From Candidatus Uhrbacteria bacterium GW2011_GWC2_41_11 (GTDB taxonomy: Bacteria > Patescibacteriota > Patescibacteriia > UBA9934 > GWF2-40-263), in NCBI GenBank assembly GCA_000996355.1, contig LCAH01000007.1, forward strand, positions 75,089-107,664: a stretch of 32,576 nucleotides of DNA, read 5' to 3'. Each line of letters starts with the position of its first letter. Positions within the stretch are counted from its first letter, which is position 1. Shown piece by piece: positions 1 through 32,576 of this stretch. The notes under the pieces were generated by a model. It was not told where the DNA came from and searched no databases. It worked only from the letters and a program-made list of their open reading frames with translations. A program made the position numbers and the translations under genes.

Positions 1-948
1 TCCAAGTGCACGCATGACAAGAAGCATGATGATGGGATTTCCAAAGAGAATGAAAAAAGAAAAGATCATGGCTGGACGAAGAATGATTCCAATATCGGCA
101 AGAGGAAGATGGGTTCCCAGCATGATGAAAAAAAGGACAAGAAAAAAATCACGCAATGGTCGGACACGTGCATGAATTTCGCGTTCAAATGGTGTACCGG
201 AAAGCGAAATACCCGCGATGAGCGCGCCCATTTCTACGCCGAATCCAAAAAAGACAAGCAGACCTGCAACCGCAAAACACCATCCGAGAGCAAAGAGAAG
301 GAGAAGTTCTTGAGAAGCGGCAGCCATACGGACCACGCTTGGCACAACATATTTGGAAAGAAACCAAATAGCGATAACAACAAGTGCTCCTTTTAAAAAA
401 GAAGAACCAAGAACATCTCCAAGCTCACCGCCTTGTTTTAAAGAACCAACAACAAGCAAAATAATCATGGCAATGACGTCCTGAACAAGAAGAAAGCCAA
501 CAGAGATTTTTCCATACAACGTTTCAAGATCATCTTTATCCATAAGAAGTTTGATAATGATGATCGTACTGGAAAAGGAAAAGGCAATGGATAAAAAGAT
601 GCTTGTAATCAAATCAAATCCAAGAGCTCTCGCAACAAACCAGCCGATGAGAGAGGTAAAAAGAACTTGACCTGCACCGCTTGCGAGAGCCACTCCGCCA
701 ACTTCTTTGACGCGTTTCCAATTGAGTCCCATGCCAACGGTAAAAAGAAGAAAAGCAACGCCAATTTGAGAAAGGGTGTCAAAAACATCTGAAGCATGCG
801 TGACAGCAAGCAGATTTGGACCAACAAAAAGTCCAGTGAGAATGTAGGCAATGATGAGCGGTTGACGCAGGAGATACGCGAGAAATGAAAAACCGGCTGC
901 CGCAACAAGCACGCCTCCAATTTCAAAAAACAAACTTTCTAAGGACAT
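1..948 (-). CDS. Cation:proton antiporter (CPA / Na+-H+ exchanger family), N-terminal ~316 aa. The 3' end of the gene lies beyond the window start.
   Basis: The minus-strand frame starting at ATG (revcomp of 946-948) stays open to position 1; I checked codon by codon and found no tta/cta/tca in frame. It is absent from the ORF track, presumably because no stop falls in the window. Translation begins MSLESLFFEIGGVLVAAAGFSFLAYLLRQPLIIAYILTGLFVGPNLL... and is strongly hydrophobic and multi-TM, typical of CPA/Kef-NhaP transporters. The listed ORFs 109..396(+) and 609..926(-) are other frames inside this gene. Confidence 0.65.
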   Translation of the reverse strand, partial: MSLESLFFEIGGVLVAAAGFSFLAYLLRQPLIIAYILTGLFVGPNLLAVTHASDVFDTLSQIGVAFLLFTVGMGLNWKRVKEVGGVALASGAGQVLFTSLIGWFVARALGFDLITSIFLSIAFSFSSTIIIIKLLMDKDDLETLYGKISVGFLLVQDVIAMIILLVVGSLKQGGELGDVLGSSFLKGALVVIAIWFLSKYVVPSVVRMAAASQELLLLFALGWCFAVAGLLVFFGFGVEMGALIAGISLSGTPFEREIHARVRPLRDFFLVLFFIMLGTHLPLADIGIILRPAMIFSFFILFGNPIIMLLVMRALG

Positions 949-1020
949 AGATTACAGACAGTATAGCATATTTTTTTCTTTTTCTGCGTGATATACTTGG
1001 CACATATTTTTCTGTTTTTT

Positions 1021-2814
1021 ATGTCTGAACGCACTTCCATTCGTGATACTATTCGAGTTTACATGAAACACATTCGTCCATATCGAAAGTGGTTTGTGTT
1101 GTTGTTGACAAGTATTGTTGTGGGAGAGGTGTGCGGATTGATTATTCCATGGTTTTACAAACGTTTTTTTGACACGCTCACACAGTCAGGTGTTCCGTCC
1201 ATAGAAACTGGAAAAATATTAATCATAATTCTTCTTGTCATCTTTGGTCTTTCATTTGCCAAATGGTTTGGATATCGCGGAGTGAATTGGATCAACAATT
1301 ATTTGCAGCCGCGTATCATGGCTGATTTAGAACAAACGTCTTTTGCGTATCTCCTTCATCATTCGTATCGTTTCTTCAGTAACAGTTTTGCCGGATCTCT
1401 CGTGCGTAAAGTTCGACGTCTCTCTCGGGCATTTGAAGATTTGATGGATTGTGTTGCATACAAATTTATTCCTATTGCGATCACACTCGTGGGATCGCTT
1501 GTTGCGTTGGGAATGCGCAGTTTGTTTGTGGCTATGGTTACGTGTGTATGGTTTGTTATTTTTATAAGCATCAATTACGCATTTGCCATGTGGAAATTAT
1601 CATACGACCAACGTCGGGCAGCCAAGGATTCGGAAGTAACAGGTGTTTTATCAGATGCATTATCCAATAGTGTAAACATTGATGTATTTGCCGGACATAC
1701 CTATGAGCAATCGCTCTATAAAAAAGTGACGGAAGAATTTAGACGCATGCAAATGTTCACATGGAATCTTGCGGAAATCAATGATGCGATTCAATGGGGT
1801 CTCATGATTGTGATTGAAACAGCTGTTATGTTTTTTGCTGTGCGTCTGTGGGTTCAAGGTCAGATCACGATCGGAGATTTTGCTTTGTTTCAAGGTTATC
1901 TGGTCACGTTGTTTGAACGGATGTGGGATTTAGGTCGTGTGATTCGACGGACCTATGAATCCTTTGCGGATGCAAAGGAAATGGTGGAGATTTTAGAAAC
2001 GCCGCATGAGATTTGTGATGTGCGAAACGCAAAACCTCTTCATGTGACTCGTGGAGAAATTACGTTTCAAGATGTGGTATTCAGTCATCACAAAACACGT
2101 AAGGTGATGGATAAATTTACCATGACGATTCGTCCAAAAGAAAAGGTTGCTTTGGTTGGTCCTTCTGGAGCAGGGAAATCAACGATCACAAAACTTATTT
2201 TGCGTTTTTACGACATTGATAAAGGAAAAATTTGTATTGACGGACAAGATATTCGCCGTGTCACACAAGACAGTTTGCATCAGGCGATTGCTCTTGTTCC
2301 ACAAGAACCTATTTTGTTCCATCGGACCATCATGGAAAATATTCGGTATGGACGTTTGGAAGCCACAGATGAAGAAGTGATAGAAGCGGCAAAGAAAGCT
2401 CAGTGTCACACGTTTATTGAAGAGATGCCTGAAGGATATCAAACATTTGTCGGAGAGCGTGGAGTAAAATTGTCCGGAGGTGAACGTCAACGCGTAGCGA
2501 TTGCTCGGGCGATTTTAAAAGATGTACCTATTTTGATTTTAGATGAAGCCACATCGAGTCTTGATTCTGAATCCGAAACCTTGATCCAGGGAGCACTTGC
2601 AGAACTTATGAAAGGAAAGACAGCCATTGTCGTTGCTCATCGTTTATCAACGATTCTTAAAATGGATCGCATTATTGTGATCGATCATGGGAAGGTTGCG
2701 GCAGCCGGCACTCACACGGAACTCATTCAAACCGAAGGATTGTATAAAAAATTGTGGGAAATTCAGGCAGGCGGATTTCTTTCAGAACCAGAGGTTGAGG
2801 AAGAGGAGGAATAA
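1021..2814 (+). CDS. ABC transporter, fused permease/ATP-binding protein (MsbA/multidrug-exporter type)
   Basis: N-terminal six-TM region, then Walker A GPSGAGKST, ABC signature LSGGERQRVAIARA and Walker B ILILDEATS. The ORF track starts at a GTG at 988; ATG at 1021 (MSERTSIRD...) is the more likely start. Confidence 0.9.
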   Translation: MSERTSIRDTIRVYMKHIRPYRKWFVLLLTSIVVGEVCGLIIPWFYKRFFDTLTQSGVPSIETGKILIIILLVIFGLSFAKWFGYRGVNWINNYLQPRIMADLEQTSFAYLLHHSYRFFSNSFAGSLVRKVRRLSRAFEDLMDCVAYKFIPIAITLVGSLVALGMRSLFVAMVTCVWFVIFISINYAFAMWKLSYDQRRAAKDSEVTGVLSDALSNSVNIDVFAGHTYEQSLYKKVTEEFRRMQMFTWNLAEINDAIQWGLMIVIETAVMFFAVRLWVQGQITIGDFALFQGYLVTLFERMWDLGRVIRRTYESFADAKEMVEILETPHEICDVRNAKPLHVTRGEITFQDVVFSHHKTRKVMDKFTMTIRPKEKVALVGPSGAGKSTITKLILRFYDIDKGKICIDGQDIRRVTQDSLHQAIALVPQEPILFHRTIMENIRYGRLEATDEEVIEAAKKAQCHTFIEEMPEGYQTFVGERGVKLSGGERQRVAIARAILKDVPILILDEATSSLDSESETLIQGALAELMKGKTAIVVAHRLSTILKMDRIIVIDHGKVAAAGTHTELIQTEGLYKKLWEIQAGGFLSEPEVEEEEE

Positions 2815-2847
2815 AAAAAAGACTGCATTGATATGCAGTCTTTTTTT
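2813..2847. terminator. Bidirectional intrinsic terminator between the ABC exporter and typA
   Basis: An A-run precedes an 8-bp perfect stem gactgcat/atgcagtc with loop tgat, followed by a T-run of 7. It sits between convergent genes. Confidence 0.6.
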
Positions 2848-2854
2848 GCATGTT

Positions 2855-4687
2855 TTATGCTGAAATAATATGTTTTGCGTTTTCACGTCTGCGAATATTG
2901 CTGTCAAGAATCGCTTTGCGTACACGCAAGGATTTTGGTGTGACTTCGAGTAATTCATCATCTCCAATGTATTCAAGAGCCATTTCAAGGGTCATGTCTC
3001 GTGGTGGTTCAAGAGAAACAGATGATCCATCTCCTTTTGAACGCATATTGGAAAGTTTCTTTTCTTTGCATGGGTTCACTTCAATATCTTCCACACGACT
3101 GTATTGCCCTACAACCATACCCGCATACACTTCGACGGCTGGCCCCACAAACAATGCGCCGCGTTCCTGGAGGTTCGTGAGTGCATAGCCCATCGTTGTT
3201 CCGTTTTCCATGGAAATCATGGATCCGTGTTCATTGGCAGAAATTTCTCCAACAGACGGTCGGTATCCAAGAAGAAGAGTATTCAAAATTCCCAACCCTT
3301 TTGTATCTGTCATGAATTCTGTTCGATATCCGATAAGACCGCGTGTTGGAATTTCAAATTCCAAATAGGCTGTCCCGTTTTCAATGCGCATGTCTTTCAT
3401 TTCTCCGCGGCGTTTTCCCATTTTTTCAATCACGACTCCCGCATTCCCCTCCGGACATTCAATGGAAACCGCTTCAAATGGTTCGGTGAGTTCACTTCCA
3501 ACTTGTTTGAAAATGACTTGTGGTCTGGACACTTCGAGTTCATAGCCTTCGCGGCGCATTTTTTCAATCAAAATGGCAAGATGAAGTTCTCCACGTCCGG
3601 AAACAACAAACCGGCTGTCTCCTTCCCCTTTTTCTACACGTAAAGCAACGTCATTTAACAGTTCTCGTTCCAGACGTTCTTTCACATGTCTGGCTGTAGA
3701 AAATGTCCCTTCATTTCCCGCAAATGGAGAAGTATTTGTTCCAAAAGTCATCTTCACAGTCGGTTCTTCAATCGACATAACAGGAAGAGCTATTCCGTTT
3801 ATTGGATCCACAATACTTTCCCCAATTTGAACATTTTCAATTCCAGCTATGGCAACAATTTCCCCTGCTTCGGCTTCAGAAATATCTTTGCGGCCAAGGG
3901 TATCAAAGACTTGCAAAGCAATAATTTTTCCGGATTTTTCCACGCCATCACGATCGATGTGTTTGATCGTTTGCCCTTGACGCACCACACCATTTTCCAC
4001 ACGACCGATCGCAATACGTCCTTTGTAGTTATCGTAAAAAATATTTGCAACGGAGATTTGCAGTGGAGCGGATGCATCACCTTCCGGACCTGGAATATGT
4101 TCAAGAACCGCATCAAGAATAGGAGAGATATCTGTCATCTTTTCCATGTCCGGTTCCATGCCAGCCACACCATTTACTGCTGAAGCATAGACGACAGGGA
4201 AGTTGGCTTGTTCTTCTGTGGCACCCAAATCAATAAAGAGATCGAAGGTTTTATTCAAAACCCAATCCGGACGCGCATCTTTTTTGTCCACTTTATTAAT
4301 AATGACAATGAGTTTGTGACCGGCCTCAATGGCTTTTTTCAATACAAATTTTGTCTGAGGCATCGGACCTTCTTTTGCATCAACCAGAAGAAGACACCCA
4401 TCAACAAGGGACATGATGCGTTCCACTTCACCGCCAAAATCTGCGTGTCCCGGAGTGTCTACAATATTGATCTTTTTTTCTTTCCATTGAATGGATGCAT
4501 TTTTTGCAAAAATAGTGATTCCACGCTCGCGTTCAAGTTCATTTGAATCCATGATTGTTGTTCCCATCGCATCTGCATCACGAAATGCGTGCGACTGTTT
4601 TAAGAGGGCATCAACGAGTGTTGTTTTCCCATGGTCGACGTGGGCGATAATGGCAATATTGCGGATATCATCTCTCATAACTGACAT
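2855..4687 (-). CDS. typA: Translational GTPase TypA/BipA
   Basis: [23 protein letters not shown]1 motif, [13 protein letters not shown], and the full-length EF-G-like domain order. The ORF track extends to 4723. I prefer MSVMRDD at 4687 because a GGACGT..ACGTCC hairpin occupies 4700-4721. Confidence 0.88.
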
Positions 4688-4804
4688 AATAAACTCTAAA
4701 AAAGGACGTGTACGTCCTGTCATAAATAGCTCGCCGATGATACCGGAAAATGAATGGTTTTGTCAATGGATTTGATTTTGTTTGATATATACGTCATTTA
4801 TCCT

Positions 4805-4831
4805 TGACAAAATGTATTATTCTGTTATTTT
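4805..4831 (+). promoter_or_regulatory. Putative sigma70-type promoter for the two-gene operon of unknown function
   Basis: TTGACA at 4805-4810, then an extended -10 TGtTATTTT about 15 nt downstream. The spacing is short and the -10 is weak. Confidence 0.3.
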
Positions 4832-4875
4832 TCTATCAGTTTTTCTGGTCTGTGTTTTTGTGGAGGAAAAAAGAA

Positions 4876-5112
4876 ATGAGTGAAAAAGAAAAATGGGATC
4901 CGAAGGCACGATGGATGTTGATATATGCCAAAGATCTGAAGATTCCGACCGGGACGGATCCGAAGAATGTAGAGATGAAAAATTCTCGATCGTATTTTGA
5001 GATGATGTGGTTTGTCGCGTGGAACAAAACCGCGCGCGAAGCCGTGCTTGCAGGTCGTGCTCGGATCTTTGAAATCACAGACGACAAACAACACCAGCAT
5101 CAGAAAGGGTAA
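4876..5112 (+). CDS. Hypothetical small protein (78 aa)
   Basis: Strong RBS tGGAGGaaaaaagaaATG. The longer TTG start of the ORF track (4804) overlaps the -35 box. No recognisable motif. Confidence 0.5.
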   Translation: MSEKEKWDPKARWMLIYAKDLKIPTGTDPKNVEMKNSRSYFEMMWFVAWNKTAREAVLAGRARIFEITDDKQHQHQKG

Positions 5113-5115
5113 AAA

Positions 5116-5679
5116 ATGTCCGTTCGACTGTCACGCGAAAAACGTCATCCCATTCTCGTCTTTGTTGGGGTTCCTCATTTCCACATCATTGTGGATGGAG
5201 AGAATCCTTTCCTTATCACAAATTTGGAAACCGGAAGGCGGCTCCTTAGACGAATTGTCACAGATGGATCAGTCTCGGTCGATCAAGCCCAGGCCATCGA
5301 CGGGGAGATGATCCGTGAGGGTCTGGTTGAAAATCTTGAAAAGGTGTTCGAGATGCTGGCAAAATTTGGATCAGCACAAAAAAATGAACATCTTCCAATC
5401 ACGTTTGGCACTTCTGATCGAAGGGGCTACAGATACGGAATTCTCCGTATTGTTGGACTCCATAACGAGCGAGTCGACTTCTGCCCAATCATGACGAAGA
5501 TTGAATTTTTCAATGCTCTTTCAAAAGAAGTCACCAATGGGACCATCTCTGTACAAGACGGAGCAAGAGCATTCCAGATAGCCAAAGATCTTCCGCTCGA
5601 CAGCGAAGATTTTGAAAAGAAAACAGGAGAGAATTATGGACATATTCCCTACACAAATAGGGAAGTTCGTAACAGGTGA
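5116..5679 (+). CDS. Hypothetical protein (187 aa), coupled to the preceding ORF
   Basis: Its start lies 3 nt after the upstream stop. Composition is coding-like. No recognisable family motif. Confidence 0.55.
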   Translation: MSVRLSREKRHPILVFVGVPHFHIIVDGENPFLITNLETGRRLLRRIVTDGSVSVDQAQAIDGEMIREGLVENLEKVFEMLAKFGSAQKNEHLPITFGTSDRRGYRYGILRIVGLHNERVDFCPIMTKIEFFNALSKEVTNGTISVQDGARAFQIAKDLPLDSEDFEKKTGENYGHIPYTNREVRNR

Positions 5680-5689
5680 GCGAATTTAG

Positions 5690-5762
5690 GATCGAGTACC
5701 ATTCTGTGCTCGATTTTTTTATCACAAAATACAGACCAAAAAAATGATCTGTATTTTACATG
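5690..5762. terminator. Two hairpins separating the convergent unknown operon and the radical-SAM gene
   Basis: atcgag..ctcgat stem followed by a T-run of 7 (plus strand). A second 9-bp stem aaatacaga/tctgtattt is followed by a T-rich tract on the minus strand. Confidence 0.5.
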
Positions 5763-5766
5763 ATTC

Positions 5767-7464
5767 CTACACCAATTCCATTTGTGAATGTGGCGCAACC
5801 ACAGCGTCTCTAAAGGTTTGCTTCATCGCTGGATCAATATCGGATTCATCAATCTCCTTCATCATTTTTTCTGATGTCATAGCATAATGACCAAGCAAAA
5901 CTCTTGTATGTAAAGAGACTAATTTATCAGCTGTGACGGTTGGATCAGTAAGATATTGTTTGACAATACTATGTGACGAAGAAAAATATGCTTCTTGCAA
6001 TTCTTCTTTAGGAGTTTCAACCATTTTTCTTAATTGTTTTGGCCATACGGTCTGTTGATCCTCGGTTATTCTTCCTTCTGCGACAAAATCCTGAAGAAGA
6101 CGAATCGAAACATACAGACGAGTCGCATCTTCTTCAAAAAGAAGTCTTGCGTAAAAATCACGGAGTCCGGAACACACCGCCCGCTCGACTGCCTTAGGAT
6201 TAACCTCAGCAACAATCGCTTGAATTGCTTTTGTTCCTTTTTCGAGTTCTCCTAATGTCAAGACATCTGCCAAATTTTTTTCAATAATCTGTTTATAATC
6301 TTCTGTATATATAGAGGTCTCTACTTCCGGCGCTGATGCTCCCCAGATGGTTGAAGTCCCATCATAGAACGTCAAAAAGTCCAACCCATTTTCTTGCTCT
6401 CCATTAAAATGGACAGGCATATTTCCTTTTCTCCGCTCGTCAATGAAATCATCAAATGTTTGAACATTTTTTGCCACCTGCTTTCTATCATGCAAATTTG
6501 TAAGCGCTGAAGCATCAAAGAGCTGGGTGTATTCAATAGTAAAAGTCAGACCATTTTCCAGTTCAACCTCTTTTTTATGCATCATTCCTTGTCTTGTTTC
6601 TTTTGAGGATTTAACGGACAACTGCGCTAACAATCCATCCACGGTCGTATCACCTTCCATGGTATGAAAAAGTAATTTCATTCTTGAACCACTCATGCCA
6701 TTTTTGGAAAACCACTCAACAATATTTTTTACGTAATCAAAACTTCCGCTGTTTGAAAGACGAGAAAAATGACCTTCATCCAAACTTACTCGTACCGTTG
6801 TCGTGGAATGATGCGGATTTTCTTGTGTACTCTCACGGAGAGCATCTAATGTACGTTCTGCACCATTTTTCCCTTTTGCCCAATAGGCGCTTGTCACAAC
6901 AACAAAGTCCTTCACTTTTACACTACGGGCTAAACTATTAATTTTGTCTTTACTCATCAAAGGTTCCCCACCACCAGAAACAACCATTTTCAATATTTTT
7001 CCTTCTTTGGTAAATTGAATAATTTTTTCAATTCCTTCTGGAGTAATTTCTGTTTCCACCGTTCTTTTATCCTTGGTTGGTGATCGGAAAAAACAAAACT
7101 CACAACTCACAGGACAAACCTTATTCATCCACATGTAAAAAATACTTCCTCCTTCAAATCTTTCTTTTGGCTCAACAGAAATGGTTTCCAAAATCAAATT
7201 TCTCCATCTTTCAGATGCATCAAAACATTCCCGTGCGACTTCTATCCGTGATTTACCCTCTATTCTTTCAGCTTCCGGAAGCTTATTCCACGTCTCTAAT
7301 TCTCCGATACCATCTTTTTCTCTCCGTCTCTTTTTTCTTTCTCCCAGAGGATGTTGACCGAGTTCTATTGGCCACGGTGTTGTTGAAGTTGGTTTTTTTT
7401 CTGATATTTCCTCCCTTTCTTTATCCGATTCTATTGGTAAAAATTCTGTTGATCTCTCTTTCAT
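5767..7464 (-). CDS. Radical SAM enzyme (565 aa), with a ~110-aa charged N-terminal extension and a ~300-aa C-terminal extension
   Basis: CPVSCEFCFF (CxxxCxxC) at about residue 128 and glycine-rich VVSGGGEPL. There is no second cysteine cluster (no SPASM, no B12 motif). The start lies 17 nt downstream of the NTase gene stop. Confidence 0.8.
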   Translation of the reverse strand: MKERSTEFLPIESDKEREEISEKKPTSTTPWPIELGQHPLGERKKRRREKDGIGELETWNKLPEAERIEGKSRIEVARECFDASERWRNLILETISVEPKERFEGGSIFYMWMNKVCPVSCEFCFFRSPTKDKRTVETEITPEGIEKIIQFTKEGKILKMVVSGGGEPLMSKDKINSLARSVKVKDFVVVTSAYWAKGKNGAERTLDALRESTQENPHHSTTTVRVSLDEGHFSRLSNSGSFDYVKNIVEWFSKNGMSGSRMKLLFHTMEGDTTVDGLLAQLSVKSSKETRQGMMHKKEVELENGLTFTIEYTQLFDASALTNLHDRKQVAKNVQTFDDFIDERRKGNMPVHFNGEQENGLDFLTFYDGTSTIWGASAPEVETSIYTEDYKQIIEKNLADVLTLGELEKGTKAIQAIVAEVNPKAVERAVCSGLRDFYARLLFEEDATRLYVSIRLLQDFVAEGRITEDQQTVWPKQLRKMVETPKEELQEAYFSSSHSIVKQYLTDPTVTADKLVSLHTRVLLGHYAMTSEKMMKEIDESDIDPAMKQTFRDAVVAPHSQMELV

Positions 7465-7481
7465 ATAAATTTTGTTGAAAA

Positions 7482-8810
7482 TCAGTATTTAAAATCTTCC
7501 TCAAATTTTGCTTTAAATTTTTTATCTAACTTCGAAACTAAAAGATCTTTTTTAATTTCATCGGTAATATAAAAATTTTCACTTATGATTCGTAAAATAT
7601 ATTCTAATCCGGGTGTGTTGCTAAAACGTTTCACAATATAATGCAGTATTTCCGGAGAGGTTGAACGTACGGCAAATGGAACCAATTCATTCCAGCCCGG
7701 ATTTTTTAATGCATCCAAGACATCTTCATCAAGACTCGTCTTTGCTTTCGCCATCTCCCATAAATCAACGGATTCTTGATGACGGGAGGCAACATTCTTA
7801 TATAATTTTTCTACCAATTCATGAATGCTTGCCTTTGCATTGGCATACACATACATAAATTCATCCAAGGATTTTATTCCTTGTTTTTTTAATGTTCCTT
7901 CTATGACATGATAACAATGTTCTAGAGACGAGTCACTTAAATATAATAAATGTTCATCCTTTGTTTTTTCGTTTTCACGCCACAAAGTAATTTTTGTTAA
8001 TAAAATCAATTCTATGGCATTTTGTACCCGTTTTTGTTCTTCGGGTGAAACGACACCATCCTGCAGAAGAGTATCCAAACACACAAAAGCAGCCGGTTTT
8101 TCTTGTGATATACTCGCCTTTTCTTTTTCTATTGCTAAAAACCAATCTAAAAAAATAATATCTCGAGTCGCTCCAAAATCATATTTTAAATCTTGTCCGA
8201 ACTTCGTTTTTTTTGTTGGGTAATTATATTTATGAAATAGATTATATACCGTGATGAAACGTCTCTCCTTGTCCTGACGACTATCTTGTTTTTCAATCAA
8301 ATCTCTATGTTTTTCAGCAATATCATTATTTCCTACAATAAACCTCGCCTCTATAGCGTTCGTATACTCAATCATGTGGGGACAATTTTCTTTTTTTACA
8401 GCATCAAGTGAATGCCATTTCGCAATATCAACTTCAAAAGGCAAAGCACGAATTTTCTGCTTCAATTCTTCTTTAATATATACCGGACAATCATCCTTAA
8501 AAATCAAACCAATATCAATATCAGATCCTGGTAACATCAAATCTCTTGCCGGAGAACCAAAAATAAAGAGAGAGAAAGGAAGTTCTGAAGGGTCAATATG
8601 TAAACGTGTAGCAAATTCATCAGCTATGTGTTTCAGGGAATCTCGAACCAACGCACCCATCCTCTCCGCAGATTCAAGGACACTGATTTTACCCATAATG
8701 ACATCTTCACCCATTCCTTCGATGTTTTTTCTTGCTTGTTCAGTCGATTCTTTTTTCGGATCTTTCACTCCAAAAAATTCAAACTCTACAGATTTTGCTT
8801 TGTCTGACAT
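7482..8810 (-). CDS. Pol-beta-superfamily nucleotidyltransferase with a GlnD/GlnE-DUF294-like helical domain (442 aa)
   Basis: FGSPARDLMLPGSDIDIGLIF matches the minimal NTase G[SG]...D.D motif. A downstream helical region carries KYDFGATRDIIF, reminiscent of the GGxRDIEF motif of GlnE/GlnD/DUF294_C. Confidence 0.72.
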   Translation of the reverse strand: MSDKAKSVEFEFFGVKDPKKESTEQARKNIEGMGEDVIMGKISVLESAERMGALVRDSLKHIADEFATRLHIDPSELPFSLFIFGSPARDLMLPGSDIDIGLIFKDDCPVYIKEELKQKIRALPFEVDIAKWHSLDAVKKENCPHMIEYTNAIEARFIVGNNDIAEKHRDLIEKQDSRQDKERRFITVYNLFHKYNYPTKKTKFGQDLKYDFGATRDIIFLDWFLAIEKEKASISQEKPAAFVCLDTLLQDGVVSPEEQKRVQNAIELILLTKITLWRENEKTKDEHLLYLSDSSLEHCYHVIEGTLKKQGIKSLDEFMYVYANAKASIHELVEKLYKNVASRHQESVDLWEMAKAKTSLDEDVLDALKNPGWNELVPFAVRSTSPEILHYIVKRFSNTPGLEYILRIISENFYITDEIKKDLLVSKLDKKFKAKFEEDFKY

Positions 8811-8861
8811 AAATTTTTTTTAATGATAAACCTTCATAAATTTTATTACAAATTCAGGAAA

Positions 8862-8892
8862 CAAAAAAGTCGCTCTGTTAAGCGATTCTTTT
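8862..8892 (-). terminator. Intrinsic terminator (minus strand) between the tRNA and the NTase operon
   Basis: Stem tcgct/agcga followed by CTTTTTTG on the minus strand. Confidence 0.4.
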
Positions 8893-8940
8893 GATGGCTC
8901 CGCCATGCACCATACGGTGCAGAGTTCAACACAATTTATA

Positions 8941-8972
8941 AAAAACAAAAACCACCACAAAAGTGGAGGTTT
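8941..8972 (-). terminator. Putative terminator just downstream of tRNA-Gln
   Basis: Minus strand reads CCTCCAC-TTTTG-TGGTGG followed by TTTTTGTTTTTT. Confidence 0.45.
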
Positions 8973-8990
8973 GTTGGAGCACTCAGGTGC

Positions 8991-9064
8991 ATGGCTCCGG
9001 GACTTGGATTCGAACCAAGATAAACAGATTCAGAGTCTGTTGTCCTGCCATTAGACGATCCCGG
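8991..9064 (-). tRNA. tRNA-Gln (anticodon CUG)
   Basis: I folded the minus-strand sequence TCCGGGATCGTCTAATGGCAGGACAACAGACTCTGAATCTGTTTATCTTGGTTCGAATCCAAGTCCCGGAGCCA by hand. It gives a 7-bp acceptor stem, a D arm, an anticodon loop CTCTGAA (U33, anticodon CUG, A37), a T arm with TTCGAAT loop, discriminator G and encoded CCA. Confidence 0.85.
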
Positions 9065-9074
9065 AATGCGTCGA

Positions 9075-9104
9075 GAGTGTAACAAAGAAAAAAGAGTCCT
9101 GTCA
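9075..9104 (-). promoter_or_regulatory. Promoter for tRNA-Gln
   Basis: On the minus strand: TTGACA, 17 nt spacer, TACACT, then 7 nt to the tRNA 5' end. Confidence 0.5.
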
Positions 9105-9123
9105 AAGGACTCAGTGAGTTTTT

Positions 9124-9411
9124 TTATTGACTACAATGAATGCAGATTGGTTGAGATTTTGGAAGCCATCCTGGAGAAACAATACGCAGATTACCTTCAT
9201 AATAATTATTGATTTCGTGTTGTCTCATCCGTTCTTCTGCATCTTCTTGTGAAGAACAAATGGTAATTTCTTCAATTTCCGTGCCTGTTTCTAACACGAT
9301 AGTGAATGTACGATTTGGTAAATGGTCTTGCCCAATCATGATAAGAATTTCTTTTTTTGTTCCATCAATGGCGATGTAATATGTTTTTCTTCCATCTGTT
9401 TGGATAACCAT
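9124..9411 (-). CDS. Small hypothetical protein (95 aa), paralog B of a tandem pair
   Basis: RBS AAGGAGGaaatgtcATG. About 40% identical to the upstream ORF (shared KTY.I..DGT..EI.I.IGQDHL....F.IV.ET.TEIEE, C-terminal PGW). Confidence 0.6.
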   Translation of the reverse strand: MVIQTDGRKTYYIAIDGTKKEILIMIGQDHLPNRTFTIVLETGTEIEEITICSSQEDAEERMRQHEINNYYEGNLRIVSPGWLPKSQPICIHCSQ

Positions 9412-9441
9412 GACATTTCCTCCTTTTTTATTCGTTAAAGA

Positions 9442-9732
9442 TTAGTCGTGGATAATAGCCGAAAATAGTGGTTGCCACCCAGGACGAATGATATAAACGA
9501 ACCACTTATCACCATAAAGTTCTTGAGCTTTTTGGCATTGTTGTTTCCAGTCTTCGAATGCGGATATTTGTGAAAGATAGATGCCCATCTCTTCAATTTC
9601 CGTGTCGGTTTCGGAGACAATGACGAATTCGTTTTTGGACAAATGATCTTGTCCAATTTTGATACAAATTTCGTCTCTTGTTCCATCCTGACCAATTTGA
9701 TACGTTTTTTTTCCGTCTTTTGAGATGATCAT
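9442..9732 (-). CDS. Small hypothetical protein (96 aa), paralog A of a tandem pair, translationally coupled to dus
   Basis: Its ATG overlaps the dus TGA stop (ATGA). GGAG lies 8 nt upstream. The ORF track extends to 9753; M at 9732 fits the coupling. Confidence 0.6.
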   Translation of the reverse strand: MIISKDGKKTYQIGQDGTRDEICIKIGQDHLSKNEFVIVSETDTEIEEMGIYLSQISAFEDWKQQCQKAQELYGDKWFVYIIRPGWQPLFSAIIHD

Positions 9733-10715
9733 GTTTTTTTCTCCTGGCTGCATGTAAAGGAGGTTTTCATCTCTTCAAGAATTTTTTCAAAGTTTTCCAT
9801 GGAGTCGACGGTGTGTAATTTTTGTCGAAAGTATGTTGCTCCAGGTAATCCTTTGAAATACCAAGTGAGGTGTTTGCGAAATGTTTTTATTCCATGTTCA
9901 CCATATTGTGCACAATGAAGGTTTAGATGCAAGCGAATGACTCGGATACGTTCTTCCATGGAAAGAGTGGTTAAAGGTTTTCCAGTAAGAAGATCTTCAA
10001 TCTGTTTAAAAATCCATGGATTGCCAAGAGCTCCTCTTCCAATAAGCACACCATCACAACCGGTGATTGTGAGAGCTTCTTGAACAAGAGAAGCAGAAGA
10101 AATATCTCCATTTGCAAGAACAGGAATGGAAACATGTTGTTTCACTTTTTGAATCATGTTCCAATCTGCTTTTCCTGTATACCCTTGCATTTTTGTTCTT
10201 CCGTGAACCGTGATGAGGTCTGCTCCAGCTTGTTCAAGTATTTTTGAAAAAGAAAGACAATCAGTTGGATCACTCCAACCAAGTCGAATTTTAACGGAAA
10301 TAGGAACAGAAACAGCTGCTTTCATTTTTTGAACAATGGTTGCAGCACGTTCCGGTTCGCGCATGAGTGCGGCTCCATTAAATCCGTGAACGATTTTATA
10401 GACAGGGCATCCCATGTTGATATCGAATCCATCTGGATGATCTTTCGTTTCAATGATGCGAGCCGCTTCAGCCATGACATCCGGATTGCTTCCAAATAAT
10501 TGTTGAATAAGCGGTCGTTCATCTGAATGAATAGTGGCCATGCGAATGGTTTTTTTATTTTCTCGAACCACTGCTTCAGAAGAGATCATTTCGCGAAATA
10601 CAAAAGGCGAGGCCATGGATTTAACGACACAACAAAAAGCAGAGTCTGTCATGTCTGCCATGGGCGAAAGTCCGATGATTGGTTTTGAGACAGTATTCCA
10701 ATTGAGTGTTTCCAT
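9729..10715 (-). CDS. dus: tRNA-dihydrouridine synthase
   Basis: Dus family motifs: LSPMADMTD, NMGCPV, GAALMREPE, and a TIM-barrel FMN site HGRTK. Confidence 0.9.
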   Translation of the reverse strand: METLNWNTVSKPIIGLSPMADMTDSAFCCVVKSMASPFVFREMISSEAVVRENKKTIRMATIHSDERPLIQQLFGSNPDVMAEAARIIETKDHPDGFDINMGCPVYKIVHGFNGAALMREPERAATIVQKMKAAVSVPISVKIRLGWSDPTDCLSFSKILEQAGADLITVHGRTKMQGYTGKADWNMIQKVKQHVSIPVLANGDISSASLVQEALTITGCDGVLIGRGALGNPWIFKQIEDLLTGKPLTTLSMEERIRVIRLHLNLHCAQYGEHGIKTFRKHLTWYFKGLPGATYFRQKLHTVDSMENFEKILEEMKTSFTCSQEKKT

Positions 10716-10788
10716 TTGGCGAAGATAGCAAAAAAAGAAAAAAGAGCCAAGCGAGTTGACTCAAGAATCACATTTCTGTGCGGCTAGG

Positions 10789-11190
10789 CTAGATCAAGGA
10801 CATGGAAAAACGGATAGGCTGTTCTGTCCTGGTAAGCGAGGAAATATCGATCCGTTCGGCATCGAGTTTCTCCGCCACCTGTTCGAGAATAGGATCCTCT
10901 TCTTCTGCAAACAAGATGACACGGACAATGCCGTGTTCGAGAAAATTCATCTCAAACTCGACCACTACATCTCCAGGAACCGATTTCCAGACGTATTTGT
11001 CTGTGTCTTTCGGATCCTGGTCAAGCCACGAACCCATAGCCGCGGCTTCTTTGATCGTGATGGCATCTTGATCCTTGACCGTATTCAGCTTGGACAAAAG
11101 GCGATCATCGACGATCATAGTGGTGGCAAAGATGGCTGCAAGAGAGACAGCCATGGATTCAGGTACAAAGAATTCTTTGTCCATCATCAA
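10789..11190 (-). CDS. Hypothetical acidic protein (133 aa), last gene of the znu transcription unit
   Basis: RBS GAGGAA lies 6 nt upstream. Its composition is far more protein-like than the overlapping plus-strand ORF 10756..11388, which is C/H/R/F-rich. Confidence 0.5.
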   Translation of the reverse strand: MMMDKEFFVPESMAVSLAAIFATTMIVDDRLLSKLNTVKDQDAITIKEAAAMGSWLDQDPKDTDKYVWKSVPGDVVVEFEMNFLEHGIVRVILFAEEEDPILEQVAEKLDAERIDISSLTRTEQPIRFSMSLI

Positions 11191-11300
11191 CGTTCCTCAT
11201 TTTGTTTGTTGTTTCCCGTCGAAATGGCAGGAAGGAGAGTTTTGACAAGATGCCGTATGTTTTGTTTTTCGTCAAGATGTTTATCACCTTTGTCCACCTT

Positions 11301-12107
11301 TTATTTTTTACGGAAAAAAATGGCAAGAAAAAAAAGAATCGTTCCAACAAGAATAACAGCCGCGCCAGAAGGGAGATCAAGAAAATAGGAACTGGTTAAT
11401 CCAACAAGAATAGCTGTTTCCGCGAGCAGAATCGAAACAAAAAAGAAACTTTTGAATGATCGTGTGAGAAGACGACTGGTTGCAGATGGAAGAATGAGAA
11501 GAGCAGAAACAAGAATGATACCAAGAATCTTTACGCCAAGGACTGTTGCCAGAGCGAGAGCGATGTAGAGAAGAAGAGATTGAAGGGTTGTATTGACTCC
11601 GTTGACAGAAGCTTGTTCTTCAGACAAAGACATGGAGGTCAGGGAGCGGAAAGAAATCGCAATCCAGGCGAGAATACCTGCTGTGACAAGAAAAATAACA
11701 AAGAGGTCTACGGTTTGAATAGAAAGAATACTTCCAAAGAGATAAGAAACAAGATCCGGCTGATATCCTTGTGTGAACCGCATGAGAATCACCCCCAATG
11801 CCATACTTGCAGTAAAGAGAATGCCAATGAGCGAATCAGAAGAAATACGAACTTTTCGTTCTAACCAAAAAATAAAAATTGCAATAAAAAGTGCCCAAGC
11901 AAGAGCAGTTGGAAGCGGAGCAATTCCGGCAAGAAGAGCAATAGCAATTCCGGCAAGTGAAGCGTGGGCAATCCCATCTCCAAAAAATGCCATGCGGCGC
12001 AATGTCACATAGACGCCAAGACACGCTAAAAGGAGACCGAGAATCATTCCAGCTAAAAATGCGCGCTGCATGAATGGAAAACTGATCATTTCAACAAAGA
12101 CGTTCAT
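11301..12107 (-). CDS. znuB: Zinc/manganese ABC transporter permease (ZnuB/TroC family)
   Basis: Eight TM segments and the FGDGIAHASLAGIA motif of ABC-3 permeases. The start overlaps the znuC stop (ATGA). Confidence 0.85.
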   Translation of the reverse strand: MNVFVEMISFPFMQRAFLAGMILGLLLACLGVYVTLRRMAFFGDGIAHASLAGIAIALLAGIAPLPTALAWALFIAIFIFWLERKVRISSDSLIGILFTASMALGVILMRFTQGYQPDLVSYLFGSILSIQTVDLFVIFLVTAGILAWIAISFRSLTSMSLSEEQASVNGVNTTLQSLLLYIALALATVLGVKILGIILVSALLILPSATSRLLTRSFKSFFFVSILLAETAILVGLTSSYFLDLPSGAAVILVGTILFFLAIFFRKK

Positions 12108-12826
12108 AGATGATGATGTTTGTGTTGATGAGCATGGTGTTCGTATACCTCAGCTCGTTTTCCAAATACCTCTGTGAGTTTTTTTGGCGTGAGAGCCGTT
12201 TTTGGCGGACCATGACACAGAAGATGTTTGTTAATGCAAATCACTCGATCGACAAGGTCAGAGATGACTGCAATGTCATGGGAAACAAGAATGATCGTGG
12301 TGCCGTGTTCTTTATTCAAGTGTTCAATCACATCGTAAAAGGCAGCTTCTCCGGAAATATCAATACCAGTTGATGGTTCATCAAGAAAGAGAATGCGTGG
12401 ATTATTTAAAATAGCTTGAGCAATGAGTACACGTTGAAGTTGACCGCCAGAAAGCATACCAAGACGTTTTTTTAATATCTCTGTTCCAAGACCAACTTCA
12501 TGAATTTTTTCCAACATGCGCGATTCCGGACAGGCATAATGTCGACTAAGATCAAGAAATTCTCGAATCGTAATGGGAAAATCACGATCAAACATGAATC
12601 GTTGCGGAACATAACCAATGAGTGGACGTACTTGATGCAGATGTTTTCCAAAAAGAAGAATTTCTCCCTGTTTTAAAGGAGTGAGTCCAAGAATGGTACG
12701 CATGAGCGTTGTTTTTCCTGAACCGTTCGGACCGATCATGGCGGCGATCTCTCCTTCTTCAACAGAAAAACTGACGTCATCGATAATCACGCTTTCTCCA
12801 TAACAGACCGAGCAGTGCTCGACCAT
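12104..12826 (-). CDS. znuC: Zinc/manganese ABC transporter ATP-binding protein, with a His-rich C-terminal tail
   Basis: Walker A GPNGSGKTT, signature LSGGQLQRV, Walker B ILFLDEPSTGID. The C-terminus is HHAHQHKHHHL. The ORF track start 12961 overlaps znuA; M46 (12826) is the plausible start. Confidence 0.85.
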   Translation of the reverse strand: MVEHCSVCYGESVIIDDVSFSVEEGEIAAMIGPNGSGKTTLMRTILGLTPLKQGEILLFGKHLHQVRPLIGYVPQRFMFDRDFPITIREFLDLSRHYACPESRMLEKIHEVGLGTEILKKRLGMLSGGQLQRVLIAQAILNNPRILFLDEPSTGIDISGEAAFYDVIEHLNKEHGTTIILVSHDIAVISDLVDRVICINKHLLCHGPPKTALTPKKLTEVFGKRAEVYEHHAHQHKHHHL

Positions 12827-12842
12827 GAGGGCAGGAGTTTTT

Positions 12843-13766
12843 TTACTGGTTGTCGCGGATTGTCTTGGCATTTGAAAGCATAAGGTTGATATATGAGCTG
12901 CGTCCGGGGATTCCACCGATATCATCGAGTTCAGCCATGTGAAGACCGTAATCGTTTGCAAAACTTTGATATGCTTCTGTACTGAATTGAGGTTCGTAAT
13001 AAATTGCGCGTGTTTTCGGATTATTTTTTAACACCTCAACCAGATTTGCAAGGTATTGAGGAGTTGGTTCACGTCCGGCTGTAGGTTCAAATGTTCCTGC
13101 AATGTGTAAATCGTAGGCATCTGCAAAATAATACCATGCATCATGAAAAGTGATGAGGTCGCGACTGGAAATATCTACAAGCATGGATCGAATTTCTTTG
13201 TCTGTTTGATCTAATTTTTTCACGTACTGTTCCAAGTTTCTATCAAAGAGAGGAGTAAATTCAGGGAAACGTCGGGCAAGATCAATAGCAATGGTCGAGG
13301 CAATGGCTTTTGCATTTGAAACGACAAGCCAGTAGTGCGGATCGGTTGTTCCATGTTCTTCTTCTGATTCTTCTCCATCACGAAATGTGACTTCTGTTAT
13401 TTTTCGAATAGGAACACCATTATCCACAACGAGAGTTTTTACTTCAAGACTCTCTGAAATTTTCGTTGTCCATGTATCTAATCCGTGTCCGATGGCATAA
13501 ATGACTTGCACATCCTGCAAAGATCGTAAAAGAGAAGGAGATGGTTCAAAACTGTGTGCTTCCGCTCCGGGAGGAAGAATAAGAGCGATATCTATCGTAT
13601 CTCCCGCAATATTTTTTGTGATGTCATAGAGAGGAAAGATGGTTGTTGCGACTAGAGGTTTTTTTTCTGTTTGAACAGATTTTTTTGAATCACGGGAAAA
13701 TATCCATGCTCCGCTGCTTACAACAAGGAGAATAAGAAGGAAGGTAATCAATATTTTTTTTTGCAT
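12843..13766 (-). CDS. znuA: Metal (zinc) ABC transporter substrate-binding protein (ZnuA/TroA family)
   Basis: N-terminal signal peptide MQKKILITFLLILLVVSSGAW, and cluster A-I SBP architecture with conserved His and Asp/Glu metal ligands (HSFEPSP, HDAWYYF). Confidence 0.8.
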   Translation of the reverse strand: MQKKILITFLLILLVVSSGAWIFSRDSKKSVQTEKKPLVATTIFPLYDITKNIAGDTIDIALILPPGAEAHSFEPSPSLLRSLQDVQVIYAIGHGLDTWTTKISESLEVKTLVVDNGVPIRKITEVTFRDGEESEEEHGTTDPHYWLVVSNAKAIASTIAIDLARRFPEFTPLFDRNLEQYVKKLDQTDKEIRSMLVDISSRDLITFHDAWYYFADAYDLHIAGTFEPTAGREPTPQYLANLVEVLKNNPKTRAIYYEPQFSTEAYQSFANDYGLHMAELDDIGGIPGRSSYINLMLSNAKTIRDNQ

Positions 13767-13769
13767 AAT

Positions 13770-14138
13770 TTATTGATGTTTGCAGGTCTCGCAAAGACCG
13801 AAAAGTTCTAAATGGTGTTCTGAAATTCGGCGAATGGGGCAGGGAATACAGTGAACAATATCGCATTGCCGACAAATGAGATGATCGTGGTGTGTGTCTT
13901 GTGTCTGTTCGTAATGGATTTCATCATCGTGCGAATGAACGGGACGAATCATGTTTTTTTGAACCAAAATTTCAATGTTGCGATAGACCGTGGAAAGATC
14001 CATATGCGGAAGCGCATGAAAAAGTTGTGATGCGCTCCATGTTCGATGTTCAGCAAATCGTTCCAGAATTTTGTGGCGATCGACGGTTTTTCGAAGTCCA
14101 ATTTTTTTGAGATTTGTTTCAATGAAACAGTGATCCAT
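13770..14138 (-). CDS. zur: Fur-family metalloregulator, probably Zur
   Basis: Fur fold with HHDHLIC..C....C..C metal-site motifs. It is the first gene of the znu operon. Confidence 0.8.
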   Translation of the reverse strand: MDHCFIETNLKKIGLRKTVDRHKILERFAEHRTWSASQLFHALPHMDLSTVYRNIEILVQKNMIRPVHSHDDEIHYEQTQDTHHDHLICRQCDIVHCIPCPIRRISEHHLELFGLCETCKHQ

Positions 14139-14151
14139 AGGATTTCATTAT

Positions 14152-14167
14152 TGCAAATAGATTTGCA
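14152..14167. promoter_or_regulatory. Putative Zur operator overlapping the zur-znu promoter
   Basis: Perfect palindrome TGCAAAT-AG-ATTTGCA, 14-29 nt upstream of the zur ATG. On the minus strand, TTGACA (revcomp of 14171-14176) plus a 17 nt spacer brings the -10 onto the palindrome. Confidence 0.55.
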
Positions 14168-14265
14168 TCTTGTCAAATAAACCTCTTTACAGCTCTTTTT
14201 TTTCTTGCTACCGTATGCCCGTAATTGATAAAAGAACTTTCTTTTGAAAGCTCTATTGTATTTTT

Positions 14266-14379
14266 ATGGGCATGCGAAAAAAAGGACGGACTCAGTGGAA
14301 ACTGGATCGTAAGGTAGAAGAAGCAAAACGACGCAAGCAAAAAGCGATCCGTTTTGTCAAAGCAAAAGCATCTGTATAA
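14266..14379 (+). CDS. Very small basic ORF (37 aa, MGMRKKGRTQWKLDRKVEEAKRRKQKAIRFVKAKASV), divergent from zur
   Basis: Open frame below the ORF-track cutoff. No clear SD. Highly basic like a ribosomal or nucleic-acid-binding peptide. It sits beside the Zur box. Confidence 0.2.
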   Translation: MGMRKKGRTQWKLDRKVEEAKRRKQKAIRFVKAKASV

Positions 14380-14418
14380 ATGGAAAAACAATGGGCAAAA
14401 GGAAAAAGTCCATAATAA

Positions 14419-14447
14419 AAATCGCCTTGAAAGGCGATTTTTATTAT
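14419..14447. terminator. Bidirectional terminator
   Basis: AAAAATCGCC-TTGAAA-GGCGATTTTTATT. Confidence 0.55.
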
Positions 14448-14463
14448 CTACTTCGGATTGTAA

Positions 14464-14646
14464 TTAAAAGCTGCTTTTGCGCTTTCGGTTACAGTCTCGG
14501 CAATAGATGCGGCCATACGTTCCATCTTCTTTCAAAGAAGGCTGGAAAGGGAGTTGGGTGATGTCTGCACCACAATCAACACACTTAAGGTTGAGGGCGG
14601 AAACATCAAACAACTGGCGGGCCGGACGAGCATTCATGTCGTTCAT
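14464..14646 (-). CDS. Small stand-alone ClpX-type C4 zinc-ribbon protein (60 aa)
   Basis: KCVDCGADITQLPFQPS...GRIYCRDCNRK fits the ClpX N-terminal zinc-binding domain pattern C.FCGK....L..P.VYICDEC. It has its own promoter. Confidence 0.55.
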   Translation of the reverse strand: MNDMNARPARQLFDVSALNLKCVDCGADITQLPFQPSLKEDGTYGRIYCRDCNRKRKSSF

Positions 14647-14729
14647 ATCGGCGACGTTTAGTGGTTTTCCTATTATCGCGATTGACGAACGACCTTTGGA
14701 GTTACGCCTACACGGATAATATCGACTCT

Positions 14730-14758
14730 ATAATAGAGTATTCTTTCATTTTTGTCAA
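14730..14758 (-). promoter_or_regulatory. Sigma70-type promoter for the zinc-ribbon ORF
   Basis: On the minus strand: TTGACA, 17 nt spacer, TATTAT. The -35 overlaps the ppa stop codon. Confidence 0.5.
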
Positions 14759-15324
14759 CTGTTTTTACCAGCTTTAAATGATTCCTGTGTTGATTTATAT
14801 GCTTCCATTGCTTTGTGAATTTCCATTTTTGCTGCTTCGACGTCATCAAATCCATTGATGACAACCTTGTCGTACTTTGTCTGTTCTAATTTTTTGATTT
14901 CTTTGAAATGAATTAGTAACTCCTGCTGTATATGTTTTGGTAAATCATTTACAGATTGAATCTCATCAAAGCGCGGATCTACTTTTGAAATAGGAACCGC
15001 AAGAATCTTATTATCTCCACCTTTTTCATCTGCGGTCTTGATCATACCGATGGTACGCGCTTTTATCACACACCCTGGGAAGGTTGGGTATGTCACCAGT
15101 AAACAAACATCGATTGCATCTCCATCATCAGAATGTGTTTGCGGAATAAATCCATAGTCAAATGGATAAAACATCTGAGAATGCAAAACACGATCCAGTT
15201 TGAAATATCCTCCTTCTTCGTCGTATTCAAATTTATTTGAAGAACCTTTTGGAAGGTCAACAACAACATGAAATGTGTCCGCATCTCCGGCAGAAAGTTC
15301 GTGATAAAGATTGATTCCTTTCAT
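14755..15324 (-). CDS. ppa: Inorganic pyrophosphatase (family I)
   Basis: The DGDAIDVCLL (DGDPxDV), FYPFDYGFIPQT and EKGGDNKILAV motifs align to E. coli PPase. The ORF track start 15336 adds 4 residues. Confidence 0.88.
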   Translation of the reverse strand: MKGINLYHELSAGDADTFHVVVDLPKGSSNKFEYDEEGGYFKLDRVLHSQMFYPFDYGFIPQTHSDDGDAIDVCLLVTYPTFPGCVIKARTIGMIKTADEKGGDNKILAVPISKVDPRFDEIQSVNDLPKHIQQELLIHFKEIKKLEQTKYDKVVINGFDDVEAAKMEIHKAMEAYKSTQESFKAGKNS

Positions 15325-15464
15325 AGAAAAATACATGGATTAAGACAAAGACACTATAGAGCAAAAAAGATCTTCTGGTCAAAAAGAAAGAGTGATCATT
15401 TCTTTTGTCTTCATGGAATTTGATATATGATTATGTAAGATTCTCTTTTTGATTTGTATGTTGT

Positions 15465-16811
15465 ATGAAAAAAAATGCATTTATTCTTCTTCTTGTTTTG
15501 TTTGTTGGAGTTGGCTGTGTTCCATCATCAACTCCGTTGCAAAAAACGACTGAAAACGAAGAACAAAAAAAGACAGAAGTTGTTTCTTCACAAACTTCTT
15601 CTTCGGCTTCATCTGAAACAGAGATATCAGATATCACAACTCGTCGCGGTCGTTTGCGCGACAAGTTAACGGGGATGATGAAAAACGGAAGTCCGCGACA
15701 AATTCTTTTGCTTGATAGTTCTTGTGAAAGTGCAACCTATACAAAAGAGGCAAAAGAAGGATATCGGGAAAAAGATCTGGGAACCTTTACCGTTATTATT
15801 GCTTCTTTTGATGAAGGGAAAGCACCAGTTGTTGATGGTTCGGACAGCTGTCTTAAAATGAGTTTTCCTGCACGCGATTTTGCTTCTTTGAAAAAGATGT
15901 TGAATCTTTTGAGTGAAGATTTGCAGAAAACGCTTGAGTCATCAAATGTGAGCGTCACTATTCAAGAAGATCTTCCAGGTGCATGTGACAAAGTGGCCGA
16001 GTACATTGCCCGCCGCAATCCTTCGCTTGCAGAAAAGGCCTATGCACGATGCAAAGTTCTTCAAGACAAACAAAAACAAGAACAGGATTCTCAAGAAGGA
16101 AATGATGACACATTGTATGATGGAAACAGTATTTCCTGTACAGTTGCACCGGATGCTGTCTGTTCCCCGGGAATGGATACGACCCAATATGTCAAATATG
16201 CCATGGGTTTCATTACTCCGATGGATGCGAGTGTGACATCTGAAGCAGCCCGTTATAGCGATATCGAAGCTGTCTATCAAGCCATGCAGGTGCGTCCGTG
16301 GCAGTCAGATACAAGTTTATTTGGATGTAGTGATAAATTTCAGTTACCAAAATATTATTTAAGCACATCTCCTTCCATTACAAGTAGTATGGAGTGTGGA
16401 ATGGCTGTTGGCGACTGCGAAGATCAGGCTGATACATTTTCTTCACTCTTGATCGCATCTGGTTTATTTGACGCATCCGAAGTACGTACAGCTCTTGGAA
16501 TGGTTCAGTTTGGAAATCGTCCATGGGATGTTGGAGGTCACGCGTTTACCGAAGTTTATGTAGGCGACCATTGGTTTCCGGTTGATGCCGTGTTTGGAAA
16601 TACGTGCGATGAAAAAGGAAATTGCACAAATTATAATGCGGATGACTTGATTGATTGGGATTATTTTAACTATGTTGAATATCCTGTGATTGAGTACTGG
16701 GGTTGGGCAAACAATGAATGGTATTACATTCCGTCGACTGGGGAAGGAACAGCTGGTATTCCCGCTTGGTGGAAAGAAGAATCTAAAACCACATACGAGG
16801 TCGGAAGTTAA
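15465..16811 (+). CDS. Secreted lipoprotein with a C-terminal transglutaminase-like cysteine-protease domain
   Basis: Signal peptide with lipobox LLVLFVGVGC, a Ser/Thr-rich linker and a Cys-rich middle region. CGMAVGDCEDQAD (Cys), GGHAFTEVYVGDHWFPVDA (His/Asp) match the transglutaminase-like core. Confidence 0.7.
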   Translation: MKKNAFILLLVLFVGVGCVPSSTPLQKTTENEEQKKTEVVSSQTSSSASSETEISDITTRRGRLRDKLTGMMKNGSPRQILLLDSSCESATYTKEAKEGYREKDLGTFTVIIASFDEGKAPVVDGSDSCLKMSFPARDFASLKKMLNLLSEDLQKTLESSNVSVTIQEDLPGACDKVAEYIARRNPSLAEKAYARCKVLQDKQKQEQDSQEGNDDTLYDGNSISCTVAPDAVCSPGMDTTQYVKYAMGFITPMDASVTSEAARYSDIEAVYQAMQVRPWQSDTSLFGCSDKFQLPKYYLSTSPSITSSMECGMAVGDCEDQADTFSSLLIASGLFDASEVRTALGMVQFGNRPWDVGGHAFTEVYVGDHWFPVDAVFGNTCDEKGNCTNYNADDLIDWDYFNYVEYPVIEYWGWANNEWYYIPSTGEGTAGIPAWWKEESKTTYEVGS

Positions 16812-16817
16812 TCTTGT

Positions 16818-17123
16818 ATGTCTGAACGTTCATTTGGAAACGAAAGGAATTTTGAAATGTCAGAAACAGTTGAAGTTGTCTTGAAAGAAGCTTTTGGTCT
16901 TCGGAAAGAATACGAAGGAGAACAGGCGATTTGGAAAGCATTGGATACATTTCGTATCAAAGATCGTCGTGAACGCATTCGACTTTTTCGTTTGATAAAA
17001 CCAGTTTTTGCAAGGCGGGTTATCGAGGAAAAAGAGAATGAGAGGCTTGAAAAAGAGGGTCGGTTTGCCATGATGCTTGAAGAAGCTGCAGAGGCTGAAC
17101 GTCAGATGCCACAAGATGAATAA
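16818..17123 (+). CDS. Hypothetical small charged protein (alternative start 16857)
   Basis: AAGGAA RBS 7 nt before the ATG at 16857. K/E/R-rich and helical. Followed by a terminator. Confidence 0.45.
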   Translation: MSERSFGNERNFEMSETVEVVLKEAFGLRKEYEGEQAIWKALDTFRIKDRRERIRLFRLIKPVFARRVIEEKENERLEKEGRFAMMLEEAAEAERQMPQDE

Positions 17124-17130
17124 CAAAAAA

Positions 17131-17166
17131 CGCTCGGAATCAGTCTGGTTCCGAGCGAAGTTTTTT
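17131..17166. terminator. Bidirectional intrinsic terminator
   Basis: 9-bp stem cgctcggaa/ttccgagcg followed by TTTTTT. An A-run upstream serves the minus-strand gene. Confidence 0.65.
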
Positions 17167-17722
17167 ATGGAGAAATGTTTTGAAGTATTCTCTTTAGTGG
17201 AGGAATAAGAAAATCAACCCTGTGTACCTTTCCTCCGGAGAGGATGAAATGAAGATCCGTCGGATCTCCACCTCCGAACATCTTGACCGCGATTTCGCCG
17301 CTCGTTTTTTGGAACGAGTGTCGAAAAATTTCGAGCATGATTTCGGTGGGGACAGGGAGTGTGTCCGAGGTCTCCATCTCCTTTGTTCCATCCGGAAATA
17401 TCAGAACGATGTGTGCCACGTCAAACCATTGAACGTGATGTTGATGTGTCTGCCACCAAACCTCATCATCCACATGTCCGTCTTTCGGTGCCAGACCATT
17501 TTCGATTCCAAGACCAAACGCGCCCGGGTGCACTTTTTGTGCTTCCCTGGCACGGTTGGTCGCGCCTTGAAGAATTTCCGTGTATCCGATCGGCATCGGG
17601 TTGACGCCTGATTTGGCTGACTCCGAAACAATTTCCAACAAGAAATTTTTTGGACAAGCCAGCTCAACCGCTTGGATCTTGTGAGCGCTTGTCGAACCCA
17701 CAGCGATCGTGATCTGTTGCAT
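17165..17722 (-). CDS. Inosine/xanthosine triphosphatase, YjjX/DUF84 family (non-canonical NTP pyrophosphatase)
   Basis: ITIAVGSTSAHKIQAV and ESGVNPMPIGYTEILQGATNRAREAQ align to E. coli YjjX (VCATTNPAKIQAI / [22 protein letters not shown]). Confidence 0.65.
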   Translation of the reverse strand: MQQITIAVGSTSAHKIQAVELACPKNFLLEIVSESAKSGVNPMPIGYTEILQGATNRAREAQKVHPGAFGLGIENGLAPKDGHVDDEVWWQTHQHHVQWFDVAHIVLIFPDGTKEMETSDTLPVPTEIMLEIFRHSFQKTSGEIAVKMFGGGDPTDLHFILSGGKVHRVDFLIPPLKRILQNISP

Positions 17723-17804
17723 GATTGACTCCTTTCTTTCTTAGAAAAACAAGTGAAAAAAGAGTGAAAAGAATATCATATTTTGGTTTTTTGTCAACAT
17801 TACC

Positions 17805-17834
17805 TTGCTTTTTTATTCCTCTTTCTCTTATAAT
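17805..17834 (+). promoter_or_regulatory. Promoter for secDF
   Basis: TTGCTT, 18 nt spacer, TATAAT, about 30 nt upstream of the secD ATG. Confidence 0.45.
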
Positions 17835-17866
17835 GCTCGCACTGATCGTTCGATTTTTTTTATTTT

Positions 17867-19906
17867 ATGCAAACCTGGAAACGCAAAAAGGCTGCACCGA
17901 CAAAAACAGCCAAACCGTGGAGAGCACCAGTTCTATCCGTTTTTTTTCTTTTATTAACCCTCGTCATGGCAGTCGCTGATTTTCCCTCGTTTTGGAACAA
18001 GGGGGTGACATCTGTTTCTGCAGCAACAGGTCAGAACATTTCTTGGCTCAAAGTTCCGGATATTGCGTTTCGTCTTGGATTGGATTTACAAGGAGGAGCA
18101 CATCTTGTGTATGAGGCAGACATGAGCCAAATTCCTTCAGAGGAGCGTGATGTTGCCTTAAAAGGAGTTCGTGACGTGGTAGAACGTCGTGTTAATGCAT
18201 TCGGTGTATCCGAACCTGTTGTTCAAACAACCATAACAGGGAATATCTATCGCATTATTGTTGAACTTGCCGGCATTCAGGATATTACGACCGCAATAAA
18301 TGAGATAGGAGAAACGCCTATCTTGGAATTCAAAGAAGAAAACACAGAAGTTGATCGTGCAGCAACGGTTGATGAACAGACTATTTTGGATCAAAAAAAT
18401 GCAGAGGCTAAATCAAAAGCAGATGAAATTCTTGCTCGTGCAAAAAAAGGAGAAGATTTTTCTGTGCTCATGAAGGAATTGAATGGTCAAGAATTGGGAG
18501 CAATTACGGTTGGACATCCGGCCTATGGTGTTTTAGCTCAAGCGGCTGCAAATGCAAAAGTTGCAAAGGGAAGTGTGCTTCCAACCGTTGTAGAAACAAG
18601 TAGTGGCTGGCATATTGTGCGTTTCTTGGAACAAGTTCAAACCAAACGCATGGAATTGTCCCATATTCTTATTTGTTTTGAAGGAAAAACAGGATGTCAA
18701 AATCCTGTGCCTGCGATTGATGCAAACACAACCATAACAAATTTAAAAAAAGATTTGACTCCTGAAAATTTTGCAGAAGTTGCTAAACAGAAATCAACAG
18801 ATCAAGGAACAGCATCCTCTGGAGGATATCTAGGATGGATTGAACCAGGGACAACGGTTCCTGTATTTGAACTTGCCGCGCTTGCACTTCCAGTGAATGG
18901 CATTTCAGAAGCAGTGGAAACAGAATTCGGATTTCACATCATTTATAAAAAAGCAGAAGAACCAGTGACGGCGTATCGTCTTTCGGATATTTTTGTTCCG
19001 CGGGTAAATTTGAATGAGATCGCACGTCCGGATGAATCATGGAAAAATACAACTCTTTCTGGAAAAAATTTGAAACGGGCCGGGGTTGAGTTTGATCCAA
19101 ACAGTGGTGCTCCTTATGTTTCTCTTCGTTTTGATGATGAAGGAGGAAAATTATTTGCAGACCTCACACAGCGAAATGTAGGAAAAGCCGTTGCTATTTT
19201 TTTGGATGGTCAACCGATTTCTGTTCCGGTTGTGAATGAAGCGATTTATGGTGGGGAAGCTATTATTACAGGTAAGTTTACCGTTCAAGAAGCAAAACTT
19301 CTTGCTCAACGTCTAAATGCGGGTGCTTTACCCGTTCCTATTCATCTTGTTTCTCAACAGACCGTTGGTCCTATTCTTGGAAAAATTTCTTTGGAACGAA
19401 GTATTCAGGCTGCGGTGTTTGGATTTATGCTTGTGTGTCTGTATATGATTTTGTTCTATCGGTTGCCTGGGGTTATGGCTGTCTGTGCTCTTATCCTTTA
19501 TACATTTCTTAACCTGGTGGCATATAAATTATTCGGTGTCACCATGACTTTGTCTGGAATTGCCGGATTCGTTCTTTCGCTTGGAATGGCTGTGGATGCA
19601 AACGTACTCATTTTTGAACGTCTCAAAGATGAACTTCATTCTGGTCATGATTTGCGATTTGCAACAGAGGAAGGATTTAAACGTGCATGGTCTGCTATTC
19701 GAGATGGAAATCTCACAACCTTGATTTCAGCTGCTGTTCTTTATGGATTCAGTTCCAGCTTTATCAAAGGATTCGCTCTCACCCTGACAATTGGTGTTCT
19801 CCTTAGCATGTTTACGGCGATTGTTGTGACGCGTGTTTTTATGGAAACGATTCAGAGAATTCCCTTCCTTCGCAGCCATATTTTTTATGGAGTTGAAAAG
19901 AAATGA
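17867..19906 (+). CDS. secD: Protein translocase subunit SecD with an inserted PpiC/parvulin-type PPIase domain in periplasmic domain P1
   Basis: SecD motifs LGLDLQGGAHLVYEADM and a C-terminal six-TM RND-like bundle. The insert is SHILI...GTASSGGYLGWIEPGTTVPVFELAALALPVNGISEAVETEFGFHIIYKK, a canonical parvulin signature, preceded by a second degenerate copy. Confidence 0.88.
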   Translation: MQTWKRKKAAPTKTAKPWRAPVLSVFFLLLTLVMAVADFPSFWNKGVTSVSAATGQNISWLKVPDIAFRLGLDLQGGAHLVYEADMSQIPSEERDVALKGVRDVVERRVNAFGVSEPVVQTTITGNIYRIIVELAGIQDITTAINEIGETPILEFKEENTEVDRAATVDEQTILDQKNAEAKSKADEILARAKKGEDFSVLMKELNGQELGAITVGHPAYGVLAQAAANAKVAKGSVLPTVVETSSGWHIVRFLEQVQTKRMELSHILICFEGKTGCQNPVPAIDANTTITNLKKDLTPENFAEVAKQKSTDQGTASSGGYLGWIEPGTTVPVFELAALALPVNGISEAVETEFGFHIIYKKAEEPVTAYRLSDIFVPRVNLNEIARPDESWKNTTLSGKNLKRAGVEFDPNSGAPYVSLRFDDEGGKLFADLTQRNVGKAVAIFLDGQPISVPVVNEAIYGGEAIITGKFTVQEAKLLAQRLNAGALPVPIHLVSQQTVGPILGKISLERSIQAAVFGFMLVCLYMILFYRLPGVMAVCALILYTFLNLVAYKLFGVTMTLSGIAGFVLSLGMAVDANVLIFERLKDELHSGHDLRFATEEGFKRAWSAIRDGNLTTLISAAVLYGFSSSFIKGFALTLTIGVLLSMFTAIVVTRVFMETIQRIPFLRSHIFYGVEKK

Positions 19907-19907
19907 T

Positions 19908-20804
19908 ATGACCTTGTCCATTGTTCGTCATCGAAAAATTTGGTACACGTTCGGCGGGGCGCTTGTGGTCGCAAGTTTGATAAGCACCATTGTCTTTGGA
20001 TTGAATTTTGGTATTGATTTTACAGGCGGAAGTTTATTGGAGGTGAAATTTTCGAAACCACCGGCTGTGGAAGATTTGCGCCAGCGTCTTGTTCAAATTG
20101 GTTATGATCACACCACGGTGCAACCGTCTGGAGATACGGAGTTTTTGCTCCGTTTTCGAGATCTGAATGAAACGGAACACCAGCAGATTCTCCAAACTCT
20201 CCGAGATGGATATGGTGACACACAGGAATTGCGTTTTGATTCCATTGGTCCTTCGGTTGGAAAAGATCTGCGTCAAAAAACATCTCTTGGTGTTGTCATC
20301 ACTCTTGTTCTTATTGGGGTATATGTTGCCATTGCTTTTCGTAAAGTTTCCGATCCGGTTCCTTCTTGGAAATATAGTTTTTTAACGGTTTTGGTCGCGT
20401 TTCATGATGTGATTGTTCCGATCGGAGTTTTTGCCTGTCTTGGAAAATTTTTCGGGTGGCAAATTGATACGTCTTTTGTTGCTGCGGTGCTTACTATTTT
20501 GGGGTATTCTATTAACGATACGATTGTTGTATTTGACCGAACGCGTGAAAATTTGCTTCGTTCAGAAGAGAAACCGTTTGAACAAGTTGTGGAAGAGAGT
20601 ATTCATCAGACACTTACTCGTTCGTTTAATACAGGATTAGCATCTTTGCTTACTCTTTTGGCTATTTCCATCTGGGGAGGAGATACCACAAGACCGTTTG
20701 CGGTTGCATTGATTCTTGGAATTGTTGTTGGAACGTACTCATCCATTTTTCTTGCAAGTCCATTACTTGTGACATGGGAAAAATGGGGAAAGAGACATTC
20801 ATAA
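19908..20804 (+). CDS. secF: Protein translocase subunit SecF
   Basis: GIDFTGGSLLEVKF motif and six TM segments. The ATG is 1 nt after the secD stop. Confidence 0.9.
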   Translation: MTLSIVRHRKIWYTFGGALVVASLISTIVFGLNFGIDFTGGSLLEVKFSKPPAVEDLRQRLVQIGYDHTTVQPSGDTEFLLRFRDLNETEHQQILQTLRDGYGDTQELRFDSIGPSVGKDLRQKTSLGVVITLVLIGVYVAIAFRKVSDPVPSWKYSFLTVLVAFHDVIVPIGVFACLGKFFGWQIDTSFVAAVLTILGYSINDTIVVFDRTRENLLRSEEKPFEQVVEESIHQTLTRSFNTGLASLLTLLAISIWGGDTTRPFAVALILGIVVGTYSSIFLASPLLVTWEKWGKRHS

Positions 20805-20851
20805 AAAGAGCGAAAAAAGCAGCTGTTAATTCGGCTGTTTTTTGTTTGATA

Positions 20852-20860
20852 TGTTATAAT
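20852..20860 (+). promoter_or_regulatory. Extended -10 promoter (TGtTATAAT); the downstream gene may be leaderless
   Basis: TGnTATAAT ends 9 nt before the ATG at 20870. There is no SD. Confidence 0.35.
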
Positions 20861-20869
20861 AAGTCCGAT

Positions 20870-22444
20870 ATGTTTTCTGTGTTTGCATCCACATTTGAAC
20901 CTTCGATGTTGGAAACATTTTTGGCGCAGCCTATTGACGTGGTCATGTACCAAATTCTTTTATATTTTGGATGGATTCCGATTGTTTCCGTCCTTATTTG
21001 GGGATTTGGGGAAGTGTATTTAACCTCAAAACAAGATGTATTTTCCAAAAATATAAAATATGTCCTTCTCGCGATTGATGTTCCCCGGATGACAGAACAG
21101 AGTCCAAAAGGAATGGAAAACATGTTTGCAACTCTGCATGGAGCTTTTTCAAATTTGACCTGGAGGGATAAATGGATGATTGGAAAAATTCAACCGCGGT
21201 TCAGTTTTGAAATTGTATCGATTGACGGATACATTCAGTTTTATGTGCGTACAGATATAAAATTTCGTGATGTGATTGAAGCCGGTATTTATGCCCAATA
21301 TCCGGATGCACAAATTTCAGAAGTCGAGGATTATGCATCCATTGTCCCTTCTTCCTTTCCAAATGAGGAGTGGAATATGTGGGGTTCGGAATTAGCATTA
21401 AAGAAATCGGATTATCTTCCCATTCGAACATGGGATTTGTTTGAACATAGTTTAAGTCAGGAACTCAAAGATCCGCTTGCGGTTATATTGGAACAATTGG
21501 GATGTATGAAACCGGGAGAATGTTTTTGGTTTCAAATGATCGTATGTGTGAGTGATCAAGATTGGAAAGAAGATGGGGTTAAATTCATTAAAAAAATTTA
21601 CGGTCTGAAGGAAGAAACAAAAAAATCAGGTTTAGAAAAAGGTTTAGAAAGTGCTTTGTCTATTCCAAGCGACGTTTTGGAACAAACCATTGGAGTGAGT
21701 TTGCTTGGCATGGCGGGAATGGGGGGAGCTGCTGCCGTAAAACCAAAAGATGAAGACATGTGGAAAGCGTTTAAAATTACCTTGCAAGAAAAGGCTCAAG
21801 TAGAGGGAGTCGCAAATAAAATTGCAAAAATTGGTTTTAAAACAAAAATTCGCATGTTGTATTTTGGAAGAAAGAATATCTACAACAAAGGGGCACGTAC
21901 AGCCATGGTCAAGGGTATGTTGCAACAGTATACGCATCAGGACTTAAACGGGTTTAGCATGTATGGTCCACAAACACCAAAAGATGATTATTTTTGGCAG
22001 CGCTGGTCTTATACAGATCGTCAGTCACGTTTAACACGAGCTTATAAGGGTCGCAGTTTTAGTACAGGAGGACCTCCACATATTTTAAATACACAGGAAC
22101 TTGCTACCCTTTTTCATTTTCCAAGCGTTGTGATTAAGGCACCTCTTGTGAAAAAGACAGAGTCTCGCCGTGCCGAGCCTCCGGTTGGCCTTCCGATTGC
22201 ATTCGAAGATACCATGCCATCAAAACCAGTTCCTGCATCAACAGTTCCTCTTGTTGATACAAGGTCTTCTGTCATACCTTTGAAGAAGAAATCGGTTGTT
22301 TCTGTTTCTGAACCAGAATTGCAGGTTCATATTCCGGATCCGATTCGTGTTCTTCTTGAACCTGGAGTGGAGTTAGAGGATGTTCCTATGCCAATGTTGC
22401 CAAGTTCCGAGAAAGATGAACCGCCGTCAAATTTGCCTGTGTAA
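20870..22444 (+). CDS. Membrane-anchored hypothetical protein (524 aa), partner of the downstream ATPase
   Basis: One N-terminal TM helix (VVMYQILLYFGWIPIVSVLIWGF), a large soluble domain and a Pro-rich tail. The ORF-track start 20774 overlaps secF, so M at 20870 is preferred. Confidence 0.55.
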   Translation: MFSVFASTFEPSMLETFLAQPIDVVMYQILLYFGWIPIVSVLIWGFGEVYLTSKQDVFSKNIKYVLLAIDVPRMTEQSPKGMENMFATLHGAFSNLTWRDKWMIGKIQPRFSFEIVSIDGYIQFYVRTDIKFRDVIEAGIYAQYPDAQISEVEDYASIVPSSFPNEEWNMWGSELALKKSDYLPIRTWDLFEHSLSQELKDPLAVILEQLGCMKPGECFWFQMIVCVSDQDWKEDGVKFIKKIYGLKEETKKSGLEKGLESALSIPSDVLEQTIGVSLLGMAGMGGAAAVKPKDEDMWKAFKITLQEKAQVEGVANKIAKIGFKTKIRMLYFGRKNIYNKGARTAMVKGMLQQYTHQDLNGFSMYGPQTPKDDYFWQRWSYTDRQSRLTRAYKGRSFSTGGPPHILNTQELATLFHFPSVVIKAPLVKKTESRRAEPPVGLPIAFEDTMPSKPVPASTVPLVDTRSSVIPLKKKSVVSVSEPELQVHIPDPIRVLLEPGVELEDVPMPMLPSSEKDEPPSNLPV

Positions 22445-22459
22445 CTTTAGTGTTTTGCT

Positions 22460-24169
22460 ATGTCTGTTTACCCGGATCACGATCATGAAAACGATGTTAT
22501 TTATTTTGCACGGACGAATTACCGCAATCAAATGCGGAAATTTGGCATTAAGACAGACGACCGCCGCCGTCATGTTTATGTGATCGGAAAAACAGGTATG
22601 GGCAAAAGTGTCCTTCTTGAAAACATGATTTTGGCTGATATTTATGCAGGTCATGGATGTGCTTATGTTGATCCACACGGAGACACCGCAGAAAAATTGA
22701 TTAACTACATTCCTGAATCTCGATTAAAAGATGTGGTGTATTTTAACCCAGCGGATGTCGAACATCCCATGGGTTTTAATATTCTTGAATCATCGGATCC
22801 GAATACACGTCATGTGATTGCCTCTGGGCTCATGGGAGTGTTTAAAAAGATTTGGCCAGATGTATGGAGTGCACGCATGGAACATATCTTGAATAACTGT
22901 CTTTTAACCCTTTTGGAAAATGAAGGCAGTACATTGCTTGGAATCAATCGGATTCTTGTTGATCGAGATTTTCGTGTCAAGATGGTTGCAAATGTGAAAG
23001 ATCCAGTTGTAAAAGCTTTTTGGATTACGGAATTTGAACAATGGGAACCAAAGTTTCGCACAGAGGCTATTGCACCCATTCAGAACAAAGTTGGACAGTT
23101 TCTTTCTACCAGTGTTGTGCGCAATATTGTGGCACAAACAAAATCCACGATTCGTCCTAGGCAATTCATGGATGAAAGTAAAATTTTTATTGTCAACCTT
23201 TCCAAGGGACGTATCGGGGAAGATGCGATGCGTTTACTCGGAGGAATGCTTATTACTAAAATGCAGCTTTCCGCCATGGAACGTGTGGATACTCCGGAAA
23301 TAGAACGCGCAGACTTTTATTTGTATATTGACGAGTTTCAAAATTTTGCAACGGAAAGTTTCGCATCCATCCTTTCCGAAGCTCGTAAATATCGGTTGGC
23401 TCTTATCATGGCACATCAGTATATTGAACAGCTGACGGAAGAAGTGCGTGATGCGGTGTTTGGCAACGTTGGAACGATTTTAACATTTCGTGTTGGTTCG
23501 CCGGATGCCTTATTTTTGGAAAATGAATTCATGCCTCGGTTTACGCACGAAGATTTAGTGAACTTGGCAAAATACGAAATTTATCTTCGACTCATGATTG
23601 ATGGAGTGGCATCTGAACCATTTTCCGCAAACACACTTCCTCCCATCGCGGTTCGCACAGATTCAACACAAACCGTTGTTGAATATTCCCGCAAAGAATT
23701 TTCGAAGACACGAAAAGAGGTGGAAGAAGGAGTTTTGAAATGGAGTGATATGGAAGAGGGGAAAACAGCACCTGAAGAAATTGAAAAAATTTTTGATCAG
23801 GCAGATGCGAAGCGCAAAGCCATGAAGAAATTCGGCGGAAAACCTGTCTTTGAGTATACGTGCAGTCGGTGCGGAAAAGACATGGTTCTTCCGGTTGAAC
23901 TGGATCGTTCGCGTCCTATTTATTGTGAGGATTGTATTGAAATCGTTCGTGAAGAACGTAAACAACAAGGGGAAAAGAAAGAACCGGAAAAAAAGGAAAT
24001 CATTAAAGTGACTCCCTCTTCGCCGCCTCCACTTAGATCTATGAAACCGCAATTACGGGGTTCCATTGTCGTAAAACCATCCGAAAAAGAAATCGGACTC
24101 TCTGCATTACGTAAAGATGTTTCAAAACCAAACACATCTTCGTCACCTGTAGAACAGAAAAAAGTATGA
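22460..24169 (+). CDS. HerA/FtsK/TraD-superfamily (DUF87/AAA-like) P-loop ATPase with a C-terminal ClpX-type zinc ribbon
   Basis: Walker A VIGKTGMGKS, Walker B LYIDEFQNF, and RKYRLALIMAHQYIEQL typical of TraD/VirD4/HerA-like ATPases. The C-terminus is YTCSRCGKDMVLPVELDRSRPIYCEDCIEIV. Confidence 0.78.
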   Translation: MSVYPDHDHENDVIYFARTNYRNQMRKFGIKTDDRRRHVYVIGKTGMGKSVLLENMILADIYAGHGCAYVDPHGDTAEKLINYIPESRLKDVVYFNPADVEHPMGFNILESSDPNTRHVIASGLMGVFKKIWPDVWSARMEHILNNCLLTLLENEGSTLLGINRILVDRDFRVKMVANVKDPVVKAFWITEFEQWEPKFRTEAIAPIQNKVGQFLSTSVVRNIVAQTKSTIRPRQFMDESKIFIVNLSKGRIGEDAMRLLGGMLITKMQLSAMERVDTPEIERADFYLYIDEFQNFATESFASILSEARKYRLALIMAHQYIEQLTEEVRDAVFGNVGTILTFRVGSPDALFLENEFMPRFTHEDLVNLAKYEIYLRLMIDGVASEPFSANTLPPIAVRTDSTQTVVEYSRKEFSKTRKEVEEGVLKWSDMEEGKTAPEEIEKIFDQADAKRKAMKKFGGKPVFEYTCSRCGKDMVLPVELDRSRPIYCEDCIEIVREERKQQGEKKEPEKKEIIKVTPSSPPPLRSMKPQLRGSIVVKPSEKEIGLSALRKDVSKPNTSSSPVEQKKV

Positions 24170-24957
24170 CGTTGTTTCAAGCGGTCGTGCTTGGAACCGT
24201 TCAGGGCCTCACGGAATTTCTTCCAGTTTCCAGTTCTGGTCATTTGATTTTAGTTCCAAAATTATTTGGTTGGGAAACACAAAATCTTGCGTTTGATGCC
24301 ATTATTCATCTTGCGACACTTGCCGCTATTGTCGTTGCTTTTTTTGGAGAGATTAAACACATCACAAAAGGAATATGGAAAAAACAAGATTCATGGGGTC
24401 GACTCGGACGTCTGATTATTTTTTCGTCTTTACCGGTTTTGGTGATCGGTTTCTTTTTGAGCGATGTGATTGAAACGATTTTCCGTTCTCCTGCGATTGT
24501 GGCAAGTTCGCTTGCATTCTGGGGTGTTTTCCTTTTTATTGCGGATCGATTCGTGCATCAGACAGCAGAATCAGATGTGACTCATGTTGGATGGAAACGT
24601 GCTTTTTTCATTGGAAGCGCACAGGCGATTGCTCTTGTTCCAGGAACCTCGCGTTCTGGTGTGACGATCACAACAGGTCTTTTTTTTGGACTTGATCGGA
24701 AAGCAGCTGCTCGGTTTTCTTTTCTTTTAAGTATTCCTGCAATCGCGGCTGCAGGTGCGAGTGCACTTTTGCACATGGCAGAAGGAACGGTCTCTTTGGA
24801 TTTCCTTCCGCTTACGGTTGGATTCATAAGCGCTTTCATTTCGGGATTTTTTGCCATTCGTTTTTTGCTGAGGATGCTTGCATTTGGAACGTATAAATGG
24901 TTTGCTTTTTATCGCATCATTCTTGCCGTTGTTGTGAGTATTCTTTTTTTGCGCTGA
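24166..24957 (+). CDS. uppP: Undecaprenyl-diphosphatase
   Basis: LGTVQGLTEFLPVSSSGHLIL motif and eight TM segments. The start overlaps the upstream stop (ATGA). Confidence 0.9.
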   Translation: MTLFQAVVLGTVQGLTEFLPVSSSGHLILVPKLFGWETQNLAFDAIIHLATLAAIVVAFFGEIKHITKGIWKKQDSWGRLGRLIIFSSLPVLVIGFFLSDVIETIFRSPAIVASSLAFWGVFLFIADRFVHQTAESDVTHVGWKRAFFIGSAQAIALVPGTSRSGVTITTGLFFGLDRKAAARFSFLLSIPAIAAAGASALLHMAEGTVSLDFLPLTVGFISAFISGFFAIRFLLRMLAFGTYKWFAFYRIILAVVVSILFLR

Positions 24958-24982
24958 TGGATTGTTTTTCTCTCATTTTTCT

Positions 24983-26086
24983 ATGAACCAGCCAAATGGA
25001 AAAGTTCTGGTCGGTATGTCAGGTGGAGTGGATTCGTCTGTTTCCGCTGCGTTGTTATTGGAACAAGGATATGAGGTGATGGGAGCATTTATGAAGAATT
25101 GGTCTGGAGATGTGTATGGTCCGGCTTGTGCGAATGCGGAAAAAATAGGGGAAGCATTTGAGGAATGCGGCTGGCGGGCAGAACGACGTGATGCCATGCG
25201 TGTCGCAGCACAACTTGGCATTCCTTTTTTTACATTTGATTTTGAAGAAGCATACAGACGCGACGTGGTTGAGTATATGTTTCGTGAATATGCAGCCGGT
25301 CGTACACCGAATCCGGATGTTATGTGTAATAAGTACATGAAATTTGATTTGTTTGTAAAAGAAGCTGATCGCCTTGGGTGTGCATTTGTTGCCACAGGTC
25401 ATTATGCCCGCACAGAAAAAAACGAATCCGGTCGGATAAAAATTTTGGCTGGAATAGATCCGAACAAGGATCAAACGTATTTTTTATGGGCGATTCCTCC
25501 GTCTGTCTTGTCGCGTGTGTTATTTCCGATTGGTCATTTACGGAAACCAGAGGTCCGCAAAAAGGCCCGGGAACGCGGACTTATTGTTGCGGAAAAAAAA
25601 GACAGCATGGGTATTTGTTTTGTGGGAGAAGTGGAAATGCGTTCTTTTTTGAAAGCACGCATTCCGGAGAAAAGAGGAAATATTGTAACGACAAGCGGGG
25701 AAGTTGTTGGAACTCATGATGGCTTGGCTTTTTATACGATTGGTCAACGTGAAGGATTAGGTATTGGAGGGCGCGCTCTTCCTTCCTATGTCATTGAAAA
25801 ACGTCTAGAAACGAATGAACTTGTTGTTTCCAGTAATTTTGATCAATCTCTTTTTCGACAAGAATTAATCGCAGAACAAACGAATTGGTTTTGTGTTCCA
25901 GAGGTTGGTATTCCTTATACGGCACGTATTCGTTATCGTCAGCTTCTTGCCGGTTGTGTGATCACTTCAATCAATCAAGATACGATTCATCTTCGATTTA
26001 ACGAACCTCAACGGGCAGTGACCTCCGGCCAGTCAGTGGTGTTGTATGATGGAGAGGAAATGTTGGGAGGAGGAATTATTGTTTGA
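24983..26086 (+). CDS. mnmA: tRNA-specific 2-thiouridylase MnmA
   Basis: PP-loop VLVGMSGGVDSSV, and catalytic Cys (MCNKY, GICFVGE). The ORF track TTG at 24962 is an alternative start. Confidence 0.9.
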   Translation: MNQPNGKVLVGMSGGVDSSVSAALLLEQGYEVMGAFMKNWSGDVYGPACANAEKIGEAFEECGWRAERRDAMRVAAQLGIPFFTFDFEEAYRRDVVEYMFREYAAGRTPNPDVMCNKYMKFDLFVKEADRLGCAFVATGHYARTEKNESGRIKILAGIDPNKDQTYFLWAIPPSVLSRVLFPIGHLRKPEVRKKARERGLIVAEKKDSMGICFVGEVEMRSFLKARIPEKRGNIVTTSGEVVGTHDGLAFYTIGQREGLGIGGRALPSYVIEKRLETNELVVSSNFDQSLFRQELIAEQTNWFCVPEVGIPYTARIRYRQLLAGCVITSINQDTIHLRFNEPQRAVTSGQSVVLYDGEEMLGGGIIV

Positions 26087-26175
26087 CAAGAGAAAACATT
26101 TTTTATATCTTCATACAGCCTTTGTCAGCAATTTGTTGCTGACGGAAGGTCTTGCAAAAAAATGAGGGTAAAAAA

Positions 26176-26421
26176 ATGCGAAAGATTTCATGGTTGTTTT
26201 TATTGGTTGCATTGTTTTCTTCAACGGCGTTTGCAGGTCAGGTTCAGGAGAGAAAATCTTCTGAAAAACCGACGATGAAACAGGAGCGGATCAAACCGCC
26301 GTCGAATGCCTGGTACTCGACCGGGCAGATCGAAATGCTTATCTGGCGCTATTGCGAGGCAACGACTCAATACGGTCCAGAACGGGAACAGCCATTCTGT
26401 AACTGGTGGATGGATCGTTAA
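26176..26421 (+). CDS. Small secreted protein (81 aa) with signal peptide and two Cys
   Basis: RBS GAGGGtaaaaaaATG, signal peptide MRKISWLFLLVALFSSTAFAG, followed by a terminator. Confidence 0.5.
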   Translation: MRKISWLFLLVALFSSTAFAGQVQERKSSEKPTMKQERIKPPSNAWYSTGQIEMLIWRYCEATTQYGPEREQPFCNWWMDR

Positions 26422-26427
26422 CGATTG

Positions 26428-26455
26428 ACACAGGTCTCACCCCCTGTGTTTTTTT
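26428..26455 (+). terminator. Intrinsic terminator
   Basis: Stem acacagg/cctgtgt, 8-nt loop, T-run of 7. Confidence 0.65.
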
Positions 26456-26546
26456 GATGAAAAAGTGTTTTTAGACAGGAAGGAATGTTTTTGATAAGGT
26501 GGCTTGACTGTCCAGGGAGAGCAAATCTTCGAGGAAAGTTGTATGT

Positions 26547-28592
26547 ATGCCTTTTACGTTAAAATCTTCCTATCAACCAGCGGGTGACCAGCCAAAAGCA
26601 ATTATAGAACTGACAAAAGGATTGCATGCGGGAAAGAAATTTCAGACGCTTCTTGGTGTGACAGGTTCAGGTAAGACATTTACCATGGCCAATGTGATTC
26701 AAAATATCCAGCGACCTACGCTTGTGATTGCCCACAACAAAACATTGGCCGCACAGCTTTGCAATGAGTTCCGTGAATTTTTTCCACAAAATGCGGTTGA
26801 ATATTTTGTCAGTTATTACGATTATTATCAGCCGGAAGCCTATTTGCCTCGTACCGATACCTATATTGAAAAAGAAGCCATGATTAACGATGAGATTGAT
26901 CGTTTACGTCATGCGGCAACCCAAGCGCTTTTGTCTCGAGAGGATGTGATTATTGTTTCCTCTGTTTCTTGTATTTATGGTTTGGGATCTCCGGACGAAT
27001 ATGAACGTACGGTTTTGCATATTCATCTTGGAGAAAATGACATGGGGCGAGGAGAACTTTTGCGACGTTTAGTGGACATGCAGTTTGAACGGACAAATAC
27101 CGATTTGAAACGCGGTCATTTTCGGGTACATGGAAATGTCCTTGAAGTGATGCCGGTCAACCAGGAAGTCATTTATCGCGTTCTTTTTGATGGGGAATTT
27201 GTTTATCAAATCCAATTATTGGATCAGGTGACGCGCCGGGAAATGGAACAACCAACTGATATGTGGTTGTTTCCAGCAAAACATTACGTTGTGTCTTCCG
27301 AACGGAAGGATTCAGCTCTCCATCATATTCGTGAAGAATTAGAACTTCGGTTGGAAGCATTAGAACAAGAAGGAAAACTTTTGGAAGCGGAACGTCTGAA
27401 ACGTCGAACGCGTTACGATTTGGAAATGATTGAACAAGTTGGTTTTTGTAATGGGATTGAAAATTATTCCCGTTATTTTGATGGTCGCAAACCTGGAGAT
27501 CCTCCGTACACACTCGTGGATTATTTTCCAAAAGATTTTTTGCTCATGATTGATGAATCGCATGTGGCTGTTTCCCAGATTGGAGGCATGTATGAAGGGG
27601 ATCGGGCACGTAAACAAACATTGATTGATCACGGATTTCGTCTTCCGTCTGCAAAAGATAATCGTCCGTTGAAGTTTCAAGAATTTGAAGAGCGGATTGG
27701 ACTGTGTATTTTTACAAGTGCCACTCCGGGAAAATATGAACATGAAAAATGTTCGCAGGTAGTTGAACAAATTATTCGACCGACGGGTCTTGTTGATCCT
27801 CAAGTGACTGTGCGTCCTGTGACTCCAACAAATGGATCAAGAGGACAGGTTGATGATTTGATTCAAGAAATTCATGTACGTATTGAACGAGGTGAACGCA
27901 CACTTGTCACAACTCTTACCAAAAAAATGGCAGAGGATTTAAGTGAATTTTTGACAGACCAAAACGTGAAAGTACAGTATCTTCATTCCGATGTTGATAC
28001 ATTGGATCGCATTACGATTTTGAGTGATTTTCGAAAAGGAACATATGACGTTTTGGTTGGAGTGAATCTTCTTCGTGAAGGATTAGATCTCCCGGAAGTG
28101 ACTTTGGTTGCTATTTTGGATGCGGACAAGGAAGGATTTCTCCGTTCGGAAACATCACTGATTCAAACCATTGGTCGAGCAGCAAGAAATGTACGTGGAG
28201 AAGTGCTTTTGTATGCAGATGTGATGACGGGTTCTTTGAAACGAGCATTGGATGAAACAGAGCGTCGTCGAAATTTACAGATCGCTTATAATCTCGAACA
28301 TGGAGTGACTCCAAAGAGTATTGAAAAGAAAATAAACGATATTCGCGGCATGTTGGGAGGAGAAGAAAAAATAGAGGAGCAAATAAAAAATGTGCTTCAA
28401 GTGGAACTGACGGCTGAACCGCATGAAATGGAAGAAGTGATCAAAGAAAAAGAAATCGAAATGAAACAAGCCGCACAAAAATTAGATTTTGAAACCGCAG
28501 CCATTTTGCGTGATGAAATTGCCTTGTTGAAAAAGGAATTGAAGAAGAAAAAAGCCGACCCTCGTGAAATTGAGAGCCGGCCGAAAAATTGA
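26547..28592 (+). CDS. uvrB: Excinuclease ABC subunit B
   Basis: Walker A GVTGSGKTFT, helicase motifs and the beta-hairpin region. The C-terminal UvrC-interaction domain is DFETAAILRDEIALLKKEL. Confidence 0.95.
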   Translation: MPFTLKSSYQPAGDQPKAIIELTKGLHAGKKFQTLLGVTGSGKTFTMANVIQNIQRPTLVIAHNKTLAAQLCNEFREFFPQNAVEYFVSYYDYYQPEAYLPRTDTYIEKEAMINDEIDRLRHAATQALLSREDVIIVSSVSCIYGLGSPDEYERTVLHIHLGENDMGRGELLRRLVDMQFERTNTDLKRGHFRVHGNVLEVMPVNQEVIYRVLFDGEFVYQIQLLDQVTRREMEQPTDMWLFPAKHYVVSSERKDSALHHIREELELRLEALEQEGKLLEAERLKRRTRYDLEMIEQVGFCNGIENYSRYFDGRKPGDPPYTLVDYFPKDFLLMIDESHVAVSQIGGMYEGDRARKQTLIDHGFRLPSAKDNRPLKFQEFEERIGLCIFTSATPGKYEHEKCSQVVEQIIRPTGLVDPQVTVRPVTPTNGSRGQVDDLIQEIHVRIERGERTLVTTLTKKMAEDLSEFLTDQNVKVQYLHSDVDTLDRITILSDFRKGTYDVLVGVNLLREGLDLPEVTLVAILDADKEGFLRSETSLIQTIGRAARNVRGEVLLYADVMTGSLKRALDETERRRNLQIAYNLEHGVTPKSIEKKINDIRGMLGGEEKIEEQIKNVLQVELTAEPHEMEEVIKEKEIEMKQAAQKLDFETAAILRDEIALLKKELKKKKADPREIESRPKN

Positions 28593-28594
28593 GA

Positions 28595-28858
28595 TTAGAA
28601 ATCTCTTCCACAACCACTGCATTCCCGAGCAAAATTAGTGGTCATTGTTTTGCATTCCATGCAGTAATAAGACCCGAAGGAATCCGTACCGCCACGAACT
28701 GTCCTTGAACAGTGAGCACATGTTGCACCAACACCTCCACCGTTCTCGTTATATTCTCCACAATGAGAACACTGCCAAACACTGATTTTTTTTACAAAAT
28801 TAAAATCCTTATCTTGTGGAACTTGATGGACATTGTTCGGATCAAATTTCGTACTCAT
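28595..28858 (-). CDS. Cys-rich double zinc-ribbon protein (87 aa)
   Basis: Four CxxC pairs (CSHC, CAHC, CMEC, CSGC). Strong RBS AATGGAGGatactcATG. Upstream is a promoter-like TTGACA, 16-17 nt spacer, TATACT. Confidence 0.6.
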   Translation of the reverse strand: MSTKFDPNNVHQVPQDKDFNFVKKISVWQCSHCGEYNENGGGVGATCAHCSRTVRGGTDSFGSYYCMECKTMTTNFARECSGCGRDF

Positions 28859-28998
28859 GAGTATCCTCCATTGGCGTCTTGAATGTGCAATTTCCTCCTA
28901 CTTTCTACCAAGAAAGTATACATTTTTTCATTTCTTTGTCAATCCTCCGAGGCTTCTTAAGTCTGAGTATTGACATAAATTTCTTATTTTATGAAATC

Positions 28999-29041
28999 GG
29001 TGTAGCGTAGTGTAACCAGATATGCCATGTTAAGTGATGTT
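28999..29041 (+). repeat. Copy 1 of a recurring intergenic element (core AGATATGCCATGTTAAGTGATGTT at 29018-29041)
   Basis: Aligns over about 45 nt with copy 2. Contains GTTAAGT (GTTRRRY). Confidence 0.6.
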
Positions 29042-29077
29042 TTCAAAAAATAAAATAAAAATGTAATTTGGGCAATT

Positions 29078-29404
29078 TTAGTACGTATTACCAAAATCAT
29101 CAGGAAATTTTTTGCGTAACCAAACTTCTGCTCGACTGATATAGTCTTGTTTTATAGCCCTATTTCCATCAAATTCTCTAAATACATCTCCAAATAAAGC
29201 GAGTGGCGCTGATGGTGAAAGATCATTATTAATCTTCCAATGTTGATAAAGCAAAATACATGCTGCAAAATATGGACCCTTCTCTTTTAACCATTGATTG
29301 GTTATTTTAGTTTCTTCCAATTCTTCATCCTTGGGTTTACGATCATTTGGAAAACTTAATCGTTCTTGCCCTCTATCAATTTTTGGTGTTTCAATTTCAG
29401 CCAT
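29078..29404 (-). CDS. Hypothetical protein (108 aa)
   Basis: Protein-like composition. No recognisable motif. Confidence 0.45.
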   Translation of the reverse strand: MAEIETPKIDRGQERLSFPNDRKPKDEELEETKITNQWLKEKGPYFAACILLYQHWKINNDLSPSAPLALFGDVFREFDGNRAIKQDYISRAEVWLRKKFPDDFGNTY

Positions 29405-29518
29405 AAAATAAAGTTTAATTTATTAATTTAATTTAAAATTTGCGATAACGTTCGCGCGTGATGCACAGTTGTCGAGCCAAACTGTGATAGTATCGCGTAA
29501 GCGATCATAGTTTGAGTG

Positions 29519-29539
29519 AGGCAATTGGTCTTCAATTGC
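29519..29539. other. Perfect 8-bp hairpin GGCAATTG-gtctt-CAATTGCC inside a ~220-bp structured non-coding spacer
   Basis: Flanking imperfect pairing extends the stem to about 20 bp with bulges. Additional palindromes lie at 29446-29500 and 29581-29599. Confidence 0.5.
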
Positions 29540-29627
29540 CCACAAACTCATTCCATGCCCATCTTACCAAAAATGCAAAACCACCTTGGTTAGAGGTGGC
29601 TGTATACGCGCTGTTGTGCACTGTAAA

Positions 29628-29936
29628 TTAACCAGCTATCTTAAAAGTTGATGTGAAAGAGGATTTTATGAATGGTTTTTTTGCTATTTTTTGTGCAAGC
29701 TCCTGGACTTCAGGATCTGAAATCAAATCACTATTTTCTAAATCATACTTACGAAATAATTCCCACAAAGATTGATGTACCTTGAAATCATCCATTTCTT
29801 CACTACCTTGCTCTCCCCCATAATAAACCATTAAATCTCTCAGTTTAGAGATCAATTCCTTTTTAATAGCAGAACGATTTGCTTCTGTAACTGATTCAAT
29901 TCCCCCTTTCTCTTCTATTCGCGATTCTGGTTCCAT
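29628..29936 (-). CDS. Hypothetical acidic protein (102 aa)
   Basis: Protein-like composition. No recognisable motif. Confidence 0.45.
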   Translation of the reverse strand: MEPESRIEEKGGIESVTEANRSAIKKELISKLRDLMVYYGGEQGSEEMDDFKVHQSLWELFRKYDLENSDLISDPEVQELAQKIAKKPFIKSSFTSTFKIAG

Positions 29937-30018
29937 ATTTTTTAGTTAATAAAAATTTATATACTTTTTTATAGATGAAATTATTATAATACAACATCCG
30001 AAGTTGCGATAGTAATTT

Positions 30019-30062
30019 AGGTATAGCGAAGCGGAACCGGATATGTCGTGTTAAACGATGTT
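30019..30062 (+). repeat. Copy 2 of the recurring element (core GGATATGTCGTGTTAAACGATGTT at 30039-30062), abutting the stop codon of the downstream-oriented gene
   Basis: 22/24 identical to copy 3. Contains GTTAAAC. On the minus strand it begins 5 nt after the TGA of ORF 30062..30907. Confidence 0.6.
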
Positions 30063-30907
30063 CAGAAACCCGCCGACTTTAATCCTTTTATAGAAAAAGC
30101 TGTCGTTAATGCTTTACTACCAAAGCAACCTTGTTTACCTCCATAACGAAACAAAGCATCAGCAGGCCAAGAGCCACCTTGTTCTTGTAGTCTTAACAAT
30201 TTTTGTTTTTCAAAATCATTGTCAATACCGAGTGAATCAGCAAGGGCAGTTCTCATAGCTAAATCTAAAGGGTATTCTGTTTTTTTGATTCTTTGTTGTA
30301 GTTGTTCAGCAAGTTTGGTTTTCATTTTATCTGACAATTCAGGAAACTTTGTCAGTCTTCCCATAAAGTGTAGAAAAGAATCTGGTGATTGATAATAACG
30401 AGTGCCTGTCTGGTAAGCACCTGTATGCAAAGTTTCCATAAGCCACTGTTCTGTTTGTTGCATTTCTGAACCTCTGCCAAGTAAATGTGCAAGAATGGTG
30501 TCTAGTATGCGATTTGCGTCATCTTGAACTGATCGTCCAGATTCTAGCAAAACAGAATACCCCAATGCGTTAGTGTCAGTATCTGGTGGATATACTGTTC
30601 TGTCTTCAAAAAAAGTGAACTGCCCTTGCTGTCTTTGATTTTCAATATATTGCAAGGCAGCTCGCGCCGCTTCGCTATGAGGATGATCTTTTAGTGCAGT
30701 ATCAGCAATGGCTATTGTTGAGAAAGTTTCACGAGGCGATATTAGCGGGGGTGCTGAAAAGTCTCTTGAGGCACTTATATAAGAAGGGAAATGACCATTT
30801 TGATGCTCAGATTCCAAATATTGCCGTCCTTGTTCGACAGCTTTTTGTATACTCGGTTCTTTTTCGTTAAATCTTTCAGGATGCATACTTTTTAACAAAT
30901 TATACAA
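30062..30907 (-). CDS. Alpha/alpha-toroid protein with prenyltransferase/squalene-oxidase-like repeats (281 aa)
   Basis: QxxxGxW-type repeats (QEQGGSWPAD, ENQRQQGQF) and a DTDTNALGYSVLL aspartate-rich segment. This is a motif-level call only. Confidence 0.5.
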   Translation of the reverse strand: MYNLLKSMHPERFNEKEPSIQKAVEQGRQYLESEHQNGHFPSYISASRDFSAPPLISPRETFSTIAIADTALKDHPHSEAARAALQYIENQRQQGQFTFFEDRTVYPPDTDTNALGYSVLLESGRSVQDDANRILDTILAHLLGRGSEMQQTEQWLMETLHTGAYQTGTRYYQSPDSFLHFMGRLTKFPELSDKMKTKLAEQLQQRIKKTEYPLDLAMRTALADSLGIDNDFEKQKLLRLQEQGGSWPADALFRYGGKQGCFGSKALTTAFSIKGLKSAGF

Positions 30908-30926
30908 AGGCGGGCTCCTGAATTTC

Positions 30927-31020
30927 GTTTAACGTTTACGTGTAGAGGAAGTCGGCTGGCCGCACTGTGGTACGATCGCGTCGCCACAGGGCGGATAGCC
31001 AATTTGTGTTAAGTCGACAG
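30927..31020 (+). repeat. Degenerate copy of the element (TGTGTTAAGTCGAC at 31003-31020) with an upstream inverse core GTTTAAC and a GC-rich imperfect palindrome ccgcactgtgg..ccacagggcgg
   Basis: GTTTAAC at about 30927 and GTTAAGT at about 31008 bracket an imperfect stem-loop of about 88 bp. Confidence 0.4.
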
Positions 31021-31171
31021 GCTTAAATAGAGCTTCAAGTACATTAATATTAGCAGAAATGTTAGCAAAATTAAAGATTTCCTCTACGCGTTGTTAGCTG
31101 ATGTTTCCTTTTTATTTTGTCCCGCCGCAGCGGGACGTGTACAAAAGATTTTTCAGATTTCTTGGAAATTT

Positions 31172-31212
31172 TTTGAAAACGAAAACCGGAGAACCCATGT
31201 GAGTTCTCCGGC
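31172..31212 (-). terminator. Intrinsic terminator of the GC-rich gene
   Basis: 9-bp perfect stem ccggagaac/gttctccgg followed on the minus strand by TTTTCGTTTTC. Confidence 0.6.
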
Positions 31213-31240
31213 CACCCTGATGTAGGAAAAGAGTGCCAGC

Positions 31241-31750
31241 TTACGAACCGTACTTGGCACGCCAAGATTTGAGCGTGCTCGTGCGGTGCGCGGTGTTGTA
31301 AACCTCGGACATGGCCGCGTAGAGCATGGCCTGTGCCGAAATCACCTGCTGTTCGGTGAAGGGTTGAACCTTGTTTTTGTCCGCCAGGCAAGGCTCCCAG
31401 ACCCGGTCGCCGTTACCGGTGAAGAGAACCGAGTTGAAGCCACCACCAGCCGAGCAGATGAACACGCGGTCGAACTGGCCGTCGCCGTCGAGGTCGTGTC
31501 CGGTGATGGCCTGCGGATTGGGCAGATTCTTGTCCGAGAACAGGCCGCCCTGCGGCACGAGGTGGATCATCCGGAACTTGAACTCACCCTTGTACTGCGA
31601 CTCGTCGATATTGACGTTGTACGCCGCGTACACCCCGTTGTAGAGGTTCCACTCGAGGAGTGGTGAGTTCTTTTCCCGCGCGCAGCCGAAGCTGCTGCCG
31701 AGGAATGTGATACCGAGAACGGCGGCCAGAAACAGTGAGCTCTTTCTCAT
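31241..31750 (-). CDS. Secreted protein (169 aa) with FG-GAP/Ca-binding-like DxDGDG motif, encoded in a markedly GC-rich (about 60%) segment
   Basis: Signal peptide MRKSSLFLAAVLGITFLGSSFGC, DLDGDGQFD motif, RBS AGGAGAGatcacgATG. GC content is clearly higher than in the rest of the window. Confidence 0.6.
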   Translation of the reverse strand: MRKSSLFLAAVLGITFLGSSFGCAREKNSPLLEWNLYNGVYAAYNVNIDESQYKGEFKFRMIHLVPQGGLFSDKNLPNPQAITGHDLDGDGQFDRVFICSAGGGFNSVLFTGNGDRVWEPCLADKNKVQPFTEQQVISAQAMLYAAMSEVYNTAHRTSTLKSWRAKYGS

Positions 31751-32124
31751 CGTGATCTCTCCTGTGAAGGTGTGTTTCTTTGACCGCGGAATATTTCCAC
31801 AGTCAGCTTACCAGAAACAGCCCAGTAAACGTGCCAGTATAGGGTATTTGCTAGATTTTGTCAAGCCCTAATACCGCCACATTGGATCAGGAAGAACTAC
31901 GAGGTACAAAAAGATGTTAACGGAAACAGTTTGGCTGGGTGCAATTCACCTCTTTAATTCCCCTCTTGTGGCCCCTTCCAAGAAGGATAAAAATTTGTCA
32001 TCAAATAATTGATAAAAATCAAAAAAGAAAATAATTTACATCCGATAACAACGTGTATGCGGTTCCGCTTATTGTTCCTCGTCGCTTCATCTATATTTGC
32101 CTTCATTTCACTTCGGCAAACTTC

Positions 32125-32148
32125 GGATATGCCGTGTTAAACGACGTT
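32125..32148 (+). repeat. Copy 3 of the recurring element (GGATATGCCGTGTTAAACGACGTT)
   Basis: 22/24 identical to copy 2. An inverted gcggttccgc segment about 55 nt upstream matches agcggaaccg of copy 2. Confidence 0.6.
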
Positions 32149-32205
32149 TTGTTCAAAATATATTCCTTATTGTAAGAGCCCTTTTTAAATTTTTTGGTCG
32201 TGGTA

Positions 32206-32234
32206 TTGACAGGATTGCTATTTTCAACTATACA
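32206..32234 (+). promoter_or_regulatory. Sigma70-type promoter for the small membrane protein gene
   Basis: TTGACA, 17 nt spacer, TATACA. Confidence 0.45.
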
Positions 32235-32298
32235 ACTTTAAAGCTAAAATAGTGTATTTTTGCATCTTATACTAATAAAATATTGAAGGGAGGGCAGC

Positions 32299-32472
32299 AT
32301 GATTTTAAAAATTTTTAAGTCTTGTTTGTTAATGTTTTCGGTAATCGTTGGGGTTTGGATGTTGTGCACCGCTAAAAGTTCAGGCGAACCTTTTATACAA
32401 ATTGCAGGTATTTTAGTATCAGTGGTATTTCTCACTACATGCCTGTTTGCCTTTAAGCGTATCTGGACATGA
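32299..32472 (+). CDS. Small two-TM membrane protein (57 aa), not in the ORF track
   Basis: Strong RBS GGGAGGGcagcATG with a terminator downstream. Translation is MILKIFKSCLLMFSVIVGVWMLCTAKSSGEPFIQIAGILVSVVFLTTCLFAFKRIWT. The listed minus ORF 32244..32498 is its antisense. Confidence 0.5.
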   Translation: MILKIFKSCLLMFSVIVGVWMLCTAKSSGEPFIQIAGILVSVVFLTTCLFAFKRIWT

Positions 32473-32494
32473 AACATCTTCTCGGCTTGCTTAG

Positions 32495-32529
32495 TCACTC
32501 ACCTGGTTTTTTCGTGAGTGATTTTTTTT
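32495..32529 (+). terminator. Intrinsic terminator
   Basis: 8-bp stem tcactcac/gtgagtga followed by a T-run of 8. Confidence 0.6.
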
Positions 32530-32576
32530 CTTTTCCAAAAAAAATTTCAAAAAAGGGCTATTAAAAAATAAAATTT

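Follow-up and report, generated by a model that had tools for sequence, protein, structure and literature searches.

Sequence comparisons support the conclusion that two adjacent genes of Candidatus Uhrbacteria bacterium GW2011_GWC2_41_11 encode the two halves of one conjugation-type coupling ATPase, which is a single protein in other bacteria. Proteins of this VirD4 type (T4CPs) are near-universal in Patescibacteria and yet almost never lie beside their secretion system, and their role is acknowledged to be open (PMC12102498). That T4CPs can be anchored in trans is already known, from TraJ/TraI of pIP501 (PMC7434980). What is new is the second part of the protein, the undescribed domain DUF8128, which combines a membrane helix with a VirB4-like fold and is not mentioned in the literature searched. 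Uhrbacteria and related lineages encode it as a gene of its own, whereas in Streptomycetaceae and a Bacillus phage it is joined to the ATPase. The genes lie in a stretch of 32,576 nucleotides (the window), in which every identified gene has a housekeeping function and which carries the following features.

17867..20804, + strand: secD, which carries two PPIC rotamase inserts, and secF, by Pfam; conserved upstream neighbours
20814..20843, + strand: terminator-like hairpin and T-run, from a consensus scan (a pattern match only)
20852..20860, + strand: candidate extended -10 box TGtTATAAT, TGTTATAAT, 9 nt before the ATG at 20870
20870..22444, + strand: DUF8128 membrane subunit, 524 aa (open reading frame; homologues carry PF26449)
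20933..21022, + strand: sole predicted N-terminal transmembrane helix, aa 22-51 (Kyte-Doolittle hydropathy)
21059..22111, + strand: predicted cytoplasmic alpha/beta core, aa 64-414, with VirB4-like fold
22136..22441, + strand: disordered Pro-rich tail, aa 423-524 (pLDDT below 50 for 430-485)
22421-22441, + strand: conserved C-terminal peptide PPSNLPV (PPxNLP hardly varies at the C-terminus of homologues)
22460..24169, + strand: soluble T4CP-type ATPase subunit, 569 aa (Pfam, structure-sequence and Foldseek matches)
22586..22609, + strand: Walker A GKTGMGKS, aa 43-50, invariant in 51 homologues
23315..23347, + strand: Walker B FYLYIDEFQNF, aa 286-296, which aligns with the Walker B region of TrwB
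23384..23419, + strand: RKYRLALIMAHQ motif, aa 309-320, counterpart of TrwB GRKAGLRVVAGLQ
23855..23947, + strand: CxxC-x17-CxxC treble-clef zinc ribbon, aa 466-496, by pattern (cysteine span aa 468-492)
24166..24957, + strand: uppP (BacA), with a 4-nt overlap between its start and the ATPase stop

The original prediction of a 524-aa membrane protein with one helix, followed 15 nt later by a soluble 569-aa P-loop ATPase, agrees with the reading frames and the hydropathy profiles. The first frame (ORF1) is read from the ATG at 20870, the start also used in homologues, even though its longest version would begin at 20774, within secF. The 15-nt spacer before the second frame (ORF2) contains a second in-frame stop. 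Since each protein has thousands of homologues, neither is a chance reading frame.

The upstream protein has 1,959 homologues, of which those listed carry PF26449, and its family comprises 2,826 clusters at 50% identity. A Pfam search with the 524-aa protein itself returned no family; PF26449 is, however, precomputed on the entry P0001, which matches 86% of the protein at 100% identity, and on nearly all of the listed homologues, and the UniRef title of one homologue is DUF8128 domain protein. In the AlphaFold model (pLDDT 81.8, pTM 0.72) the N-terminal helix spans aa 22-61, with acidic residues before it and K/R after it; by the positive-inside rule, the N-terminus would be outside and the remainder of the protein cytoplasmic. 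The core closes with a conserved motif, ELATLxHFP...KAPL...EPPxxLP, and its fold matches VirB4/TrwK, presumably the N-terminal half of VirB4. The resemblance is one of fold: hhalign comparisons of DUF8128 with TrsD (E 0.046), an Embleya VirB4-like protein (0.21) and TrsE (0.7) gave short stretches and no sequence homology. The Pro-rich tail noted earlier is borne out by the composition of the last 88 residues, which are 20% Pro versus 4.6% elsewhere. This protein had been proposed simply as the membrane anchor of the ATPase; the single helix fits that role, but the description leaves out a cytoplasmic domain of about 350 residues with the VirB4-like fold.

Which kind of ATPase is the second protein? 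It has no hydrophobic stretch by Kyte-Doolittle hydropathy and thus no N-terminal transmembrane domain of its own, as had been expected; the helix is on the adjoining DUF8128 protein. The Walker A, Walker B and RKYRLALIMAHQ motifs quoted in the original prediction are all located in it, and the two Walker motifs are followed by an R...Q motif, as is the order in T4CPs. Three Pfam families exceed their cut-offs, namely TrwB_AAD_bind (PF10412, 36.0 bits against 20.5), T4SS-DNA_transf (PF02534, 27.1 against 20.1) and TraG-D_C (PF12696, 25.4 against 22). Scores for NCBIfam equivalogs such as TraD and CD1115 fall far below their cut-offs, which places the ATPase outside those specific subfamilies. 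A sequence search of solved structures gave strong matches to TrwB and DotL only, and all 15 Foldseek matches at E <= 1e-3, obtained with a model confident only for residues ~46-296, are TrwB, DotL or Cag-beta, in line with the T4CP fold of a nucleotide-binding and an all-alpha domain. The layout had been described as that of DUF87/TrwB-type translocases, with HerA and FtsK also considered. The TrwB half of that description holds up, but DUF87 scores 20.2 bits against a cut-off of 23.2, HerA structures match at E 0.16, and a sub-threshold FtsK_SpoIIIE match is confined to the P-loop at residues 37-59. Matches to CedB and CedD are likewise restricted to the N-terminal P-loop region. These comparisons support the assignment of ORF2 as a T4CP-type ATPase with a nucleotide-binding domain of the TrwB/VirD4 type.

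In its nucleotide-binding domain, fold and order of motifs the ATPase agrees with TrwB of R388, VirD4, DotL and Cag-beta, although identity to TrwB, DotL and Cag-beta is only ~14% over the structural alignment. Canonical T4CPs of the TrwB/VirD4 type differ in having their own N-terminal transmembrane domain and no VirB4-like domain, and they are encoded alongside relaxase and mating-pair-formation genes. Neither the window nor the set of recurrent neighbours from 82 related loci includes a T4SS, relaxase or mating-pair-formation gene.

Beyond the motor domain, the ATPase had been predicted to end in a ClpX-type zinc ribbon. A ribbon is present, but it matches no ClpX zinc-finger family at E <= 0.1 in the Pfam search, and it is not at the very end, since a low-complexity tail of 76 aa (18 K/R versus 11 D/E) comes after it. 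The two treble-clef families that it matches best, PF23477 (25.3 bits, cut-off 27) and TIGR04272 (26.7 bits, cut-off 36), both score sub-threshold, while many homologues carry PF23477; two of the cysteines are invariant and two near-invariant among homologues, and a KKKRKRK stretch is present in many of them.

The original prediction also held that the two proteins form a split coupling-protein-like module, with the anchor supplied in trans. Along with the T4CP sequence and fold matches, adjacency and natural fusions favour this view. The ATPase gene is directly downstream of the DUF8128 gene in 51 of 70 Patescibacteria loci, which speaks against a plain housekeeping family lacking a conserved membrane partner and against a membrane protein that is not conserved with the ATPase. 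In the other 19 loci the two genes are not adjacent, which counts against the split-module view. Streptomycetaceae T4CPs (for example WP_331738717.1, on the Embleya plasmid NZ_CP108778) present the same parts in one polypeptide, in the order PF26449, then PF10412, PF01935 and PF12696, and nearly all of the best 120 homologues of the Embleya fusion carry PF26449 and PF10412. Its ATPase part is 35% identical to the window ATPase, its N-terminal domain is weakly similar to DUF8128 (hhalign E 1e-3), and a junction motif, L(N/S)xxELAxLxHxP...AP..PP..(L/I)P, is common to the fusion and the window pair. The zinc ribbon PF23477 is absent from the precomputed domains listed for all 120 of these homologues. 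A second natural fusion, the 825-aa gp156 of Bacillus phage G, belongs to a phage family (phrog_5156) whose profile spans both proteins in order. Residues 16-322 of gp156 match the DUF8128 profile (hhalign probability 97.8%, E 9e-13) and its C-terminal half is 30% identical to the window ATPase, whereas the membrane-helix segment has no counterpart, the alignment beginning after it. The adjacent phage gene, gp155, is VirB4/TraG-P-loop-like. Because Streptomycetaceae and phage G make the two parts as a single chain of about 800 aa, the pair in the window can be regarded as a gene-fission form. A T4CP subfamily built in this way, from a VirB4-like N-domain and a VirD4-like motor, bears on T4SS ATPase evolution, and it offers a two-component target for interaction, localisation and DNA-transfer work in the genetically tractable Saccharibacteria.

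There are precedents for such divided machines. T4CPs without a transmembrane domain that pair with a membrane protein are a recognised subfamily, for example TraJ/TraI of pIP501, a soluble T4CP and a separately encoded membrane protein (PMC7434980). The gene arrangement in the window fits this type, and the DUF8128 protein may likewise recruit its ATPase. The partners of the pIP501 type are, however, small membrane proteins (PMC7434980), while the one described here has 524 aa and a large VirB4-like domain. On pGO1, TrsD, which resembles the N-terminal part of VirB4, is encoded separately and directly upstream of the ATPase TrsE; that motor is of the VirB4 type and the one in the window of the T4CP type, and there is no detectable sequence similarity to TrsD/TrsE.

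How might the two polypeptides work together? The best explanation, and one that we consider likely as a whole, is that they form a single T4CP machine that hands its substrate to a membrane translocon. The helix of DUF8128 would place its domain, similar to the N-terminal domain of VirB4, on the cytoplasmic face of the membrane, and the ATPase would assemble on this tethered platform, probably as a hexamer by analogy with TrwB. The zinc-ribbon tail may recruit the substrate, and ATP hydrolysis would then hand or pump it to the translocon, for which the likeliest candidate is a Patescibacteria T4SS encoded elsewhere in the genome. The weakest step of this proposal concerns the substrate, most likely a nucleic acid or nucleoprotein, which would be non-essential for laboratory growth.

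A different possibility, which we regard as unlikely, is that the pair is a T4SS-independent motor for DNA import or export, acting alone or with ComEC or another channel, for example as the cytoplasmic puller in natural transformation or in nucleotide scavenging. The genome surveys lend it some weight. Nearly every Patescibacteria genome surveyed, 2,918 of 3,035, encodes a T4CP homologue of the VirD4 type, but only 148 of 5,713 homologues are near virB4, and exaptation was raised by the authors (PMC12102498). Relaxases are rare in these bacteria (109 in 103 genomes; PMC12102498), which makes a classical conjugative role less likely. The excess of genomes with a T4CP (96%) over those with VirB4 (80%) would nevertheless be expected if assemblies are incomplete and a genome has about two copies of the T4CP gene, given that, on the numbers of PMC12102498, 1 - 0.2^2 = 0.96. 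The zinc ribbon and basic-rich tail of the ATPase would also suit a DNA motor, as would the very strong purifying selection on it: in 39 of 41 loci its conservation exceeds that of SecD and SecF, with a median identity of 60% compared with 49% and 48%, and as judged from these identities it is under stronger purifying selection than SecDF, a feature of the family that is likewise new.

The likely counterpart in Saccharibacteria is relevant here. SEML1_0293 of Ca. Southlakia epibionticum ML1 has 921 aa, with T4CP Pfam domains at 402-719 preceded by about 360-400 residues without family assignment, and it belongs to a core, Patescibacteria-enriched family (PMC10633639). It thus appears fused where the window pair is split. 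The sigma-factor gene directly upstream of it (PMC10633639) has a parallel in a Sigma70_r4 and HARE-HTH gene found in 35 of 82 related loci, upstream of DUF8128 where checked. Domain layout and this one shared neighbour make SEML1_0293 a likely orthologue of the window pair, and its N-terminus would then be a DUF8128 domain. In co-culture Tn-seq SEML1_0293 is non-essential, as is comEC, whereas the T4SS is essential (PMC10633639), so that this ATPase is no obligatory part of the T4SS in S. epibionticum.

Against an independent motor, competence genes are missing both from the window and from the genes that recur beside the pair in relatives, and the resemblance to CedB/CedD goes no further than the P-loop region. 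Moreover, the closest characterisable relatives are located in T4SS clusters. The Embleya fusion gene is flanked by a VirB4-like ATPase and Replic_Relax in a conjugation-type cluster that further contains PrgI and an SLT/NlpC-P60 hydrolase, a setting unlike that of the window pair. The broadest form of the idea, that DUF8128 and the T4CP (fused in some lineages) are a self-sufficient, T4SS-independent DNA motor of nearly all Patescibacteria, seems to us doubtful. If true, the motor would move DNA at or across the cytoplasmic membrane and would be what powers DNA uptake, the scavenging of nucleotides or the exchange of DNA between cells, a source of energy so far missing, in organisms unable to make nucleotides, and the combination of a VirB4-like N-domain with a VirD4-like motor would be an evolutionary intermediate of the T4SS ATPase families.

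Could the ATPase instead feed or extract proteins at the membrane, in Sec-linked protein export or envelope biogenesis? Such a role, which we think improbable, would account for the recurrence of secA, secDF and uppP as neighbours. Many T4CPs, such as VirD4 and DotL, recruit protein substrates. In 44 of 65 related loci secF is encoded on the same strand no more than 3 kb upstream, and secA is found in 19 loci, upstream of secD in both of those inspected. On the downstream side the gene string runs on, as predicted, into uppP, which overlaps the ATPase gene and is probably co-transcribed with it, and into mnmA, which starts 4 nt after uppP. However, only close relatives (7 loci) have the order ATPase-(hydrolase)-uppP, the pair is set apart from secF by the terminator-like hairpin and by a candidate promoter of its own, and no signal for a protein-binding adaptor was found. 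Gene order around secDF is kept in many bacteria for historical reasons, and any functional tie of the pair to this conserved upstream neighbour would be putative.

That the genes were left behind or are carried by an integrated element, conjugative or mobilisable, or encode a MADS-like anti-phage defence ATPase, is very improbable: relatives do occur on plasmids and in phages, and PADLOC gives as its best match the MADS component mad8 (E 1.5e-18), but the same chromosomal neighbourhood recurs across species with only 35-50% protein identity, the window lacks an integrase, relaxase, transposase or other defence gene, the pair and its flanks are alike in GC content, the ATPase is better conserved than SecDF, and the family is counted among the core families of Patescibacteria. 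Judged by this recurrence, Patescibacteria inherit the pair vertically, as a unit of the chromosome.

The coupling unit appears to have its own promoter. The hairpin just past the secF stop (20802-20804) has 12 pairs, 4 of them G-C, and is followed by TTTTTT. As originally described, an extended -10 box sits 9 nt before the first ATG; AAGTCCGAT, which precedes the ATG at 20870, contains no Shine-Dalgarno sequence, a feature that is not distinctive here, since many genes of the window also have none. Comparison with relatives makes the box a candidate promoter whose mRNA would have no leader or almost none, again new for this unit. The pattern TGnTAnnnT occurs 4-18 nt before the DUF8128 start in 27 of 82 related loci, with a mode of 9-10 nt, while the same search found it before 1 of 58 ATPase genes, 2 of 50 secD genes, 1 of 52 secF genes and 2% of random positions; by this comparison the box before the DUF8128 gene is conserved among relatives.

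The DUF8128 membrane protein and the ATPase encoded just after it are a gene-fission, chromosomally fixed form of coupling protein with a VirB4-like N-terminal domain, detached from the type IV secretion system (T4SS). Each sequence element listed in the original prediction (reading frames, spacing, motifs and -10 box) was found in the sequence, and the features of the pair are these:

20814-20843, terminator-like hairpin and T-run, after secF
20852-20860, extended -10 box TGTTATAAT, nine bases upstream of the DUF8128 ATG
20870-22444, + strand, reading frame of the DUF8128 membrane protein (524 aa), from an ATG also used by homologues
22460-24169, + strand, reading frame of the ATPase (569 aa), after a 15-nt spacer
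ATPase aa 43-50, Walker A, GKTGMGKS
ATPase aa 286-296, FYLYIDEFQNF
ATPase aa 309-320, RKYRLALIMAHQ motif
ATPase aa 468-492, zinc ribbon, CxxC-x17-CxxC

The stretch from 20870 to 24166 contains two in-frame stops, the GC content of the pair is that of its flanks, and an Rfam scan found no RNA elements in or near it. The core of the original prediction, a split coupling-protein-like module with its membrane anchor supplied in trans, is supported and refined by matches to type IV coupling proteins (T4CPs), by natural fusions and by conserved adjacency of the two genes.

Three T4CP families of Pfam, namely TrwB_AAD_bind, T4SS-DNA_transf and TraG-D_C, exceed their gathering thresholds on the ATPase. 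The DUF87/HerA match in Pfam falls below threshold, and the FtsK_SpoIIIE match is confined to the P-loop. Among solved structures, strong sequence matches are to TrwB and DotL only, whether the single protein or a profile of 51 homologues is used. In a fold search, all 15 of the 15 significant matches were to TrwB, DotL or Cag-beta, all coupling proteins; the input was the confident ATPase segment of a poor two-protein model (pLDDT 55.5, with the DUF8128 half near 30), for which the homologue rows were unpaired and MAFFT had put most DUF8128 rows on the ATPase half. Profile alignment with TrsK, the coupling protein of pGO1, is colinear from Walker A to past Walker B, and that with TrsE, the pGO1 VirB4 homologue, is limited to the P-loop. 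By the Pfam, structure-sequence, fold and TrsK/TrsE comparisons, the ATPase is of the T4CP type. It has no membrane domain, and hydropathy analysis detected no hydrophobic stretch anywhere in it. A T4CP subfamily that lacks the membrane domain and works with a separate membrane protein has already been recognised, in TraJ/TraI of pIP501 (PMC7434980). The zinc ribbon had been described as terminal and ClpX-type. It is not terminal, as a 76-residue low-complexity tail comes after it, and it resembles no ClpX family as well as it does the treble-clef PF23477 and TIGR04272, each matched just below its cut-off.

Among homologues of the ATPase, HDHE is near-invariant at the N-terminus and DDRRRH is invariant right before Walker A (window 22475-22489 and 22556-22573, respectively). 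Many homologues end in ..DDVFPW or ..GQTIRF[DE] and have, in addition, a second CxxC-x17-CxxC ribbon and a KKKRKRK stretch; these endings are missing from the window ATPase. Its nearest relative found in the plasmid and phage collections is a stand-alone protein of 395 aa (39% identity, E 1e-78) on the alphaproteobacterial plasmid NZ_CP081110 of Sulfitobacter mediterraneus (L085:6983-8170). Recombinase and transposase genes lie in the same region, and no adjoining gene is annotated as DUF8128. In a library of anti-phage defence proteins, the ATPase (22460-24169) matches the MADS-system protein mad8 best (E 1.5e-18). This match exceeds its Pfam TrwB match and suggests that the soluble T4CP subfamily has also been recruited to a defence system.

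The membrane protein has a single hydrophobic stretch by hydropathy (residues 22-51), and its final 88 residues are 20% proline. Its homologues bear Pfam PF26449 (DUF8128), a family not mentioned by name in the literature searched. Searched with a profile, a set of 1.84 billion representative proteins yielded 2,826 DUF8128 clusters, and a scan of species-representative genomes found DUF8128 in at least 552 genomes. Homologues of both proteins come from assemblies of Candidatus Uhrbacteria and other Patescibacteria (CPR). The lineages named for DUF8128 are Uhr-, Magasanik-, Falkow-, Kerfeld- and Buchananbacteria and the Parcubacteria group, a breadth that rests on record titles, many of them generic or evidently wrong ("uncultured Gammaproteobacteria", "Binatia").

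An AlphaFold model of DUF8128 built from 58 homologues is confident (pLDDT 81.8, pTM 0.72), and consists of a long membrane helix, an alpha/beta core at aa 64-414 and a disordered tail. Which part of VirB4 does this fold match? The tool output gives no aligned range, but because the DUF8128 protein contains no P-loop in its sequence, and because DUF8128 lies N-terminal to an intact ATPase domain in fusion proteins, the matched part is, we infer, the VirB4 N-terminal domain. Profile comparison found no sequence-level similarity between DUF8128 and TrsD of pGO1 (itself VirB4-N-terminal-like), TrsE or an actinobacterial VirB4-like protein. The helix is preceded by acidic residues and followed by lysines and arginines, from which the large domain is predicted to be cytoplasmic, on the same side as the ATPase. 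At the extreme C-terminus, after the disordered linker, DUF8128 carries a conserved peptide, PPxNLP[VILF] (window 22421-22441; homologues at loci L001-L084). Where the ATPase gene adjoins, about 47 of 49 loci have the canonical peptide (41 fit the strict pattern, and six are close variants counted by eye); where it does not, 13 of 20 loci have ..[ED]LPY[AG], ..EEYG or ..KFG instead. It may be a docking motif, with the reservation that its correlation with adjacency is confounded by phylogeny.

What the window encodes as two proteins is, in other genomes, one continuous chain. A single phage family profile, phrog_5156 (824 positions), spans both, with DUF8128 matched by its positions 66-285 and the ATPase by 406-820. 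In Bacillus phage G, gp156 (825 aa) is a natural fusion: hhalign aligns its residues 16-322 with the profile of DUF8128 at 97.8% probability (E 9e-13), and its C-terminal half shares 30% identity with the ATPase. The neighbouring phage G protein, gp155, is VirB4/TraG-P-loop-like. This phage link comes via profiles only, as a tblastn search of DUF8128 against 50,697 phage records returned nothing. A second fusion, an 812-aa protein from an Embleya plasmid, matches the ATPase at 35% identity; its DUF8128 match is weak but colinear, and ends in the same junction motif. Nearly all of its best 120 homologues (about 800 aa, from Streptomyces and relatives) carry precomputed PF26449 and PF10412 assignments. 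The Embleya gene lies between genes for a VirB4-like ATPase and a Replic_Relax protein. PrgI (VirB3-like) and an SLT/NlpC-P60 hydrolase are encoded in the same cluster, a monoderm conjugation-type T4SS module. An apparent fusion at locus L077 was discarded, since the locus has two ORFs. In a haloarchaeal plasmid "TraM recognition" protein (1,034 aa), the ATPase is related and the DUF8128 part undetectable. In the Patescibacteria themselves, DUF8128 is followed directly by the ATPase gene in 51 of the 70 loci long enough to judge, and by other genes in the remaining 19, which are mostly Magasanikbacteria-like.

The pair also appears to have its own promoter. As originally described, the extended -10 box lies 9 nt before the ATG with no Shine-Dalgarno sequence in between, although this lack is not distinctive, since many window genes have none. 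The suggestion of a leaderless promoter gains comparative support: of 82 loci, 27 have TGnTAnnnT at 4-18 nt upstream of the predicted start of DUF8128 (mode 9-10 nt), against 1 of 58 for the ATPase gene, 2 of 50 for secD, 1 of 52 for secF and 2% at random positions. The position of the box and the usual spacing between -10 element and start predict a leaderless or near-leaderless DUF8128 mRNA, starting at 20867-20870 and transcribed separately from secF. A second leaderless-looking start occurs upstream of the Fur-family gene (13770-14138), where TTGACA, 17 nt and a TAAT-containing box ending about 8 nt before the ATG lie on the minus strand at about 14139-14180; leaderless transcripts may therefore be common in this genome.

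How could the two halves work together? By analogy with TrwB, the ATPase would assemble, probably as a hexamer, on a membrane-tethered VirB4-like platform, to which the proline-rich tail ending in PPxNLP may tether it in place of a covalent link. The zinc ribbon and the low-complexity tail after it would recruit substrate, and ATP hydrolysis would deliver it to a membrane translocon. Tentatively, the most likely destination would be a Patescibacteria T4SS encoded elsewhere, and the most likely cargo, perhaps, nucleic acid.

The main rival is a DNA motor that acts independently of any T4SS. A 2025 survey of 3,035 Patescibacteria genomes found 5,713 VirD4-type homologues in 2,918 of them, only 148 of these homologues near virB4, along with VirB4 in 2,417 genomes and relaxases in 103; its authors raised possible exaptation of the T4CP (PMC12102498). 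The gap between 96% and 80% is what would be expected for about two T4CP copies per genome in assemblies about 80% complete (1 - 0.2^2 = 0.96), and thus, taken alone, does not demonstrate T4SS independence. That Patescibacteria have T4CP homologues was known before; the literature searched gave no account of the DUF8128 partner, of its fold, of the split-versus-fused relation, of the conservation ranking or of the conserved promoter.

Two T4CP-like genes appear in the Tn-seq tables for Ca. Southlakia epibionticum, each from a core, Patescibacteria-enriched family (PMC10633639). SEML1_0293 (921 aa, T4CP Pfam domains at 402-719) is called non-essential, although its Tn-seq reads drop from 5817 to 2940 to 1372 between T0 and T2; immediately upstream of it is an essential gene for a sigma factor. 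The second and more divergent, SEML1_0142 (1,019 aa, P-loop domain at 381-800), is essential and lies directly downstream of SEML1_0141, a hypothetical gene of 420 nt also called essential at the two later time points (PMC10633639, Table S1). Where the survey calls the t4cp homologue non-essential, this agrees with SEML1_0293 rather than with its paralogue SEML1_0142. A sigma-like neighbour recurs among the related loci: 35 of 82 encode a protein of some 386 aa that has Sigma70_r4 and HARE-HTH domains. Its gene lies just upstream of DUF8128 where inspected (L077:3062-4222; L089:4847-5989; L037:2639-3691; L043:6756-7796), and is absent from this position in the window. By its domain layout and this shared neighbour, SEML1_0293 is probably the fused counterpart of the pair. 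Replacement of FtsK by the pair seems unlikely, at least in Saccharibacteria, because TM7x carries an annotated ftsK.

A mobile-element remnant and a defence system were both rejected, on grounds of context and conservation. The other window genes are housekeeping: an ABC exporter, BipA, a radical-SAM protein, tRNA-Gln, Dus, a Znu-type transporter with its Fur-family regulator and a pyrophosphatase, with SecD (bearing two parvulin inserts) and SecF upstream of the pair and UppP, MnmA and UvrB after it. Genes for pili, competence, a T4SS, relaxases or integrases are absent from the window. At 44 of 65 related loci secF is found on the same strand no more than 3 kb upstream, and 19 loci contain secA. 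Across the 41 loci with all four genes, median identity to the window protein is 60% for the ATPase, 49% for SecD, 48% for SecF and 38% for DUF8128, and in 39 of these loci the ATPase ranks first, showing strong purifying selection. Plasmid-borne coupling proteins, in contrast, have low mutual sequence similarity (PMC7434980).

Two further observations concern other window genes. The parvulin inserts of SecD (17867-19906) are PPIC-type rotamase domains in the periplasmic P1 region, and its relatives have the same architecture. Immediately downstream of uvrB, on the opposite (minus) strand, an 87-aa ORF at 28595-28858 encodes four CxxC pairs.

Follow-up and report, generated by a model that had tools for sequence, protein, structure and literature searches.

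What kind of genetic element is formed by the unrelated small genes at the right end of this stretch of DNA? The window analysed here (32,576 nucleotides) comes from an ultra-small bacterium of groundwater, Candidatus Uhrbacteria bacterium GW2011_GWC2_41_11 (Patescibacteria/CPR), to whose UvrA the one encoded beside the array is 100% identical. In reverse complement, it matches a 38.6-kb groundwater contig, L001, exactly (window position 32576 corresponds to L001 position 9175; 0 mismatches over 11,336 nt). A preliminary description had suggested an integron-like, recombinase-driven array, possibly a CALIN. Our analysis agrees with this suggestion, and the support comes from a family of sites in other genomes. 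It is very likely that the window contains part of an orphan integron-like array of mobile cassettes that were assembled by a tyrosine recombinase. We found no published description of such arrays in the literature.

The array displays a recurring 24-nt motif, GGATATGYCRTGTTAARYGAYGTT, which matches the plus strand at 29018, 30039, and 32125 with at most one mismatch (0 matches expected, as estimated from 100 shuffles). As noted previously, copies 2 and 3 are identical at 22 of 24 positions, and copies 1 and 2 are alike over about 45 nt. A degenerate copy had been placed at about 31003, but this point falls inside the variable loop of a site at 30922-31104, and the fourth in-register copy, TACGCGTTGTTAGCTGATGTTTCC, is found at 31085-31108. 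The in-register copies are spaced by 1021, 1043, and 1043 nt, but the units themselves measure 0.5-1.1 kb and are not uniformly 1 kb long. In reverse complement, the motif reads as the 5′ arm (R″-L″) of each site. Hence, the plus-strand GTTAAR formerly read as a GTTRRRY core is the R″ complement rather than R′. Each site is on the minus strand and immediately follows the 3′ end of an ORF of that strand, and the minus-strand motif begins directly after a stop codon (TGA|ACATCGTTTAAC, 30064-30050). A covariance model of the site family, run across the whole window with filters off, yielded five matches, all inside 28986-32147, while the strongest match in the rest of the window reached 11.6 bits (E 1.5). 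This model detected no sites elsewhere in the 29 kb of housekeeping DNA, meaning that they are confined to the array, and no Rfam family matched them.

The site family was delineated in other genomes. A scan of species-representative genomes with a 17-base pattern gave more than 118 stretches, by far the most from Patescibacteria MAGs and many arranged in arrays; contigs of Woesearchaeota and Altarchaeum were matched as well. Cassettes follow the layout TTAnnnGAAAT, usually one ORF, and an attC-like site. In gene sense, the 5′ arm of the site comprises an R″ box (ACATCnnnTAAC), one unpaired A, and an L″ box (nnGnATATnnGG), and the 3′ arm comprises an L′ box and an R′ box (G|TTAnnnGAAAT) separated by four unpaired nucleotides (AAAC). 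The loop between the arms varies, at roughly 10-180 nt. In total, 148 paired sites were counted in 82 loci (median length 130 nt). In the family, 10 of the 12 pairs of the L stem displayed compensatory changes, and 85% of its cells were paired. Over the whole structure, the observed covariation was reached by 0 of 500 shuffles, and 82.7% was paired compared to 19-39% in controls in which the partner was slid by 1-3 columns.

These sites also revealed the boundaries of the cassettes. The variable R″ triplet was complementary to the R′ of the preceding site, which starts the same cassette, at a mean of 2.29 out of 3 positions (perfectly so in 41 of 75 cases), whereas the agreement with the R′ of its own site was at the random level (1.27 out of 3, against 1.14 ± 0.10). 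Since the R″ triplet pairs with the R′ of the preceding site and not with that of its own, we infer that crossover takes place at G|TT. Furthermore, cassettes common to different organisms (79-87% identity) are bounded from R′ to R′, with the downstream attC included.

Positions 28986-32576 of the window (3.6 kb) are the distal part of an array of 10.5 kb, inserted between the DNA-repair genes uvrB and uvrA, that holds about 14 sites (model matches) and 16 ORFs; the rest lies beyond the right edge. The left flank, which is the distal border of the insertion, consists of uvrB (26547-28592, plus strand) and an 87-aa zinc-ribbon gene (28595-28858, minus strand), for which a promoter of its own had been proposed and a promoter-like site indeed occurs at 28942-28915. 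Next comes a terminal truncated attC-like site (28986..29040, minus strand; 14.2 bits, E 0.34) that includes copy 1 of the motif. As read from the sequence, only its 5′ half is present, namely R″ (ACATCACTTAAC) and L″ (ATGGCATATCTGG), and L′ and R′ are missing. The adjoining cassette, delimited by the crossover at 29448 and by the truncated site, carries a 108-aa ORF (29078..29404, minus strand) that was predicted as a gene on every contig. The bulged hairpins formerly assigned to a spacer at 29446-29600 are a fifth site of the family, a complete one of 187 nt (29438..29624, minus strand; 18.3 bits, E 0.035) with a divergent R″ (ACAGTGCACAAC), the R′ ACG|TTATCGCAAAT, and a putative crossover at 29449|29448. 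Its predicted single-stranded fold (-33.2 kcal/mol, z = -3.7) has a stem closed by L″/L′.

A 102-aa ORF (29628..29936, minus strand; ORF list and gene call) precedes a degenerate site of 79 nt (29983..30061, minus strand; 25.6 bits, E 5.5e-4), which corresponds to copy 2. Here, R″ and L″ are intact, L′ is partly deleted, R′ reads GTTGTAT, 10 model positions are deleted in the 3′ arm, and the fold is no better than that of shuffles (z = +0.5); the crossover would fall at 29995|29994. The next cassette ORF (281 aa, 30062..30907, minus strand; ORF list and gene call) contains an 86-nt insertion in a strain with 98% identical DNA over the region. None of the 108-, 102-, and 281-aa ORFs had a significant Pfam match or any match in NCBIfam or PADLOC. 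The complete 183-nt site at 30922..31104 (minus strand; 46.8 bits, E 3.5e-9) displays R″ ACATCAGCTAAC and L″ ACGCGTAGAGGA in arm 1, followed by a GC-rich structured loop, and L′ TCCTCTACACGT, the spacer AAAC, and R′ G|TTAAACGAAAT in arm 2. Its crossover was placed at 30933|30932, and its single strand is predicted to fold at -26.3 kcal/mol (z = -3.1).

The presence of a GC-rich unit was confirmed (58% GC at 31201-31800, against 34-41% around it). This cassette encodes a 169-aa protein with a lipoprotein-like signal peptide (31241..31750, minus strand, 58% GC), an ORFan for which 5.8 billion proteins yielded a single related cluster, at 98% identity. Also on the minus strand of this cassette are a terminator-like hairpin followed by a T-run (31184..31213), 3′ of the ORF, and a near-consensus sigma-70-like promoter (31836..31864, TTGACA-17-TATACT), a consensus match only, at 11 of 12 positions. 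Beyond it lies a 110-nt attC-like site (32038..32147, minus strand; copy 3) that is nearly symmetric, with R″-like outer boxes on both sides (minus strand, ACGTCGTTTAAC; plus strand, ACATCCGATAAC). The score was 37.6 bits (E 6.4e-7) when the site was read on the plus strand, but no more than 9.2 bits in the minus-strand reading. Its AAAC bulge is absent, its fold is weak (z = -1.1), and its crossover was taken as 32049|32048. Two of the five sites of the window are degenerate, folding no better than shuffles. The last cassette spans 32049 to the window end and holds a hydrophobic 57-aa ORF (32299..32472, ORF list) on the plus strand, against the direction of the array, the other cassette ORFs of the window being on the minus strand. 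The full array has two paralogues of this reverse-oriented cassette, at L001 4014-4163 and 7029-7202. The final four bases (32573..32576, minus strand) are already within the R′ box of the attC that follows (L001 9090-9178, 76.6 bits).

An integrase and an attI had been expected past the right edge of the window. Instead, the array continues for 6.5 kb and ends at a truncated attC-like site 185 nt from uvrA. Neither a recombinase nor an attI-like site was found within 10 kb on each side. As both terminal sites are truncated and no recombinase lies within this distance, the array is of the orphan, CALIN type. In relatives with 80-82% identical UvrA, the gap between uvrB and uvrA measures 0-453 nt and holds no attC-like sites. 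A comparison of strains for presence/absence variation had also been suggested. All 13 contigs with identical UvrB were collinear with the window locus, as was the strain with 98% identical DNA, and no cassette turnover was seen among them. A missing recombinase and collinear strains had both been put forward as grounds against an integron-like reading, yet this reading stands. The two degenerate sites, the promoter-like sites of some cassettes, and the many attI-like sites of relatives with no recombinase beside them also speak against it. The uvrB-uvrA array is probably a fossil, or served only in trans.

The machinery was found in relatives, whose arrays begin at a conserved attI-like site. 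An IntI-like ORF was present in 16 of 118 genome tiles, transcribed divergently from the array in 14 of them. The recombinase is a divergent Xer/IntI-like tyrosine recombinase of 270 aa with RKHRHY-type catalytic motifs, and it scores about equally against archaeal XerA and against IntI. It has no I2, the IntI-specific domain thought to be essential for integron cassette capture: none of the IntI1-like ORFs that tblastn detected in the tiles (16 loci) had this insertion, and the recombinase on the Altarchaeum contig L061 is equally devoid of it. Recombinase genes sampled from long contigs were accompanied by arrays and a conserved upstream attI-like site in four out of four cases. In metagenomes, 45 of 98 attI-like sites had a recombinase gene (median distance 87 nt) and about half had none adjacent, while attC half-motifs followed 58 of 62. 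At the attI-like site, the four bases that follow GTT agreed with the R″ of the first cassette itself at all four positions in five loci and at three in two loci. We propose that cassettes would be excised as circles and inserted singly by a tyrosine recombinase recognizing a folded hairpin (R″/R′ and L″/L′ stems), with strand exchange at G|TT. The enzyme in related genomes is likely the 270-aa recombinase, often divergent beside the attI-like site. Under this proposal, this protein would catalyze the reaction, the sites would fold as single strands, and the uvrB-uvrA array would at present be inactive.

Other explanations were weighed against this one. The array might be the remnant of a classical integron (CALIN), its canonical I2-bearing IntI being elsewhere or lost and the Xer-like recombinase an incidental neighbour. 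CALINs are common and thought to be degraded integrons, and the window array has no integrase, but the lack of I2 at all 16 tile loci, the positional and oriented linkage of recombinase and attI-like site, and the agreement of the G|TT junction with the first cassette make this very improbable. Moreover, family sites have their unpaired bases on the arm opposite to that of canonical attCs, and their model did not score class 1 attCs. Exploitation of a housekeeping Xer, as by IMEX such as CTX phage, would make the 270-aa enzyme the chromosome-dimer resolvase of the cell and the attI-like site its dif, at which cassettes would accumulate. The enzyme is as near archaeal XerA as IntI, the attP of CTX phage is a precedent for Xer enzymes recombining and integrating a folded single-stranded hairpin, and xerS adjoins its dif site in streptococci. 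Nevertheless, one genome has at least two attI-like sites (L140, L206), many follow unrelated housekeeping genes, no GC-skew switch was seen at the recombinase/attI-like locus in three of four long contigs, and the sites are long hairpins with covarying stems rather than 28-bp dif-type cores. We therefore consider this scenario improbable.

Non-mobile intergenic repeats (REP- or MITE-like elements, terminators, or regulatory RNA structures) that stand by chance between small genes would explain why the sites are palindromic and 3′ of genes, why ordinary promoter-like and terminator-like sites occur in some cassettes, and why the array is invariant among close strains. This is scarcely credible and was rejected, as it is contradicted by the circular-permutation pattern of R″/R′ complementarity, by cassettes that different organisms share and that have their boundaries at the sites, by the linkage to recombinase and attI-like site, and by the confinement of sites without Rfam match to arrays.

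Known systems were compared with the family. Like the enzymes of Xer/dif systems and IMEX (XerA, XerS/difSL, CTX phage), the family recombinase is Xer-sized, but the family sites are 50-250-nt hairpins in arrays, with several insertion sites per genome. The pdif modules of Acinetobacter plasmids are gene modules bounded by Xer-type recombinase sites, 28-bp XerC-6-XerD cores that flank the modules in alternating orientation. In contrast, sequence inspection reveals one long hairpin site at the 3′ end of each unit, in a single orientation. Sedentary chromosomal integrons and CALINs, compared through the IntegronFinder definitions (Cury et al. 2016; Neron et al. 2022), share a number of features with the family. 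As in the V. cholerae superintegron (VCR), cassettes are mostly single-ORF, in the same orientation, mostly of unassigned function, and of mixed GC, and they close with an imperfectly palindromic site that has AAC...GTT boxes on the outside, a covarying stem on the inside, and a variable loop. Because crossover falls at G|TT, array sites are chimeric; moreover, sites are homogeneous within a lineage, the attI-like site of relatives adjoins a divergently transcribed tyrosine recombinase gene, and orphan arrays without integrase exist, as among CALINs. The family differs in its Patescibacteria hosts, in its conserved outer boxes of 12 nt (ACATC.../...GAAAT), in the possibility of several attI-like sites per genome without recombinase, and in a 3-nt unpaired excess beside R′, on the gene-sense 3′ arm, where canonical sites have two extrahelical bases on the R″-L″ arm.

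Archaeal integrons have been described in MAGs of uncultivated lineages, including ultra-small DPANN, mostly as CALINs (6 IntIs against 539 attCs in 75 genomes), and their IntIs were reported to have the IntI-specific additional domain (Ghaly et al. 2022, PMC9668308). The recombinases of our family, that of Altarchaeum L061 included, are unlike these in having no such domain, and for this reason the family is not established as one of canonical integrons. The repeats of relatives adjoin a recombinase without the very domain to which cassette capture has been ascribed. As for the cassettes themselves, the promoter-like and terminator-like sites of some distinguish them from the promoterless textbook cassette.

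The preliminary description had interpreted the repeats at the right-hand end of this stretch as an integron-like or otherwise recombinase-driven cassette array, and this core reading is borne out by our analysis. The recurrent motif on which it was based is real. The 24-nt element GGATATGYCRTGTTAARYGAYGTT occurs at positions 29018, 30039 and 32125 and in no other place in the 32.6 kb, with 0 matches expected from 100 shuffles. A repeat finder located a fourth in-register copy at 31085-31108 (copy spacings of 1021, 1043 and 1043 nt), as well as inverse partners of the repeat at 29604-29630, 30909-30933 and 32038-32070. The degenerate copy previously assigned to 31003 was misplaced, since this position lies inside the loop of a site spanning 30922-31104. 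All cassette ORFs of the window are encoded on the minus strand; the motif corresponds to the 5' arm of each site read in reverse complement, beginning directly past a minus-strand stop codon.

The sites themselves are attC-like imperfect inverted repeats in which the L''/L' pairing is conserved at the level of structure and not of sequence. Read on the gene-sense strand, they consist of an R'' box ACATCnnnTAAC followed by one unpaired A, an L'' box nnGnATATnnGG, a loop that varies between roughly 10 and 180 nt and in many cases includes CnCCCAAATTT, an L' box, the spacer AAAC, and an R' box GTTAnnnGAAAT. A covariance model trained on 26 such sites from 21 loci yielded exactly five matches above noise when the window was scanned with filters off, at 30922-31104 (46.8 bits), 32038-32147 (37.6 bits), 29983-30061 (25.6 bits), 29438-29624 (18.3 bits) and 28986-29040 (14.2 bits). 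The top score elsewhere in the window was 11.6 bits (E 1.5). The bulged hairpins noted earlier at 29446-29600 make up a fifth site of this attC-like family. Single-stranded DNA folds of the two long complete sites were far more stable than those of shuffles (z = -3.1 and -3.7), with a stem closed by L''/L'. Part of L' is missing from the site at 29983-30061 (z = +0.5), and the one at 32038-32147 folds only weakly (z = -1.1). The latter is nearly symmetric, with both outer boxes R''-like and the AAAC bulge absent, and it scored 37.6 bits on the plus strand versus 9.2 bits on the strand of the array; this symmetry could be the product of an inversion or of hairpin repair. An Rfam scan of the array region returned no family match, only sub-threshold chance matches; Rfam contains no attC family.

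Sites of this kind are widespread. Searching 185,579 species-representative genomes with a 17-base pattern derived from the 5' arm gave more than 118 matching stretches. The great majority belong to Patescibacteria MAGs (Uhr-, Magasanik-, Moran- and Saccharibacteria, Parcubacteria, and others), and a few contigs are labelled as Gammaproteobacteria, Woesearchaeota or Altarchaeum. Many of these stretches harbour arrays. Viral contigs displayed seven isolated matches with neither arrays nor recombinase, which we regard as chance level. Across 117 distinct sites, the outer AAC and GTT triplets of R'' and R' were invariant or more than 96% conserved, and the 12-bp L stem was 85% paired, with changes on both sides in 10 of its 12 pairs. 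The structure as a whole was 82.7% paired, versus 19-39% in slid controls, and its observed covariation was reached by none of 500 shuffles.

Different genomes have in common not only these hairpin sites with covarying stems but also cassettes bounded at G|TT. We compared 75 consecutive triples, each made up of the R' of one site and the R'' and R' of the site that follows. On average, the variable triplet of R'' was complementary at 2.29 of 3 positions to the preceding R', the box that opens the same cassette, and in 41 of the 75 the complementarity was perfect; against the R' of its own site the value was 1.27 of 3, equal to random pairing (1.14 +/- 0.10). Pairing of R'' with the preceding R' is the chimeric-site signature expected from cassettes that circularise and insert by strand exchange at G|TT. 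Cassettes that different organisms have in common display the same boundary. The dehydrogenase cassette of the window organism's array has a 79% identical copy in an unrelated array (L087), and several other cassette pairs, 80-87% identical, are common to different organisms. The homology blocks of common cassettes open at an R' box, and in the clearest pairs (L009 with L063, and L038 with L053) homology takes in the downstream site and stops at the R' box after it. These data place the crossover at the G|TT of R', with TTRRRY + ORF + attC as the unit and chimeric sites in the arrays.

In reverse complement, the window agrees exactly with a 38.6-kb contig (L001) from a groundwater metagenome, with 0 mismatches over 11,336 nt. 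The array occupies 10.5 kb between uvrB and uvrA in L001, with roughly 16 small ORFs and some 14 sites; the window ends within the R' box of the next site (window 32573-32576, L001 9165-9178). Several public contigs of this organism also stop within array repeats, so the array evidently breaks short-read assemblies. The UvrA encoded there shares 100% identity with the protein of Candidatus Uhrbacteria bacterium GW2011_GWC2_41_11. In three relatives with UvrA proteins 80-82% identical, uvrB is directly followed by uvrA with a gap of 0-453 nt and none of these sites, which makes the array a lineage-specific insertion that split a uvrB-uvrA pair.

An integrase had been anticipated beyond the right edge of the window in case the array was an integron. 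No recombinase gene was found between uvrA and uvrB or within 10 kb beyond uvrA, where NAD-salvage genes reside, and no Phage_integrase-type ORF occurred among the ten largest window ORFs tested; the window array hence lacks the recombinase gene that a complete integron sensu IntegronFinder has within about 4 kb of its attC cluster. It also opens without an attI, starting with the 3' half of an attC at 185 nt from uvrA. The first site of the array has no 5' half and the last one (28986-29040) no 3' half. We considered that these were the two halves of one attC, left by insertion of a multi-cassette circle, and rejected this because their loops do not match. Presence/absence variation among strains was likewise not observed: all 13 contigs with identical UvrB were collinear, as was a strain from another site that is 98% identical in DNA over the region. 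With about 14 clustered sites in 10.5 kb and no integrase nearby, the array is a CALIN (at least two clustered attC sites without an integrase), provided that the sites are attC. Taken by itself, then, the window offers the more modest finding of an orphan cassette array that splits a uvrB-uvrA operon and is probably fossil; we infer that it is inactive or served only in trans. The cassette arrays in the window (28500-32576) and at loci L140, L142 and L143 are oriented opposite to their flanking genes and to the local GC skew. With this orientation, what is presumed to be the lagging-strand template would carry the antisense (bottom) strand of the sites.

Related arrays elsewhere are linked to an attI-like site and to the gene of a tyrosine recombinase without the IntI-specific I2 domain. 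A tblastn search with IntI1 (a query 100% identical to plasmid IntI1) retrieved full-length homologues in 16 of the 118 genome stretches, and in 14 of the 16 the gene was divergent from the array, the layout of a classical integron. In all four members sampled on long contigs, the array lay upstream of the recombinase gene. Family members are 70-76% identical across different CPR candidate phyla (P0121-P0240), a level unusually high for such divergent lineages that points to horizontal transmission of the platform or else to very strong constraint. Between the recombinase gene and the array lies a conserved attI-like site, ...TATACGAAAACACTTCGCATATAAACGAG|TTAnnnGAAAT, and, in the comparison from the recombinase side, ...CAATATTGTGTAnnnTATACGAAAACACTTCGCATATAAACGAG|TTAnnnGAAAT. 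The four bases after GTT at this junction were compared, under a strict R'' pattern, with the complement of the R'' that belongs to the first cassette itself: 4 of 4 positions agreed in five loci, and 3 of 4 in two.

Scanning metagenomes for the attI-like core recovered at least 120 contigs, and attC half-motifs were located downstream of the site in 58 of the 62 contigs with enough flank. Our expectation of a recombinase beside every attI-like site proved wrong. The gene was present, divergent and at a median distance of 87 nt, at 45 of 98 sites; the remaining 53 come after housekeeping genes of unrelated kinds, gyrB and relA/spoT among them. At least one genome has two such sites (L206 and L140), and the first cassette sequence is the same after both. 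Orphans, both platforms and arrays like that of the window, thus seem to be a normal part of the system. A variant recombinase, I2-less and with a 70- to 100-aa N-terminal extension, was observed in a Nitrospinae MAG (L080, 3415-4622) and an Altarchaeum MAG (L061, 699-1757), where it is co-directional with the attC sites instead of divergent.

The recombinases next to related arrays are about 270 aa long and carry conserved catalytic motifs, namely GLRVSE, KGxKDR, HxLRHSFATHLL, LLGH and IYT. The IntI-specific additional domain (I2 helix) is absent from them: a MAFFT alignment displayed a gap opposite the extra segment of IntI1, about 40 residues long, and the phmmer alignment to the VchIntIA structure splits at this place, with 12 residues in place of the 54 of IntI4. 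The integron integrase model TIGR02249 reached only 207-222 bits (two stretches; cutoff 265), while the best NCBIfam match was the XerA-type family NF040815 (216-226 bits, cutoff 220). Among solved structures, archaeal XerA (E 2e-40 and 6e-39) and IntI4 (E 7e-39) were equally close, and XerD was much further away (E 2e-24). By the alignments and the TIGR02249 score, this enzyme is not an integrase with the intI_Cterm/I2 domain of integrons.

The geometry of the sites differs as well. Canonical attC sites have two extrahelical bases on the R''-L'' arm of the folded bottom strand and an unpaired, roughly symmetric central spacer (PMC7439510). As a reference we took seven clean class 1 attCs from plasmids, of very unequal lengths and used for the comparison of arm asymmetry only. 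Their boxes are of the RYYYAAC and GTTRRRY types, and the spacers of both arms measure 5 to 6 nt. One extra base or more was present on the R''-L'' arm in 7/7, and the 5' arm had as many extra bases as the 3' arm or more in 5/7, counts that fit the two published extrahelical bases (PMC7439510). The site family departs from this canonical geometry, as in 126 of 139 sites the 5' arm has 0-1 extra base whereas the 3' arm has 3-6. These extra bases are directly beside R', the crossover box, which places the asymmetry on the crossover arm and not on the opposite one. The family covariance model gave no score at E <= 1 against the class 1 attCs in L144 and L145.

We postulate that the I2-less recombinase would excise cassettes as circles, which would then be inserted at attI-like sites through recognition of the folded site, with polarity possibly provided by the 3-nt bulge rather than by extrahelical bases read by I2. 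Other explanations were weighed against this model. An ordinary intergenic repeat family would have to account for the complementarity of R'' with the preceding R', for common cassettes bounded by the sites and for the linkage to a recombinase and an attI-like site, and we give it hardly any credence. That a classical IntI acts on these arrays from elsewhere is quite improbable, considering both the I2-less enzymes found beside related arrays and the placement of the extra bases. Somewhat less remote, though still unlikely, is that the cassettes exploit the housekeeping Xer/dif system, with which the XerA-like character of the recombinase would agree. A dif site occurs once per replicon, at the replication terminus, and its 28-bp core consists of a 6-8-bp spacer between two 11-bp arms, whereas the sites described here are long hairpins, the attI-like sites are several per genome and follow unrelated genes, and three of four contigs displayed no GC-skew switch at the locus.

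The element behaves as an integron cassette array does and, by operational definition, counts as a CALIN; it falls outside the integrons as currently defined on account of its integrase domain and extrahelical-base geometry. Near attC sites in complete genomes, Cury et al. 2016 encountered I2-less recombinases only sporadically, and they concluded that these were not IntI. Escudero et al. present the acquisition of I2 as the key innovation that turned a Xer-like recombinase into one acting on folded attC (PMC7790495), and detection software follows this view of integron biology in defining integrases by the I2 domain. Archaeal IntIs have been reported with the IntI-specific domain (PMC9668308). 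The literature that we searched, which covers few subscription journals, contained no description of integrons in Patescibacteria; an earlier description may exist. We see about an even chance that these elements represent an undescribed integron class of Patescibacteria and possibly DPANN, with a Xer-like I2-less integrase, opposite-arm asymmetry (a 3-nt bulge beside the crossover) and several attI-like platforms per genome.

The wider value of the window array is as an entry to this CPR-wide integron-like system with an I2-less integrase. It appears that a whole superphylum runs cassette arrays, complete with attI-like sites, attC-like sites and a G|TT crossover, with such an enzyme. If true, structure-specific cassette capture does not need the I2 innovation, and it either predates I2, in a living intermediate between Xer and IntI, or evolved twice. 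Confirmation would provide a testable natural counter-example to the I2 requirement or an evolutionary intermediate, and a second structure-specific recombination system for engineering. It would also reveal by what route CPR bacteria, with their reduced genomes and dependence on hosts, take up and keep accessory genes, and mean that integron surveys of MAGs miss or mislabel such elements.

Most cassette ORFs have no family assignment. The exceptions in the full array are a NUDIX protein, a short-chain dehydrogenase (adh_short) and a histidine-kinase-like ATPase (HATPase_c), all outside the window. No cassette ORF of the window exceeded the Pfam gathering cut-off, NCBIfam returned sub-cutoff matches only for window ORFs, and PADLOC yielded no matches for cassette proteins. 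The called 81-aa gene at L001 8959-9204 overlaps an attC, and its tblastn matches in other loci are other attC sites, indicating a spurious ORF made by the repeat. At 31184-31864 lies a 58%-GC cassette with a near-consensus promoter-like site and a strong terminator-like hairpin, which is a self-contained expression unit within a cassette. Its 169-aa, lipoprotein-like product is an ORFan, so no donor lineage can be named.

Three paralogous cassettes in reverse orientation encode hydrophobic proteins of 49 to 57 aa (window 32299-32472, plus strand; L001 4014-4163 and 7029-7202, minus strand). Each has a hairpin terminator and, upstream, a TTGACA-type promoter-like sequence recognized by eye, not from a promoter scan. 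Two of these cassettes start out identical exactly past GTTATCTGAAAT, in line with a crossover at G|TT. Reverse-oriented, self-expressed cassettes of sedentary integrons are typically toxin-antitoxin modules; by analogy, these proteins are candidate small toxins. The interval 28595-28942, which separates the uvrB stop codon from the truncated last attC, holds the gene of an 87-aa double zinc-ribbon protein together with its consensus-like promoter; this gene may be a last cassette or a resident one. The region 20774-24169, immediately preceding bacA, mnmA and uvrB, encodes a DUF8128 protein and a VirD4/TrwB-type coupling protein, and resembles a portion of a type IV secretion or DNA-uptake-like machinery.
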